Shown piece by piece: positions 1 through 64,000 of a stretch of DNA of 64,000 nt. The stretch lies in assembly GCA_965197925.1 (NCBI GenBank), contig CBDAOC010000020.1:288001-352000 (forward strand), in the 5' to 3' direction. Below the pieces are notes generated by a model. It did not search any database. It saw only the letters and a list, made by a program, of their open reading frames with translations, and was not told the origin of the DNA. The stretch comes from Nitrososphaerales archaeon. Lineage in GTDB: Archaea; Thermoproteota; Nitrososphaeria; Nitrososphaerales; UBA213. The stretch's first letter is position 1, and the number at the start of each line of letters is the position of its first letter. The position numbers and the translations under genes are program-made.

Positions 1-388
1 AATGTCCTGCAAATCAGCATGACTCTGCAAGATTTGTAGACGTGATGGATGGCATCTCACAATATCTGGATGAGAGATCTATCAGAAAAATTGCGCGGTG
101 CCAAGCAGACAAGGGCTATGATGCAGAATTCATCAGGAAATACCTCACCAAAAGAAAAATCTCTGACTGCATGCCTTACAGAAAAAACAGTAAGACACAA
201 CAACAAAATGATAATACAGAACAATACCTATACGGCAAGACGCGCTATGTTGTGGAGAGATTCTTTGCCTGGTTGAAGAATGGGTTCCACAGAACCAGGA
301 TCAGATATGAGAAGAATGCACAAAACTATCTGGCATTTGTTATCATTTCGTCGATTATGATGTATTGGAGAGTATTGGGATGACTTCA
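1..388 (+). mobile_element. IS5-family element A, 3' part (transposase C-terminal ORF 42..383), cut by the window start
   Basis: ADKGYD and RYVVERFFAWLK-x-FHR-x-RIRYEK motifs; near-identical to the copy at 29918-30800. Confidence 0.9.
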
Positions 389-722
389 GAATCAATTTCA
401 GACTATCTTGATGATGATTCAATACAACAGATAGAATCAGTTTATGCAGACAAAGGGCATGATGCAAAATACATCAGAATGTATTTGTGGGATAGAAATA
501 TTGCATGTTGCATCCCATACAAAATAAATTCCAAGTTCATCTTGCAAAATAATGATTACAAACATTACAACAAGACAAGATTTGTAGTTGAGAGATTCCT
601 TGCATGGCTCAAGAATGGATTTCATAGAACAAGAACCAGGTATGAAAGAACGGCAGAAAACTACCTGGCATTTGTTAATCTTGCATCATTTTTGATGTAT
701 TGTAGGGTTTTGAGATGAGTTG
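389..722 (+). mobile_element. IS5-family element B, 3' half ending in terminal IR GTTTTGAGATGAGTT(G) (707-722)
   Basis: Near-identical to the reverse complement of 60877-61205; ADKGHD and VVERFLAWLK motifs; same terminal IR as the copy at 60877-61741. Confidence 0.9.
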
Positions 723-1107
723 ACTCTTTAATTCATCATATATTTCCAGCAGCCTCTTCCATACCTTCTTGAATACTCCTATCCCAATCCATTCCTGAAA
801 TCTTGCATGGCAAGTTGAACCAGAACCAAATTCTTTCGATACCTTCTTCCACTGGCATCCAGTTCTTAATACGTACAGTATTCCATTCAACACTTTTCTA
901 AATGGTACAACTGGTCTTCCAACTGTTCTTGCTGGTTTCTCTGGTGGCAACACTAGTTTGAACTCTACCCATAGATTGTCTGGTATATGCCATATGGTCG
1001 GCATGCTCTTTTTCTTTGATTTTCTCACAAATTTAGCTAGAGAGGACAGATCTAGATCTGTTTCGGTATAAACAATTAGGCTATGATGTTAATTTTCGGA
1101 TAAGCTC
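723..1107 (-). mobile_element. IS5-family element C, left end and transposase N-terminus (ORF 675..1028), truncated by element B
   Basis: IPDNLW...GRP...VLNGILYVLRTGCQW...GSGSTCHARFQEW is a DUF4096-type IS5 N-terminus; end sequence GAGCTTATCCGAAAA recurs at 5471. Confidence 0.85.
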
Positions 1108-1619
1108 TAATTCAGCTCATGTCAAAAAATCTTCAAGATTTAGTAAGGAAGAGAATCAATAGATTGCCTAAACTGGAACAGAATAATGAAAATAAAGAAA
1201 TCAAAGTAAATCAAATCAGTAACTACTCACTTGGACAAATAAGTAGACCTGAAGGCTCGGTCATTAAGAATCTGAGGCTGGTTAGTACGATCTAATATTC
1301 TTAAATTTCAAACTTTCTTTCTTTCATTCTGGTGAAGTATAATCGAGATGAAGACAAGAGAGTTAATGATGCACATCGACGGAAGATTAAATTATTTGAA
1401 TTGTGAAGAGCCAAGACTGAATATTCCTGAAGTGGTTCCTGTAGTAAAGTTAACTTGGGTCGCAGAAAAAACAAGCCGAAGGATAACAAGTTCTGAGATA
1501 ACATATATGTCATAAAGCTAAACCTGTCATGTCTATTATTTTTTTATTGGTTACACATTTTTCATTTTGATTGATTCCCTAGTGTAGGGAACACTGCGAT
1601 AGTTGATAATGTGGATTTC

Positions 1620-1938
1620 TAGATGATACATAGACAATGATAGGCTAGCATTATTACAGTTCTATCAATCGGAATTTGGGCAGCATGTATATTCGCAAAG
1701 AAGCATAAGCGTTGAACCATTGATAGAGCAGATAAAGGATGTATTTGATATAGACCCACTACCTGTTAGAGGATTTGATAAAGCTAGGAGCATCGTTCTG
1801 ATTTCTATATTGCTATACCAGCTGATGGTATACTACAACTACTTGACAGGAAGACCATTAAGGGCATTGAAGCACATGTTGGGAAGTTAATAGTAATAAT
1901 TTCAAAATAATATTATAATTGAATTATGCCCAAGTCTC
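1620..1938 (+). mobile_element. 3' remnant of DDE_Tnp_1-type IS (same family as 21700-22794) with right terminal IR
   Basis: Encodes SVEPLIEQIKDVFDIDPLPVRG...RPLRALKHMLGS*; ends GAATTATGCCCAAGTCTC. Confidence 0.85.
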
Positions 1939-2258
1939 AGTTAAGTATGAACCCATTCCTTTCAATCATCGTAAGAATGATTTCTGAGCTGATTCTGTAC
2001 ATAACATCTTACCTTTTAGCAAATTATCTACAACTGAATTATTCTCAAGATTCTCGATAAGCACGTCCGTACGATGACACATACATTAGTAATAGTGAAG
2101 ATAAGGCCGACGTTCTTTTTTTGTCCCCATCTAATAGAAAGAAGCAAGAATATAGATAATAAAAAAGAGTCACCTGATTGTTTGTACAACCTTTCCAAAA
2201 CATGAGAATTAGCTACATTTGGTCAGATATAACGTACAATTAAATCCGTTGTGTTTGG

Positions 2259-2753
2259 CTAATCAATTGCTTTCCTGTAGAACTGGGAGGGATTGATTAT
2301 TCTTAGCTCCTTGTAGCCATCCTTTTCCAAAACACCAATATCGTTTGTAATAATATAGTCTGCCTTTCCAGAAATGGCGCATTCAACTAGTCTATTATCC
2401 CCAGCATCCCTACAGACGTCTATTCTCACCTCTGGCTCAACCTTTTCTGCATTTTTGAAGAACTCTCCCACAATGGTATCGAACTCCCGACGGGTGGGTA
2501 TTTTGAAAACCACGGTCTCAATCTCCTCCTTAACATCAGTGGAATAGAGGGCCTTGAACCTTCCTTCGATGCAGTCACTTATGAGACGCATCGATCTACT
2601 ACGAGTATTGAATTTGGCAGCAATAAACAGGTTGGTATCAACCACTATTCTGAGCTGCGTTTGACCTGGAGATCTCCGTTCTTCCTTACTCTGATCCATC
2701 TTCAGACAAAAGTCATTCATAACACTATTTCTGGTTTTGCCGAGTTCTGTCAT
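2259..2753 (-). CDS. PIN-domain protein (putative TA toxin, PIN_3 type); true start may be ~2699
   Basis: RIVVDTNLFIAA...CRDAGDNRLVECAISGKADYIITND motif. Confidence 0.85.
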   Translation of the reverse strand: MTELGKTRNSVMNDFCLKMDQSKEERRSPGQTQLRIVVDTNLFIAAKFNTRSRSMRLISDCIEGRFKALYSTDVKEEIETVVFKIPTRREFDTIVGEFFKNAEKVEPEVRIDVCRDAGDNRLVECAISGKADYIITNDIGVLEKDGYKELRIINPSQFYRKAID

Positions 2754-3133
2754 CCATACACGTCAAGATTCACTAAACCCCAGTTAGATGCTAAGATTTT
2801 CTTGTTCTTGATCTAGATAGGCGAGTCTATCTATAAGCTAGGTATAGCGAAGGTATCAACGATATTGAAAATTTTGCGTCATCTGCGTTTGACCATTGTT
2901 CTACTGCAAACATTACATTGCTTATTCTAACTGTTACTTAACCAGTTTGATCTTCACTGAAACAAATTTGCTCATGGGTAAAGTTTCCAAAGGCGCGTTT
3001 GACCATTCACATTGCCTGTACTTGTAAAATAATTAATGGTTTAAAATTAGAGGGTCATTTGCTTTTAGCCATTGAATCTAGCTTCTACTAGATCTACCAT
3101 CTTCCTTTTTCCTAAACGTAATAGCTTCAGCAA

Positions 3134-3565
3134 TCATAATCCAAAGAGCTCTTTCAGTTTTAGCTTCCTTGGAACCCCTCTCAAATAGAGCAATGCTAGG
3201 GGCGCTCCCCAGTTAGCCCATCTCTCAATAAAGTCCCATATCGGCTCTCCAGCCACAGGTCTTGCTAAGGCTGTTAGAAAGCCCCACGAAGCTGCCCAAA
3301 TAAGCATCAACTTAAAAGGGAAAACAATCATGAATGCAGCAGTGATAATATCTACAATGCCTATTGCGATCAGCAAATTCTCTGCTAGTGGACCTGATAT
3401 TCCAGTCATCGCTGTTATATAGTTTAGAAAACTCGACTTGAGTTGTAGAGCCAAGACACCATGACCGAGGAAGGTGCCGAAGATTGCGACTCTCAGTATC
3501 CACTCAACTTTTTCAACGTTATGGATCTTCTGCTTAAGTTGAAGCAATTTTTCTACCACCAGCAT
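3134..3565 (-). CDS. Small polytopic membrane protein (DoxX-like)
   Basis: Several hydrophobic segments; LRVAIFGTFLGHG and FIERWANWGAPLAL motifs. Confidence 0.6.
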   Translation of the reverse strand: MLVVEKLLQLKQKIHNVEKVEWILRVAIFGTFLGHGVLALQLKSSFLNYITAMTGISGPLAENLLIAIGIVDIITAAFMIVFPFKLMLIWAASWGFLTALARPVAGEPIWDFIERWANWGAPLALLYLRGVPRKLKLKELFGL

Positions 3566-4689
3566 ATCGTTCGTGAATTACACATTTAAAACATGAATAC
3601 AATTATCAAACATGAAATTCAGCTTAGACATGGAATGGACAAGGCTTCTATGATTCAACCTCTACTACATGCTTAGGAGAAGAAAGTGCAAACTCTGGAA
3701 TGAGTTAGGCATTATCATCTCAGTTCGGTTCTACGAACAGCTTGGTATATCCGTCGTTAATTAGTTCAGTAGACAGAGCCTCGGAAAAATTCGGAAACAA
3801 AAATCGCAAGTTCAAATCCGTCTGCCCAATTAAATATTAATCAGCTATCTCACGAAAAATCTCTTCAAGTATATTATAACCGCCGTCACGTATGCGTTCT
3901 AAATGTTTGACAACGTACATTTCCGCTTCATCTACCTTGAAAACTAAATTAGCTTTTGCCAATCCTAGAGCCAGAATGTGAATGGCCGAACTCGCACGCA
4001 GTGGGAAATTTGTATGCCTCAAGCTGCCCTTTTCTATGAAACTACCAATTTGTTCCAATACTATTGAATAGGCTTCATTCCTCAGTTCCTCGGGTAATTC
4101 TCTTCCAAAATTTTAAAGGCCTCTGCTTCCATAGTTTTACCAATCAAAGTCAACCATGCAAAATTATTTAACCTTTCGATACTTGCTTGGATGCTGTTAA
4201 CTTGGTCTATCCCTTGGTTATCATATAGCTTGTTTCATCTGTCCAGATTTTTACAGAAGTAAAGAATTTCATTTTCATACAACTCCCTACCCTCATTCTT
4301 TTAAGCCGGATATTCAACCATATCCATATTTATTAGAATATAAAAAATAATTTTTCACCCAATGATTTTAGCTCAACCACCAGATCCTCTATTTGCTAGA
4401 ATTCAAATTAATTCTCCTTTCATATTCCTCTATCTTGCCAACTGATTAGTTTACTAGATAAAATCCCACTTCTGAGATAGTTGTCTTTACATGAATGTAC
4501 ACTTGACCATCTTAACCATCTTGACCAGCTCTTGTATCCAAATGTTCCTTCTCTGCCTACTCTCAACCATAACCCATTTCCCTCTGCTTCGATACACCAT
4601 TGAACTCTAACACACATCTGAAAGAAAGTATACGTCCTTACTTGTCTAGCTTCATTTTACCAAGTTTCTTTTTGCCTTCTACTAACAGC

Positions 4690-5127
4690 TCAACAGATTA
4701 TGTCAAGGCGGAACCTGGAGAGATAGTTAATAATGTCTGTCATCGTCAATATTCCTATAGGCGCTCCACGTTCCATAATAGGAAGCCTCTTTATTCTCTT
4801 CTCTGACATCAACCTAGTGGCTTCGATAAAGCTCATTGAAGATTCTATGGTGATGAGAGGCTTGGACATTATGTTTTCAACGTTGATCTTATGGGGATCG
4901 ACATTCTTGGCAAGCACCTTCTTTGTCAGATCTCTTTCGGTAACTATTCCAACCATGATACCCTTTTGCATAACCAGAAGGCTTCCAAAATCTAGTTCCG
5001 CCATCTTTTTTGCAGCGTAATCTGCCGTCCTATCAAACTCTACGGTCGCTATTCCCTTGCTGGCTATTTCCCTTACATTAGTCATGAGTATAACTTCGGT
5101 TATAGTTATAATAAATAGTGTAGACAA
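4690..5127 (-). CDS. CBS-pair domain protein (likely start 5085, MTNVREI)
   Basis: VGIVTERD and IKRLPIM...GILTMTDI CBS motifs. Confidence 0.9.
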   Translation of the reverse strand: MSTLFIITITEVILMTNVREIASKGIATVEFDRTADYAAKKMAELDFGSLLVMQKGIMVGIVTERDLTKKVLAKNVDPHKINVENIMSKPLITIESSMSFIEATRLMSEKRIKRLPIMERGAPIGILTMTDIINYLSRFRLDIIC

Positions 5128-5470
5128 TTCTCAATATTGATATCCAGTAAGGTATGGAAACAAAATCTTGAATATCGTATCTACAAGTAAATCATCTTCA
5201 TCTATACACATTGGTTTATCTAAAAAAATGGTGTATACGTTCGCAATAGCGATATTGAAAATTCTGGGTCCGAAAAGTAGTTTCTACATGCATCATCATT
5301 TAATTTGTAAGGGCGAGTGGTATCGATAATAAAAAGTATTAATAATAAAAAATTATGTTGTTGTGAAGTTGCCCTAATGGGCTTTTGCCAATAATTATGA
5401 GTTAGAATCCTCTTATTATGTAAATTTATAAGCGTTAGGATAATCCAAGACAGGATCTGACAATGACTAA

Positions 5471-5527
5471 GAGCTTATCCGAAAATTAACATCATAGCCT
5501 AATTGTTTATACCGAAACAGATCTAGA
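5471..5527 (+). mobile_element. Isolated 57-bp left end of IS5 element C
   Basis: Exact reverse complement of 1051-1107. Confidence 0.9.
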
Positions 5528-5725
5528 ATAGTACTATTAGCATTTTACAGGCACGGTATTTTATGTTTACCATAAAATAAGGCATAAAATAACACAGTTT
5601 TTCAATTTAGGTAGTGTCCCTAGGTAGTGTCCCTTTTGCAAAAAGGTGCGCACTAGGTAGTGTCCCTTTACGTAAAAGGACACTACCTAAAATGCTCTAA
5701 TAGTACTGCGCTAGCACAGTACTAT
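5528..5725. repeat. Palindrome- and iteron-rich non-coding region: TAGGTAGTGTCCC x3 direct plus one inverted copy, and several other palindromes
   Basis: Copies at 5608-5620, 5621-5633, 5654-5666; inverted GGACACTACCTA at 5678-5689; ATAGTACTG-CGCTAGCA-CAGTACTAT at 5700-5725; TATTTTATG/CATAAAATA at 5557-5579. Confidence 0.9.
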
Positions 5726-5879
5726 GATGCATTAAAAGTAAAGTATTAAGTCAATAATATTCATGATTTTCGGGGAGGGGTAAGCGATACGAAGGACAGA
5801 GGTCCCTATATACATATAGTATATTATTACTGTTTTAGAAATTCAACGTCATATACTCCCTTCCCCTTACTACTACTAC

Positions 5880-6167
5880 ATGGGCTTACTACAGATACTT
5901 ACAACGGCACTGCAACAATACAGGCAAGGCATAGTATTTGCCATCCAGCAAGGCAAGGTGTATGATATTATGTTATGTATCAACGCAATGAACAGCGTCC
6001 TACCAAAGACAGCACGGTGCAAACTACCCAAGCCACCGAGCAGGGACAACACAAGACCGTCATCAATGAGCGTTGCACAGTGGGAATGGGCTAACGAGGC
6101 ACTGCCAAGACTGGAAGACACCATCAGCGAATACCTCCAGAGTACATTCAAGGATATGGAACTATGA
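5880..6167 (+). CDS. Hypothetical protein of the island, translationally coupled to the ATPase
   Basis: ATGA overlap with 6164; AACGTCATA 35 bp upstream. Confidence 0.7.
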   Translation: MGLLQILTTALQQYRQGIVFAIQQGKVYDIMLCINAMNSVLPKTARCKLPKPPSRDNTRPSSMSVAQWEWANEALPRLEDTISEYLQSTFKDMEL

Positions 6168-7177
6168 GCGAACAACAAAAACACTACAGCGAGAGAACCA
6201 CGACGCTGCTAAACATCCCCATCCTTCAAAAACATTCACCTAACCCAGTAGTCAACAATATCCTTAACCATAACTCGTTAAGCGGATATACGGGCATACT
6301 ATCGATAGGGCACAGCGGCTCAGGCAAAACTACGATAGTTTCCTTGTTATCCCACTTGCTGCACGAAAAACAAAACTTTGCAGTTTACGATTACGGGGCG
6401 GATGAACTGATGGACGTTCACAACATCATAAAAAAAATGCCAAAAGCACCGTCAATACTGAAGTTTGACGATGCCAGTTATACATTTGCTGCAATGTCGG
6501 AACCTGAGCGTAACAAGCTGGCTTCAGGCCTTACGACGATCAGGCATGAGGTTAAGAATCCAGTGATAGTGTTCATGAATATCCACTACAGCAAGGCACT
6601 CGAAAAATTCTTCAGGGACACGGATTTCAAGATTCTCACCTCAATATCGGATGAAGAGATGGATAACTTCCAAAAATTGTTTGGATTTAAAAACACGATG
6701 AAATTACATAGATTCACCAGGCTATACCGCTCAATGATGCTACGAAAAAAATTCATAATAGGAAAATATACTTATCACACGCACAACCCATTCCGCATTG
6801 CATTGATTAGCGAATTGGGTAAACTGCATGGAGTTCTTTATTATCGTGACGCATGTAACAAATGCGTCAAGGATTTTCACACGGAAGAAATGCCCGCAAG
6901 GGATTTAGTGGATAAATTAATTGCAGGAAATGGCAGGGATAAGACACGGTCATGCCTACGGTGGTACCTGTATTATAACCAGAATCGAACTACTGCCATT
7001 GAATCTAGGACACGTTCAACATTTAATATGATAAACAAGTATGCACATAAATGCAAAATCGATTGGGACGAAGTGGAAAAAATAATACATGAGGAATTAT
7101 CCCGTGAAAGAAAGAAACGACATGAAACACTGGTCAAGGTAACACATGAAAAGAAAACTGTGGACGATGCGGCTTGA
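6164..7177 (+). CDS. P-loop ATPase, A32/FtsK-HerA-like (candidate viral genome packaging ATPase)
   Basis: Walker A GHSGSGKT, Walker B ILKFDD, RH followed by hydrophobic strand VIVFMNIH. Confidence 0.7.
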   Translation: MSEQQKHYSERTTTLLNIPILQKHSPNPVVNNILNHNSLSGYTGILSIGHSGSGKTTIVSLLSHLLHEKQNFAVYDYGADELMDVHNIIKKMPKAPSILKFDDASYTFAAMSEPERNKLASGLTTIRHEVKNPVIVFMNIHYSKALEKFFRDTDFKILTSISDEEMDNFQKLFGFKNTMKLHRFTRLYRSMMLRKKFIIGKYTYHTHNPFRIALISELGKLHGVLYYRDACNKCVKDFHTEEMPARDLVDKLIAGNGRDKTRSCLRWYLYYNQNRTTAIESRTRSTFNMINKYAHKCKIDWDEVEKIIHEELSRERKKRHETLVKVTHEKKTVDDAA

Positions 7178-7272
7178 TACCAGTCTTAACCAGTCTTGAC
7201 CAATCCTATCCAATGGCGAGCGGAATAAAACCCTAAATCTAACGTCATAACCCTACAAATGATTGGTAGGAC

Positions 7273-8304
7273 ATGCTGAATGTCAATATCCCAATCATAA
7301 AAAATAAGTACGTCCACATATTGGCGATCCTTGCACCAATCATTTTTCTCAAGGCGGTAATAATCCTCTCACATCCGACATGCATCGGTTCTGACTGTAG
7401 TACCTATATCAGAATACTTGAGCATCCTGAAGAATGGCAGGAAAGGCACGGACTCATCGAACCACTGTTTTTAGTCATTGCAAAACCATTAATGTTATTA
7501 TTCAGTCCTGGTGACACCATAAAAATAATCCAACTAGGTTCACATACAAATCTTGTAATTGGCACATTCATCCTGATGCGCAGGCATTACGGCATGAATG
7601 CCGCAGTGATCGGTGTCATATTGGTAAGTTCAGTCTCATCCATGAACACGTACATAATTGAACTTGTACGCAACATGATCTCATTGAGCATTTTTCCGTA
7701 CGTCCTTTATTTTATTTCAGGCAACAAAAATGAGACACCGAGGCAGTATGCCTGCATCCTGATCATATCGGCGCTTATGCTACTGGCGCATAGGTCGTCA
7801 ATAGTACTAATTACCGCAATAGGTATCTACATGATATGGCAGCACAGGCAGATGAGATCATACATCCTGATTACAATGACATTGCTGGCCATTACAATTG
7901 GTTATTGCTTCATGATACAGAACACCAGTTCGGCAGCAGGAAGCCCGACACCAGAACATAATCTAATCCTGTTGTTGCTACCGTATTTATGGGTCCTTGT
8001 CCCGATATTCAAGACAAGGCTCCACCATCATTGGATGGTTAAAATTTTACTACTCTCAGTAATTCCTTCATTGGTAATATTCCCATTTGTAGGGTTCAGC
8101 ATGGCACAGCGATTGATAATAGAGACATACCTACCATTCACCTACATACTGGTCATCTTTATGTCAACGTTATTTGAGGGGAGGGTTTCATCATCAATAA
8201 GACCGTCACACCTACGAATCATTGCGATCACATTACTATTCGTATTGCTTATCATTGATACCCCTATCTCACTAACATTCCTGATCACCAGGTATGGTAA
8301 GTGA
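7273..8304 (+). CDS. Polytopic membrane protein, GT-C/PMT-like glycosyltransferase candidate
   Basis: About 9-10 hydrophobic segments; GSD..Y loop after TM1 and an EPLF motif. Confidence 0.5.
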   Translation: MLNVNIPIIKNKYVHILAILAPIIFLKAVIILSHPTCIGSDCSTYIRILEHPEEWQERHGLIEPLFLVIAKPLMLLFSPGDTIKIIQLGSHTNLVIGTFILMRRHYGMNAAVIGVILVSSVSSMNTYIIELVRNMISLSIFPYVLYFISGNKNETPRQYACILIISALMLLAHRSSIVLITAIGIYMIWQHRQMRSYILITMTLLAITIGYCFMIQNTSSAAGSPTPEHNLILLLLPYLWVLVPIFKTRLHHHWMVKILLLSVIPSLVIFPFVGFSMAQRLIIETYLPFTYILVIFMSTLFEGRVSSSIRPSHLRIIAITLLFVLLIIDTPISLTFLITRYGK

Positions 8305-8472
8305 TAGATATTGATGACCTGGTATGATAGATCATAAAAATTCCTAAAGCTTATCCCGTTGGTACGATGGGAACATTTGATTCCATCTTTAACACGTTAA
8401 ATATATGGTATAACCACCTAATAAGCGTTATTCAGATTATAACGTCATAACCTATTACACCATTTCCAAATC

Positions 8473-8940
8473 ATGAGAAGCCGACTATTCCTGACAACCA
8501 TTGGTATTATCACGGTCATTGCCCTGTTGTACAATTACTCAATGGCACCAACATCACTGACACTGACCGACAGCGATCACTATTTTATTGGTGGCGGATT
8601 CTCGGGGAACACGACATCAACGACAACCAACTACATGACGGTATTTGGTGATGGCGTATCAGGCACTTACAATGACACATACATCACCATGCCGCATAAT
8701 GCAACACTGTCAAACCTTCATGTCGTGCATCATGGAGCAATACCAGTAACCTTTACCCTACATCACAATGGTACGGCGACAGGTATGGCTTGCACAACAA
8801 CAGGCGCAATCCAGGACTGCTCCGACACGACAGATACAGTCCAGGTGGCAAAGGGTGACACGATAGCACTTGCATACATCCTGAGTTCAGGTGTTGATAG
8901 CGGTCATTTTAGGTACACAATGGAGGTAGATCCAGCTTAA
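8473..8940 (+). CDS. Secreted or membrane-anchored Thr/Gly-rich beta protein (candidate virion/surface glycoprotein)
   Basis: N-terminal hydrophobic signal; sequons NYS, NTT, NDT, NAT, NGT; one Cys pair. Confidence 0.6.
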   Translation: MRSRLFLTTIGIITVIALLYNYSMAPTSLTLTDSDHYFIGGGFSGNTTSTTTNYMTVFGDGVSGTYNDTYITMPHNATLSNLHVVHHGAIPVTFTLHHNGTATGMACTTTGAIQDCSDTTDTVQVAKGDTIALAYILSSGVDSGHFRYTMEVDPA

Positions 8941-8988
8941 CCTTTTTTTCTTTAATATATCATACAAATCCACGTATAGGGGTTACAA

Positions 8989-9306
8989 ATGCCAACACTT
9001 GACGCAGGCCTGTTTCTCATCATATCGGCGATTGGGTTCATCTTCATGTTCATTTCATCAAGAACCTATATCGACGTGGCGTTTCGCTTGATACCTGTTT
9101 TCCTACTCTTCGGTCTTGGAGTAGCACTGATAGCAGAGTATGAGGTATCCTATACCGCAGAAAGCACTGACGGCGCCACGACGGTCACGGAAACCAGGTA
9201 CATACTACGGAACAACACTGACTGGCTGGGATGGGTATATGTGATGCTTGGAACATTTTCCATTGTTTTATTTTACAAGGAGATAATGTACGCAAGAGAG
9301 GCATGA
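8989..9306 (+). CDS. Small 3-TM membrane protein of the island (candidate structural protein)
   Basis: Three hydrophobic helices, NNT sequon; followed by an ATGA-coupled 33-aa ORF at 9303. Confidence 0.6.
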   Translation: MPTLDAGLFLIISAIGFIFMFISSRTYIDVAFRLIPVFLLFGLGVALIAEYEVSYTAESTDGATTVTETRYILRNNTDWLGWVYVMLGTFSIVLFYKEIMYAREA

Positions 9307-9509
9307 GGACAGGGGATGGCATAGTTGATACGGATACTGATGCGGTTGTACCTGTTGATGATTATTGTAGACGTATTGCTTTGATGATGAACCGAGTCAT
9401 GTAGACTTGGCCTAGGATAATTATAGCATGACAAGTGATTTTCAAATGATAAGGAATTAGTAAAAAGAAAAAGAGGGGAGTTAAGAAGCCCAACGTCGGG
9501 ATTCTTTCT

Positions 9510-9923
9510 TTATGCGTGGATGCCTATCTTCTGCTTCTCTTCCCTGTTAGCCAGGAATGAGGTCATCCAACCTAAGATGGCACCAAAGAGAGCATACTGT
9601 AGTAATGGCACAAGTAATTCTGTGTACGGCATTGATTCTGGCTTTGCTATTACAGCGAAAGATACCAATCCAGTAATTACACCCAATGATACTGCATCTT
9701 TGGTTCTTACTGGTTTAACACTATCGTTGGATGTCAACACACCATATATTGCACCTACGATTAGAGTGGTAGGCAATAGCACTTGAAGGTCCAGAGTGTT
9801 TGTACCAAACATAGTAACCGCTAACACCAGTCCTGCAATGAGTCCTGCAATCGCTCCATTTCGAATACCCTTCTTTATTTCGTACTTGTTGTTTGACATA
9901 TTTGTCGATAGCCATAGATGCAA
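9510..9923 (-). CDS. 4-TM membrane protein (likely start 9899)
   Basis: GAIAGLIAG-type Gly-rich helices. Confidence 0.7.
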   Translation of the reverse strand: MHLWLSTNMSNNKYEIKKGIRNGAIAGLIAGLVLAVTMFGTNTLDLQVLLPTTLIVGAIYGVLTSNDSVKPVRTKDAVSLGVITGLVSFAVIAKPESMPYTELLVPLLQYALFGAILGWMTSFLANREEKQKIGIHA

Positions 9924-10542
9924 TGTAATATCCTTAAGCTTAGATAGTATAATGTTGATCTAGGAGTTGTCATATTATACACCATCGAAGGACAATATGC
10001 ATGTCAACATTTGTTGCATAGATGCGATGGTTTTGTTCTTCCAATCTCATATGATGTTGCATCTCATCATCAAGGATAATGAGAGGAATTGAAACTTTGA
10101 TTTGATGTATTTAAAGATAAATGAATTCCAAGTTTGGTCAGTTCATTTGGCCAGCTCATATTTTTCATATATTATGCACTTAACAAAAGGGTTCATCAAC
10201 AATTCAACAAATTATGTAATTTTAATATCCAAATCCAGCACAATATAAAAATCTAGACTGCTTGAGGATAAATACTGATTATTGAGAATGTTCCATTTGT
10301 CTCATAGTTATTCTCATATCATGAATAATCTCAAGTGGAGTCCAATCTCATCCATAAATCATCTCATGAACATAAGCAAATCACGTATTCATGAGGTTAG
10401 GAATCATTATCCTGTGAAAGCATATGACATATAACACATTGATCCAATGGTGCAATTCGATAAACAATGGTCTAAAACCTTTGGTTTCTGCACAGCCGCA
10501 GGAAGTTATCAATATACAGGCATTAACGATGGAGGCTAAAGG

Positions 10543-11135
10543 ATGACAGTGAAGTATGACAAAGAATACAAACAAGAAAATATTTTTGGAAAACCTTACA
10601 AAGAATTGGTAGATTTTTTTTAAAACATATCCAAAAAGAGGAAAAGTTTTAGATCTCGGTTGTGGTCAAGGAAGAGATTCTTTCACTCTTGCAAAACTTG
10701 GCTACAAAGTAACAGGGGTTGATATTTCCAAGGTTGGAATTTCTCAAATGCTTGAAAAGGCTAAAAAATCAAAGTTAAAAGTAAATGGAATCGTAGATGA
10801 TTTTTTCAAATTTAATCCAACGAGCAAATATGATGTAATTCTTTTGGATTCGGTTATTTAATTCTATAAAAGCACCAGAGAAAAAGAAACCAAGTTTTTA
10901 CTGCGAATTCTAGATTATGTAAAAACAGGTGGGGCTAGTCTGTATTTTTATCCATAAATCAACTTCTAGAGAAAAGTATCTGTGAAGTATCTTCAAGAAA
11001 TTAGATGGAATTTGGAATATTCAAATTGATAAACATGTCAATTTTATGTGGGAAGATAAAAACTCTAGACATAAACATAAAATTCAATTCAACATGGTCT
11101 TTGCCGAAAAATTAGAGAATAAGGATCATGATTAG
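10543..11135 (+). pseudogene. Class I SAM methyltransferase (TehB-like), frameshifted and with internal stops
   Basis: KVLDLGCGQGRDS...GYKVTGVDIS readable; extra T in the T-run near 10615; internal TAA. Confidence 0.8.
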
Positions 11136-11279
11136 TTTGTTAACAATTCATTAAGAAATCAAATAGAAATAGGACATCCCAATAAAATTACATTCATGAT
11201 ATTCCATCTATATGCAGATCATACTATAAATCAAAAATAGGATCGCAACGCTTATCTGTCAAGCTTCTCTTGATATGCT

Positions 11280-11603
11280 ATGGGTTTGTATGGAATATAC
11301 GGAAGCCACACCCCTGAAACATGTCCATGGAACAACGTGGAGATCAGAAAAGGAGTTTTGGAGGCAGCAAACAGATTAGAAGACCCTGACGCGCTCAAAA
11401 AATATAAGATAAGCAAAATTTTAGGACAGTACCATTCTGCCCTCGAGCACACATTTGTATGGATAGTAGAAGCGGAGGATCCACATTTGTTGCAGCAATT
11501 CGCTGTAGACTGGGGAATCGCAAAGTTCAACTTCCTTAAATTCGTGCCACTTATCACCTTCAAAGAGGTGATTGAAGGGGCCAAGAAGTTAGGAATTGAT
11601 TAA
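11280..11603 (+). CDS. Small uncharacterised protein (DUF3303-like)
   Basis: HTPETCP N-terminal motif and HTFVWIVEAED. Confidence 0.6.
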   Translation: MGLYGIYGSHTPETCPWNNVEIRKGVLEAANRLEDPDALKKYKISKILGQYHSALEHTFVWIVEAEDPHLLQQFAVDWGIAKFNFLKFVPLITFKEVIEGAKKLGID

Positions 11604-12169
11604 CCTCCATTTTTTTGAATTGGGTGAACTTGCATGGAATTACAAATATACCACATGTCACTGTAAGAGCAAGTTTATTTTATTTGTTCTACTTGACAGC
11701 CCAGAGGATTTTTGCTAATGCTAAGCTAAAGTGGAACTTGTTCTTGGTAAAAATATTCAAGCAAGCCATCCTCTGCGGTGATTCTAAATGATTTTATCTT
11801 TTAAAATATGAGAACATCATTTAGGAAAATAAAATATTAAATTATTATAGACTCAGTTTCTTAGGTTTGGGATTCAACGATTTATTTAATTCATTATTCC
11901 GGTGGCTATTGAAAACTAAGTAGATGTGGATTCTATGACTAAATAGAATACAAAAATGTGATAATGATTAGTAAAATTCACTTTCAAATTGTATTGACCG
12001 TAATATTTTAAGGAAGAAATCCCACTGATCCTCTTCGACATTATTCTCCGGACCTAGTTTGAAACAAACTTATGAACACATGAGCTTCATATTCATTCAT
12101 AGTTATTTTTGGTGATGATTTGGTATTGAAGGTAGTAAAAACTAAAAAACTTATTTAGTTAATAGATTA

Positions 12170-13021
12170 TTGAAAAATGTGATAAAATCTGACGAAAAGG
12201 TTGCGGTGGTGACGGGGAGTTCTAGTGGTATAGGTTATGCAACATCATTGATGCTATCAAGAAATGGATTTCATACATATGCTAGCATGCGCAACCTTGA
12301 GAAATCGCAAGGTATTGTAGAAACAGCTAAAAAGGAAAATCTTCCACTGCAGGTAATACAGCTTGATGTTGATAATGAAAAATCTGTAAAAGATGCTGTC
12401 GAAAGAATAATTTCTGAGAAGGGAAAGATAGATGTTCTAGTAAACAACGCTGGCTTCGGGTTGGGAGGATCTGTTGAAGATCTTTCGATGGAGGAGCTGA
12501 AGGGTCAGTTTGAAACAAATTTCTTTGGTTTGATTCGGGTGACTCAGGAAGTTCTTCCTCATATGAGGAAACGGTTACAAGGGATTATAGTAAATGTGAG
12601 TTCAGTAGTAGGTCGCATAGGACTGCCGGGTGCGCCTGCTTATGTGAGCACAAAGTTTGCGGTTGAAGGATTGAGTGAATCGATGAGGTATGAGCTCGAA
12701 CCTTTCGGTATCAAGATCGTGCTAATTGAGCCTGGGGTAATTGGCACAAATTTCATGAGCGCGATGGTTGTGGCGAAAAGGGCTCTAGATCCTAATTCTC
12801 CCTATGCGCAATTGATGCAGAAAATAACTGCCGGATTTACTACCGCGTTTCAAAATGCTACGCCTACGGACGAGGTTGCAAAAGTAATTCTAAAGTCCGT
12901 TACAATTGATAATCCAGAGTTTAGATATCTGGTTGGGAATGATGCCGTACAGTGGCTAGAGGCAAGAAGAAAGATGTCAGATACAGAATTCGAAAATTTC
13001 TGGAAGAAAAGTGTTTTGTAG
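12170..13021 (+). CDS. Short-chain dehydrogenase/reductase
   Basis: TGSSSGIG, NNAG and YVSTK motifs. Confidence 0.95.
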   Translation: MKNVIKSDEKVAVVTGSSSGIGYATSLMLSRNGFHTYASMRNLEKSQGIVETAKKENLPLQVIQLDVDNEKSVKDAVERIISEKGKIDVLVNNAGFGLGGSVEDLSMEELKGQFETNFFGLIRVTQEVLPHMRKRLQGIIVNVSSVVGRIGLPGAPAYVSTKFAVEGLSESMRYELEPFGIKIVLIEPGVIGTNFMSAMVVAKRALDPNSPYAQLMQKITAGFTTAFQNATPTDEVAKVILKSVTIDNPEFRYLVGNDAVQWLEARRKMSDTEFENFWKKSVL

Positions 13022-13245
13022 ATCAAGGAAGTTATTACATAGGTGAAAGATGAAAATGAGAAATAGATGGTTAACGGAATTCCCTAGATTTATGCAAACT
13101 CAGCACACTTAGTTACCAATCTAGTCCTTTGTTTCCTTCTTCTATCCAACACAAACTGCTCATTAGATAAAGAAAAAGTGTTAATCAAGTTCTTTTTTAA
13201 TTCACTTGCCTATTAAATTTTGAAGAACAAGACCAAAATCAATTA

Positions 13246-14565
13246 ATGACCATATATCATAAGAAAGTTGTGGAAAAGTATGATCTTGCAATAATTGGTG
13301 GAGGAATTCTCGGAACCTCCATTTCATACTGGCTATCGGTACTCTATGATCTCAAGATTTGTGTAATCGATAAAGAAAAAGCCGTTGCAATGCATACAAG
13401 TAGTAGGAACACAGGAGTCGTTCATTCTCCTTTTTACCTTGACCCAAGAGAAAGGAAAATTTCCGCAACTTCCTCCTTAATTTCTCATGACCTTTGGGAA
13501 GTTTTAGCCAAGAGAGAAGAAATCCCATGGATACCTGTCGGAACCATTGAAGTTGCTATTGATGAGAAACAGCACAAAACCCTTGAAAAATATCTCAAAT
13601 GGGGAATTGATAATGGGATTCCAGAGGAGCAACTTGAATTGTGTGGCTCGTCTGATATATTGAAGAAGGAACCAAACCTACATTGTTATTCTGGCCTTTA
13701 TTGTAGCCGCGATGTTTCAACAGATTACGGGATTTTTACAACTGAACTTAAAAATGAATCAGAACAAAATGGGATGAAGTTTTTATTCAATCATAAAGTA
13801 GAAAAAGTGAAAGTAAATTCAGATGTAACTCTCACTTTCTCAGATAACTCTTCCCTTCTGGCAAAATTTGTGATTAACTGCGCAGGAGGTAGTTCCTTAG
13901 ATATAGCCAAGAAATTTGGATTAGCAGAACAGTATGAGGCTCTTCATTTTCGGGGGGAATACTGGATTGCAGGAAGGCAATTTGCAGATCTGGTCAAGAC
14001 AAATATTTACTCGGTAGCTAGATTTCAGGAATTTCCTTTTTTGGACCCGCACTGGATCAAGCGTGTAAATGGTCAAACGGAAATTGGACCTAATGCAGTG
14101 CCCGTTGCCAGCGCTGAAACGTATGAAGGTTATGCAGATGAATTATCCAGCGCTGTCTCTAAACTTCGAGAAATATTCAAAGGAAATATAAGAAGACTTC
14201 TCACAAATCCAGATTTCCTCAGATTGATTTCGAGGGAGTTCTTAAGCTCCGTTTCGAAATCTGCAATGGTACATAGGGTACAACAATTTATTCCATCCAT
14301 AAAGCCTGAATATTTTATAGAACATGGAACGGCAGGAATCAGAACTCCAATAATCACTCCGGAAGGAACATTCCTACCTCAGATATTGGAATTAACTGGT
14401 AGTAACTCTTTTCATATTATAAATTACAACTCCCCAGGAGCAACAGGGGCTCCTGCATATGCCGCATTCGTTGTTAAACAATTACAGGATAGTGGATTTC
14501 TCGATTATTCACAGAGTCGAAGAGATTCAATCTGGAGCTTTGATCATGTTGTAGACCAATTCTGA
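13246..14565 (+). CDS. FAD-dependent oxidoreductase, L-2-hydroxyglutarate oxidase (LhgO)-like
   Basis: IIGGGILG, HTSSRNTGVVH, FRGEY, GPNA and SPGAT motifs. Confidence 0.85.
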   Translation: MTIYHKKVVEKYDLAIIGGGILGTSISYWLSVLYDLKICVIDKEKAVAMHTSSRNTGVVHSPFYLDPRERKISATSSLISHDLWEVLAKREEIPWIPVGTIEVAIDEKQHKTLEKYLKWGIDNGIPEEQLELCGSSDILKKEPNLHCYSGLYCSRDVSTDYGIFTTELKNESEQNGMKFLFNHKVEKVKVNSDVTLTFSDNSSLLAKFVINCAGGSSLDIAKKFGLAEQYEALHFRGEYWIAGRQFADLVKTNIYSVARFQEFPFLDPHWIKRVNGQTEIGPNAVPVASAETYEGYADELSSAVSKLREIFKGNIRRLLTNPDFLRLISREFLSSVSKSAMVHRVQQFIPSIKPEYFIEHGTAGIRTPIITPEGTFLPQILELTGSNSFHIINYNSPGATGAPAYAAFVVKQLQDSGFLDYSQSRRDSIWSFDHVVDQF

Positions 14566-15386
14566 CTTTGATCATACTCGGTAAGATTATCGCCTAGTAA
14601 AGCCAAACAAATATCCCATGGACTAATCACTTGATTCTCATAAATCACATAAGGATGGTGCATTTCAAACAACAATTTGGATACCTCAGGAATAGTCAAA
14701 TCCTCAGAAACTACCTTCGCATCTCCGAGTTTGAATGTATCTGCCGTGATATCCAGAAAATTATCAATGTCCTGTAGATAATTTAGATCCTCAACAATTT
14801 TTTCTATAATTATCCTATCATTGATATATTGAGATGAATTTTCAAGAAGTAACCTTCGTGTTTTGTTTTCGAGCATTGCATTTATGATGTTCCTTACAGT
14901 ATCCTCCTTCTTGAAGGTAACAACTTTCTTCTTAGGCAAGGTGGATATTGATAAATTCGTTTTGCAGTGCGACCCTATTTCAAGTATCTTTCTAGTAGAT
15001 ACTGCTGAATAGTCCTGTAATTCGTTAGCTATAATAGCAAAAGCCCTTCCTGTTAGTTTCCATTGATGAACCAATGCCTTTAGTTCAGTTTCTTTGGTGA
15101 TTATGATAATAGTCCTGTCCAACACATCTTCCACATTTGTGTTAAAAAAATCTGACGAAGGATTCTTAACGAGTCTATCTATGATGTCTATTCCACCAAC
15201 CAAACCAATGGGATCATAACCATCCCTTATTACCACTGAATCGGTGAACGATTCTAGATATTGTACCAACATTCCTGTGATGACCCATACTTGAGCACTT
15301 TTTGGGATACTAACACAAAATGAAGATGTTAATGAATCAGGTAACAGGTCTTGAAGTGAATGTTCAGAAATAGGTAGATCTCCCAT
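14544..15386 (-). CDS. Degenerate multi-CBS domain protein
   Basis: VVTFKKEDTVRNIINAMLENKTRRL CBS-like segment. Confidence 0.65.
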   Translation of the reverse strand: MGDLPISEHSLQDLLPDSLTSSFCVSIPKSAQVWVITGMLVQYLESFTDSVVIRDGYDPIGLVGGIDIIDRLVKNPSSDFFNTNVEDVLDRTIIIITKETELKALVHQWKLTGRAFAIIANELQDYSAVSTRKILEIGSHCKTNLSISTLPKKKVVTFKKEDTVRNIINAMLENKTRRLLLENSSQYINDRIIIEKIVEDLNYLQDIDNFLDITADTFKLGDAKVVSEDLTIPEVSKLLFEMHHPYVIYENQVISPWDICLALLGDNLTEYDQSQNWSTT

Positions 15387-15461
15387 CGTCCATCACAATT
15401 TAATTGAAGGCCTTTACCGGTTAAATTGCTTTCACTCCTATAGATCGATTAAACTCAATTT

Positions 15462-17164
15462 TCAGGAAGGGGAGCAATTATCCCCGGATTCAATGTCTTG
15501 CGCAACACTACTTCTAGTTCTATCTATTATCCAGGAGGCTTCTGCTCGTAACTGCTTCGAAGAAAGCTTCCTACGGGCAAGGCGTTGTTTCTGTGCTTCC
15601 AAACCAACTGCAGCCGCCAATCTTATCACAACATCCTTTCTTGCCGAAGGTAAAATATAATCTTCTGTCAATCCATCCTCCTCTGCTATATCTGAAAGTT
15701 CTTGGGAAGCGGTGATTAGGATCTTATCTGTGATCTTCCTTGATCTAACATCCAAAATTCCCCTAAATATTCCTGGAAAAGCAAGCAAATTACTTATTTG
15801 ATTGTCAAAATCCGATCTCCCTGTCGCAACAACATTTGCACCAGCTTCTCTTGCTTCCCATGGCCATATTTCTGGCACGGGATTTGCGCATGCAATCACT
15901 ATGGGATCTGAGGACATCGATTGTATCCAATCCTTTTTTACTATACATGGTCCCGGTACAGAAAATCCAATCATAATATCAGCATCTTTCAGTGCTTCCC
16001 TGTTATTGCCAGTTCGTTCATGAACATTTGTTATTCTTGCAATCTCAAATTTTTCAGGACTGTTGGTAATATCTTTTCTACCCTGATAGATTATACCTTT
16101 GCTGTCCGTCATAATCATATTTTTGGATCTATATCCAGTCTTTATCAGAAGATTCGCAAGTGCGATGTTTACTGCACCAGCTCCAATTAGTGTTATATTG
16201 ACTTGAGATCTCTTTTTACCAACAACCTTTTGGGCATTCATAATAGCCGCCAAAGCTACTACCGCCGTTCCCTGCTGATCATCATGCCAGACTGGTATAT
16301 CGAGAATTTTTCTAAGCTCTCTCAGAACTCGGAAACATTTCGGTGCCTGTATATCCTCTAGATTTATTCCCCCAAAAGAGGATTCGATCCCTTGGTTATC
16401 TTTATGAGATCATCCTCCTTATTGGACTCGATACAAATTGGAAAGGCATCAATACCACCTAGATACTTGAAGAGTGTTGCCTTTCCCTCCATCACAGGCA
16501 AGGCAGCGAGTGGACCTATATTACCAAGACCAAGCACCCTACTGCCATCGGTAACTATCGCAACGTTATTCCACTTGTTTGTATAATCGTAAACCAAACT
16601 TGGCCTTTTCTTTATTGCCTTTGCAGGTTCGGCTACACCCGGTGATGTCCATATTTGAAAATCTGATAGGGATCTTATGGGAATCTTTATTGAGATTTCT
16701 ATCTTGCCTCTGTAACGCGGGTGTAATTTGAGCGAGGCTTGTGTGGGTTTGATTGCTCTAGATAACAGTTCATCCAGCTCTTCCCTTATTGTAAATTCCT
16801 GTGATAATAGTCCTACAAGCTGTCCGCGTGTATCGACTACACCTAACCTCCTACATTTGTTTTCTGCCATCATGGTTAAAGCATCTTTTACCTTTGCCTT
16901 TTCATTGATAGTGATTATGGGAATGGACATAACAAACTTCAACTTGGTGACCTTAGGATCTAGGCCTTGACCCAGAACCTTGCTCAGCATATCTCTCTCG
17001 GTAACTATTCCCACCGGCTCACCTTTTCGGGTAACAATCAAGCTGCCGAGTTTATATTTGGACATGAGCTTAGAAGCATTAAGGATATTATCATTCTCAT
17101 CTAAAAAATCCAATTCCCGCTTTATGTAATTTGATACGGGGGCTTCCAAATTAAGACGAACCAA
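15462..17164 (-). pseudogene. CBS-pair fused to NAD(P)-dependent malic enzyme, split by a single-base frameshift near 16388
   Basis: CBS VGIVTERD; malic enzyme motifs VAIVTDGSRVLGLGNIGP, MEGK, GINLEDI, WHDDQQGTA, GAGAV, ATGRSDF. Confidence 0.9.
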
Positions 17165-17613
17165 TTGATTATGATTCTACCGAACCCGTGTAATATCTTT
17201 ACCGGTATCATTAGATGCTAAACCTCCGATCACTTGCTTAGGAGTAAAATTTTCAAAAACATCAACCAATAATAAAATCAAAATATTAGTATTGAATTAT
17301 ACCCATGTCCCAATTAGTTGAGTATGGACCTAATTAAATTATTTTTACCATGTCGCATACACTGATTAGATAAAAGACTTTGTTTAGACACTGTTATTTC
17401 TGACTATTATGAACGGGATAACATGTTATTTTACCAGAAAAACTATGTACTGTGCTCTGGTAGATGCGAGTGATGATATGGGAAAGGCCATCTTATAATT
17501 TCGTAATGAGGATGGCTGGTGCCACGATGCCTGCTTTGAAAAAATGTTCAAATTCAGAAAACAACAAATTTTAATTAAAATACTAAATCCTAGATTATGA
17601 AAGAACTTACAAA

Positions 17614-18165
17614 ATGGATTTGACAAAGTTAAGCCGACTCACATCTCATGCACTACGCCATGAACCATGGATCTACGAACTAGAAATAGATAATGAAGGT
17701 TGGGTCTATATTGAAGATCTTATTCATGCTATACGCCTCAGAAGCAAGGAATGGCAGAATCTTAATGAAAGTGATTTGCAACAGATGATCTCCGCCTCTG
17801 ACAAACGTCGATTCGAAATAAGTAATGGGAAGATGCGTGCTCTATATGGACATTCACTTCGTGGTAAGCTACTCAAGATTACTTCAGAACCACCATCAAT
17901 TCTATTTCATGGTACATCCTCGATAGTGGTTGATGATATAAAACATCAAGGACTTAAGCCCATGAGCCGTCAATACGTACATCTTTCAATTGACAAAATT
18001 ACAGCACTCCAGGTAGCCAAACGCAAACCGAACTATCCTAAAATAATCGAGATTTGTGCATCAGAAGCCCATCAAAAAGGGATAAAGTTCTATGTTGGAA
18101 ATGAAAAAGTTTGGCTGACTGATTATCTACCACCAGAATTCATCAAAGTCTGTGTTGATCCATGA
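17614..18165 (+). CDS. kptA: RNA 2'-phosphotransferase (Tpt1/KptA)
   Basis: LRHEP, DKRRF, RALYGHS, LFHGT and RQYVHLS motifs. Confidence 0.95.
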   Translation: MDLTKLSRLTSHALRHEPWIYELEIDNEGWVYIEDLIHAIRLRSKEWQNLNESDLQQMISASDKRRFEISNGKMRALYGHSLRGKLLKITSEPPSILFHGTSSIVVDDIKHQGLKPMSRQYVHLSIDKITALQVAKRKPNYPKIIEICASEAHQKGIKFYVGNEKVWLTDYLPPEFIKVCVDP

Positions 18166-18297
18166 CTTTGTAGAAACCATACTATAAAGACAGTCATTCT
18201 GTGCAAATTGTAAGCAATTCTCCTTAATGTTAATTTCCTGTTCTGCATCTTAAGAAGGCTTTATGTAGCATGTTCACCAACAAGAACATATGTCTCC
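18164..18297 (-). mobile_element. Decayed 3' end of an IS5-like (IS903/ISH1-type) element, copy 1
   Basis: GTAGAAACCATACTAT...TGTTCTGCATCTTAA aligns with 21040-21150 and 25186-25250. Confidence 0.65.
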
Positions 18298-18309
18298 AAA
18301 AACTTTCTC

Positions 18310-19437
18310 TTAGGCACTAGGACATACTCTTCTTAACCATTCGATATAGTAGTCAAATGCAGGACTCCTTTGTAATTGGCTTTTACTATCCATCTTGATC
18401 AATCCAAAATAGCTTTCTTGCTGAGGGTTAGCGGGTCTGTGGGGGTGAGATATTAAAACCCAAGGGAAGGTTCCAATAGAAGAAGACTTTTCAATAGACC
18501 CCAATGAATTCTCTAAGAACTGGAGCTGCATCTCAGATGCAGATGGTCTTCGCTGTATGGTAAAAATTAACTTTTCAAAGAATGTTCTATATGTAGTATA
18601 TCCGAACTCTGCGTTAAAGATCGGTTTACCTGTCAGCTTCTCCGCTTCCATTACTTTTGTACCTGTTTCATGACCGTATATTGGATATTTCGTAATCCAG
18701 TTCGCATAGTTGTCCACTCCAATGTAGTTAACATCCAAATTATCCTTAAGATACTTCAACTCTACCTGCCAGTCTATTACATCATCAGTTACATCATCTA
18801 ACAAGAGTGAATAACTCTTAAGGATTGACGAGTACCTATCGAGATTATACCAAAAATTGCTAAAGAATACTCTCAAATCTTCTGCTACTATATTCGTCAT
18901 AGTCTTAGCATCAGAATCAGCATCAAATGCCCCTTTTAGAATATTGTTCAACCTTTTGTACTTCAACTTCATGTCTAATGCCAGTTTCACCCACGTTTCA
19001 AACCCAGCTCTCCACTCGATACCTGGGATAGATTGTGTAATCCAAGCCTTGGAATCGATTTCATTTTCTATACCAAATATTAACTGTCTGCCATGCTTTC
19101 GAACCACTTCAGAAATTTTCTTACTTGCCGTCAATGACTCGTGGTATGAATTTTCGATAAATCTATCGAGTTCGCTGAAAGGGATGGTTCCTATGTTAGC
19201 CTTGTACCCAACTTCTATTGGAGCTACGATGTTATATCCCTCCTTGCACAAATAGTCTATTCCATCTAGAAGGGTTAGACCTGTTGGTCCCTCTTCATCA
19301 AGTGACCTGTTTCGCAATAAATGAACACGGATCCACCTTACCGGAGTTGGCTTTAAGATTTCAGTAACGGTTTTGGGGAATTCACGTACATCGTCACCCT
19401 CTACATTTATCCCTGCCATGAAATCTGAAGAATTCAA
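18310..19437 (-). CDS. Putative GH-A clan (TIM-barrel) glycoside hydrolase
   Basis: IENEID acid/base-like and NAEFGY nucleophile-like motifs; YIGVDNY; YFGL. Confidence 0.65.
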   Translation of the reverse strand: MNSSDFMAGINVEGDDVREFPKTVTEILKPTPVRWIRVHLLRNRSLDEEGPTGLTLLDGIDYLCKEGYNIVAPIEVGYKANIGTIPFSELDRFIENSYHESLTASKKISEVVRKHGRQLIFGIENEIDSKAWITQSIPGIEWRAGFETWVKLALDMKLKYKRLNNILKGAFDADSDAKTMTNIVAEDLRVFFSNFWYNLDRYSSILKSYSLLLDDVTDDVIDWQVELKYLKDNLDVNYIGVDNYANWITKYPIYGHETGTKVMEAEKLTGKPIFNAEFGYTTYRTFFEKLIFTIQRRPSASEMQLQFLENSLGSIEKSSSIGTFPWVLISHPHRPANPQQESYFGLIKMDSKSQLQRSPAFDYYIEWLRRVCPSA

Positions 19438-19565
19438 CTTAATTCTATCCTGTGTACCTATTTATCTTTGTCCTAATTTCCAATTATATCCTAAGCTGTA
19501 AGTGTAGCTAATCCCATCACTGCCAATTATGGTTTTACAATCGTCATTATCTTCACACCGTGTCA

Positions 19566-20942
19566 CTATGGGACATCTCCCACCTTTCTTATGTAATAGT
19601 ATATGCATGGCCTTGTACCCTGTGGAGTATGCTCCATATGAACAAGGCCTAAAGACCTCTCCCCTATGACATCCAAGATTTCTGCGCCTGAGCAGTACTT
19701 ACCCAGCATAAGGTCATCAACAATCATACGTATCTCGTCATGGAAGTTAGTAAAGTCAAACATCAGCATCTGTTCTTGAGTGAGCTCGACCTTCGTGTCA
19801 CCCTTCAAAATATTCATGAAATTCCATCGACATTTTACCTTTCCAGAGCTATCCATGTCATACCAGAATCTGAATAGAGGAGGAGCAAGGCTAGCGTTCG
19901 AGACCATCCTTCATTCCCATTCACCCCCGCACCTTTTCAATATCAGGAACCTTACCATTATTCGTGAAGATTTCATTGTGATCCTGTGGGCTCATGAAGT
20001 CAAATCCATATCTGCGGGCCATTGTGAAATTGAGGATGAGCGTTCCATGCGGATATATTCCCGTGAATGCTTTACCAACTATCAAGTCCTCGCTAACTAC
20101 CTTCAGGATATCGTAGAATACTGCAAACTGGGGTTCTTCGTATTCTAGTAATATACCTTTACTGGGGTCATCTGGGTCAATCAGCTTTAGCTTATTCTTG
20201 GCCTTGATGCTATCATCGAAGGTACTTGTGGTACCTTTTATGGTATCACCTTCTAACCTGAAGGTCTTGTTGAACCTGTTCTGGAATATCCAAGGAGGGA
20301 AGGGTGAATCTGGTGGAAAGAAGCCCTTCCAATACCCGTCATTGAAGACAGTCCTGCTCTGGATGTCTATTCTTCTATCGCCTGAGTTGACCAATTTCTG
20401 AATAGGGAGACTAGGCTTCTCGAATAAACTACCGAGCATCCTTGATGGACAGTACATTGGCTCATCAGGAGAGCATTTGCTCTCAGCTATCGATGCAAGC
20501 TGATTGAACAAGTCTATCCAAAATGTCGTAAGAATCCTATCCATTCCGATAAAGGGGCTAAGGAGTCTGAAGAATATGTCCTAGGAGACACGTCAGCATC
20601 CACATGAGCGAGAGTTCCTTCAGGGACAGACTTGAGTGTCAAGGAAATACCACCAACAAAATCTCCTTGAATAATCTCCTCATCAAGTCTTTCATCCGGA
20701 TACAAAGTGTACCTGTCTCTATGTCTTGCCCTGAACAAACCAGCCTGTTCATGCTCGTCACATACAATGACATTCCCTTCCTTACTGACAATGGGGTGAG
20801 AAATAACACGATTCTTGGCATTTGAGGGAGCCCAGTTCGGCCAGTTTTCGATATCGGCTAACAGAGCCCATACTCGGGGTTTCGGAGCTTTGATAATCCT
20901 AGAAGATGAAACTTTTACCATATGATTTTCATATACCGACAT
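19566..20942 (-). pseudogene. SRPBCC/START-fold domain fused to a duplicated beta-rich domain; split into three ORFs by two frameshifts
   Basis: SRIIKAPKPRVWALLADIENWPNW SRPBCC start; repeated FYDILKVVSEDLIVGK / FHDEIRMIVDDLMLGK; ORFs overlap or abut in different frames. Confidence 0.6.
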
Positions 20943-21021
20943 TTAATAAATATTCTTGATAGATGAATGATGAAAGATTCGCAAGACAATCATTCGGTTG
21001 CCTTGTTATTGTATATCAACC

Positions 21022-21230
21022 TCTGTAGAAACCGGTTCAGTAGAAACCATACTATTTAGACCTTCATTCTGTTCATATTGTAAGGAATTATCCCAAGTTA
21101 ATTCCTTGTTCTGCATCTTAACAAGTCTTGATTACATGTTTTCCAAACATTCTCTTTCACTGATAGCATACTTTCTTTCTTGGCTTTATGAAAGATTTCT
21201 TCGTATAGATATGAAGTTGACTGGTCCAAT
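21022..21230 (-). mobile_element. Decayed 3' end of an IS5-like element, copy 2
   Basis: Minus strand reads ESMLSVKRMFGKHV*SRLVKMQNKEL (with an indel), a transposase C-terminal signature; GTAGAAACC end duplicated at 21025 and 21040. Confidence 0.65.
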
Positions 21231-21573
21231 ATTCGACATGGTCTACCGACCTTTACTACTGCTTTACACGTAAGCATGAAGGGTGCTTGGGGAAGCGGTT
21301 ATTCATCGCAAGATAGGGGCTTGTTGAGGAATGGAAAGGGTAGGAGGATGTTTTATAATAATATGACAGGAGTGATGACATGGAAGGTAGGGGATTGTAT
21401 CCGTTAGAAGAGGTCAGGAAGTTCTCCAGTGGTTTGAATAGATTCCGCAAGCTTAATGACAGATATCGGTCAATCTGCGATGATAATGCTAAATAAAAGG
21501 AGGAATATTAGAAATTTGTTGGGTACATTGTCTCTCTCCTACAGTTAGAGGAAAAATTGTTGTGTTCTTATCC

Positions 21574-23483
21574 ATGGGACTTGTTTTTGGATTGTATAAT
21601 ATGGCTGCTAGCAGTTATGCTCAAGAAAATAACAGTACAATTAACGAAGATGAGAAATCTTCTCAGGATACAGTTAATCTTATAATTTCACAACTAATTG
21701 AGGCATGGGCATTATTCCATATAACAAAAATAACTTGATGCCTCTGATTGATTAACTTCCCAACATGTGCTTCAATGCCCTTAATGGTCTTCCTGTTAGA
21801 TGATTGTAGTACACCATTACCTGATACAATAATACAGATAACAACACTATACTCATTACCTTATCGAACCCTCTAACTGGCAATGGATCTATGGTAAATA
21901 CATCCTTCATATGCTCTATCAATGGCTCAACGCTTATGCTCCTCCGAGAATATACATGCTGCCCATATTCAGAGTTATAGAACTGCAGCAATGCCAGTCT
22001 ATTATTATCTGTAGTATGCTTTACCTTTCCAATGAGAATACCAGTAGATGCCTTCTATACCTGCTGAAATCACATAACTTGTGATCATCATATCCTTCAT
22101 CTCCTACAACATACCTTACCATTCCTGTAGGCAATGAAGATGTTATGCTTTCATACATCTTGTTATCAGTAATGTTAGCTGTTGTGAAATCAGCTGATAA
22201 TGGAACTATCAACGAACCTGTGCTACATGCTAGATGCATCTTGTATCCGAATACCCATCCCTTGGTTCTGCTGAATCCCCATCGAGCATCTGTATCTATA
22301 CCAGAGCGTGGCACTTCATTCTTCTTCATGTTTGATCTATGCCATACATGTCCCTTTGCTTTCAACAATGAACTGTCAACGGATATTATGGCTGGGTCTA
22401 CCAACCCATCTTTTATGAAGAGCATACCCATAACATCTATCCTTGATCTTATGTCAATTGATATGGCCTTGAACCTTCTGTCGAATGTTCTTCTGTCTGG
22501 CAACCTATTAAGACCACATGCCTTCATTACCTTCCTGTTGTATGGCATGTCTATCGAATAGTATTCATGCAAAGCATTGTTGCTTGGTATTCTTACCCAT
22601 ACTCTAACGATGAAGCATCTACCATAACTGTAGGAGAATAGTAGAATGGTCTACCTCTTTTCCTATTAGGTTTTGACTAGAATCACGTCAATCAAAAATA
22701 ATATACGAAGGAGTATCGAGTCTGAGCTAAACATATCAACAATAAAAACTAGAACCTGATCTTATCGTTTCGAACTAAATTACGCCCAAGCCTCAATTAA
22801 TTACACAAGTAGCCCCTATTACTGTTGCAATTCTTGGTATTGGATTTCAGTATCTAAGAAAACATGGAATACAAGTCAGTGCTGAAGCAGAACAATATTT
22901 TACAAAATCCATAAGTTCATTGGTAGGAAATCAAAGTAAATGGATATACGAACAAATTAGAGATAATAAAGCACATTGGGTCAAAAAGGATCTAGATACA
23001 TTTAAAATAACTGAAGAGAGGTCCTTTCCAAAAGGTTTAGGAAAACAAGCAAAGGACAACGTCTTCAAACAATTAACTGAAACGTTAACCTCCGAGCAGT
23101 TCAGAAAACATACAAAAGAAACACTGGGGAAAAATTTGGGAGATTTGATAGAAGCGGCAGTAACAAAAAATAACCAGGAGTTAACAGAGAAGGGTCGTAA
23201 TTTGATACGTGAACTGACACCACTGGCAATAGATTCATTATTGTTACTTACAGATAAAGATGAGGTAAAAAAAGAGGAAGGAAAAAAGAAAATAATCGAA
23301 GATGCAATGGAATCAATAAAAAAGAATTTTGATTTTGAGGAAATTATGTTTGATAGAAATTTTGCAGAGATGTCTATAAAAGCGGAACTTCATAAAAACA
23401 TTGAGTGTACCTTAATTGTACATCAACTTACTCCTAGTTGTATCCGCCTAATGTTTATTGAGCCTGAAATTCATCAAATTTAA
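21574..23483 (+). pseudogene. Membrane-anchored hypothetical protein interrupted by an IS
   Basis: Removing 21700-22802 rejoins ...NLIISQLI with TQVAPITVAILG... in frame with ORF 22920..23483. Confidence 0.8.
21700..22794 (-). mobile_element. Full-length DDE_Tnp_1-type IS (~1.1 kb) with a disrupted transposase
   Basis: Terminal IRs GAGGCATGGGCATTATT / AATTACGCCCAAGCCTC; flanks AACTAATT / AATTAATT (8-bp TSD, 1 mismatch); VDSS, GYKMH, GDEGYD and VEP motifs; in-frame stop and frameshift. Confidence 0.9.
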
Positions 23484-23764
23484 GACGTGTAGAAGAGATC
23501 TCAGATTTGCCCACGAATTTCACCTGTAGGGTTTCCAACAGTGTGAATGTTAACAAAGTATTTCCTGAGCTCGTCTCAGCAATGAGTTTGGATAAAGTCA
23601 TCCATGTTCGTTGGACATCGAGAATATTCTAACATAATTGGAACCGCTATCTTTCATATGTTCAACCCCATTCAAATAATTAGTTTGGTATCTTAGAGTC
23701 TCCCTTCTTGCGATTGAAACAAGAATATTTATACAACATGTCGAACTAGGTCTAGTTTTTAGAA

Positions 23765-24833
23765 TTAATCATCATCCATTTCATTTAACAAATCTATACC
23801 TAATTTGTGAACAAGTTTCAATGCTCTATTGGTTAAAACAACTACACCAGATTTTTTTTCTGGATTCATAATCATACAACTAGAAAATCCTTCGGTACCG
23901 CCATCATGTCCTAGAATCTCAGTATTGCCAAGATTATATACATGCCATCCCAAACGGAATTTGGATACCGGTAATCCCAAAAAATATTTTGGAAAATATT
24001 TCGTGAATAAGGTAAGATTAGGTTCAACCCTTGTCATTTGACAGTATTAAGAAGGGAGACAATACTGAATCATTCAAAGCTAAATTTGCTTTTATGAATC
24101 TTAGTAAATCAGATACTGTAGAGCGAATACTACCTGCACTTTCAATGGCAGGTGCAACCCAATCTTCAGCTTTTTTTCCAATATAAGAATAACCCGTCGC
24201 CAGTCTATCTTTATGTGTGTCAAAAAGATTAATCCCTGTATCATTCATATCCAACACATCGCAAATACGATTTTTTATTAGTTCTTCAAATGTAGAATTT
24301 GTTACACGCTCAAATATTTTTGCAATTAAGCCAAAACTTATATTTGAATACATGAATGTTTCTCCAGGTGTTTTTTTTAATTTCATTTTTGACACATATT
24401 GAAGAAAATCTGTTGTATTGTAATGATATATTGGATTAGTCCGTATATTTCTACGAAATACAAATGAAAATAAAAATGGAAGTAACAATTTTAGTGGAGC
24501 ATCAGATATTCCTGAAGTATGGGTTGCAAGATGGAAAAGAGTGATGTTTCTTTTGTCAAATTCTGAATTTAGATACTCTGGTAGAAATTTTACCACCGGA
24601 TCATGTATTGACAAAAGACCTTCATTTTGTAATTGTGCTAACAGTATTGCTGTAAATGGTTTTGTCATAGAACCAATTTCAAACACTGTGTATTCAGTCG
24701 GTGTAATGCCTGAATTTTTTTCAATTTCCCCATAGTTGAAGGTTCTAATTCCATTTTTATCAATTAAACCAACAGCAATTCCAGGACTTTTTCCACTGTC
24801 AACATGATCTTTGATAATGTCTTCTACCTTCAA
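23765..24833 (-). pseudogene. Serine hydrolase (class C beta-lactamase/AmpC-like), frameshifted near 24030
   Basis: FEIGSMTK (SxxK), LATHTSG, YSN and GHDGGTEGF motifs. Confidence 0.9.
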
Positions 24834-25179
24834 TTTTTAATGCTGTTTAAAATGTTTCAATTTTATTAATTTAAGTTTTTGCTATAGCTTCCTGCCAGTC
24901 TATAGCCAGTCTTTACCCATTAGCGAATTATTAAGAATTTTCTCATTCTTTTTTATTTGAATTCCATTACTTCTACTTCTCATATACCATAATCCAAGTG
25001 CAACTACCGGCACTATGGTAAGACTGAAAGGCGTTCCAAATTGATTGAGATTCTTATTCCCACTTATCATTACCTAATTCTTCATGATCCTCGAATTTAA
25101 TATCATTATTTTCTACATTTATCGGCATATTATCGACGTTATCTCTCTGGACATTGATTATAAACATATTATCAGAATC

Positions 25180-25256
25180 GGCTTCGTAGAAACCATTTCA
25201 TAAGTACAGTTAATCGATACATATTGTAGGCAATTACCCTAATATTTTTCTAGATT
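25180..25256 (-). mobile_element. Decayed IS5-like end, copy 3
   Basis: GGCTTCGTAGAAACCAT...CATATTGTAGGCAATTA aligns with the 18164 and 21040 copies. Confidence 0.5.
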
Positions 25257-25367
25257 ATCACCGAAAAGTGGTTTATGAGCATTGCCGATCATTTTAACAT
25301 GACATTGGTACTAGAAGGATCTATGATCGGATGCAGAGAATATACTATCATATCTGACTAGATAGTT

Positions 25368-25405
25368 GAGGCTTGGGCATAATTCAATAATAATATTTTG
25401 AAATT
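25368..25405 (-). mobile_element. Isolated right end of the DDE_Tnp_1-type IS
   Basis: GAGGCTTGGGCATAATTCAATAATAATATTTTGAAA resembles the reverse complement of ~1900-1938. Confidence 0.75.
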
Positions 25406-25418
25406 GGTTTTTTAAATA

Positions 25419-25444
25419 TGGACTGGGAGTGATTTGAACCCGCG
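25419..25444 (-). repeat. Degenerate copy of the tRNA-Ala 3' end (candidate distal att site)
   Basis: TGGACTGGGAGTGATTTGAACCCGCG vs TGGACCGGGTGGGATTCGAACCCACG (33462-33487): 21/26 identical, same orientation. Confidence 0.6.
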
Positions 25445-25553
25445 GGGAATCGAACCGAATGGGGATACGACTCCAATAAGTGGCAGAAGCTATAGGGGTA
25501 GCTACAAGACCCCTTCCAATTTTTATTCTTGTCAGTCTTGTAATAACCAGCCC

Positions 25554-25600
25554 GTTGAACTGATTCTGTGTTCGGGTTATCACATAACATCAACATCATG
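25554..25600. repeat. 47-bp direct repeat, copy A
   Basis: 43/47 identical to 26816-26862. Confidence 0.9.
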
Positions 25601-25626
25601 GACCGTTTTTTGCTACATAACCTAGT

Positions 25627-26550
25627 CTATCTATTATTGCGGATTACATCATTGTCCTTATAGATTGCAGCCCGGCAGCTTTGCGGCAGGAATGCATAGA
25701 TTTGCTGGCGGATTTCATCGAAGGCAAGTGTGTGTGCTCCTTCCTCTGTTCTAATATGCTCTGCAATACTTGTCTTCTTTGTATCAATTACATCTATGAC
25801 TCCCGCTTACCTATTGCACAGTAAAGCCGATGAAGCTTTTTATTGTACCATATCACATCAGGCTCTCCTGCGATAGGAATTTTTTGCACCTCTTGTTCAC
25901 TCTTCTCATCCAATACGACTATTGCTTTTCCATCACATGCCACAAATATGCGTCCAGTTTCCTCATCTATACCGAGGCCATGAGGTCCAGCAACTGAAAT
26001 TGGAATGAAGCCAGCACATGCAAGTGATTCCACATTTAGCATGACCACTCCTGGAGGATCCTTTATGTTCACGAGAAAGCGATCTCTTGCTCTATCGTAG
26101 ATGCACCAACGAGGTCTGCCAGGAAGTCTAACTTTTGATATGCTCGACCCAGTCAGCGGTTCAATCAACCTAGCATGATAATCTTCGACATCTGCCACAA
26201 GTAATTGCTTGTAGGAGGAATCCCACGCAAGCCCGTTTGGCTTGGGTCCAACAGCCACCTCATTTAGAACTTCATTGGATTTGGCATTTATTACGAGAAT
26301 CTTGCCTGCTCCACGAGCAGCTGCAAAGACAAGACCTTCATGCTGAGCGCAAAGTACTCCACTTGCTTCTGGACAATTGGGTATTGTGGCAATATGCATA
26401 TACGTTTTTCCATCGATAATCTCTATACTTCCATTAGCCGTATGCGCTACAAACACCTTTTGCACTTTTACCATCTACATCGCCATGATCAAACCCTCCG
26501 CCATGGGGATGCTTGGGTAGGTCAACGTGCTTGATTAGTTGTAGACCCAT
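25627..26550 (-). pseudogene. YncE/YVTN-type beta-propeller protein with two frameshifts
   Basis: GGFDHGD start, VGPKPNGLAWD, GPHGLGID, EGAHTLAFD; ORF 25794..26474 is the middle part. Confidence 0.8.
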
Positions 26551-26815
26551 CTACTTTTATCATCTCTCACTATTTCCTTACTTTGCTGATAATCATTTAT
26601 TGTATAAATATTGTGGAGCTGACGTAGCTTCCTGCAATGCTTGTCCTATGCTTTCCCCCTCAGGCCAGCATTATCAAGCAGTCTGACAATCTCCTCTGTT
26701 CTGTATGCTCTATCCTTTCTTCTAACTAGGTCTTCAGAAACTAAACGGTTAAGTTTCTTCCAAGTAATGGTAATATCATTATTGAATCAGAAATTGTAAA
26801 TTCCATATGGGGTCA

Positions 26816-26862
26816 GTTGAACTGATTCTGCGTTCGGGTTATCACGTAACATCAACGTTATG
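26816..26862. repeat. 47-bp direct repeat, copy B
   Basis: 43/47 identical to 25554-25600. Confidence 0.9.
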
Positions 26863-26939
26863 ATGCATTAATGCAACACAACTAGAGGTATTTAGCTGGT
26901 GAATCAAGCAAAAAATGTCTTTGAAAAAAATAGCATTAC

Positions 26940-27058
26940 TGTTGGTGAGTAGAATAGTCTACCTTTTCCTATTAGGTTTTGACCAAGGAATCACATCATT
27001 TAAAGATAATATGCGAAGAAGTATCGAGTCTGAATTAAGCATATCAACAATAACAACT
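26940..27058 (-). mobile_element. Internal 5' remnant of the DDE_Tnp_1-type IS
   Basis: CCTATTAGGTTTTGAC...AGTATCGAGTCTGA...CATATCAACAATAA matches 22660-22750. Confidence 0.8.
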
Positions 27059-27199
27059 GGAAGGTTCTATGTACCTGTGTACGTCCACTCTTTTTTTGTC
27101 TCTCGGTCTACCGGGGATTACGTTCCCACACCACTTTTCAAATTAAGGTTTAACGATTAAATGTCAACTAATTATATCCGTATGGTGCTCTGTATAAAT

Positions 27200-27334
27200 A
27201 TGGAAGACGAAGAGAAAGTTCCTGGATGGGCATATCTCTGTCCATCTTGTGCTGTCTACTACGGTACCCGGGCTCTTGTCAAGGCAATAAGGAAACGAAT
27301 AGTGAAGAAGCATGCAAAAGTCATTGAACAATAA
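27200..27334 (+). CDS. 44-aa micro-protein with CxxC...H (zinc-finger-like), not in the ORF track
   Basis: MEDEEKVPGWAYLCPSCAVYYGTRALVKAIRKRIVKKHAKVIEQ*. Confidence 0.45.
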   Translation: MEDEEKVPGWAYLCPSCAVYYGTRALVKAIRKRIVKKHAKVIEQ

Positions 27335-27568
27335 GCTAGAATAACAACGACTCTAACTTAACCAACTGTTTTCACCTTAACAATAAATACAAACTGATTT
27401 TCGTTAATACTTTTTTTAGATCAGCATCTTCACACATTGCTGAAACAAGTGATACTTTCTGTTTTTTATTATCCGCATCTAACCCTAGAATCTTTTACTT
27501 ATAATTCTGATGTATTTTTGTTCTTCGTAAATTCTAGGTAGCGCAATAATTTCTAGTATAGTCCTTGC

Positions 27569-27859
27569 GTGACAGATTGGGTTAGTAAACGTATATCTAG
27601 GAAAGAATTTGTACTTTTGAAGACTTTGAAGAATTATGTTCATGGGAAAGAGGATCAACTCGCTTCATCGGTTAAAGAACAAAGTAAGAGCAACAAGGAG
27701 CAAATATTCATAGAACGGCAGGAAAACGCATCTATGGTAAAGGATGTGGAGAAGTGTGTATTTGATTTTTGTTACCAAAATTACAATGATAGCTTGGATA
27801 TAGCAGATGTAGCTAAGCTTACGGAAGTTCTAATGACTTTGAGGCGATATAATAGATGA
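27569..27859 (+). pseudogene. Probable C-terminal remnant of a type I restriction subunit R
   Basis: Helical pattern resembles HsdR C-termini; ATGA-coupled to an M48/YgjP gene, the usual downstream neighbour of hsdR. Confidence 0.4.
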
Positions 27860-28530
27860 GCGAACTTGTCTATGATACTGGTAATTTGAAAATTCCATAC
27901 ATTGTAAAAAGGAATAAGGTGAAACATGTATACATCAAGGTAAGTCAAAATGGTGTAGAGGTTACCATTCCTAGAAAGAAGGATGTTAGCATTAAAGATC
28001 TATTAGAGGAAAAGAAGGAATGGATAGAAAAGAAGTACAGAGAATTAATGTCTATAAGGTTCACTATAAGCAAAGATAAAGTTCTATTCAAAGGCAGAGA
28101 ATATGACCTTAGATACGAAAAAGGGTATGAATCTATACAAGTTGAAAATGATAGTGTTAAAATCATTGCACCCAATAGAAGACAGTTCTACAATACCTTA
28201 CGTCAATGGATGACCAAAGAATCAAAGAGAATAATTGAGGATATGATAGCAATTTATGCACCTAAACTCGGAGTGAGTTACAATAGATTATTTTTGAGAA
28301 GTTCAAATAGTTGGGGAACGTGTTCTATAATGAAAAACCTTGGTTTCAACTGGCAGTTAGCATCACTTCCCGAGGAGTTGGTAGAGTATGTGATGATACA
28401 TGAATTGGTTCATCTTAAGGAGTTGAATCATTCTAAGAGATTTTGGAATATAGTTGCTTCTCTATGTCCGAACTATAGGCAAAGGCGAAATGAGCTTAAA
28501 TTGTATAGAACCAAAAAGACCATACGATAG
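27856..28530 (+). CDS. YgjP/DUF45 (M48-like, SprT-like) metallohydrolase
   Basis: WGTCS, YVMIHELVHLKELNHSKRFW (HExxH). Confidence 0.92.
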   Translation: MSELVYDTGNLKIPYIVKRNKVKHVYIKVSQNGVEVTIPRKKDVSIKDLLEEKKEWIEKKYRELMSIRFTISKDKVLFKGREYDLRYEKGYESIQVENDSVKIIAPNRRQFYNTLRQWMTKESKRIIEDMIAIYAPKLGVSYNRLFLRSSNSWGTCSIMKNLGFNWQLASLPEELVEYVMIHELVHLKELNHSKRFWNIVASLCPNYRQRRNELKLYRTKKTIR

Positions 28531-28904
28531 CAGTACCTCGCGGATTAGAGGGTTCGCACAAACCATCTATGAATGAAGTCAGATTGAAAGAAATCATCAA
28601 AAGACATCTGTTTAATCATTTGAAATACCTATAGAATAATTGTTATCCTTTTAGTATACCCTTTTGGTGAAGTTTCTTTCCTTACCATTCCTTACCTTTA
28701 CTTTTATTATCTTAATGAATAGAGCACCGTTTATTGAATTGCTAATAGAATACTGAATTCGTTCGTAGTTACGGTTTAGATATTAGGATAATTCATCCTT
28801 TCCTTACCTCTTACCTTACCCCAGAGTAGGGTACAATTTTTGCTTTCTCTTTTTAGCACAAACACCTGAAGAAAATTATAGTCTAGTGTTAATTCGACTC
28901 ATTC

Positions 28905-29093
28905 TAGATATAGATTCACTACTCGTTAGCGGGTTTGATAAAGCTAGGAGCATCGTTCTGATTTCTATATTGCTATACCAGCTGATGGTATACTAGAATT
29001 TGACAGAAAGACCTCTGAGGGCATTGCAGCACATGTTGGGAAGCTAATGAAACAATATCAAAATATTATTATTATTGAATTTGCCCAAACTTC
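28905..29093 (+). mobile_element. 3' remnant of the DDE_Tnp_1-type IS with degenerate terminal IR
   Basis: Near-identical to ~1750-1938. Confidence 0.8.
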
Positions 29094-29129
29094 AAATACT
29101 TAGTTACATGATATGTTTATCAAATTTAT

Positions 29130-29312
29130 ATGGGTCAAACCCAGATGTGTGCAATGGCAAGGAAAAGAAGAAACTCGCCTCCACCTTCTCGTGCAACTCA
29201 TGTTACAGGTAAGTGCCTAAAATGTGATTATTACGGCAGGATAAGAACTAAGAGTGTAAAAGACGATATAGAGTTTGTTTGCTCTAACTGTGGACATCAT
29301 TGGAAACCCTAG
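29130..29312 (+). CDS. Small zinc-ribbon protein (likely start 29154)
   Basis: CLKC...CSNCGHHW. Confidence 0.55.
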   Translation: MGQTQMCAMARKRRNSPPPSRATHVTGKCLKCDYYGRIRTKSVKDDIEFVCSNCGHHWKP

Positions 29313-29349
29313 ATTAATTATAAGATGAAGAGTGAACTGTCTTATTGAG

Positions 29350-29534
29350 AAAGGGGTACAGTATTTGTTGGTGAATAGTAGGAATGAACTTTCTCTTTTC
29401 CTATTAGGTTTTGACCAAGGAATCACGTCAATCAAAAATAATATACGAAGAAGTATCGAGTCTGAGCTAAACATATCAACAATAAAAACTAGAACCTGAT
29501 CTTATCGTTTCGAACTAAATTACGCCCAAGCCTC
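29350..29534 (-). mobile_element. 5' remnant of the DDE_Tnp_1-type IS with left terminal IR
   Basis: 29396-29534 nearly identical to 22656-22794. Confidence 0.85.
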
Positions 29535-29636
29535 AGATAGATACCATTTACCCTTGGGCCTAGTAACATTATAGAAAAAGCAGGTAGAGACCCAATGTTT
29601 TGACGTGTCAGATTCTCAAAGGAAAGGAATAAAAAA

Positions 29637-30918
29637 TTACTCTTCCTCTTCTTTACTTCCTTCTCGCAATTCCCTATCAATCTGTTCCTTCAATGAGATG
29701 TATCTCCTGAATTTCATATCCCATGCGGCGAAGAACAATCGTTCTTTGAACCCTATGTATAGCCAGATTGATGCAAGGATAACTGAAACTATGGTAAATA
29801 GAAGGATTAGTCCGATGTCAGGGTGTCTATGCAGGAGGAAACCCAGAAACCTGGGATGTCCTGCAACTACCGCTGCCATAATCAAAGCTATCGGAGCAAG
29901 GATGAATGAAGATATTATAAGTCATCCCAATACTCTCCAATACATCATAATCGACGAAATGATAACAAATGCCAGATAGTTTTGTGCATTCTTCTCATAT
30001 CTGATCCTGGTTCTGTGGAACCCATTCTTCAACCAGGCAAAGAATCTCTCCACAACATAGCGCGTCTTGCCGTATAGGTATTGTTCTGTATTATCATTTT
30101 GTTGTTGTGTCTTACTGTTTTTTCTGTAAGGTATGCGGCCAGGGATTTTTCTTTTGGTGAGGTATTTCCTGATGAATTCTGCATCATAGCCCTTGTCTGC
30201 TTGGCACCGCGCAATTTTTCTGATAGATCTCTCATCCAGATATTGTGAGATGCCATCCATCACGTCTACAAATCTTGCAGAGTCATGCTGATTTGCAGGA
30301 CCCATCACTACTGAGACTGGCAGTCCGTTTTGTTCCACCGCAACGTGTATTTTTGTGCCTGAAATCCTGTTGAATCCGTTGTATCCTATGACGCTTCCCC
30401 TTTTTTGGCCGGAACTGATGACGAATCGACTGATATTTTTTGCAGCTGCATCTTGCCTGATCTGTGGGCTGATTTGACTGCAGCGGAGAGGATATTCTTC
30501 CATATTCCACGTCGCTGCCAGTTCTGCAGTCTGCGGTGCGCAGTTGATTTGGAGCCGTACCTTTGTGACATCCCAGTCCACCTGCATCCTGTTATCCCGA
30601 CAAACAGGATTCCGTTGACTGTCTTTCTGTCGTCTGCCCTTGGCCTTCCGGTTCTGGCTGGCTTGGGGAGATGCGGTGATATCATCTTCCATTGTTCACC
30701 TGTTATCTCCTGAAATTTCATGATCTGCTACGGGCAGCATTGCAAATAGATCCAAATGATCGTCAATTATTCACTAAATGATCAGTTTTGGGATCAGTTG
30801 GTAATGAAAACATATTCTTGGTTGTATTCATATGGAAAATAAGTTAGTCGAGCACTTCCAATATACCTTCACGTTTTTCCTTGTCATTTGATGAAGGTTG
30901 ATCCTTAGATTCCGACAT
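29637..30918 (-). pseudogene. Small membrane protein gene interrupted by IS5 element A, with an in-frame stop
   Basis: MSESKDQ...REGILEVLD*LIFHMNTTKNMFSL resumes as IISSFILAPIALIMAAVV... beyond the IS. Confidence 0.65.
29918..30800 (-). mobile_element. Complete IS5-family element A; orfA 30386..30721 and orfB joined by a -1 programmed frameshift
   Basis: orfA ends ISVDSSSVPAKKG at slippery AAAAAAGGGG (~30397-30406); orfB has GTKIH, ADKGYD, VERFFAWLK; imperfect IRs AAGTCATCCCAAA / TTTGGGATCAGTT. Confidence 0.92.
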
Positions 30919-30982
30919 ATATGCATGGTCAGTGTAGGGCATTAACTTAAAAAGATTAGTTAACTTTGTTCTCGAAATCATC

Positions 30983-31267
30983 TCAATCTTTCCTGGGGAA
31001 TAAGTCTTCATAAGGGTCTAGGATCTTCCTACTAAAATTTCTGCCACTTTCTGTAACACTATATTTTATGATCTTTTTATTACCCCATGGTTGATCAGTT
31101 CTGTTTATGAACCCCTTCCGCTGAAAGCTATCTAGAATGCTTCTATGTTTTGTCAAATTGAGACCACAATAGCTCAATAGGGTGGTCTGGTTGAGTTCTC
31201 TATGCTCCATAAGTTTGAGAATAATATCTTTTATAATATAGATGCTGTCTCGATACTCGTGTGACAT
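30983..31267 (-). CDS. Winged-helix transcription regulator (archaeal HTH_45 type)
   Basis: YRDSIYIIKDII...TTLLSYCGLN...YSVTESG. Confidence 0.85.
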   Translation of the reverse strand: MSHEYRDSIYIIKDIILKLMEHRELNQTTLLSYCGLNLTKHRSILDSFQRKGFINRTDQPWGNKKIIKYSVTESGRNFSRKILDPYEDLFPRKD

Positions 31268-31883
31268 CTATTGCCTTTTAAGATTAAGTATTATTTGTAC
31301 TTGACACGGAAATTTTTCACAAGTCGTTAAAGTCCTCTAGCAACTCACGGGTGTATTTTTCTTGCTGCAAAGTATCCAATACCTTTACTACTTGATTCAA
31401 GCAATCATACTTGTCCGCACTTATCATCGATAGTTATGTTGTAACCTAACATATATTTTAAGATTGCGACCCTCTTTCCTTTTTAAATGCTTCCAGAATA
31501 TCTGAAGGGCTAAGTTGTAATTCTATAGACATTTGAACTCCTCTTCTTTTTTAAGCTAGGACAAAAGCGGAACTAGGACTGGGATTCTTACAACAATAAA
31601 CTTTGTAAAAGCGGAAGAGTAAGTTCATGGAAACGCCGATCTGGTGAGGGAAGATTAGAGTACACAATCATTTATTCTTACAAGTGCCAATATTCCAGAG
31701 AAACGGTCTTATATCATCAATCGTCTCAATTTTGTTCTTATACAAGGGTAATATGCCATAGACCATTTCATAGGGGCTTAATTTTAGTCTCGCCCTTGCG
31801 TTGAACAATCCCTCTGGAGTAAGAAAATACTCTCTCCTAGAGAAACATGGTTCACTAAAGGAATGACATTAAACTGATAGCAT

Positions 31884-32210
31884 TCATCTAGCTTCCTGCT
31901 CCATTGCATATTCAACCCAAGCCATTGTATGGCTGATATCTTGCCATGCAACTGGCGCTAATTCCTTTACCTTGCCAAGGTGAATAACGGGATGCATACT
32001 CCATAGCAAATGGATAAGAGTCTTGAGTCGAAGTCGTATCAATTTTTCATCATTAACTAACACTGCGTTCAGAAAGTCCCGCAATAATTGAATATCAAAT
32101 ACATGTTCAAAGTCATCGCGAGCTTTTTGATAATCATGCAATTTCTCTCCATTTATAGAATCAGCAAATAGAATTAGGGCCTTCATAGCATCCGTTAAAT
32201 CCTTCAACAC
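31884..32210 (-). CDS. Hypothetical protein immediately downstream of the integrase
   Basis: Open ORF abutting the integrase stop codon. Confidence 0.5.
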   Translation of the reverse strand: MLKDLTDAMKALILFADSINGEKLHDYQKARDDFEHVFDIQLLRDFLNAVLVNDEKLIRLRLKTLIHLLWSMHPVIHLGKVKELAPVAWQDISHTMAWVEYAMEQEAR

Positions 32211-33420
32211 CTAGATGAAAGTTGACTGATTGTCTAACTTGTAAGATGGATTTCGATCTTCTGCTTGAAGAGCTGACATCTTTGAAGCGAGAAGTGTCGA
32301 GTATACGAAGTTCACTCGACTCTCTACAGACTCTAATTTTCTCTTCATCTCCTCAAATTGGGTCTGCCAATTCTTCTCAGCCACAGCAAACTCATGCTTC
32401 ACATGCTCAACCTCAGAAATTTGTAACAGAGGAACAGCCTTAAGGTAGTCCTTGAAAAGTTCGTGTTCATTTGGTTTATAATATGAATTACTTACACCAA
32501 CCGAGTGACCCATTAGCAGTTCTACGTTTATCGGGCGCATCACTTGCTCTGCCCGAGTCTTGAAGAACTTTCTGAAACCATGGTTAGCTTTAAATTCATG
32601 CCTTTTCTGCCCTAGTTCTAACGATCTTCTAATTCCTTGGGCCCATAATGCTCTTTCAACCAACCTTTTGATTCCAGTACTCATTAGCTTCCTTGGATTC
32701 ATTGCAAGTCCATGATGTGTATATTCTGCATGCCATAAATCACGCATAACCCAAGAATCTTTTGTTATTCTTTCTCCACACTCTTCACGGTAATCCATCC
32801 ATTCTTTTATTGCCTTGTACGCATCGGGAGTAATGAAAGTGATATACTCTTCGGCATCCTCACCATAAACAATTATTTTACCAACTTGAGTAATTCCATT
32901 TTCAACCACAGGTGCAATATGCCTCCACTTCAGATAATCCCATGCTCCCAATCGAATGCCAGACGATGCCATCAAGTACACAATAGGTTTTATTCTTCTG
33001 TCTGGATATCCGGTAAGTTTTCTGATTTCTTCACCTGTTGGTGCTCTATCGTTGGATGCCCTTCTCTCCTTAGGCAGACCTTTAGAAATCTTCTTCCAAC
33101 TCAACAGTATATCATACATTTCACAGAACAGTTTTATTGGTTTGTAATAGTTCGGCACTTGATTCTGAAATTTCATTTCTATCGGCACGTTCTTTCTGAT
33201 AAGAAATGAATCTCATTACGGAATAGAAAGCCCAATTTGTATCATCCCTTCCTTTTACTGTAAATTTGTTTAGCTTTTTCCACAAGAGTTCCGTTCAATC
33301 CAATGAAGTCAAAAAACATTTCAAGGCGGCGCTTGTACTTTACTTTAGTCTGCTCACTCTTAATAGCATACAGGAACATTGCAAGAGGTTCTGAAACTGT
33401 TATTGCTAATTTTGCACACC
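32211..33420 (-). pseudogene. int: Tyrosine recombinase/integrase; N-terminus (33190-33420) out of frame
   Basis: SSGIRLG, HGFRKFFKT, LMGH and SYY catalytic residues; upstream frame reads MFLYAIKSEQTKVKYKRRLEMFFDF. Confidence 0.9.
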
Positions 33421-33461
33421 ATATTATACGTAGGGACCCTATTTATGAACCGCTATTGTAG

Positions 33462-33563
33462 TGGACCGGGTGGGATTCGAACCCACGACCTCTCCCATGC
33501 CGAGGGAGTGTCCTACCAGGCTGGACGATTAGACAATCGATAATAACTATCGACTTCCGGCCC
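33462..33563 (-). tRNA. tRNA-Ala(GGC) with a 28-nt insertion/intron (33529-33556) between positions 7 and 8; CCA not encoded
   Basis: Acceptor stem GGGCCGG/CCGGTCC with G3:U70 and A73; D stem GTCC/GGAC; anticodon stem CTCCC/GGGAG; T arm GTGGG-TTCGAAT-CCCAC; 74 nt after removing the insertion. Confidence 0.9.
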
Positions 33564-33839
33564 GTCATTCCGATCCAATTCTAAGCCATATTGGTATGCT
33601 TTATAATGTTTGTCTATATTTCCTGTCCATTGATTCCATCATACTCGTTCAATCAAATGACTGAATGTAACAATTACAATTTTATTATTCATCAAGAAAT
33701 GGAGTTTTCTTCTGATGTTGTAATGGTAAGCTTTGGGCATTTTTCATTCCTTGCATTTTCCGATTGTCCGATACTATAATATCCCATTGTAGGAAATAAT
33801 AACAATGTTGGAATTTGATTATTTATTTCATCTATAGCG

Positions 33840-34298
33840 CTAATGAACTATAAGAACCGGACAGCTAACACGTTCGGCGACCCATCTACTGACACTCCCG
33901 AGTACACTCATCCTTGTGATGCCAGGCAATGCTTTGCTTGCCATTACTATAATATCGATCTTTTCTTTCCTAGTAAACTCAGGTATCTTCTCCAAGGGCA
34001 CGCCATATTCTATCGCATATCTGGCAGAAATTCCTAATTTTTTACATTCTTTTACCTTTTCCACAAACATTTTTTCTATATCCCTTTGCAGTTCTTTTTC
34101 TATCTTTGCGAGATGTTCTTTGATATTTTTCCTTGCGCCTGTCGTTGGTGAAATTCCAAACGGTTTTGTAGGCACAGATAAGACATTCAGTAGAATAAGT
34201 TCGGAATTCAGGTTGTTTGCCAAATATTTGGAATGCCGGTATGCTTTTTCTGATCTAACGGAACCATCGTGAGTGCACAATATCTTGTTGTATTTCAC
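33840..34298 (-). CDS. Universal stress protein (UspA family)
   Basis: YNKILCTHDGS...LGSVSRWVAERVSCPVLIVH. Confidence 0.95.
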   Translation of the reverse strand: MKYNKILCTHDGSVRSEKAYRHSKYLANNLNSELILLNVLSVPTKPFGISPTTGARKNIKEHLAKIEKELQRDIEKMFVEKVKECKKLGISARYAIEYGVPLEKIPEFTRKEKIDIIVMASKALPGITRMSVLGSVSRWVAERVSCPVLIVH

Positions 34299-34383
34299 TG
34301 GAACTTATCTTTCCTAATGTGGTATATAAGCGAATTTCTCATATGTACACACGTTTAAATATAATACAAATGTCGGTAGCGAT

Positions 34384-35310
34384 GTGGGTTTAAGAAGATC
34401 CAAACATAACCCAATCTTGAAGCCTAGTACTACGAATTTCTGGGAATGTAAGGCAGTCTTTAATTGTGCAGTAACCAACCATGATGGCAAAATACACATG
34501 CTTTATCGTGCGATTGGGGAGTATGAACATTACATTTCAAGGCTGGGATATGCGGTAAGTGAAGATGGGATAAATTTCACAAGGTATGATGAACCGGTGA
34601 TGAACCCAACCGTAAGATATGAACTTGGTGGGTGTGAAGATCCCAGAATAAGCAAGATAGAAAATAAGTTATATGTTACCTATGTAGTTCTATCATTTCC
34701 CCAGAAAGAAAAAGGCATCGCAAGAACCGCGTTGGCTTCGACGGAGGATTTCCTTGATTACAATAAACTTGGAATCATTACTCCTCATGATGTTGATGAT
34801 AAGGATGTTGTTATATTTCCTGAGAAGATCAATGGGAAGTACGTGATGATGCATAGACCCAACTGGGTTGGAGAAAAATATGGAACGTCAAACCCCAGTA
34901 TCTGGTTGGCATACTCTGATAATTTGCAGGAATGGTCAGACGATAAGATTTTGATACAGTCTGAACAAAAATGGGAACAAAGAAAGGTTGGAGGTGGATG
35001 TCCCCCGATCAAGACCAAGGAAGGGTGGATGGTCTTTTATCATGGTGTTGATGCGGATTTCAGATATATGGCTGGAGTTATTTTACTGGATATCCAAGAT
35101 CCCTCTATTGTACTGGCGAGATCAAAAAGGCCAGTACTGGAGCCAAGAGAATCATACGAAGTTGTTGGCGACGTTCCTAACGTCGTGTTTCCAACGGGTA
35201 CGGTGATGCTTGATAACAAATTATATGTGTACTATGGAGCTGCTGATAAGGTCATAGGCTTGGCAACAGCTGATTTAGATGATATACTGGATTTGCTTGA
35301 GAAGCCTTGA
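34384..35310 (+). CDS. GH130 family glycosidase/phosphorylase
   Basis: NPIL, AVFNC, MLYRA, GCEDPR, DDKD, FYHGV, GDVPNVVFP and YYGAAD motifs. Confidence 0.92.
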   Translation: MGLRRSKHNPILKPSTTNFWECKAVFNCAVTNHDGKIHMLYRAIGEYEHYISRLGYAVSEDGINFTRYDEPVMNPTVRYELGGCEDPRISKIENKLYVTYVVLSFPQKEKGIARTALASTEDFLDYNKLGIITPHDVDDKDVVIFPEKINGKYVMMHRPNWVGEKYGTSNPSIWLAYSDNLQEWSDDKILIQSEQKWEQRKVGGGCPPIKTKEGWMVFYHGVDADFRYMAGVILLDIQDPSIVLARSKRPVLEPRESYEVVGDVPNVVFPTGTVMLDNKLYVYYGAADKVIGLATADLDDILDLLEKP

Positions 35311-35315
35311 AAAAA

Positions 35316-36203
35316 TTAGACCTTAGTCTGCATACAGTTGTCTATTCTCTGATACTTTATGGCTTGCTGAATTATCGCCAAACCTACCTGCTCTCCCATC
35401 TTCGCCAGTTTGGAGACATCGGTAGAATATGAGAGATACGATCTATGACTCTTAGTTCCCAAGAATACTTCCTTTATCTTGTATCCTGCCATAGCAGTTT
35501 CAATCAGTAACCATACATCAACACCCCATCCATCAGGGGGATCCAAAGCAACCAACTTTTTCCATACATCAGACTTTGCAGCTATCTCCCCGCTCAAAGG
35601 CTGCTCATAATGCCATATTTCAGGGAAGAAGGTCCAAAGCAATGGTTTAGCTACCAGTTTAGTTACAGAGGCATCACTGGGGGCCCTAAGATACCAACCT
35701 CTTGACATATCGGAACCCTCTATCATTATAGAATCAACCAGAAGATCTATCCATTCTGGTGTAAGGTTCATTATATCCGCATCTAAGAAAACTATAACAT
35801 CTGGATTTTTGGCAAGTCCAGCTTTTATGCCCTCAACCATAGCAGCGCCTTTACCTGGATGAAGTCTTTCCTGAGGCATTACAACAGTTACGCCGTTTTT
35901 CTTTGCAACGTCCCTAGTTTTGTCACTGGAATGTCCGTCACTAACAACTATTATGGGCTTGTACTTGCTTCGCCTAGCAGTATCAATGCATGCCTTTATT
36001 GTAGTCTGCTCATTCCTAGTTGGAAGAACAACAACAACCTTCGCTGCTGTAGCCTCTTTCATAATTCTCTTGATCTTCTTCTCTCCATTGCCTCCTACAT
36101 CACGAAGTAAGAGCTGTTCATGCCGCATTTTCCTGCCTTCATGTGTCAAGGAAGTAGATTTCTTTACATTTCCTTTTTTCTGCACTTTCTTCTTGCTAGG
36201 CAC
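35316..36203 (-). CDS. GT2/GT81 glycosyltransferase, glucosyl/mannosyl-3-phosphoglycerate synthase-like
   Basis: LPTRNE, GKGAAM, FLDAD, VTKLVAKPLL, QPLSGEIA and WGVDV motifs. Confidence 0.8.
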   Translation of the reverse strand: MPSKKKVQKKGNVKKSTSLTHEGRKMRHEQLLLRDVGGNGEKKIKRIMKEATAAKVVVVLPTRNEQTTIKACIDTARRSKYKPIIVVSDGHSSDKTRDVAKKNGVTVVMPQERLHPGKGAAMVEGIKAGLAKNPDVIVFLDADIMNLTPEWIDLLVDSIMIEGSDMSRGWYLRAPSDASVTKLVAKPLLWTFFPEIWHYEQPLSGEIAAKSDVWKKLVALDPPDGWGVDVWLLIETAMAGYKIKEVFLGTKSHRSYLSYSTDVSKLAKMGEQVGLAIIQQAIKYQRIDNCMQTKV

Positions 36204-36311
36204 AGGTAAGAGTAAATTCCAGGATTTAATAAATCATGTGTCAGTTAAATTTTAGTTACCACTAGCATTTCAAATACAATTTAATAACACACCCCATTAA
36301 TTATTTTGTAA

Positions 36312-37553
36312 ATGCCAAATATCAATGGCTTTTTTGTTCTGTTATCAACCTCCGATACTCCCAAAATTAATCCTGCGCTGGCAAGAATGAAGTACAGAGC
36401 TTGGAATGGATTTGACGTAAAGAATTTTGGTAAAATATGCGTAGGTGTGTGTTTAACAAATGGTAGGAAATACGATGACATAATTCACGGTGAATTTTAT
36501 GATTCTATAGATTTAAGTAGGGAACCTAAAATACTGGCCGAAGATCTATCTGAAATAGATGGGAGTTATGCTCTAGCCATACCACGTGACGATTCAGTTG
36601 TTTTTGCCAGAGACTTTTTGGGTACCAAACCATTGTACTATGGAAAAGATTCGAATAATTTTTTATTGTCAACAGATCCAAACGCGGTAACAGTATTGGG
36701 TTTCAAAGCAAATTATGTAGCCCCCGGTTTTCTTTACGAAGCATCAATCAAGAGGATAAGACGCATAAAATTTAGTTCTTTACAATATGAAACAAAAAGT
36801 TATGACCAGTTGGAAGCAGTGGAAACTACAACCAGGTTGCTTTCTGATTCTATCAAACGTAGAATTGCGAATAGGAATGTCGTGCTCGGCTTCGGAGGTG
36901 GAATAGACAGCACGTTGATAGCAAAAGTTGCTTCTGGTAGCAAAATGCTTGCAGTTACCGTATGTATGAAGGGCTCCTTGGATCACAAGGTAGGAAAACA
37001 TTCTGCTGAATTACTTGATATCAAACATGAAACTGTGTTGGTCGATGAAACTACAGTGATAAATTCCATCAAGGAACTACAAAAAGTCACCCAATTCAAG
37101 AATGAAATGCATGCTAGCATAGCATCCGTTGTTTATATTTTGGCAAAACATACGAGAGAAAAGAAGTATGATGTACTTATGCTCGGGCAGCTTGCAGATG
37201 AATTGTTTGGTGGATATGCCAGATATCTAAAATATCTTAAGAGTTCTGTGAGAAAAGTCAGGGAAGCAATGTTCGATGATATCAAAAATGCATGCAGGAA
37301 TAACTTGGACAGAGATGAGTTGGCCGCATCATTTCACACTAAGTTATCTCTTCCATACACTGCGGTGGACTTTCTAAAATATGCGATATCAATTCCGTTA
37401 AGAATGAAATTGGACAGGGCGGGAAGAAGAAAGATCATGTTGGTAGAAGTTGCAAAAAATATTGGTGTGCCCCAGAAACTTTTGTCCCGTGAGAAAAAGG
37501 CAATGCAGTTTAGTAGCGGTGTGTACAAAGTAGTTAGTAAATTGAATTTATGA
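36312..37553 (+). CDS. Asparagine synthetase-like protein lacking the N-terminal catalytic Cys
   Basis: FARDFLGTKPLYY, GGGIDS, GQLADELFGGY and REKKAMQ motifs. Confidence 0.85.
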   Translation: MPNINGFFVLLSTSDTPKINPALARMKYRAWNGFDVKNFGKICVGVCLTNGRKYDDIIHGEFYDSIDLSREPKILAEDLSEIDGSYALAIPRDDSVVFARDFLGTKPLYYGKDSNNFLLSTDPNAVTVLGFKANYVAPGFLYEASIKRIRRIKFSSLQYETKSYDQLEAVETTTRLLSDSIKRRIANRNVVLGFGGGIDSTLIAKVASGSKMLAVTVCMKGSLDHKVGKHSAELLDIKHETVLVDETTVINSIKELQKVTQFKNEMHASIASVVYILAKHTREKKYDVLMLGQLADELFGGYARYLKYLKSSVRKVREAMFDDIKNACRNNLDRDELAASFHTKLSLPYTAVDFLKYAISIPLRMKLDRAGRRKIMLVEVAKNIGVPQKLLSREKKAMQFSSGVYKVVSKLNL

Positions 37554-37588
37554 TCAAGCGTGAACTTATATAAGTAGAACAAGGAGTA

Positions 37589-38416
37589 ATGTTGACTGTG
37601 AGCAAAGGCAAGATCATAGGTGACAGCGATTTGCGTTACCTAGATGGAAAGGGAAATCTCCTAAGGAGCAGAACCGAATTATCTGTAGCAAAGCTTCTGC
37701 AGTACCTTGGTATAGACTATGATTATGATGCCAAACTGTTGTATAATTCAAGCATACGAGTTGATTTTAAGACGAAAATGGGAGCAATCGAAGTTATAGA
37801 CGGTGAGGAGGATTCGGACAAATTGTTACAGATAAAGAAAGACAACAACGAAAGAGTGATAGCTATAGGACAGTCAAAGTATGCGAGCAAGATTGATGAG
37901 ATAGACTCAATCTTCCTGTATGATAAGATGAATTTTCAGACAGGTTCAATCTTCATTGAGGATCCGTCTTTGTCATTCGACTATGCTCATATATTACCCC
38001 TCGTGGAAAAATGTTCCGTCTTACATGGACATACATCAAGCGTAATGGTTGAGATAATTGGAAATATGAACAACAACATGGTAATCGATTTCGGAGAGGC
38101 TAAAAAAATAATAAAATCAACCCTTGGAGCTTTGGATCACAAATTCTTCATAAATAAGAAATACATGATTGGGGAGGATGATGAGCACTACAGGGTTTCT
38201 TTTAAAGGACCGCAAGGACTATTTGATTTGAAAGTTCCAAAGAGCACGACCTACATTCTAAATGGTGAAGCTACGGTGGAAAATCTATCCACGGAGATCA
38301 TATCATTGCTCGTACCCAATATGCCCAACAATGTCGACGCTTTGGGTGTTTACATTTATGAAGGTGTGAGCAAGGGTGCACACATAATTTCAAAGGTCTC
38401 CAAGGATGAACGATAA
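37589..38416 (+). CDS. queD: 6-carboxytetrahydropterin synthase (QueD) with an N-terminal nuclease-like extension
   Basis: FDYAHIL...KCSVLHGH, VIDFG, LDHK and TVENL motifs. Confidence 0.85.
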   Translation: MLTVSKGKIIGDSDLRYLDGKGNLLRSRTELSVAKLLQYLGIDYDYDAKLLYNSSIRVDFKTKMGAIEVIDGEEDSDKLLQIKKDNNERVIAIGQSKYASKIDEIDSIFLYDKMNFQTGSIFIEDPSLSFDYAHILPLVEKCSVLHGHTSSVMVEIIGNMNNNMVIDFGEAKKIIKSTLGALDHKFFINKKYMIGEDDEHYRVSFKGPQGLFDLKVPKSTTYILNGEATVENLSTEIISLLVPNMPNNVDALGVYIYEGVSKGAHIISKVSKDER

Positions 38417-39059
38417 GGCAATAGTGCTACTGTCTGGTGGACTTGATTCAGCAACCTGCCTATACTGGGCCAAGAACCAGAAGTATGATGTCTATGCGAT
38501 AACATTCAACTATTTCGACAGGTGGATGAAAGAAATAGAATCGGCAAGACAGCTGAGCAAGAGTGCAAATGCAAAAATGATTGAATTGGATATTCCTTTC
38601 GTCAAGGAAGCCTTCAATGTTCTTGGTTATGAAGGTCAATATGTAAGAGATGGGGATGCTAGATGGCCATTTTACATACCTGCAAAAAACCTGATTTTCT
38701 ATTCAATTGCAGCACATTACGCGGAATACATGAACGCAAAATGGATAGTTGGAGGGCATAATAAGCAAGACACCCAGTTTTACACTGATGCCTCCAAGGA
38801 TTACATAGGTATGTTGAATGGGTTATTGAGGGATGGTTGTATGCTGTGTAACGGTTCTCATTACCAGATCAATACTCCACTTGCGGATCTGGATAGACTC
38901 CAGGTCATCCATTATGCGATGGATATGCGGGTGCCCCTTGAGCTTACATGGAGCTGTCATGTCAAGACTCAAAAACATTGTGGAAAATGTTATGGCTGTA
39001 AATCAAGGATAGCAGCTTTCGAGGCCCTGGGGTTCAAAGACCCTGTTGAGTACGAATGA
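38406..39059 (+). CDS. queC: 7-cyano-7-deazaguanine synthase
   Basis: LLSGGLDS; TWSC...HCGKCYGC. Confidence 0.95.
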   Translation: MNDKAIVLLSGGLDSATCLYWAKNQKYDVYAITFNYFDRWMKEIESARQLSKSANAKMIELDIPFVKEAFNVLGYEGQYVRDGDARWPFYIPAKNLIFYSIAAHYAEYMNAKWIVGGHNKQDTQFYTDASKDYIGMLNGLLRDGCMLCNGSHYQINTPLADLDRLQVIHYAMDMRVPLELTWSCHVKTQKHCGKCYGCKSRIAAFEALGFKDPVEYE

Positions 39060-39125
39060 ATTTATTTACGATTATGATGAATTTATGATCCGATAAATGA
39101 ATGAAGTGAGTCAGATGAGTCAGGA

Positions 39126-39788
39126 TTAGGGTTTGAGTTTCTTAAAAATGCCACCTTCAGTACCAACGATACCATGTTCGACTATTGGCCTTTCATTCAA
39201 TGCGTGTTCGATTGCCCTGTTGCTTAATTCCACCGCATGTTCCACCTTCATATCTGAGCTATAATTGTTCTCTATCACATCCAACGCCTTGCCAGAATCC
39301 TGTCCGATTGCAAATGCTTGTCCCTTGAAGAACGTGCCGCTTGGATCAACTTGATAAAGCTGCAAACCTGTTGGATCCGTTCCTGCTAAGAGTATAGATG
39401 CCGCTTGGGGTCTTACTGCGTATATAGTGAAGCCGTGTAAGGTGGTGCTAATATGCTTTGCAAGAGATCCGACATCCATCGGAGTTTCATACACTAACCT
39501 ATGTCTCTGAGCTTCAACCCGTAGCTCATCTATAAGTCTAAGTATGTCACCTATGTATCCTGATCCAGTTGCACCCACATGCTCATCTATTGAAAACACC
39601 TTTTCAGATGGTTCCACTAGAGGTCTGATCGGCTTTATATGACTTGAAAGTAATACGAATTTCTCAGTTTTAATGCCTATGGTGGTTGAGCCTCTACTTA
39701 CAGCTTCCAATGCGCTATCCACTAGGACCAATCTTCCTTGGGGGCCGTAGTAGTATGGATACTTGCCGGGGTTCTGATCCGACATCAT
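39126..39788 (-). CDS. psmA: Proteasome alpha subunit, divergent paralog
   Basis: GPQGRL...AVSRGSTTIGIK, EKVFSIDEH, LYQVDPSG and AFAIG motifs. Confidence 0.85.
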   Translation of the reverse strand: MMSDQNPGKYPYYYGPQGRLVLVDSALEAVSRGSTTIGIKTEKFVLLSSHIKPIRPLVEPSEKVFSIDEHVGATGSGYIGDILRLIDELRVEAQRHRLVYETPMDVGSLAKHISTTLHGFTIYAVRPQAASILLAGTDPTGLQLYQVDPSGTFFKGQAFAIGQDSGKALDVIENNYSSDMKVEHAVELSNRAIEHALNERPIVEHGIVGTEGGIFKKLKP

Positions 39789-40359
39789 CTTACCTCCTTT
39801 GTCAACAACGCAGGGATATCAAGAACATCAACACCATTCCCAGAACCCGGATCTCGTTCAATTGCAGCCAAAACTGCTTTTGATGCAAGTGTCTTCGCTT
39901 CATCAATTGTTATATCCTGATTGTAACCGCTTTCAAGCACTCCATATGCAATTGGAGAACCAGAACCGGATGACGCGTAGTCTTCTTCTGTTATCGTTCC
40001 ACTCATATCTGCTGAATAAACATGAGGCCCTAGCGAATCAACACCAGCAACCAGGAGCTCAACGAAGTATGGTGAATAGTTCTTCAATCCTGAATATGCT
40101 AGATTTGCAATCAGTCTGGACGATTCCCTTACAGTCACTCTATAGCCTCGTCTTAACTCCACAAGCTTGCGTTCCGCCTTTACCATCTTTCATATATTCT
40201 GCATCGGACAACTGTCCAGCAATGGCCATCGCAAGTTTATCATCAATCTTTGTAGGTTTTCTGTGTTATCTTTGAACCTATAAAGAATCCCTTACTTGCC
40301 CTCCTATCTGAAGCAAGTACAACTCCTTCCTTACTCTTCATTGCAACTATTGTTGTCAT
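39785..40359 (-). pseudogene. psmB: Proteasome beta subunit with two apparent frameshifts (~40255 and ~40187)
   Basis: MTTIVAMKSKEGVVLASDRRAS start; SSGSGSPIAYGVLE; ERDPGSGNG. Confidence 0.85.
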
Positions 40360-40424
40360 TACCAATAATATGGATGCGTAGTATTAGTTGACTATGGATT
40401 GCTTGAATTGGTCACATCAGTTTT

Positions 40425-41102
40425 CTAATCTATAGTTTGAAAATGTGTAAGGGAGTACACTTCCGAACTTGGTGCTCAAAAGTTTTGTTACAAGCTCAAA
40501 TATTTTATGCGCACAGACCATAGCTTCTACTTTATACTTTTCATCAATAGCATTGGTTTCTATAATTATGTAATTGCTTATGATACGTAGGTTAGCTGAA
40601 ATGAACCATCTTCACTCTTCCACTGCAACATATGACCCATTTCACCCTCTAGTATCCCTAACCAGCGTAAGTTTTTGAACCACCTGCCAGCTAGAGTGTA
40701 GATTACGCCATTAACATCGATACTTGATGGTATGTATGTTTGCAGAAGAGGAATGTAAGAATCAGTTGAACTACCAACATTTCTTTTAGTTTGAATGCCA
40801 CCTTTCCTACTCAGTTTGTAGCCTAACTTTGATTTCTCTATGAGGCCTAAATCGTCGAGTCTCTGAAGTGAACGTGACAAACTTTCCTGATGCATTTCAA
40901 GCTTTCTCATCATACCCCTAAAGGAGTAGCTTGAACCGTCTTCTCTCAAGATCCCGAGAACTTTGTGATCATTGGGTCTTACATCATCATTTTCAACAAA
41001 GGCGGTGTCTTGTTCAACATTTGATGAGATAAATGCACCATTATCTAAATACGTATCCTTACTTCCTTGTTGGTTTGCAAGGCCTTCTGATTCGTTTACC
41101 AT
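40425..41102 (-). CDS. Winged-HTH (MarR-like) protein; C-terminus frameshifted near 40580
   Basis: SFRGMMRKLEMHQESLSRSLQRLDDLGLIEK HTH. Confidence 0.7.
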
Positions 41103-41194
41103 CGTGTGTCAAATTTATCAATAAAACGTGATATAAATCAAGCCGGGATTGCAGATATTTATAACAGGAACATCATGCTTTCCAATCATATATT

Positions 41195-43513
41195 ATGGAA
41201 GCAAAAATAAAGGAAAAGACTTGGGATCCCCTTATCGAGCAAAGCATCCTTAAGAGATGGGAATATGAGAATTTACACAAATTTGATGTAAATGCAGGTA
41301 AACCATTTGTAATCGATACACCTCCACCTTATCCCTCTGGCAGACCATGGCACATAGGAGCTGCTGCGCACTATGCGCAGATTGACATGATTGCTAGGAT
41401 TTCAAGAATGTTGGGTAACAATGTCCTGTTTCCCATTGGAATAGATAGAAATGGTCTACCTGTTGAGATTTACACCGAAAAAAAGTATAAGATAAGCATG
41501 CGGCATACTGAGCGAGAAAAGTTTCTGGAGCTTTGCAAATCTGCCTTGGACGATCTTGAAGCAGAAATGATACAAATCATGAAGAATATGGGGCTTAGCA
41601 ATGATTTTGGTAAGTACTACCGTACGGACTCTGATGAATTTAGGGCTCTAACACAGTCAACATTCATTGAACTATGGAACAGAGGTTTGGTTTATGAATC
41701 AAACAGACCAAACAATTATTGCAATCTCTGTGGATCGACAATAGCGGATGCCGAAGTTGCTCACCAGGAAATAGAATCAAGGTTAGTACACATTAAGTTT
41801 GGGTTAAATGAGAAAAAAACCGATTTGGTAATTGCAACCACTAGGCCTGAACTCTTATGCTCCTGTCGGGCCGTGATAGTAAACCCTGCAGATGAAAGGT
41901 ATAAGGATATACATGGAATGCATGCTGTACTACCATTATTCGATAGAGAAGTTGAGGTAAAAGCCCATCCGGCTGCCAAACCAGAGTTCGGTTCTGGTGT
42001 TGTAATGATATGTAGTTATGGTGATCATACAGACGTACAATTGATAAGGGAATTCGGATTGGAGGAAATAGTTGCCGTGAATGAAAATGGCAAAATGACC
42101 CAAAATGCCAAACAGTATGCCGATTTGAAGGTCTCCAAGGCAAGGGATCAAGTAATAGAGGATTTGAGAAGCAAAGGTCTTGTCGTAAAGGAAGAGAAGA
42201 TAATGCACAGTACACCGATCTGTGAGAGACATAAAACTCCAATTGAGATCATTCCAATGAAGGAGTATTATGTGAAGCAGATTGATTTTGTTCCAGCATT
42301 AAGAGAATTCTCGAACAAGATGAGGTTTCATCCCGGTATGCATAAGCATATTTTTCTGAACTGGCTGGACTCCATAACGATAGACTGGCCAGTGTCGAGA
42401 CGAAGATTCTATGGGACAGAAATTCCTATATGGTATTGCAAAAAATGCGAAAAGCCCAACTTGCCTGAACCTGGCAAATACTACAAACCTTGGAAAGAGG
42501 ATCCCCCCTTCAGGTGTTGCAGATATTGTAATGGTACGGAGTTCATTGGTGATGATAGGACATTCGATACTTGGATGGATTCTAGCATTTCACCTTTGTT
42601 CATTACAAGATACAAAAGGGATGAACAATTCTTTAATGCAACCTACCCTGCCACTCTAAGACCCCAAGCCAAAGATATAGTCAGGACATGGTTGCACTAT
42701 ACAGTGTTACGATGTTACCAGTTGACTGACAAAGCACCATTTGAGAAGGTGTGGATAATGGGATATGGCGTTGATGAAAAGGGAGAAAGAATGAGCAAAA
42801 GTAGAGGCAATGTGATAGATCCATTTCCGATAATTAAAAAATACGGTGCAGATACCTTCAGGTTCTGGAGTGCAAGTGAAGTCAATTTGGGTTATGATTT
42901 TCGTTGCTCCGAACTAAAGATAGCTGGTACACAAAAATTTTTAACTAAATTATGGAACATAGCCAGATTCATCTCAACATTCCCGTTGCAGAATATGGCA
43001 ACCATTTATCCTAGTGATAAATGGATCCTAGGTGAATTATCGTCCTTGATTGAACAGTGTAGAAAGGGATATGAGGAATTGAACTTCTTCATTCCCGCTA
43101 CAGCAATAAGAGAATTTACATGGAACGTTTTTGCTGCACATTATGTAGAAATGGTGAAGGCAAGATCTTATGGATTGGGATTCGATGATGAGGAGAAAAA
43201 AGCGGGATGGTACACTTTACACAAGTCTTTCTCTACTATATTGATCCTGCTATCACCTATCATCCCATTCATAACAGATCATTTGTGGCGTTCACTGTAC
43301 TCACACGAAAGTATACACAAGCAGAAATTCCCAGAACAGATCGGCTATACGGAACTAGCAAATTATACGAAACAAATTTCAGAATTCAATTCTTCCATAT
43401 GGAATAGCAAAAAGGAGAAGGGAATGTCTCTAAAGGAACCCATAAACATTAGTATCCCAAGTGATCTGGAATTATTCCAAAAAGATCTGGTGCCAATGCA
43501 TAACATAAAATAA
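41195..43513 (+). CDS. valS: Valine--tRNA ligase
   Basis: IDTPPPYPSG, HIGA, ATTRPE, DTWMDSS and RMSKS motifs. Confidence 0.95.
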   Translation: MEAKIKEKTWDPLIEQSILKRWEYENLHKFDVNAGKPFVIDTPPPYPSGRPWHIGAAAHYAQIDMIARISRMLGNNVLFPIGIDRNGLPVEIYTEKKYKISMRHTEREKFLELCKSALDDLEAEMIQIMKNMGLSNDFGKYYRTDSDEFRALTQSTFIELWNRGLVYESNRPNNYCNLCGSTIADAEVAHQEIESRLVHIKFGLNEKKTDLVIATTRPELLCSCRAVIVNPADERYKDIHGMHAVLPLFDREVEVKAHPAAKPEFGSGVVMICSYGDHTDVQLIREFGLEEIVAVNENGKMTQNAKQYADLKVSKARDQVIEDLRSKGLVVKEEKIMHSTPICERHKTPIEIIPMKEYYVKQIDFVPALREFSNKMRFHPGMHKHIFLNWLDSITIDWPVSRRRFYGTEIPIWYCKKCEKPNLPEPGKYYKPWKEDPPFRCCRYCNGTEFIGDDRTFDTWMDSSISPLFITRYKRDEQFFNATYPATLRPQAKDIVRTWLHYTVLRCYQLTDKAPFEKVWIMGYGVDEKGERMSKSRGNVIDPFPIIKKYGADTFRFWSASEVNLGYDFRCSELKIAGTQKFLTKLWNIARFISTFPLQNMATIYPSDKWILGELSSLIEQCRKGYEELNFFIPATAIREFTWNVFAAHYVEMVKARSYGLGFDDEEKKAGWYTLHKSFSTILILLSPIIPFITDHLWRSLYSHESIHKQKFPEQIGYTELANYTKQISEFNSSIWNSKKEKGMSLKEPINISIPSDLELFQKDLVPMHNIK

Positions 43514-43557
43514 CTTAAGCAGCAATACTGATTTAGTACGACCATATTAGATTCTAT

Positions 43558-44586
43558 GTGAAGGCAACTGTTATACATGAACATGGGGGCACAGATAAAT
43601 TAATTTATCAAGAAATCAATACCCCAAAACCTTCCAAGGAGGGTGTATTGGTCAAGGTTATGACCTGTGCTGTGAACCATCTGGATATATGGATCAGAAA
43701 AGGACTACCAGGTAAAACTCTACAGTTCCCTCACATACTTGGTTGCGATATTGTTGGTGAAATTGAAAGCCGGAACAAAAATATCCCAATTGGGAACAGG
43801 GTCATGGTATATCCTGGACTTAGCTGTGGTAAATGTTTCTATTGTAGGAAATCAAAAGAAAATCTGTGCAACAAGTTTTCGATTATCGGCGGTTTCAGCA
43901 ATATTCATGGTGGTTACGCAGAATGCGTTAGAGTTCCATTAAGGAACATTGTAAAGGTACCTTCATGGTTGACTTTTGATGAAGCTGCGTGTCTAGGAGT
44001 ATCCTATCTAGTTTCATGGAATATGTTGAAAAGTGCTAATGTAGGTAGAGGAACAACCTTGCTTGTATACGGTGCAGGCAGTGGTGTAGGTTCAGCTACG
44101 ATACAGCTCGCAAGGGCAAGGGGTGCAAAGGTTATCACAACTGTAGGTGATAAAGGGAAAATTGCCTTGGCAAAAAAGCATGGGACGGCGTCTGTTATTA
44201 ATAGAATGAAGAATGATATTGTTAAAGAAGTTATGAGTCTAACTGGAAACGGTGTTGATGTAGTTATAGATCACGTTGGTGCAAACACTTGGATGACCAG
44301 TCTTAGATGCCTGAAGATTGGAGGTACATTGGCAGTATGTGGTGCTACTTCGGGTGAAACCACTGCCGTAGAGATCAGAACAGTGTACAACAAACAATTA
44401 TCAATCATAGGAGCATACTTGGGAAGAAAAAACGAATTGATAGAAATGATGTCATTCATGCAGGCAAAAAAGATCAAGCCAATCATAGATTCCAAATATA
44501 GGTTAAGCGAAGCTGCGAAAGCCCATGAGAGAATGGAGAACAGTGACCATTTCGGAAAAATACTCTTGAAATGTCAGAACTATTAG
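43558..44586 (+). CDS. Zinc-binding alcohol dehydrogenase/MDR family
   Basis: AVNHLD, CGKCFYC...C and GAGSGVG motifs. Confidence 0.9.
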   Translation: MKATVIHEHGGTDKLIYQEINTPKPSKEGVLVKVMTCAVNHLDIWIRKGLPGKTLQFPHILGCDIVGEIESRNKNIPIGNRVMVYPGLSCGKCFYCRKSKENLCNKFSIIGGFSNIHGGYAECVRVPLRNIVKVPSWLTFDEAACLGVSYLVSWNMLKSANVGRGTTLLVYGAGSGVGSATIQLARARGAKVITTVGDKGKIALAKKHGTASVINRMKNDIVKEVMSLTGNGVDVVIDHVGANTWMTSLRCLKIGGTLAVCGATSGETTAVEIRTVYNKQLSIIGAYLGRKNELIEMMSFMQAKKIKPIIDSKYRLSEAAKAHERMENSDHFGKILLKCQNY

Positions 44587-44782
44587 AAATATGCTTTTCT
44601 ATTTATTCCCTGTACATTATCCCATACATATCCAAATATAACTAGTGTTTAGTTCCTTCATTAAATGGAAAGTAAGGGCAGTTTCTTCCAGCTAAAACTG
44701 TAATATTTAGACATAAGCACTTTTCATATTCTTTTGGGCTAAAATCATTAGACTCATTTTGGACCTAGGAAAGGGTGTTACA

Positions 44783-46507
44783 TCATTTTAGACTCTGTAA
44801 TAATTTGTCTGCGGGTAAAGTATTAAGAATATCAGAATCTTCAGCCCAGCCTCGTCTTGCCTGCCCTATACCAAAAGTTAAGAATTTATAGTGAAATGGA
44901 TGGTGAGCATCTGAATCAATTACCAGTTTAACCCCATTTTTCACCGCCATTTTTACATACTCATCCTTTAAATCAAGCCTGTTGTAGTGCGCATCTATCT
45001 CGAGTGTAGTATTAGTATCCCTTGCCACTTCAATTACCTTCTCCATCTCTACGGGATATCCTTCCCTTTTGTTGATCAATCTTCCGGTAGGATGAAATAA
45101 TACGTCAACACTAGGATTTTTTGCTGCTGTTATCAATCTTTCAGTTTGGACTTCAATGGACTGCTTAAAATTGTAATGGATGGAAGCACCTACTAGATCC
45201 AATTTGTCAAGCACATTATTTGAAATATCAAGTGAACCATCCTTCAATATGTTTACTTCGGCAGCAGATAATATCCTAAAATCAAGTTTATCATTAAGCT
45301 CGGCAATCTTGTTGGCCTGCTCCAACAATTGTTTTTCATCAAGCCCATGTGTTATTGCAAGGCTTTTCGTGTGATCAGTAATAGCAATATAATCCAGTCC
45401 AATTTCTCGTTTTGCGGCTAAAGCCATCTCCTCTATTGACATTGTCCCATCGGTGCTGTTGCTGTGGACCTGCAGATCGCCCTTCAAACTTCCATATTCA
45501 ACCAATTTTGGTAGCTTAGAGTTATTTGCAAAGTTAACTTCACCATTATTTTCACGCATCTCCGGAGGTATCCAATCTAATCCTATTGCTCGGTAAACTT
45601 CTTCTTCAGTTCCTCCTCCAATACACTGCCCATCATTCTTGAAAACCCCCCATTCGTTAAGACTAAGACCTTTTGCAGTTGCTCTCTTCTGAATTTCCTC
45701 TACGTGTTCTGCGCTCCCAGTGAAATTGTGAAGAGCGGAACCGAGACTTTCCTCGGGGACTATCAAAAGATCTACGATTATTCCATTTTTCAATTGCAAA
45801 GATGCTCTGTTCGATCCCCTCTTCAATATTCTTTGAACTTCGGGTATGCTATTGGAAGAGTCTATTACCTTTTCCGGATCTTGCGAGATCACCACATAAT
45901 CCATATCATGTATAATTTCTTTCATTCTCCTAACCGACCCAACAACTGCGGCTTCTTTAACTCCCTCAATCTTTGACAGATACAATTCCATTTCTCTGAC
46001 CAATGGATAAACCTCACCCAGAATGTACTGACCCCTAGATTTCTTGATGAACAAAATATTTTCCAAAGTAGCTTGTACCTTTTTCGCAGAAAATCCACGA
46101 ACGGTATGAAGCTTTCCTTCGGACGCTACCTTTTCTAGATCAATCAAATTCTTGACCTTTAGTTTGTCATATAATATCTTGATGGTTTTCGGACCTATTC
46201 CCTCTATACTAGACAGCTCATCAATCTTAATTGGGATCTTTGTTCTCAGTTCCTCAAGATGCATGATTTTTCCTGTTGTTAAACATTCTTCAATTTTTGA
46301 AGCAACGGCTTTTCCAACGGATGGAATCTCAAGCAATCCTTTCAGTCCTTTGTTTCGGTATATATCCTCAATATTTGAAGATAAATCTGTAATCGCATCT
46401 GCAGCGCTATGATATGCCCTAGCTTTGAAGGAGGCATTAACATCTTCTTCTACTTCAGTAAGTAATCCTAGTTCATGCAAGATCTTGGCGATAAGATGGT
46501 TCTCCAC
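44783..46507 (-). CDS. polX: DNA polymerase X with PHP domain
   Basis: GSVRR...DMD, VDL, FTGS; PHP HSNSTDG, TDH and DSDAH motifs. Confidence 0.95.
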   Translation of the reverse strand: MENHLIAKILHELGLLTEVEEDVNASFKARAYHSAADAITDLSSNIEDIYRNKGLKGLLEIPSVGKAVASKIEECLTTGKIMHLEELRTKIPIKIDELSSIEGIGPKTIKILYDKLKVKNLIDLEKVASEGKLHTVRGFSAKKVQATLENILFIKKSRGQYILGEVYPLVREMELYLSKIEGVKEAAVVGSVRRMKEIIHDMDYVVISQDPEKVIDSSNSIPEVQRILKRGSNRASLQLKNGIIVDLLIVPEESLGSALHNFTGSAEHVEEIQKRATAKGLSLNEWGVFKNDGQCIGGGTEEEVYRAIGLDWIPPEMRENNGEVNFANNSKLPKLVEYGSLKGDLQVHSNSTDGTMSIEEMALAAKREIGLDYIAITDHTKSLAITHGLDEKQLLEQANKIAELNDKLDFRILSAAEVNILKDGSLDISNNVLDKLDLVGASIHYNFKQSIEVQTERLITAAKNPSVDVLFHPTGRLINKREGYPVEMEKVIEVARDTNTTLEIDAHYNRLDLKDEYVKMAVKNGVKLVIDSDAHHPFHYKFLTFGIGQARRGWAEDSDILNTLPADKLLQSLK

Positions 46508-46772
46508 ATTCTAAATAGCTAAAGATATAGTTCTTATTGTTATCTATTAATACACCCGTCATAAACCCGAATTCAAATGCGTATATCTTTATTCAAAGGA
46601 AATTGAAAATTTCTGCAGCACCTCATTTTAATGACTTTGCCATAAGTAGATTCTATACCATATTCATGGCTGGTTGAGGTTAAAAAAGAATACATTATCG
46701 AACTCAATTACCAATGAATTTACGGACCTTTTCTATCATCACAAATTTAGAAATAAATTCAGGCATCTAATA

Positions 46773-47393
46773 TTACTTTGTATACTCAGCTACTAGACTT
46801 GTAAAAAGTTTGTGGAATCTTGCATCGTTTGACAATTCTGGATGGAATGAAGTTACTATAACATTTCCCTGTTTTACACCAACTATTTTGTTGTTCAAGG
46901 TCGCAATTGCATCGACAGAGTTCTTCACTTCAGTAACTACCGGCGATCGGATAAAAACACCGTTGAATTTTTCTTTTCCGATCAAAGGTATCTCCATTTC
47001 AGCTTCAAACGAGTTATTCTGCCTTCCAAAAGCATTTCTTTCTATAGTGATATCCAAAATGCTGAGTAGTTCTTGTGTTGTTTCCCCTACAATTTTGTCG
47101 TAAGCACGTGTAGCAAGCATAATCATACCAGCACATATCCCCATAACGGGCATCCCTTGCTTCACCCTATCTTTTATCACCTGTGTTGCACCGCTTAATT
47201 TCGCCAGAGTTCCAATAACGGTGCTCTCTCCGCCAGGCAGAATCAGACCATCAATACTTGAGATTTCATCTACATATTTTACCGGTGTGACTCTTCCCTT
47301 AATTCCGAGTTCACTTAACGCTAGGTCCGTTGCAGAAAGGTTTTCCTCGACATCTCCTTGGATGGCAAGTATACCTATTTCCACCTGCTTCAT
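46773..47393 (-). CDS. pdxT: Pyridoxal 5'-phosphate synthase, glutaminase subunit
   Basis: PGGEST, GICAG, RNAFGRQ and FHPEL motifs. Confidence 0.97.
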
Positions 47394-48358
47394 GCGTTGC
47401 CTCCTCTTTCCTGCATCCTAAGATCAAGGTTCGTCGTATCCATTCCTAACATGGATTTCTTTTCATCAACCATCTTCTGGGCTTCCATTACTTGCTTAGG
47501 GTCATCATAATATGTGGTAGCTATCACAACTGCCCTTGCCCTTTCGGCAGGATCATCCGCTTTGAATATCCCAGAACCGACAAACACCCCATCACAGCCA
47601 AGATTCATAAGAAATGCTGCGTCTGCCGGTGTTGAAATGCCGCCTGCTGCAAAATTTACTAAAGGCAATCTTCCGAGCTTGGCAGTCTCTTCAACATAAA
47701 CATATGATACTCTCAGTTCTCTTGAAGCCTTGACCAATTCTTGTATATCACCAGATTCGTGAATAGACTTTATTCTCCTGATTTCATTGTTAACAAGCTT
47801 GATGTGCTTGACAGCTTCTGCAACATTCCCAGTGCCAGGTTCACCTTTGGTCCTTATCATAGAACATCCCTCCTCCATTCGTCTCAACGCCTCACCAAGA
47901 TTTCTAGCGCCATTAACGAATGGTAGAGTAAAATCCCACTTCCATATGTGCCGTTCTTCATCTGCCGGGGTAAGAACTTCGGATTCATCGATCATATCAA
48001 CACAGCTGGCCTCAAGAATTCTTGCCTCATAAACATGTCCTATCCTACACTTTGCCATCATTGGAATGGTGATATTGTCCCTTATCTCTTCGATAACTTT
48101 GATGCTTGCAGTTCTTGCAACACCACCTGCTTTCCTAACATCAAATGGTAACTTGTCAAGTACCATTACCGCAACCGCACCCGCGTCTTCGGCAATTTGT
48201 GCCTGTTCAATATTAGTAACATCCATGATTACGCCATGCTTCTGCATGTGTGCAAAGCCACGCTTTACTAGAGTAGTTCCCTTCCTTACTGGACTGCTTT
48301 CCAAGTTTTCCAATTTGATGCCCTTTGGTTGCAATTCAGTTGATAGTAGAGATATCAT
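47390..48358 (-). CDS. pdxS: Pyridoxal 5'-phosphate synthase, lyase subunit
   Basis: [29 protein letters not shown] and [10 protein letters not shown] motifs. Confidence 0.97.
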
Positions 48359-48417
48359 AATCTAGCGATCTCCTAATACCATATTTACGTTTAACTTTAT
48401 TGGAGGAGTTTTCTACA

Positions 48418-48954
48418 TTATCCACTTTTTTGTCCATATTTTTCATAGTAGGTTATGTCTTCCAAGAAAATTCGTTCTAACTTTTCCGGAGGTTCATCAC
48501 TATATCCAATAGGTATGATCCCTATCGGTCTGACATGTTTGGGTAGTTTCAGTATTTTTCCCACTTTTTCATCTTGAAATGCGCCAACAAAGCAGGCTGC
48601 CAATCCTTCGTTCACAGCCGAAAGGAGAATTAGCATAGAGACAAAAGCCCCATCAATGATGCTGTAGAAGTTAACTCCTCTATCACCATACCTCTTTACA
48701 ACCCCTGTCTGTATTCGCACATACAGCAATAACTACTGGTGCTTTTGCTATGAAGTCTTGACCAACTGCCGCTTCTACAAGTTTGGCTTTTGTTATGTCA
48801 TCCTTTACAATTATGAATTCTTTTGCTGTAAAAACCCTGCTCTTGGAGCCCTATAGACATTTTTGAGCAGATTATTTATCATTACATCTTCAATCTCCTT
48901 AACCTTAAATGATCGCACCATTCTCCTCTTCTTGAGAAGCTGATCGAAATCCAT
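48418..48954 (-). pseudogene. Nitroreductase family protein, frameshifted
   Basis: MDFDQLLKKRRMVRSFK...RAPRAG; GQDFIAKAPV; GLAACFVGAF. Confidence 0.85.
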
Positions 48955-49567
48955 TATTACAATCATGTTGTATTGGGTTCAATATGTTTTCTCGCATCAG
49001 TCTTTTGAAGGAAATTGAATTCGCTTGTTGGGTTAAGGGGTTGAGACAGAAGGCAAGCATTCGGGGTTTCTCAGATTTATCCATTATGGGTTGTTGATTT
49101 AGCCATCTATAGAATTGGAGGAATTCCTTCTAGTGTAGTTTCCTCTCATCCATTCAAGTATACCCTTGATCACCTTTCCGCTATTATGGTTACAAGAATG
49201 AATCAAAGTGTGAAATTGGAAGTTTGTGGGAGAAATGTCAGTACATCTTCTGGTGTAAACCCTACCCTACCAAAGGGATATTCTAAACTTGTGAATATCT
49301 AAATTCATCCTCTTCACAATTGCGTTGGTAAGCCAAGTATGACGCTACATCGAATCCAGATGGGAGAGTAGGGATATATCTCCTAGTTTTATAAATAGGG
49401 AATGCCTTGGTCATTTTTCTCTATTGACTAATTTTGCCCTAAAGTTGTTGGACGGCAGAAATCCCTTACTTTCCTTCACATTGGATGCGCTCATCTTGGA
49501 GTGACAAGTATTTTATCATTACAAACCTCTCTTTGACGAATCTCAGTACAAATAACAACAAACAAAA

Positions 49568-49605
49568 TTGATTATGGTATTAGATTTTGATTATGGTATT
49601 AGATT
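49568..49605. promoter_or_regulatory. Perfect 19-bp tandem repeat TTGATTATGGTATTAGATT x2 upstream of phaE (candidate operator)
   Basis: Units at 49568-49586 and 49587-49605, 55 bp before the phaE start. Confidence 0.6.
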
Positions 49606-49660
49606 CCTTGAAAAGTTATTACTTGGCAAGTGGTATAAGAATTATGGAAGGTGGTAGTTA

Positions 49661-50266
49661 GTGACAGACGATCAGTCCAAATCTAATGATAAGGGTAATT
49701 CTGACACATTAAGAAATATGATCGATTCTTGGGTTGATACACTCAGGTGGATACAAAATAGAGCTCCTTACGCGCCAACTATAGGGCCTGCAGCAGGTTT
49801 GCTTAAAAATTCAACTGCCGTAAATGCTGAACTAGCACATGCTGCAGAAGAACTCTATGAATTCAACAAAATTCTTGCCCAGTACTATGCAAAAGTTAAT
49901 TCCTCTTGGGTGGAATCAACTAGAGAGGTAATGACCAAATGTCCTATCGACATAACTGATGAAAAGTCACGGGAAGAGTTGAAGAAGATTTGGATAGACA
50001 CATTCGAAGATAAGTTTACAATTATGTTTGATTCAGAAGATTTTGCCATAATTTTTGGAGAGCTGATGAAACATGAAATTCAATTCAATATCCACACGCA
50101 GAAATTGGTTGAAATTTGTTCTAGAAACCTGAATATACCAACGCGAAGCGAGCTCGAAAGCGTTTATGTAGAAATTGAACGCATAAAGAAGAAACTCAAA
50201 GAAATTTCAGACGTAATAGAGGAAATATCTGAGGGGGAAAAGAAGGATATAGCGAAGGTGTTGTAA
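49661..50266 (+). CDS. phaE: Class III PHA synthase subunit PhaE
   Basis: WIDTFE...F and LNIPTRSELESVY (PhaE box); directly upstream of phaC. Confidence 0.9.
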   Translation: MTDDQSKSNDKGNSDTLRNMIDSWVDTLRWIQNRAPYAPTIGPAAGLLKNSTAVNAELAHAAEELYEFNKILAQYYAKVNSSWVESTREVMTKCPIDITDEKSREELKKIWIDTFEDKFTIMFDSEDFAIIFGELMKHEIQFNIHTQKLVEICSRNLNIPTRSELESVYVEIERIKKKLKEISDVIEEISEGEKKDIAKVL

Positions 50267-50291
50267 TATTAGCTTTAGGAATTATTTAGAT

Positions 50292-51350
50292 ATGTTCTTT
50301 GCTATATTGGAGCAAATGCGAGGCTTCAACCAAGGTGTGTTGAAAGCTTCTGAATATGCAAATTCTATAGGGAACATCGATGTAGGAACAACGCCCGCCG
50401 ATGTCGTTCATCATGGTAGAAATCTTCGACTGTTGCATTATAAACCATTGGTCGAGAAGACCCATCCCATCCCGTTGTTGGTTGTTTATGCTCTAATAAA
50501 CCGATACTATGCATTGGATCTGCAGCCAGACAAGAGTTGGATCAGGGGTCTGTTGAATCATGGCTTTGACATTTACCTAATTGACTGGGGTTCACCACAG
50601 CCGATAGATCGATATCTAACATTTGACGATTATGTTAATCGATACTTGGATTATTTGGTAGATAAAATTAGTGATGCTTCTGGACAAGAAAAGATTTCAC
50701 TCCATGGATACTGTATGGGTGGTACTATGTCTGCTATGTATGCGTCACTTCATGGGGAAAAGGTCAAGAATCTATATCTAACATCACCTGTAATCGATGT
50801 GGAGAAAGATACCACGGTGTTGGGTAATCTTTCAAAGCATATAGATGCTGACTTGCTCGTAGATAATTTTGGCAATATTCCTCCAGAGTTCATGTATTTT
50901 TGTTATAGTATACTTAAACCATTCAAGCAGGGAGTAAGAAAGTACATGGATTTTGCCAACAAAGTAGGTGACAAGGGTTTTGTAGAAAACTTCTTACGTG
51001 TAGAGAAATGGCTTTACGATACACCAGCTATGGCCGGCGAAACATTCAGACAGTGGATTAAGGATATTTACCAGAAGAATCTGCTTGTGAAAAACCAATT
51101 GAAGCTTGGTGACAGAGTTGTTGATTTACGTAGGATTGATATGCCTTTGCTTACTGTAGTAGCTGAGGATGATCATCTAGTATCCCCCGAATGTAGTGTA
51201 CCGCTGAATTACATAGTTTCAAGCGAAGATAAGGAGCTAAAGGTTTATCCTACGGGTCATATAGGTTTGCTCGCAAGTGACTTCTCACAGAAGCAAATAA
51301 TACCAGAAGTTGCTACTTGGTTGAGAGAAAGATCATATAATCATTCCTAG
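50292..51350 (+). CDS. phaC: Class III PHA synthase subunit PhaC
   Basis: VYALINR, DLQPD, IDWG, GYCMGG lipase box, DHLV and GHIG. Confidence 0.95.
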   Translation: MFFAILEQMRGFNQGVLKASEYANSIGNIDVGTTPADVVHHGRNLRLLHYKPLVEKTHPIPLLVVYALINRYYALDLQPDKSWIRGLLNHGFDIYLIDWGSPQPIDRYLTFDDYVNRYLDYLVDKISDASGQEKISLHGYCMGGTMSAMYASLHGEKVKNLYLTSPVIDVEKDTTVLGNLSKHIDADLLVDNFGNIPPEFMYFCYSILKPFKQGVRKYMDFANKVGDKGFVENFLRVEKWLYDTPAMAGETFRQWIKDIYQKNLLVKNQLKLGDRVVDLRRIDMPLLTVVAEDDHLVSPECSVPLNYIVSSEDKELKVYPTGHIGLLASDFSQKQIIPEVATWLRERSYNHS

Positions 51351-51718
51351 GCTATCTCATTGGAATCAAAAATTTCCGATATAGAATTTGCAATTTCAAT
51401 AGCCTTGTTATTCTCGACATGGGGTTGTAGAGTTACCAATACTATAATTTGTCCTCGATAGAATGTCAGTTGCTTCAGCTTCTCTCTTTCAACAAAAGCC
51501 ATATGTGTCTTTCCATATAATTTGTTGAACATCTCATACATCTCCCTTCTTATTGCAATTTGGTTAAACCAGCGTTTTTGATGTATTTCTCCTTCGATTG
51601 ATTCAATACCTTCCCTCATACTTCCTTCGACTAACTTTCCAGATTTGTTTATCAGGCCTACAAACCTTATATTATTATCAATATCAAATATAGCACCTAA
51701 TAGCTGCTTATGATCCAC
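51347..51718 (-). CDS. Roadblock/DUF6659-like small protein
   Basis: IFDIDNNIRFVGLINKSGKLVEGSMREG. Confidence 0.7.
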   Translation of the reverse strand: MDHKQLLGAIFDIDNNIRFVGLINKSGKLVEGSMREGIESIEGEIHQKRWFNQIAIRREMYEMFNKLYGKTHMAFVEREKLKQLTFYRGQIIVLVTLQPHVENNKAIEIANSISEIFDSNEIA

Positions 51719-51774
51719 ACCTAGATATGAACTGTAGAAATTAAAAAGCCTTTAAAAAAAATTGTTTTTACCAT

Positions 51775-52188
51775 CTAAGCTTTAGATGATACAAAAGTTT
51801 GCCATGTCTTTAACAAGTTCGCGTTTATCCTTGCAAATGTATCAATGCTAGTGCCAAAGGTTTTGACATTCTGTGTTGTTGCATCAACGCTTGCTATGAT
51901 TGCCTTGTTACCAATTGTTGCAGCCTTTAGGAAGGTATCAGCTACCTCGCTGGCATTTCTTACAAGACCAGTTGAAAATTTCGCTTGGCCCCATGTAGCA
52001 TTTGCAAATTCCTTCTGCGCAGTTATAGCAGATTCCGTAGTACTCTTGAATACATCGGTACATTCTTGCTGTAGGTTTGTAAGTGACTGTAGGTATGCTG
52101 GTTGCAATTTCGCGACTTCGTCAATTACATTAGCAACACTATCCTGATAAATATCAAAGGCATCTTTTTCTTGTCTTTTCTCACTCAA
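51775..52188 (-). CDS. Phasin-like (PhaP) amphipathic helical protein; start TTG 52188 after a GAGGTG SD motif
   Basis: Ala/Thr/Gln-rich helical sequence, coupled to an AbrB gene, next to phaEC. Confidence 0.6.
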   Translation of the reverse strand: MSEKRQEKDAFDIYQDSVANVIDEVAKLQPAYLQSLTNLQQECTDVFKSTTESAITAQKEFANATWGQAKFSTGLVRNASEVADTFLKAATIGNKAIIASVDATTQNVKTFGTSIDTFARINANLLKTWQTFVSSKA

Positions 52189-52543
52189 TAAATTCACCTC
52201 CCTGGTTAATTTGGAATTTCCGGGAATCATCTCTAGTCTTATTTCGCCCCTTCCCCTTTTCCAAAGGAACGATGATAACCTGAACAAGATCTCCATCTTC
52301 TATCTCCAAGGCCTCTCTCTCCGCTTCAGGTATGGATATTCTACCATTGCTCTGCACGGTTGCTTTGAATACAGCATTGAAATTTGTGATAGTCTGCAAG
52401 ATGTTCATGAATCCCTGCATTGTTTCGAACTGCATTGAGGCCATTCGTTTTAAGAATTCAGACTGTGTCTCAGCCCCACTCTTCAGTGCTTTCTTAAAGA
52501 GTGAGGAAGAATTTAATTCGTTTTGGTTCTCTTCTTGATTCAT
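52181..52543 (-). CDS. AbrB/SpoVT-domain regulator (PhaR-like)
   Basis: FKATVQSNGRISIPEAEREALEIEDGDLVQVII resembles haloarchaeal PhaR AbrB domains. Confidence 0.8.
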   Translation of the reverse strand: MNQEENQNELNSSSLFKKALKSGAETQSEFLKRMASMQFETMQGFMNILQTITNFNAVFKATVQSNGRISIPEAEREALEIEDGDLVQVIIVPLEKGKGRNKTRDDSRKFQINQGGEFIE

Positions 52544-52658
52544 GGTTTTGATTCCCTTATAATACCATTCAGAGGGATCATTAATAAATATTGTGGTTAT
52601 AAATGGTGTTCAAGACCATCTCCAACCAACATATTCCTATACTATATAGATAAAATGA

Positions 52659-53440
52659 TCAATCCCCAAGAAATCTCAATAAAATTCTGGAAAAGCTCTC
52701 TGGCTTTTCAAAATAGGGGGTATGCCCACAATCTTCCATTATTACCAGTTTTGAACCTCTTAGCTTTGAATGAAATTGCCTTGCATATTCGAGTGGGATT
52801 AGAGTATCTTTCTTACCCCAAACAATAAGAGATGGTACCATGATTCTAGTTAGCCTATCCACCAAGATTGGAGCTGATTTGTTACTGATCAAATAAATGC
52901 ATACTTGGCATTCGGCAGCTGCATTCTGTTAACAAAATCCCTGGTGTAGATCTCGTTCACACTCCTCGCGCCTCCCATCTCTTGGAAAGCTTTTTTTGCA
53001 TTTTCAAATGTAGGATACATTGCGGCTGCAATATAGTGGTTCAACGCTGGGGTCGGTTCTTTCATTATACCTGCGGGGCAGATCAGAACAAGCTTCTCTA
53101 CCAACTCGCGGTGGGTTGTGGCCGTTTCTATTGCTATATGACCTCCGAGCGAAGCACCCATCAGTATGAAACTCTTCATTTTCAATTTTTCAGCAAATTT
53201 TTTCACGAAATTCACGAAAAATTCTACAGTATAATACACATCTGGCTTATCACTATAGCCAAAACCCACTAAATCGGGAGCAACTACATGATATTCTTTT
53301 GTTAGAAAAGGCATAACTTTTTCCCATCTGCCAGCTGAAGCCCCCAGACCATGCAGGCAGATTATATGCTTTTTGGTAAGAATTCCGTCTTCTATATATC
53401 TCACACGAAATCCGCCAACGGTAATAAAATTCTGCTTCAT
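52659..53440 (-). pseudogene. Alpha/beta hydrolase, frameshifted near 52890
   Basis: LHGLG, PDLVGFG, GASLGG, WGKKD and CGHTPY motifs. Confidence 0.88.
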
Positions 53441-53578
53441 ACCAACTCTGTTGATGTATTATTTCATTTTATAAACTCTCTTTGTACACACCAATTATTC
53501 AATTGAAATCTATATGAGTTCGGTTAATTATTACGGGAAGAGCCATATCTTGACAATAGGGGTAGAACTAACAACTTG

Positions 53579-54115
53579 CTAGTCTGTTAACTGTATGTAG
53601 TTCTCAATTATGTTAATAAAAGCATCACTCATCATCGTGAGAAGTGGTGGCACAAAATCCTTCGAGGCAGATTCGTTAGTCCACTGAACTGTCTTTACTT
53701 GATTTCCTTGATTTATCTCGAGTGTATATCTTGTGAATTCATTAACCTCACTCTTAGCAAATTCAGATTTTGGTATTTGCATGAAGCCGGTATCTTTTAT
53801 CAAACCCTCCAACCTCCTGATATCCTGCGAACTTAGCTGAAACCTAGTCTGGAACCCCTTCTCCCCCTCAACTCTTAAATCGTAAAATGCTTGCCCCTTC
53901 TCATCTATTAATAATGTCTCACTTCTGAGTGCCCCAACCCTTTCCGTCACTCCATAGATGATGCGCTTCATATCTTCCATTATGAATTTAATCCTAATGA
54001 CTGATGTTGTTGATGTTTGATCTCCACCAGGAAATATTTTAGGAATGGCAATCCCGAGAGCAATAATCATAGGTATCACGGCGGAAATTATTAGCAATTT
54101 TTTGGTTACGATCAA
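53579..54115 (-). CDS. Membrane-anchored hypothetical protein
   Basis: N-terminal TM helix; long open ORF. Confidence 0.7.
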   Translation of the reverse strand: MIVTKKLLIISAVIPMIIALGIAIPKIFPGGDQTSTTSVIRIKFIMEDMKRIIYGVTERVGALRSETLLIDEKGQAFYDLRVEGEKGFQTRFQLSSQDIRRLEGLIKDTGFMQIPKSEFAKSEVNEFTRYTLEINQGNQVKTVQWTNESASKDFVPPLLTMMSDAFINIIENYIQLTD

Positions 54116-54154
54116 CCTAGATAAAACCTATTTTAGTTATTGATATACGTTGCA

Positions 54155-56083
54155 TCAATCCACGACGCTCTTTCTAGTATAGTTCAGCAGTCCACCCTCT
54201 GTCAATATCTTACGTTGCCTTTCTGAAAAATCAATCTTAAGTTCAATAGCATCTCCATTAACTGATGCTATTATAGATTTACTTCCTCCAGATATTATGT
54301 TTACTACGTCATCCAATTGTATCACATTCCCTTGCTGCAATTTCTGATGATCTACTCCTTTTACAAACTCGAAGGGTATGATTCCAAAATTAATCAGATT
54401 TGCTCTATGTATTCTAGCAAATGATTTTGCAAATACACCCTTTACGCCAAGGTACATGGGTGCTAGTGCAGCATGTTCTCTACTAGAACCTTGTCCATAG
54501 TTGTCTCCTGCAACAATGAAACCACCATTCTTTTCTACAGCTCTCTTAGCAAAGTCCGGATCTAGCCAGTAAAAAACATATTTACTTATTTCAGGTATGT
54601 TACTTCTCAAAGGCAAAATCTTGGCACCTGCAGGCATGATTGCATCTGTGCTTACGTTGTCATCAACTTTAATCAAAACTTCACCTTGTAAGGTTACTTC
54701 CAAAGGATTTCGCAATGGCAATGGTTTGATATTTGGCCCTCTAATTATCTCAACATTGGTGGGACCATTTGGTGGGGATAGTATTCCAGAATCATCTATT
54801 ACAAAGTGATCTGGCCATGGAATTTCCGGATACTCTCCTAGATCCCTCGGATCTACTAATTTGCCGGTAATAGCGCATGCAATACAGACTTCAGGGCTTG
54901 TAAGATATACCTTATCATTCTTTGTTCCACTCCTTCCTGGCCAATTCCTGTTAAATGATCGTACAGAGACCCAATCTGTCCCTGGTGCAGAGCCCATGCC
55001 TATACATCCATGACATCCAGGTTCCAATAATCTTCCCCCCGCAGAAATGATATTACTAATAGCTCCGTCTCTAGATACCATCTCCAAAACTTGTTTTGAT
55101 CCAGGATTAATTGCCATCGTAATATTGGGATGTATCTTTCTGTCTTTGAGTAAATGTGCGGCTGTCATCAATTCCTGGTAATTGGAATTGGTACATGAAC
55201 CTATGAGCACTTGCTGAACCTCTATGCCCTGGACATCCCTTACTTTCTTGATATTATCTGGAGACCCAGGGCAAGCTACCAAAGGCTCCAATTCACTCAA
55301 ATTAATCTCCATCTTCTCGTCGTACTGTGCGTCAGGAACAGTGGGAAAGGGCTTCCAGTTTTGTTCTCTACTTTGCCTTCGGAAATAGTCCCTTGTATTT
55401 TCATCGGAAGGGAATATAGATGTAGTAGCACCAAGCTCAGCACCCATATTGCATATAGTTCCTCTTTCAGGAACTGATAATGATTTCACACCATCCCCAT
55501 AATACTCGAAGACCTTGTTAACTCCACCCCTAACCGTAAGCGTACGCAGCATTTCTAGTATAACATCCTTTGCAGTAACCCATGGTCTCAATTGTCCAGT
55601 GAGCTTAACTCCAACTATCTTGGGCATCTTAGTGTAAAATGGTGCACCTCCCATTGCTACTGCAACATCCAAGCCACCAACACCTATTGCAAGCATTCCA
55701 GCACCACCAGCTGTGGGAGTATGGCTGTCAGACCCCAGTAGTATTTTTCCTGGTGTAGAAAATCTTTCAAGGTTCACTTGGTGGCATATGCCATTGCCTG
55801 GCTTAGAAAAGTGTATACCATACTTCATGGCGAACGTTTCTAAAAATTTATGATCATCAGGATTTTCAAATCCTATTTGGAGAATATTATGATCGACATA
55901 GATAACCGCATGCTCTGCCTTTATTCTGGGCATCCCAAGTGCTTCGAATTGCAGGCATGCCATAGTTCCTGTTGCATCTTGCATGAGTACTCTGTCTACT
56001 TTAATCCCAATCTCATTTCCTACTTCCATCTTACCATCAACTAAATGCGATTCGATTATTGTGTGTGCCAACGATTTTCCCAT
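54155..56083 (-). CDS. acn: Aconitate hydratase
   Basis: QDATG, VDHN, GICHQ, GSDSHT, IGSCTN, CHGCIG, STD and GSSREHAA motifs. Confidence 0.95.
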   Translation of the reverse strand: MGKSLAHTIIESHLVDGKMEVGNEIGIKVDRVLMQDATGTMACLQFEALGMPRIKAEHAVIYVDHNILQIGFENPDDHKFLETFAMKYGIHFSKPGNGICHQVNLERFSTPGKILLGSDSHTPTAGGAGMLAIGVGGLDVAVAMGGAPFYTKMPKIVGVKLTGQLRPWVTAKDVILEMLRTLTVRGGVNKVFEYYGDGVKSLSVPERGTICNMGAELGATTSIFPSDENTRDYFRRQSREQNWKPFPTVPDAQYDEKMEINLSELEPLVACPGSPDNIKKVRDVQGIEVQQVLIGSCTNSNYQELMTAAHLLKDRKIHPNITMAINPGSKQVLEMVSRDGAISNIISAGGRLLEPGCHGCIGMGSAPGTDWVSVRSFNRNWPGRSGTKNDKVYLTSPEVCIACAITGKLVDPRDLGEYPEIPWPDHFVIDDSGILSPPNGPTNVEIIRGPNIKPLPLRNPLEVTLQGEVLIKVDDNVSTDAIMPAGAKILPLRSNIPEISKYVFYWLDPDFAKRAVEKNGGFIVAGDNYGQGSSREHAALAPMYLGVKGVFAKSFARIHRANLINFGIIPFEFVKGVDHQKLQQGNVIQLDDVVNIISGGSKSIIASVNGDAIELKIDFSERQRKILTEGGLLNYTRKSVVD

Positions 56084-56089
56084 AATATA

Positions 56090-56392
56090 TTACCCCACCA
56101 CTTCATTCAGATCAATCTTCTCAGCAGATAGAATCGCAGAACATTTAGGGCATGTTCTTGGTGGAGTTCCTTCGACCTGGACCAAAAGAGTTCCATCTGT
56201 AGGACATTTGTTGTCAAAATGGCTATCGTGAACATTTGCAGTAAGAAGGATGTTCTCCCGCTTACATACAAAAAGTCTATAGTAGGCAAAATCTTCATTA
56301 AGATCGGTAAATGTCTGCGTGAGGTCGTATGGTCCCAACGCTAGCTTCTTCTCATAAAGACATTTACTACATTTAACATACCAAATATCCAT
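56090..56392 (-). CDS. Small Cys-rich zinc-binding protein
   Basis: CSKC, CPTD and CPKC motifs. Confidence 0.7.
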   Translation of the reverse strand: MDIWYVKCSKCLYEKKLALGPYDLTQTFTDLNEDFAYYRLFVCKRENILLTANVHDSHFDNKCPTDGTLLVQVEGTPPRTCPKCSAILSAEKIDLNEVVG

Positions 56393-56438
56393 TGAAGTAT
56401 AAGCGTGATTATTATTAATAGATGTTATCTTCTTAAGG

Positions 56439-57299
56439 TTACTTTAAGATTATTTTTACTTCTTCTAACCTATCAATTATTCCTTGCTTTACTTTAGGGG
56501 GAATCGTTTCAATTTTAATCTTGCCGCTACTTTCGCCTTTCTTCATTACTTCAAGGTCAAAATATACAGATATCCCTTCTTCTCCGACCATAAGTTTGTC
56601 AGCACCTATTAAGACAGGCTTAGTGCTGTAGACTACAACTGTCATTTTCTTAAGCTCTGCAACAAGCAGATCTCTCTTTTTAGTCATATTCAAATATTCA
56701 GGATTGGTTTTACCAACATCGTCGACTTTTTTTGTCAATTCGCTGTATAGTTGTTGATCATTAAACATAGTTGCTAGCATCTCTTCAAAACCAAGATTTG
56801 TAATATCTCTCTTGTTTAGCTCCTCCTGAACAATAGCATTTTCCTTGCCTTCTAATTCATCCTTAAGTGCAGAAACCTTCTCATCGAGTTCCATAATCTC
56901 GATCTGAATATCCTTTATCCTATTGTCGTACTTGTAAAATAGAAGGGCATGGTACTGTATACCAAAATAGCAGGACAAACTATAACTTTCAAAAAGTGTC
57001 CTAAATGACAAATGTAGCCTTCTCAGATCATCCGTATCTGTTCTATTAATTCCCTCTGATGACCAACCTGTCATTTTTTTTGCAAGCATCTCGTAAAACT
57101 TTGAAACTTTGCTAGGCTTAAAAGTATCACGTTGTAAAACCTTTGTATCGGCAAGCATTACATTTACCCTTTGGGGACGTATATTTTTTTCCATATTTTT
57201 AAGATAATTTTTACTCACAATACTATACAATTCGTTCAACTGTGTAGAAAATTTATCGGTAAGGTTATTTGGTATTCGCATTCTCGCTCTTACAAACAA
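56439..57299 (-). CDS. Hypothetical protein with a coiled coil
   Basis: Long ORF within a co-oriented core cluster. Confidence 0.7.
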   Translation of the reverse strand: MFVRARMRIPNNLTDKFSTQLNELYSIVSKNYLKNMEKNIRPQRVNVMLADTKVLQRDTFKPSKVSKFYEMLAKKMTGWSSEGINRTDTDDLRRLHLSFRTLFESYSLSCYFGIQYHALLFYKYDNRIKDIQIEIMELDEKVSALKDELEGKENAIVQEELNKRDITNLGFEEMLATMFNDQQLYSELTKKVDDVGKTNPEYLNMTKKRDLLVAELKKMTVVVYSTKPVLIGADKLMVGEEGISVYFDLEVMKKGESSGKIKIETIPPKVKQGIIDRLEEVKIILK

Positions 57300-57420
57300 C
57301 TCTTACAAATTCTTTTGCATAATCGGATCAAGTCAATTGAATTCTTGTAATGCTAGATGATTTATATTTAGAAGAAATATTTGTCCATAGAACCAAATTT
57401 TCCATTTACAAAATGCTTTT

Positions 57421-58182
57421 CTATATTTTTACAACAGCTAATTTAGGGGGTTTATCAATTGGGGATGCCTCTTGTTCAGCAATTATCCTAGCTAACCCAA
57501 CTGCTTCGGTGGGCGTTAATTGCTCTATACGCTTTTCTACGTCTACATTTCTGATCTTGTAATTCTTCGCAACACTACCAACCTTCTTACCTCTATACGA
57601 AAAAAGAAGATTTAATGCTTTAACCACACTACGATGAACCCTGTGTTTTTGAACAATTTTTAGCAATGCAGAATCAACTTTTGGTTGTGGATTGAATGAT
57701 TCCTTACCGACATGCATTATTATTTCAATGTTAAAACAGTACTGTGCAAGTGCTGAGACGGCTCTGTAGTTCTTGCCTTTTCTAGAAAGAATTTTAAAGG
57801 CAAATTCTTTTTGTACCATGATTACTCCTCTGTCAAAATTTCTCGTGGCGAGCCATTCAACTGCTGTTCTGCTTTTTGCATAGGGGAGGTTTGATACAAA
57901 TAATTCGAAACTACCATCAAACATAAAGCCGTTACCATGCAATAGTGTGAGATTATCATACTTTCTAAGGGAGAATTCTACTGCTGACAACAGGTCTTTG
58001 TCGGACTCGCATGATATTACTTTACTAGCTCTTTTACACAATTCGACAGTAACAAATCCATTACCTGTTCCTATTTCATATACTACCTCTTTCCCAATTT
58101 CCGCATTGTTAAGCATCATGTTTAGAACATTATTATCAATGAGGAAATGCTGCCCCAATAGTCTTCTCTTCCTTTTGTTCAT
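57421..58182 (-). CDS. rsmA: 16S rRNA m6,2A dimethyltransferase
   Basis: LGQHFL, EIGTGNG, SNLPY and FNPQPKVDS motifs. Confidence 0.95.
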   Translation of the reverse strand: MNKRKRRLLGQHFLIDNNVLNMMLNNAEIGKEVVYEIGTGNGFVTVELCKRASKVISCESDKDLLSAVEFSLRKYDNLTLLHGNGFMFDGSFELFVSNLPYAKSRTAVEWLATRNFDRGVIMVQKEFAFKILSRKGKNYRAVSALAQYCFNIEIIMHVGKESFNPQPKVDSALLKIVQKHRVHRSVVKALNLLFSYRGKKVGSVAKNYKIRNVDVEKRIEQLTPTEAVGLARIIAEQEASPIDKPPKLAVVKI

Positions 58183-58751
58183 CTTCTAACAAAAATATTC
58201 ATTCGTGCCCCACCAGATATCTCTTCAACTATTCTTCTTCCTACAAGCTTAGCAGGATCTCTTAATCCAATTCTACTCTGAAGATCATCAAAGCTCTCAA
58301 ATGTTTTCTTCTCCCTTTCCTGAAGTATACTCATAAGGTATGTCTTCCCAATTCCAGGTATTAGTTGAAGAGAATGTATTCTTGGATTTATTGGCTGGGC
58401 GTTGTTGAAATAATCAATAAACCGTTTTTCATTAGTTTTTACTATTTTTTCTATCGTTAATGGTAATTCACTCTTTGCTGTTACGGATATAGCGCTATAA
58501 TCCAACCTGCCTAACACACTGATTATTTTATCTCTACCATCCTTGCCTATATAGACACGTTCACCTAGATCAAAAGGCGCGTTCGGCACACTTAACAATT
58601 CTAACAGCGTTAATTGCTCTTCGCCAATTGCCTGCACAATAGTACCCTCCCTTCTCCTTATTGTGTTCGATCTACCTCTAATAGTGACATCAAGAACGTA
58701 TGCATATTCCTCATATTTCCTTGGCTGTCCAGTACTTTCCAATGAAAACAC
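58179..58751 (-). CDS. DUF655 RNA-binding protein
   Basis: YEEYAYVLD, QAIGE..LTLLE and HSLQLIPGIGK motifs; conserved rpoF-DUF655-rsmA order. Confidence 0.92.
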   Translation of the reverse strand: MFSLESTGQPRKYEEYAYVLDVTIRGRSNTIRRREGTIVQAIGEEQLTLLELLSVPNAPFDLGERVYIGKDGRDKIISVLGRLDYSAISVTAKSELPLTIEKIVKTNEKRFIDYFNNAQPINPRIHSLQLIPGIGKTYLMSILQEREKKTFESFDDLQSRIGLRDPAKLVGRRIVEEISGGARMNIFVRR

Positions 58752-58760
58752 TATCCGTCT

Positions 58761-59099
58761 TTACTGAACGTTCTCCTTAATTATCTCCAACATCTTTTCC
58801 AAAATATCGGTAAGTATGAGTTTCTTCCATCCAAAGGTAAATGCCCGTAGCTCTTCGATACTGGTTGGCATTATATTAATAATTTCTACTGCTTCCCTTT
58901 CGGTCAGACTACATTCCTGAATAAGTTTTTCTTTCATCTTTTTTGCCTTTTCGGGGTGAATCTCTGCAAACTTTGTTACGTAATCATGGGTCCATCTCTG
59001 TATCTGATCCATGGTTTCTGTGTTAGCATTGTCGAGGATTTCCTTCACCTCTGGTATACTAATGATAGTTTTCTTCAAAATGTCCGCCAATATAATCAC
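58761..59099 (-). CDS. rpoF: RNA polymerase subunit Rpo4/F
   Basis: AVEIINIMPTSIEELR; synteny. Confidence 0.9.
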   Translation of the reverse strand: MIILADILKKTIISIPEVKEILDNANTETMDQIQRWTHDYVTKFAEIHPEKAKKMKEKLIQECSLTEREAVEIINIMPTSIEELRAFTFGWKKLILTDILEKMLEIIKENVQ

Positions 59100-59386
59100 C
59101 CTAATGGCTTAACATGATTAAGCCTTGTAGTAACATTTTTTTCTTTATTCCCGATATTAACCCTAATTCCAATTGTCCTTCTTCCTACCTTATCCACAAT
59201 TCCAACTTTGCCCTGAAACCTCCTGTGGGGCATAGCCTTATGTTCGCTAGGATCTATGTATATTACAACCTTTTCACCAACCTTATAGTCATGAAGTAGA
59301 TATGAAATACCTCTAACAAAGTTTTTATGGAAAATATGTCTTGTTTTTCTCCTAATTCCACATGATTTTGGCAATTGTATCACCAT
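59096..59386 (-). CDS. rpl21e: 50S ribosomal protein L21e
   Basis: GIRRKTR, IDPSEHKAMPHRRFQGKVG. Confidence 0.95.
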   Translation of the reverse strand: MVIQLPKSCGIRRKTRHIFHKNFVRGISYLLHDYKVGEKVVIYIDPSEHKAMPHRRFQGKVGIVDKVGRRTIGIRVNIGNKEKNVTTRLNHVKPLG

Positions 59387-59426
59387 TCCTTACTACCTCT
59401 TCAATTTAACAGTTATGTTTGCTTAC

Positions 59427-60425
59427 TTAGCTTTTACTCTTTCTAGATGATGCTTCTTCAGCATCTTCAACACCCCTATCAGTCAATCGGAAGATAACTT
59501 CACGTTCCGCATGATAAGGACTATCAACCATTCTTGCAATTCTATTCTTGCCAGATCTCTTAAGGTATATTCTATATGTACTTGTATGTGCCACCACATT
59601 TCCCCCTGTAGGTCTGATGGGATCACCGAAGTATGTATCGGGTGAAGCTTGGATCTGGTTCGTTACCACAGTAGCTACGTTATAGGTTTCTGCAATTCTT
59701 AGAAGCAAATGCATGAACTTATTCAACCTTTGTTGTCTCCCAGCAAGAGTTCCACGACCAAGAAATTCTGCACGATAATGTGCAACGGCAGAATCAACAA
59801 TTAATAATTTAGCTCCAGTGTTATCAATAATATTTCCAACATCTTCTATGATTAGTTCTTGATGTGCACTATTGTATGCTTTCGCAACAACTACATTTTC
59901 CAGAGCTTCATTTGGATCCAACTCTCTTGTTTCAGCGATATGATAAATACGTTCAGGTCTGAAAGTGCCCTCTGTATCTATGTATACGGCACCAGCCTCA
60001 AGCCCTCCTTTACCCTTTGATAGCTGAACCATCACACAGAGTGTATGAGAGATCTGTGTCTTGCCAGTACCATATTCTCCATAAATCTCTGTAATTGCCT
60101 GGGTTTCAATTCCACCTTCTAGTAGATCGTCAAGGCTAATAGTTCCAGTACTAATACGTTCTATAGACTGTCTCTTCTTATATATCTCGGTAGCAGTAAC
60201 AAAATCTTTCTCTAATTTTCCAAGTTTAACAAGTGTTGTTCTAGCTCTATTGCATATAGAACTAGCTCTGTCTACGTCCAAACCCGTTGCATCAGAAACA
60301 CCTATGGGACCCCTAACAAGAAGATCCATCATAGTATGGATACCAGCTTCCAACAATTTTTGCTTAGTTACAGGTCCAACACCTTCAATATTTTCTATCT
60401 CAAGACCTTCACTCATGCATAACAA
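59427..60425 (-). CDS. radA: DNA repair and recombination protein RadA
   Basis: GEYGTGKTQ, YIDTEGTFRPER and ARMVDSP motifs. Confidence 0.97.
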   Translation of the reverse strand: MLCMSEGLEIENIEGVGPVTKQKLLEAGIHTMMDLLVRGPIGVSDATGLDVDRASSICNRARTTLVKLGKLEKDFVTATEIYKKRQSIERISTGTISLDDLLEGGIETQAITEIYGEYGTGKTQISHTLCVMVQLSKGKGGLEAGAVYIDTEGTFRPERIYHIAETRELDPNEALENVVVAKAYNSAHQELIIEDVGNIIDNTGAKLLIVDSAVAHYRAEFLGRGTLAGRQQRLNKFMHLLLRIAETYNVATVVTNQIQASPDTYFGDPIRPTGGNVVAHTSTYRIYLKRSGKNRIARMVDSPYHAEREVIFRLTDRGVEDAEEASSRKSKS

Positions 60426-60649
60426 TGTCTAAAACGATCTAATTAAGTATTGAAATGATAGGTACTTGAAAGAGTTGTCTATTGAAGTATTCTCACCCAT
60501 GATCATGGTTAATGAAGTAACCTTTACTGCCTACTATACCTGAACATCCATTTACAAGTTTGTATGTTGTGTTTTGCCGAGAAATATATTGCGAATATAA
60601 TCAGCTAAACTAATAAGCATTAATACTTTCGCACTTATTAGCTTAGAAA

Positions 60650-60826
60650 TTGGCCCCCAAGCGCACAACTATATCGCACAAATTATTAATAATTGGATTA
60701 GGGTTGGCATTCCTCGGCTTTCTAGTAGGATCTACTAGCAATTACTCATTAGTTGCAGGATTCATTTTCATCGCTGTTGTAATTTTAGGTGTCGTAGGAA
60801 TTATAAAGATGCGAAAATATAATTGA
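60650..60826 (+). CDS. 58-aa two-TM small membrane protein, not in the ORF track
   Basis: TTG start; MAPKRTTISHKLLIIGLGLAFLGFLVG...VILGVVGIIKMRKYN*. Confidence 0.45.
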   Translation: MAPKRTTISHKLLIIGLGLAFLGFLVGSTSNYSLVAGFIFIAVVILGVVGIIKMRKYN

Positions 60827-60876
60827 AACCCTTCAATATTTAAGGTCTTATTTATTGCTCAGAAGAATAAAAGACC

Positions 60877-61741
60877 AACTCATCTCAAAACCCTACAATA
60901 CATCAAAAATGATGCAAGATTAACAAATGCCAGGTAGTTTTCTGCCGTTCTTTCATACCTGATTCTTGTTCTGTGAAATCCATTCTTGAGCCATGCAAGG
61001 AATCTCTCAACTACAAATCTTGTCTTGTTGTAATGTTTGCAATCATTATTTTGCAAGATGAACTTGGAATTTATTTTGTATGGGATGCAACATGCAATAT
61101 TTCTATCCCACAAATACATTCTGATGTATTTTGCATCATTTTGTCTGCATAAACTGGTTCTATCTGTTGTATTGAATCATCAAGATAGTCTGAAATTGAT
61201 CCTGTAACATCCATGCATTTTGTACTGTCATGTTCATTTGCTGGACTCAGCAGTATGGATATTGGAAATCCGTTACCCTCTACTGCGGCATGTATTTTTG
61301 TACCTGTTATTCTCTTGAATCCATTATATCCAGTTACATTGCCCATTTTTTATCAGGAATGGATGAAGAGTCAGCTGATTTTTTTAGACTAATTTGCCAG
61401 ATTTATGTGCTGAGTGAATAGTACGTGATAGAATCTTTTTCCAGATTCCTTTTTGTTGCCATTTGTTTAACCCTCTGTTTGCAGTAGAATCATCACCATA
61501 TCTTTTTGGCATATCGTCCCATCGGCATCCAGTAGTTAGAACATGGATTATTCCGTTAATGATTTTTCTATCATAATCCCTAGGCCTGCCAGTTTTTGCA
61601 TGTGGTGGTATGTGTGATTCCATCATACTCCACTGTTTGTCTGATAATTCTTGGAATTTCATAAAATAATTTTAGATGTCGCTATTCATAGATCTAAATG
61701 GCCGCTAAAAATTGTCTAAATGGTTAGTTTTGAGATGAGTT
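60877..61741 (-). mobile_element. IS5-family element B, full length with an extra frameshift
   Basis: Perfect terminal IR AACTCATCTCAAAAC at both ends; transposase in three ORF pieces. Confidence 0.92.
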
Positions 61742-62064
61742 GATCGTTGTATAATCTGTTTGTAAGTATATAAACAAGCAAAACAAGTTATTGCAATCTA
61801 ATCAAGACGAATCAGTTATGCGACAAGGTAATTTCTACTAATAGTTAACTATCAGATAGAATTTTAAGATAGGCTCTTAATTGTTTTCAAACACTAACAA
61901 ATTATCGAAATCTTCGGTCCTGTACCTATAAAAATTGATTATGTATAAAGAATAATAATTCTTCATAAAAAGAACCAAACAAAGCATTTCAATTTATAAA
62001 TTAGACTAATTATCTTTCTTATGTCTTTCAAAAGACTTACATTCCTGTAGAATTAAGTAAATTC

Positions 62065-62840
62065 ATGGCAGGAATCAAGACAACATACGTGATTGCAGCT
62101 GCGATATTTGCAGGGTTATCATTGGTAGCCTTGACGAACATCTTCTCAGATGAGATTGAAACTGAATTGACAAATGAATCAGAGGCATATGCTCAGTACA
62201 GTTCCCTAGTAGGGATTAGACAGAATATAATTACAGTATCAGGCTCTGCATCAACAGGGGGGATCCAAACCGAGTAGTTATAAGCTTCGGTCTTGAGACG
62301 CAAGGAACCACCGCCTCTCAAGCAACTGAAGATAACGCTCAGAAGATGGATGCTGTTGTTAATGCTGTAAAGGAGCTTGGGATTGATGATGACGAGATTA
62401 GCACATCGATGTTTTCGGTATCTCCAGTCTATGATAGAGACAGAAGATTCATCACTGGATATAGAACATCAAACATGCTTACTGTCAACACAGACCAATT
62501 AGATAAAGCAAGTCAGATAATCGATACTGTTGTAGCTGCTGGAGCAAACAGAGTGAATAATGTGTTCTTCACACTCTCCGACGATCTTAGAAAGAAAGTT
62601 AGTGACCAGTTGATCGGCGAGGTTGTGAATGATGCAAAGATGAAAGCTGAACTAGCGTTACAACCACTAGGCAAGGAAATATTAGGAGTCAAGAGTGTTA
62701 CACTGGAACATTTTGGAATACCCCAACCGGTATCATTTGAAAGAATTTCAATGACACCATCAGCAGAACCGGCGCCGACACCGATCTTTGAATCTGAGCA
62801 ACGAGTAACTATGAGTGTTAGTGTGATATTCTTGATCTAA
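62065..62840 (+). pseudogene. SIMPL/DUF541 domain protein, frameshifted near 62260
   Basis: ITVSGSAS; ISTSMFSVSPVY, GYRTSN and AGANRVN motifs. Confidence 0.85.
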
Positions 62841-63239
62841 AAGTGGCAACAATTCAGAAAAATTCACCTCTTATTTTTTATGAATGAGTGAAGGATGTAA
62901 CATTAGGACATAAAATAATGAATTTAGTATCAACCATTGAATCTTTTGTTTTACTTGTTTCAATTATTGAAAAATAATTTGTAATGGTTGTTTAACTTTT
63001 TGTTGCCGTGTTTGGTTATATCTCTCCCATTACCAAAATATCAAGATCTTAAAGTTTAATCTTGACTTTTTCTGTTTGTTAACACACGGGGTTATTCATT
63101 TGAGTTGGATAATCTATAACTTGGTTAAATAAGAAATTTTTATTAATGCTTTCGATCCCTGATTTTTAGACGAGTATAAGAAAAATATTTTAGACATATA
63201 TAAGAAAAATACATATCATCAATAATCCTAATGTATAGC

Positions 63240-64000
63240 ATGAGCAAAGTAGGGCTAATCGGAACGGGTATTATGGGAAAAGCAGTTGCGACCAGACTCC
63301 TAAATACTGGGCATACGCTTACTGTTTATAATAGAACTCAAGAAAAAACAGTGTCGTTGAAAAAGCTTGGTGCTATAGTAGTAGAGAATCCGAGAATTGT
63401 TGCGCAATCTTCTGATTTGGTGATAACCGTTGTAAAAGATGCTATGGCAGTAGAAACAGTAGCTTTCGGTGATAATGGAATAGTTCATGGGAGACATCCC
63501 AATCTTACGGTAGCAGATATGAGCACTATTAATCCAATAGCATCTAGATCAATAGCAAAACGATTTATGGAAAACCAAATTATGATGCTTGACACACCTG
63601 TAATGGGTGGACCCAACGTTGCAGAACTAGGTGAATTGATATTGATGATAGGTGGTAATAGAGAGATTTATCAAAGATATAAGAAAATTTTTGATTTCAT
63701 AGGTAAGAAGACCTTCTACATAGGTAGTAATGGTGCAGCACATGCCATGAAACTAGCTTTGAACTTACAGATAGCAATGATAGCTCTTGCATTGTCTGAA
63801 GGAATCACACTAACAAGGGGAGCAGATCTTGACCCGGAACTTTTTCTTCAAATTCTTAACTCAACCTACTTCAAGACTGGTATGAGCGAAAATAAGGGTC
63901 CAAAAATGATAAAGAATACTTTTAACGCAACTTTTACATTAAAGATGATGATGAAGGATTTGGGCACCATAAATGATACCGCTGGTACATTTAATTTATC
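63240..64000 (+). CDS. NAD-dependent beta-hydroxyacid dehydrogenase (3-hydroxyisobutyrate/tartronate semialdehyde reductase family), runs off the window
   Basis: MSKVGLIGTGIMG, YNRT, DMSTI, LDTPVMGG and MKLALN motifs. Confidence 0.92.
   Translation, partial: MSKVGLIGTGIMGKAVATRLLNTGHTLTVYNRTQEKTVSLKKLGAIVVENPRIVAQSSDLVITVVKDAMAVETVAFGDNGIVHGRHPNLTVADMSTINPIASRSIAKRFMENQIMMLDTPVMGGPNVAELGELILMIGGNREIYQRYKKIFDFIGKKTFYIGSNGAAHAMKLALNLQIAMIALALSEGITLTRGADLDPELFLQILNSTYFKTGMSENKGPKMIKNTFNATFTLKMMMKDLGTINDTAGTFNL

Follow-up and report, generated by a model that had tools for sequence, protein, structure and literature searches.

A probable truncated provirus of the spindle-shaped virus kind in an ammonia-oxidising archaeon

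Integrases of the spindle-shaped SSV viruses are split upon integration into tRNA genes, at sites of 40–50 bp. The Nipumfusiviridae (Ni et al. 2024, PMC10866085; ICTV 2025, PMC12451623) are known from metagenomic genomes only; their hosts are predicted with limited confidence, their morphology is itself a prediction, and their ATPase has been tied to replication rather than packaging (PMC10866085). NSV1 (Thaspiviridae) is a chronic virus whose linear genome ends in inverted repeats and encodes a protein-primed polymerase (PMC8491892). Thaumarchaeota also carry cryptic integrated elements, which are integrase-bearing islands with att sites down to 8 bp, some of them at the 3′ ends of protein genes, and which were regarded as possibly unknown viruses (Krupovic et al. 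2019, PMC6563490). In the available part of that account, the proviruses reported are of the head-tail and double jelly-roll kinds only, and no IS appears among the targets.

Here, we describe a locus in a 64,000-nucleotide stretch of a Nitrososphaerales genome (contig CBDAOC010000020.1, positions 288,001 to 352,000; the window). Positions 5522-9360 of the window hold 3.8 kb consisting of an attachment site, a repeat-bearing end, five genes and a break. This is very probably the left arm of a provirus, cut short at the break, whose lineage, sister to Nipumfusiviridae, would comprise integrating spindle-shaped viruses that infect ammonia-oxidising archaea. The integrating sister lineage is apparently undescribed; our literature search found no description of it or of IS-targeted integration. 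The first-pass annotation had suggested an undescribed Nitrososphaerota virus, which agrees with the presence of amoA in the host genome, with ATPase matches to Nipumfusiviridae only, and with the finding that full-length ATPase relatives are confined to 5 of the 400 other genomes surveyed within the order (0/8 of the family; the other 39 matches in this survey cover only a short P-loop stretch). The last result also rules out a reading of these genes as single-copy core genes. The suggested mini-element, on the other hand, gives way to a truncated provirus arm, further genes being found in sister copies, and general searches returned no PHROG, Pfam or phage-record match pointing to the pleolipoviruses.

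A gene block shared with spindle-shaped viruses

The 337-aa protein (6164..7177, plus strand; dN/dS 0.07-0.08) is the hallmark P-loop ATPase of Nipumfusiviridae-like viruses, with invariant Walker A, FDDAS, LTxIRH and HYSKA motifs. It matches 11 of 11 Nipumfusiviridae records (tblastn E 1e-19 to 2e-13, 24-31% identity), and among 50,697 phage records its matches are confined to that family. In a structural search of BFVD, a Nitrosopumilus spindle-shaped virus protein tops the list (E 3e-11), and A32-like matches rank after NSV1. Fold scores are similar for VirB4 (Z 13.2) and STIV2 B204 (Z 12.3); the longest structural alignments (163-188 residues) are to VirB4, B204, HerA, TcpA and FtsK, whereas those to AAA+ structures end near residue 160. 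The predicted structure thus places the protein in the FtsK/HerA-A32 group, including the extra C-terminal strands. Pfam and PHROGs searches with the window proteins gave only generic P-loop and PMT_2 matches, profiles of the ATPase, recombinase and capsid candidate gave nothing informative when searched against PDB sequences, and scans of IMG/VR for patterns derived from the ATPase and its alignment gave zero matches. An earlier designation as a packaging-type ATPase is borne out as regards the FtsK/HerA-A32 fold, while the packaging role is read from that fold alone. The enzyme would most likely move viral DNA while virions are assembled or extruded at the membrane.

Just upstream lies the gene for a conserved 95-aa protein (5880..6167, plus strand; dN/dS 0.05), which adjoins the ATPase gene in 75 of 82 environmental loci. 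The protein resembles the N-terminal part of the zinc-binding core protein of Nipumfusiviridae (hhalign E 9e-5, 47 columns) and lacks the zinc domain of the latter. A conserved 105-aa membrane protein of the virion-gene block (8989..9306, plus strand; dN/dS 0.09) falls into two related families, present in 16 and 19 of the 82 loci, and has a homologue in genome G084 (E 6.5e-14). The full block comprises genes for the 95-aa protein, the ATPase, the 105-aa and a 115-aa protein, a hairpin capsid candidate, a second hairpin, an adhesin and two membrane proteins. The order recombinase-95aa-ATPase-105aa-115aa-capsid candidate-hairpin-adhesin recurs across metagenome loci, 19 of the 82 having both recombinase and capsid-candidate genes. 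In a quick tree with long branches, from which ATPases <300 aa and duplicates were omitted, the element ATPases form a clade separate from Nipumfusiviridae; the environmental ATPases nearest to the host's mostly have other neighbours, and no capsid-candidate gene in the sequence available around them.

It had been noted that the element contains no integrase. This is true of the window copy; sister copies, however, carry integrase, capsid-candidate and adhesin genes. The recombinase has invariant R268, K302/K309, YxxR396, W419 and Y429, and all 22 aligned sequences have the catalytic R-K-(H)xxR-H/W-Y set, with Y replacing the first H. It gave an Atlas score of 0.98 against phage integrases, and no integrase match in Pfam or PDB. 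Its residues mark it as a divergent tyrosine recombinase, with no homologue in four Nipumfusiviridae genomes tested or in any phage record. The 76-79-aa hairpin, the most conserved protein of the element, is modelled with helices at 4-30 and 39-68 (pLDDT 86). It is a candidate capsid protein because of where its gene lies, how well it is conserved and a weak profile similarity to the capsid protein predicted for Nipumfusiviridae (hhalign E 3e-5 over 45 columns, probability 74%). A four-sequence HMM found no match in the host genome, and tblastn gave no hit; sequence searches with the candidate gave no solved or annotated capsid relative; and its fold search was unspecific, with APBV1 VP1 at rank 38 (Z 6.2) and neither SSV19 VP1 nor SMV1 among the matches listed. 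No replication protein was identified in the element.

Several features are shared with Nipumfusiviridae: the homologous ATPase, three membrane proteins, an adhesin, ammonia-oxidising hosts and, in G084, a size of ~30 kb. The core protein preceding the ATPase and the capsid candidate, which has a two-cysteine turn like its predicted counterpart, may correspond as well. Six block genes besides the ATPase gene have likely homologues there, five by hhalign (E 9e-5, 3e-5, 2e-4, 4e-8 and 7e-7) and the adhesin gene by blastp (2e-20). Among these matches, the 102-aa, 389-aa and 115-aa families correspond to three conserved Nipumfusiviridae ORFs (hhalign); the 105-aa, 113-aa and second hairpin proteins have no clear match. 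The element differs in being integrated and in bearing a recombinase. Identity by blastp is 22-35%, with few proteins detected. Best-hit means (not a formal AAI) to 4 of 11 Nipumfusiviridae genomes are 26.7-29.6% for the host core set, over just 1-2 of 14 proteins; for G084 they are 22.5-27.5% to three members and 34.7%, over 6 proteins, to NYM1. By these means, the element would fall outside the family.

NSV1 offers the best structural match to the ATPase and, by description, a small two-helix capsid protein and a glycosyltransferase gene on its genome map (PMC8491892). Unlike that virus, the present elements sit in the chromosome at a short core and do not show a linear genome bounded by terminal inverted repeats, and no protein-primed family B polymerase stands out among their listed ORFs. 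With SSV1 (Fuselloviridae; in part PMC8371274) they would share a spindle shape, a temperate lifestyle and a tyrosine integrase, here read from genes alone, together with two hairpin capsid-like proteins and an adhesin. Unlike SSV, they keep the recombinase gene whole, inside the element, and have a core of 6-8 bp that lies in an IS or at the end of a gene; PHROG and PDB sequence searches gave no match linking them to Fuselloviridae. The cryptic elements of Thaumarchaeota are similar in being integrase-bearing with short att sites, some at gene 3′ ends, and the available part of their description (PMC6563490) is consistent with the possibility that they include a member of the present family; the lineage may account for some of these elements.

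In G084, the entire block lies within a 30,678-bp insert with TCTGGAAG direct repeats on both sides, and the empty site is found in relatives G033 and G180. On this sequence evidence, G084 appears to carry a complete, intact lysogen, which opens morphology and the role of the ATPase to test. The tRNA-Phe gene adjoining this provirus was considered as its target and rejected. More generally, an integrated sister lineage ties such viruses directly to their hosts, which here belong to three families.

Insertion at TCTAGA and the probable history of the copies

The attachment core TCTAGA (attL, 5522..5527), shared by element ends, lies at the edge of the left 62 bp of an IS5-family IS (5466..5527, plus strand), which is host DNA used as target and is split at its internal palindrome. 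These 62 bp have 62 copies in the very IS-rich host genome, most of them running on into a transposase gene; a second IS copy in the window, near 1051-1114, codes for fragments of DUF4096 and DDE_Tnp_1. We located 8 left and 14 right element ends in the host genome. TCTAGA is found at 21 of the 22 (left 8/8, right 13/14), at the palindromic site inside the IS5-family element in 15 cases, in both orientations relative to the IS, and outside any IS in 6. Two elements sit inside split ISs in opposite orientations (C19:418971-428850 and C20:31771-51907). Left and right ends have only the core in common.

The conserved left end (5528..5714) is structured, as the first-pass annotation had it, with three 14-nt direct repeats (at 5608, 5621 and 5654), an 18-bp hairpin (palindrome 5654-5689) and an outer inverted repeat (arms 5523-5540/5697-5714). 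Its folding z is -4.95, equalled by 0 of 200 shuffles, and 5 pairs show two-sided change across 7 copies (0/500 shuffles). The provirus boundary in G084 has the identical layout. The repeats are likely integrase arm sites and/or an origin.

We infer that a circular virus genome would be inserted by the recombinase at the 6-8 bp core. The core is palindromic, and insertion could therefore occur in either orientation. The best target in the host would be the site within the IS5 element; because this IS is present in ~60 copies, landing sites would be multiplied. In this way, one mobile element could raise the provirus load and the rearrangement rate due to another. Several divergent virus strains would have integrated (host copies differ by dS 0.15-0.8), their copies being later eroded via deletion, IS insertion and recombination. 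Several copies indeed have frameshifts and deletions, and no complete copy is found in the host genome. Each core gene is nonetheless intact at least once: there are 4 intact ORFs for the recombinase, 3 each for the ATPase and the 95-aa protein, 2 for the 105-aa protein, and 1 each for the capsid candidate, second hairpin, 115-aa protein and adhesin. Contigs from runs of three studies again show the multi-copy state, at a depth ~1-6x that of the flanks; compared with a stretch that has no right end, these contigs revealed no circular form. A short palindromic core with its integrase could also become a genetic tool for ammonia-oxidising archaea.

It is also possible, if unlikely, that the host elements descend from the virus as satellites or as integrative defence islands which a helper virus mobilises, the window copy being an intermediate. 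The short forms would keep the ends, the 95-aa gene, the ATPase gene, a 119-aa gene and the recombinase gene, having dropped the virion genes and taken up defence cargo. In line with this, five short copies fuse the ATPase or 95-aa region straight to a 113-120-aa gene, 4 recombinases are intact, all three two-ended copies lack virion genes, and cargo by the ends includes Hachiman HamA/HamB, a cytosine methylase with Vsr, and cas1. However, the left breakpoints differ among the five deletions, three of which take away the whole ATPase or the bulk of it, and another copy has a frameshifted ATPase; decay fits this better than one selected satellite form. The window copy retains virion-block genes and lacks the recombinase. 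Alternatively, the fragments might form a distributed or domesticated provirus, complementing one another in trans and still yielding viral or gene-transfer-agent-like particles. At odds with this, the intact genes for the capsid candidate, hairpin, 95-aa protein, ATPase and recombinase have broken counterparts next to them, the 246-aa ORF downstream of the adhesin gene may be a frameshifted piece, and none of 8 family relatives carries the ATPase, recombinase or capsid-candidate gene. Low dN/dS reflects divergence among virus strains rather than upkeep after integration. We regard such a system as improbable, even with at least one intact ORF per core gene and a common upstream motif that could co-regulate the fragments. 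A scheme combining these ideas also seems improbable: an abundant IS would be the landing pad, the integrase would reshuffle the chromosome at TCTAGA, the fragments would act as a complementing helper-and-satellite system that makes particles and moves defence cargo, and the private motif described below would be a cassette-exchange point.

Multiplication by the IS itself, through composite transposition (IS left end, provirus, IS right part) or IS-mediated duplication, is very doubtful as a general explanation. The 15 of 22 ends abutting IS halves, the two elements bracketed by both IS ends and the wealth of ISs in the genome would suit it, and a few near-identical pairs, such as the 95-aa genes at C19:72760 and C19:41346 (dS 0), may have this or a recombinational origin. 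Yet both orientations relative to the IS occur, 6 ends lie at non-IS TCTAGA, and element dS reaches 0.8, far above the divergence among IS copies. An integrative plasmid or conjugative element, in which the ATPase and membrane proteins would form a DNA-transfer pore, is highly improbable. VirB4 is the top structural match, tied with B204, and small membrane proteins are numerous, but the nearest relatives in both sequence and structure are spindle-shaped virus proteins, the most conserved protein matches the predicted Nipumfusiviridae capsid protein, and no relaxase or VirB6-like gene was seen.

Boundaries and lineage-specific genes of the window copy

The element had been delimited as 5528..9405; it starts instead at 5522, immediately 3′ of the IS half, and ends at 9360. 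The co-oriented ORFs of 95, 337, 343, 155 and 105 aa are all present, all five under purifying selection by dN/dS against paralogous copies, and the first ATGA coupling is a genuine overlap (6164-6167). The 33-aa ORF and its ATGA coupling, by contrast, are a junction artefact, as this ORF spans the 9360/9361 break. Alignment with the long copy C19:77521 shows that the true next gene, for the conserved 115-aa membrane protein, begins at 9340 and is severed after 7 codons (9340..9360, plus strand). In run X9 the sequence passes 9360 into an intact 115-aa gene, and none of the contigs listed spans the break, which may reflect an assembly error. As it stands, the window copy cannot excise or form particles alone.

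The two remaining genes had been taken for morphogenesis genes. They are absent from the 82 related loci, from 14 G084 proteins tested and from four Nipumfusiviridae, and are additions specific to the lineage. The 343-aa product (7273..8304, plus strand; dN/dS 0.20-0.33) is a GT-C/PMT_2-like membrane protein with ~9 predicted helices (Pfam PMT_2 E 6.7e-7). It has 3 intact gene copies in the host genome and only 4 homologues (72-99%) among 8000 candidates scored. The 155-aa product (8473..8940, plus strand; dN/dS 0.15), membrane-anchored or secreted, is a candidate surface protein with 5 N-glycosylation sequons and a single domain, of which large unnamed proteins carry several copies (the best Atlas score, 0.87, is no more than a lead). 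Proteins of the virion or the cell surface, the 155-aa protein for instance, are probably glycosylated by the GT-C-like enzyme.

The private upstream motif AACGTCATAACC reported earlier proved specific: all 9 exact matches in the 2.9-Mb genome fall within element copies, which make up 3.5% of it, as do 11 of 22 matches with one mismatch. In the window, it occurs on the plus strand at 7241..7252 and 8441..8452, 32 nt upstream of the start codons of the 343-aa and 155-aa genes, respectively, and the motif scan found a variant upstream of the 95-aa gene (5845..5853, plus strand). The occurrence at 8441..8452 is a recurrent junction point among copies.

There are no tRNA genes in the window, Rfam gave 0 matches across four element loci, and a proposed CRISPR check yielded no support, as 0 of 4 spacers match the element (two identical mini-arrays; two other short arrays were filtered out). 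The sequence had also been described as C-richer than the host. This holds at third codon positions (C 0.26 versus 0.15), while the overall shift is modest: GC is 41.8% versus 38.1% (94th percentile of 750 tiles), and the tetranucleotide distance is at the 95.5th percentile. Beyond the break, 9361..10427 is a multi-copy chromosomal segment outside the element, with 7 further copies in the host genome and a minus-strand gene for a small membrane protein.

The provirus fragment and its insertion target

The virus-like element proposed in the first-pass annotation is real. Window positions 5522–9360 hold a decayed fragment of an integrating spindle-shaped virus lineage, apparently undescribed, with an unusual target. 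Its five ORFs in one orientation stand as annotated (95 aa; an ATPase of 337 aa; a GT-C-like protein of 343 aa; 155 aa; 105 aa) and are genuine genes, with dN/dS of 0.05–0.33 against paralogues within the same genome. The 33-aa ORF, by contrast, is an artefact: it reads across the break (9360/9361) at which an unrelated multi-copy segment is fused to the element. This copy is without a matching right end. The left end is structured, as had been suggested, with three direct repeats, a hairpin and an outer inverted repeat, and its predicted fold is far more stable than those of shuffled sequences (z -4.95); two-sided changes are seen in 5 of 16 hairpin pairs, in a gapped alignment of seven copies and with a control that related sequences can pass. 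The supposedly private upstream motif, AACGTCATAACC, does occur only within element copies (nine occurrences in the host genome), mostly about 32 nt upstream of a start codon. Composition differs from that of the host as claimed, but only modestly.

All eight left ends in the host genome start immediately after TCTAGA (window 5522–5527), and a second conserved end, the right one, occurs 14 times, 13 of them with TCTAGA. The 62 bp preceding the element in the window represent the left end of an IS of the IS5 family, which has an internal palindrome around TCTAGA; this site is still intact in 51 copies of the IS. With flanks read by eye and copies not fully independent, an IS half adjoins the element at six of eight left ends and nine of 14 right ends, even though IS-type sites make up roughly 70 of the 951 TCTAGA in the genome. 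Two elements each sit between the two halves of a single IS and face opposite ways, which is what a palindromic core would lead one to expect. One further left/right pair is located at a non-IS site. The IS would thus be a source of dozens of targets in this genome, which would account for the unusual copy number. In independent sequencing runs from three studies, one possibly the source sample, the window stretch reaches about 1–6 times flank depth, with many variants. Separately, at four places (C20:548452, C17:117471, C17:37072 and C19:362396) an IS5 half meets, at TCTAGA, DNA belonging to neither the IS nor the element; deletions or rearrangements mediated by the integrase may have left these footprints.

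Sister copies and proposed mode of action

The host, an archaeon with amoA, carries relatives of the window stretch, 78–93% identical, in at least seven other places. The longest (C19:72347 to about 87300) adds to the window's gene set two membrane proteins (115 and 92 aa), an adhesin of 1298 aa with a PKD domain, and genes of 389, 102, 113 and 123 aa. Between its GT-C-like and 155-aa genes this copy also holds a gene of 269 aa together with a repeat fragment (L018:4070–4879; C19:75569–76378), and it has a short duplication of the GT-C-like gene's end ahead of the motif. Shorter copies share this left end and go on with genes for a 119-aa product, a small regulator-like product and a protein of 430–480 aa. 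The last of these is a recombinase: the tyrosine-recombinase catalytic set is invariant in 22 of 22 sequences, and the Atlas score to integrases is 0.98; Pfam and PDB searches did not recognize it. The capsid candidate, an intact gene for a 76-aa hairpin (C19:118531–118761), lies in a further, separate fragment. All core genes are intact somewhere in the genome, and no copy is complete. Decay is the plainer reading of this pattern; a bolder one is that the scattered intact genes complement one another.

Gene block, ends, core, empty site and decay are shown directly; beyond these, the element presumably works in a fusellovirus-like way. A circular genome would integrate via the recombinase at a 6–8-bp core, with the adjoining repeats acting as arm-type binding sites or as an origin. 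The ATPase would translocate DNA during assembly or release, and AACGTCATAACC could be a virus-specific promoter or operator. The motif may also be an exchange point, since deletions stop near it (in five short copies the deletion reaches to within about 45 nt upstream of it, and in three of these to within about 10 nt) and the two lineage-specific genes, GT-C-like and 155-aa, carry one motif each. Simple selection to retain a promoter would explain the deletion ends equally well.

Relatives and classification

G084, whose genome is a single contig and belongs to another family, carries the entire gene block and the recombinase in a 30,678-bp insert that lies between TCTGGAAG repeats where a host gene ends. 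The repeats at the insert's left end are arranged as in the window element, and the empty site is clear in two of five genomes checked (G033 and G180). An upstream motif different from the one in the window's host recurs in this provirus (L147–L148; G084:C1:1134288, 1141825, 1158949, 1159654). Genomes G036 and G162 hold further relatives, integrated or partial. One of the tallies also took in the unpublished genome G270, on which none of the conclusions depends.

The environmental loci compared number 82: two genome contigs and the 80 top-ranked of 172 metagenome matches, many of them short contigs and several near-identical. The 95-aa gene is present in 75 of them, the recombinase in 30, the capsid candidate in 29, and the last two together in 19. 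The genes mostly run in the order recombinase, 95 aa, ATPase, 105 aa, 115 aa, capsid, second hairpin, adhesin. None of these 82 loci yielded the GT-C-like or the 155-aa gene, both of which are lineage-specific. A subgroup of related contigs (L049, L070, L073) has a PCNA-like gene immediately 3′ of the ATPase, a likeness to the Nitrosopumilus spindle-shaped virus NSV1, which itself encodes PCNA.

The ATPase has 131 homologues; among 400 further genomes of this order, five have it in full length, and its only matches among 50,697 phage records are the 11 Nipumfusiviridae. The model (pLDDT 84) most resembles a protein of a Nitrosopumilus spindle-shaped virus, followed by A32-like ATPases, and among solved structures VirB4 and STIV2 B204 come closest; Foldseek ranked clamp loaders first by E-value and B204 best by TM-score. 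One homologue (P0069, alignment A1) has an intein-like insertion immediately upstream of the Walker A motif. ATPases of genomes G183 and G219 cluster with Nipumfusiviridae, with integrase-like genes nearby. The corresponding chromosomal islands (L149–L152; G183:C2:253688–263986 and G219:C22:113560–120588) carry an ATPase and a zinc protein, both of Nipumfusiviridae type, together with one large ORF that looks replication-related and another that is integrase-like, with no virion genes in view.

Nipumfusiviridae is related to our lineage. Yet on the proteins that could be compared the lineage fails that family's 30% identity rule, and it has an integrase, apparently absent from Nipumfusiviridae; for these reasons we do not place it there. 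Neither the lineage nor IS-targeted integration was found described in the literature searched, which included passages of PMC10866085, PMC12451623, PMC6563490, bioRxiv 2025.08.23.671958, PMC13573593 and PMC8371274, and PMC8491892 in full. The supplements of PMC6563490 and of the bioRxiv preprint, which covers Jordviridae and nine capsid-less families, could contain members.

Neighbouring and cargo sequences

The chromosomal segment of about 1 kb at window 9361–10427 has eight copies and carries a gene for a 129–137-aa membrane protein. In three copies, it comes after the end of a gene whose product has a PEF-type C-terminal sorting-like tail. Beyond it lie a broken methyltransferase-like gene (window 10544–10900) and a malic-enzyme gene split into two ORFs (15462–17164); ISs and pseudogenes abound in this genome. 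Defence-type cargo is found near element ends at L114 (C13:74402–78384), L113 (C20:38914–47699) and L024 (C20:1010417–1014803): Hachiman HamA and a split HamB, a cytosine methylase with Vsr nuclease, and cas1 and a McrBC-like pair, both named by sequence appearance. Finally, two identical three-repeat CRISPR mini-arrays lie far apart (C18:164620 and C19:7563), and their repeat also occurs at the start of contig C1.

Follow-up and report, generated by a model that had tools for sequence, protein, structure and literature searches.

An intron that interrupts a tRNA between nucleotides 7 and 8 separates the 5' strand of the acceptor stem from the rest of the molecule. How can such a precursor be folded, cut, and matured? 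This question is raised by a tRNA-Ala(GGC) gene in a stretch of 64,000 nucleotides from a Nitrososphaerales archaeon, which is called the window in the following (Table 1). We regard it as very likely that the intron is spliced. The most distinctive part of the locus is a second strand in the leader, here called the decoy, which is complementary to the 3' strand of the acceptor stem and probably assists splicing by EndA ahead of RNase P.

Table 1. Features of the tRNA-Ala(GGC) gene and its leader in the window
Feature	Positions	Strand	Remarks
Exon 1 (tRNA nucleotides 1-7, acceptor 5' strand with G3)	33557..33563	-	7 nt; same as the 5' end of the intronless orthologues; register test
Intron at position 7/8	33529..33556	-	28 nt; hairpin, 3' strand of the central helix, and 3' bulge
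Exon 2 (U8 to discriminator A73)	33462..33528	-	67 nt; anticodon GGC; C33; CCA not encoded
Leader nucleotides -3 to -1 (GAC), forming the 5' strand of the outer helix in the BHB	33564..33566	-	pair with nucleotides 10-12
Leader decoy strand (T-GGATCGG), predicted 5' end of the transcript	33570..33577	-	pairs with nucleotides 66-73
TATA-like box	33599..33606	-	first T 30 nt before the decoy

Identification of the intron and the splicing motif

Joined to each other, the two exons give a tRNA-Ala(GGC) of 74 nt that is split between G7 and U8, as a sequence-only reading of the locus had proposed. Thirteen registers were tried for an excision of 28 nt, and only the cut after nucleotide 7 results in a U8, an intact acceptor stem, and three of the four pairs of the central helix. 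In addition, the 15 intronless Ala(GGC) orthologues can be read directly across exactly this junction. A placement at 12/13, made possible by the repeated GTC, was rejected, as it yields an A8 and only one of the four central pairs. A split, trans-spliced tRNA was rejected because both exons are contiguous behind a single TATA-like box, and a permuted tRNA because the order is co-linear and the upstream 7-mer resembles the 5' strand and not the 3' half.

The product of splicing was expected to be an entirely normal tRNA. This is true for its length, U8, and the acceptor stem, but not for nucleotide 33 (33502, minus strand), which is a C in this gene and a U in 44 of the 45 Ala(GGC) genes compared. 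C33 could be a real variant, an editing substrate, or an assembly error. C13, C25, and A26 also differ from the relatives of the same family, and C13 and C25 change G-U pairs of the D-stem into G-C pairs. C33 would fit a copy that has decayed or is left unspliced while another tRNA reads the GCU and GCC codons, as would the mismatch in the central helix, the cost of 9.0 kcal/mol for forming the splicing motif, and a recombinase-like ORF 270 nt downstream. However, such a decay is highly improbable. The gene is the sole Ala(GGC) gene in the 2.9-Mb assembly, which is 98.7% complete and has no uninterrupted second copy elsewhere. The same C/U or C/C mismatch is frequent in relatives of the same family, the D-stem changes replace G-U by G-C, and both promoter and decoy are intact.

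The BHB motif could be re-derived from the minus-strand sequence with the helices and the two 3-nt bulges that had been described. Its outer helix comprises 4 bp between nucleotides -3 to +1 and nucleotides 9-12. Nucleotides 2-5 provide the 5' side of the central helix, in which three of four positions pair, one of them as G-U, and one is a C/U mismatch. Nucleotides 6-7 are located in the 5' bulge. The intron helix has at least 8 bp, nine contiguous pairs having been counted. The 45-nt BHB region folds with a z-score of -2.39, and 4 of 200 shuffled sequences were equally good. The strict form with all four central pairs is seen in 23 of 54 orthologues but not in the window gene, which has the relaxed form with three of four central pairs and flanking helices of 4 bp (h) and 9 bp (h'). 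Relaxed motifs without flanking helices are frequent by chance (bioRxiv 10.64898/2026.10.13.758758), and it is therefore conservation that carries weight for the BHB.

The genome encodes two genes with an EndA domain (PF01974) and an archaeal RNase P RNA, and it carries many further non-canonical tRNA introns. The EndA of Thaumarchaeota is described as being of the (alpha-beta)2 type (PMC4090602). EndA cuts the BHB after the second base of the bulge, and the (alpha-beta)2 type takes relaxed motifs and does not need the whole tRNA (PMC4090602, PMC3241643). The suspicion that standard scanners would miss or miscall such a gene proved justified. ARAGORN called no gene in the window at its default threshold and, at a relaxed threshold, took the tRNA-Ala gene for a Thr(GGT) with a 12-nt intron. 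The match of Rfam RF00005 to exon 2 (33526-33470) covers model positions 10-63 only.

Conservation in related genomes

De-duplication left 54 distinct Ala(GGC) genes with the 7/8 insert, almost all of them in records of the Nitrososphaerales type, and 15 that are intronless; the genes compared are kin and were chosen as best hits, and the counts are not independent. Seven of the eight genomes of the same family have the insert at the identical site, and the contig of the eighth starts within the last bases of the insert. A pattern blind to the leader found 30 loci in a collection of species genomes, 29 of them with the insert, and in metagenomes it found 37. The record titles of the species-genome loci include Nitrosocaldus, Nitrosothermus, Nitrosomirales, and marine Nitrososphaerales. 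One locus in a Woesearchaeota-titled record (L088) is very similar to a locus in a Thaumarchaeota-titled record (L069) and is probably misbinned. A loose pattern run over 401 genomes did not match more often than a reversed control, and its loci (L031-L060) were excluded from the counts. Also outside the counts are the truncated loci L006/L077 and L009, of which L006 nevertheless shows both intron and decoy, and two loci that were read by eye. The latter are a Ser(GGA) gene with an intron at 5/6 (L111) and a Ser(UGA) gene with a 13-nt intron at 8/9 (L118), and in both of them the acceptor strand is repeated exactly upstream.

Among the relatives the length of the intron varies from 10 to 57 nt and its sequence is freely variable. 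No more than one mismatch is present in the central helix of 29 of 30 and of 33 of 34 genes, and the relatives show covariation in the intron helix, the first columns of which have two-sided changes in four of four scored pairs. The proposal that leader bases take part in the outer helix is borne out by the comparison: at least 3 bp are present in 48 of the 54 intron-bearing versus 5 of the 15 intronless genes. The helix reaches this length in all 31 genes with an imperfect central helix and in 17 of the 23 with a perfect one, which supports a leader-built outer helix for genes like that of the window.

A second acceptor strand in the leader

The 7-mer at 33576-33570, which starts 13 bases upstream of +1, is complementary to nucleotides 66-72, and an extra U-A pair joins the leading T of the decoy to the discriminator, nucleotide 73. 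Other genes were scored by the best duplex that their 45 upstream nucleotides can form with the 3' acceptor strand, and a decoy was counted at -10 kcal/mol or below, a threshold that was chosen after the data had been seen. By this measure, and taken over five isotypes, 76 of the 83 genes interrupted at 7/8 to 10/11 have a decoy, versus 8 of the 70 without such introns; the numbers are 77/83 versus 11/70 at -9 and 68/83 versus 6/70 at -12. For the single isotypes, intron-bearing and intronless genes compare as 28/30 versus 1/15 for Ala, 23/23 versus 0/10 for Gln-UUG (10/11), 14/14 versus 5/12 for Gln-CUG (10/11), 7/7 versus 1/12 for Ser (7/8), and 4/9 versus 1/21 for Met-CAU (9/10), the Gln introns having been placed by isotype rules. 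Counted as units of isotype and family, 17 of 18 intron-bearing versus 4 of 33 intronless units have a decoy; this excludes the Met-CAU genes of family f8 (L205, L207, L210, L216, and L217), which would add one failing intron-bearing unit. Four of these five Met genes fail the threshold. All five leaders, however, pair strongly (-17 to -22 kcal/mol) with the 3' strand of the D-stem and the 5' strand of the anticodon stem, and are thus possibly decoys for a different displaced strand.

The leaders of Ala and Gln genes pair best with the 3' strand of their own isotype (for Ala, -13.1 versus -5.8 to -6.6), while this swap control is weak for Ser (-9.7 with its own strand, -9.2 with that of Met) and for Met. 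Among metagenome genes that had not been seen before and were collected with the leader-blind pattern, 21 of 24 have a decoy, compared to a rate of 0.069 for shuffled leaders. The three failing genes have a weaker and more distant version of it, as in L030. Over 23 genes, 94% of the cells of the decoy helix are paired. Since there is hardly any variation in the acceptor strand of Ala genes, their decoy helix is conserved, with one-sided changes but none on both sides. Acceptor stem, decoy, and the central strand of the intron have changed together in three Gln genes that belong to family f14 (L150, L176, and L187).

Within the genome of the window gene, leaders complementary to their own 3' acceptor strands also precede a Ser(GCU) gene with a 7/8 intron (L092, nucleotide +1 at G000:C19:514097) and the 10/11-interrupted genes for Gln(CUG) (L091, +1 at C19:495062) and Gln(UUG) (L094, +1 at C20:187699). 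The complementarity is weakest in a Met(CAU) gene with a 9/10 intron (L093, +1 at C19:563274).

The position of the decoy is related to the promoter. In 28 of the 30 intron-bearing Ala genes, the distance from the start of a TATA-like motif to the decoy is 25-30 nt, whereas the best 6-nt bin contains only 13 of the 30 when the genes are aligned on +1. The decoy thus keeps step with the TATA box despite a spacer of 5-32 nt, and because of this fixed distance it is probably the 5' end of the transcript. We infer that transcription starts at the decoy or just before it.

It could be imagined that the duplication or recombination through which the intron arrived left the upstream copy behind as a neutral scar. 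In Gln genes the decoy often is such a copy without any deviation, placed 1-2 nt upstream, and eight intronless genes pass the decoy threshold. One of the intronless genes, a Gln-CUG gene of family f9 (L181), retains an exact copy and looks like a precise intron loss with the decoy left behind. However, the Ala decoy still pairs although it deviates from exon 1 at positions 3-4, and it is conserved across families at a fixed distance from the TATA box while the spacer and the flanks diverge. The Ser decoy has shifted onto the discriminator and the trailer. In addition, four intronless Gln-CUG genes of family f19 (L180, L182, L186, and L190) have kept a decoy-like copy that is followed by a complementary stretch, which, judged by eye, could lock the copy in a hairpin. 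A mere scar is therefore very unlikely. Full or partial upstream copies were also seen in intronless Ala(GGC) genes of family f18 (L022/L079 and L021), with L022 having a near-perfect 13-nt tandem repeat.

The G3-U70 pair is the alanine identity determinant of the tRNA. Position 3 of the decoy is an A in 49 of the 50 Ala genes that were parsed (4 of the 54 were not), and this A3 strengthens its pairing. The decoy-closed form therefore does not contain G3-U70 and should not be alanylated. The same base bears on the idea that the real exon 1 is the upstream 7-mer, and that a longer or nested intron removes the spacer, nucleotides 1-7, and the 28-nt insert. Although the decoy-closed fold is the most stable one both before and after removal of the 28 nt, such a tRNA would have A3-U70 instead of G3-U70. 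Moreover, the intronless orthologues begin with the downstream 7-mer, and the intron's 3' end pairs with nucleotides 2-5 of the downstream copy and, as judged by eye, not with the decoy. This alternative is extremely unlikely.

Folding of the precursors

In the computed folds of the window precursor the decoy helix has a pair probability of 1.00. With their leaders, the genes have a median probability of 0.98 for the decoy helix and 0.00 for the true acceptor stem. If the leaders are taken away, the acceptor stem forms and the probability of the central helix is 0.00 in all 30 genes, in agreement with the earlier statement that the BHB and the acceptor stem are incompatible. The BHB is not the ground state of the window gene, its central helix having a probability of 0.00. 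The median cost of forcing the BHB in the Ala genes is 6.6 kcal/mol for the wild type, 8.1 with the decoy shuffled, and 13.1 without the leader. For 17 Gln-UUG genes the medians are 3.9, 5.6, and 8.4 kcal/mol, and the window gene has 9.0, 9.5, and 15.3 kcal/mol, respectively. The costs of 14 other automatically called introns of the genome, of which at least three look miscalled, range from 1.6 to 13.5. The BHB is cheaper with the leader than without in 30 of 30 Ala genes, and the decoy by itself makes it less costly in 27 of 30 Ala genes and in 16 of 17 Gln genes. The whole leader thus has a large effect in the model, and the decoy alone a modest one.

This modest effect would be expected if EndA needed only the leader GAC for the outer helix of a real intron, and the decoy were a timer or shield against RNase P at +1, or a protector of the 3' end until splicing, without a role in folding the BHB. 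Removing the whole leader costs about 6 kcal/mol, while shuffling the decoy costs 0.5 in the window gene and 1.5 in the medians. The A3 of the decoy, which should keep the decoy-closed form from being alanylated, fits this alternative as well, and pairing between leader and 3' end inhibits bacterial RNase P (PMC9433436). Nevertheless, it is unlikely that this is all the decoy does. It lowers the cost of the BHB in most of the genes, and the Gln genes with 10/11 introns, which have only 0-1 outer-helix pairs, carry a decoy in 37 of 37 cases. Shielding and promoting the BHB are not mutually exclusive.

After splicing, the decoy fold is still preferred. It beats the native acceptor stem by 8.0 kcal/mol in the window gene and by medians of 6.4 kcal/mol in Ala and 2.0 in Gln genes, and strand exchange thus needs energy from outside the model. 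RNA data were found for a Gln-UUG gene with a 10/11 intron of a relative (L136). Four transcriptome runs of one study each contain one contig, which has the genomic form over the whole stretch, without splice joint or loose end. These contigs are uninformative either way because contigs drop minor forms and may hold DNA.

Proposed order of processing

In the pathway that we consider probable, decoy-assisted splicing by EndA ahead of RNase P, the transcript would begin at or just before the decoy. Pairing of the decoy with nucleotides 66-73 would block the true acceptor stem and, according to the computed folds, place the RNase P site at +1 inside a helix. The freed nucleotides 2-7, the leader GAC, nucleotides 8-12, and the ends of the intron could then form the relaxed BHB, the anatomy of which is seen in the sequence and conserved. 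Following the established chemistry of BHB splicing, EndA would cut after G7 and before U8, and the exons would be ligated. Exon 1 would finally displace the decoy by strand exchange, driven by tertiary folding and by the irreversible cleavage by RNase P, which would take off the leader of 13-14 nt. This is the weakest step, since the energy would have to come from tertiary contacts, modifications, and RNase P. Because the decoy would hold nucleotides 66-73 while nucleotides 1-7 build the BHB, splicing should precede 5' maturation. The same order had been claimed in the sequence-only reading, and it would follow from the anatomy and from the folding of the precursors.

A broader reading has about an even chance of being correct. 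Archaeal pre-tRNAs with introns at 5/6 to 10/11 would carry a strand-exchange switch in cis at the start of the transcript, which replaces the displaced strand, namely that of the acceptor stem in Ala, Gln, and Ser and that of the D-stem and anticodon stem in the f8 Met genes. Such a switch would enforce splicing before RNase P, keep the intermediate uncharged, and let introns colonise the acceptor region. After intron loss it would be neutralised by an anti-decoy hairpin or would decay.

Neighbourhood of the gene

The gene had also been suggested to be an integrase target, and this could not be upheld. The tyrosine-recombinase-like ORF at 32211-33188 (minus strand, 325 aa) has no Pfam match and only a weak match to XerA (E = 0.001, 18.7 bits versus a cut-off of 220), although catalytic-type motifs can be recognised by eye. 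With tblastn it had no match at 30 other loci (3-kb windows, some shorter). A direct repeat of the tRNA 3' end was searched for and is missing in the window, and in the assembly only the T-arms of other tRNAs were matched. An att site was therefore rejected for want of a far-end repeat of the tRNA. Relatives of the recombinase-like ORF are present on contigs C1, C19, and C20, and a DDE transposase at 29922-30721 (minus strand) apparently extends across two overlapping frames. Contig C16 (150 kb) contains 28 intronless tRNA genes (G000:C16:24379-97254), of which the four inspected look different from the archaeal set and seem to have CCA encoded. The contig probably stems from a large virus or is contamination of the bin.

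Comparison with known systems

Non-canonical introns, including some at position 3/4, are known from archaeal tRNAs (PMC4090602, citing Marck and Grosjean 2003 and Sugahara 2008). The BHB/HBh' introns of Thermoproteales, Thaumarchaeota, and Asgard archaea (PMC4090602) resemble the intron described here in being short, in the central helix of 4 bp with two 3-nt bulges, in the cut after the second bulge base, and with respect to the two EndA paralogues in the genome. They differ in that the excerpted text of PMC4090602 does not name 7/8 as a position, that the present motif uses up the acceptor 5' strand and leader bases, and that the 3' acceptor strand, left without its partner, pairs with a separate strand of the leader. 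Split and permuted tRNAs (PMC3218864, PMC4033280) are similar because part of what EndA recognises is built from leader or trailer sequence outside the exons, and in permuted tRNAs splicing also comes before end-processing. Unlike those, the present gene is a single co-linear gene with one transcript, its leader is off the splice junction and probably removed by RNase P, and the partner of the decoy is exon sequence at a distance of about 95 nt.

The tRNA processing of Methanopyrus kandleri (PMC3695527) is another case of archaeal pre-tRNAs with leader and introns, there including an intron in the D-loop. However, their ends are trimmed before the introns are removed, while the anatomy found here predicts the reverse order. 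In bacteria, leader bases at the 3' end of the tRNA modulate 5' maturation (PMC9433436), but there two leader bases extend the acceptor stem, whereas here 7-8 bases replace its 5' strand and are linked to an intron. Neither the 7/8 position nor a leader decoy was found in the literature searched, for which "7/8" is unusable as a search term, and which included the available parts of PMC4090602, PMC3218864, PMC4033280, PMC4390854, PMC3695527, PMC3293823, PMC3241643, PMC5797428, PMC11291895, PMC8450103, PMC9433436, and bioRxiv 10.64898/2026.10.13.758758. The position may already be catalogued, for example in Supplementary Data 4 of PMC11291895 or in Supplementary Note 3 of the bioRxiv census. 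The decoy is more likely to be new than the position.

Implications

Introns of the 7/8 type explain tRNAs that are missing from annotations of these archaea, as illustrated by the ARAGORN results for the window gene. A genome paper on a Nitrosocaldus lists only 29 tRNA genes (PMC5797428). A second acceptor-like strand upstream of the gene can also mislead calls of the 5' end. If the proposed pathway is true, it would add a functional element to the leaders of pre-tRNAs, which are usually treated as disposable, and the order of processing would be opposite to that of Methanopyrus kandleri. It would also provide a rule for where tRNA introns persist, by which a central helix reaching into nucleotides 1-7 needs a partner in the leader.
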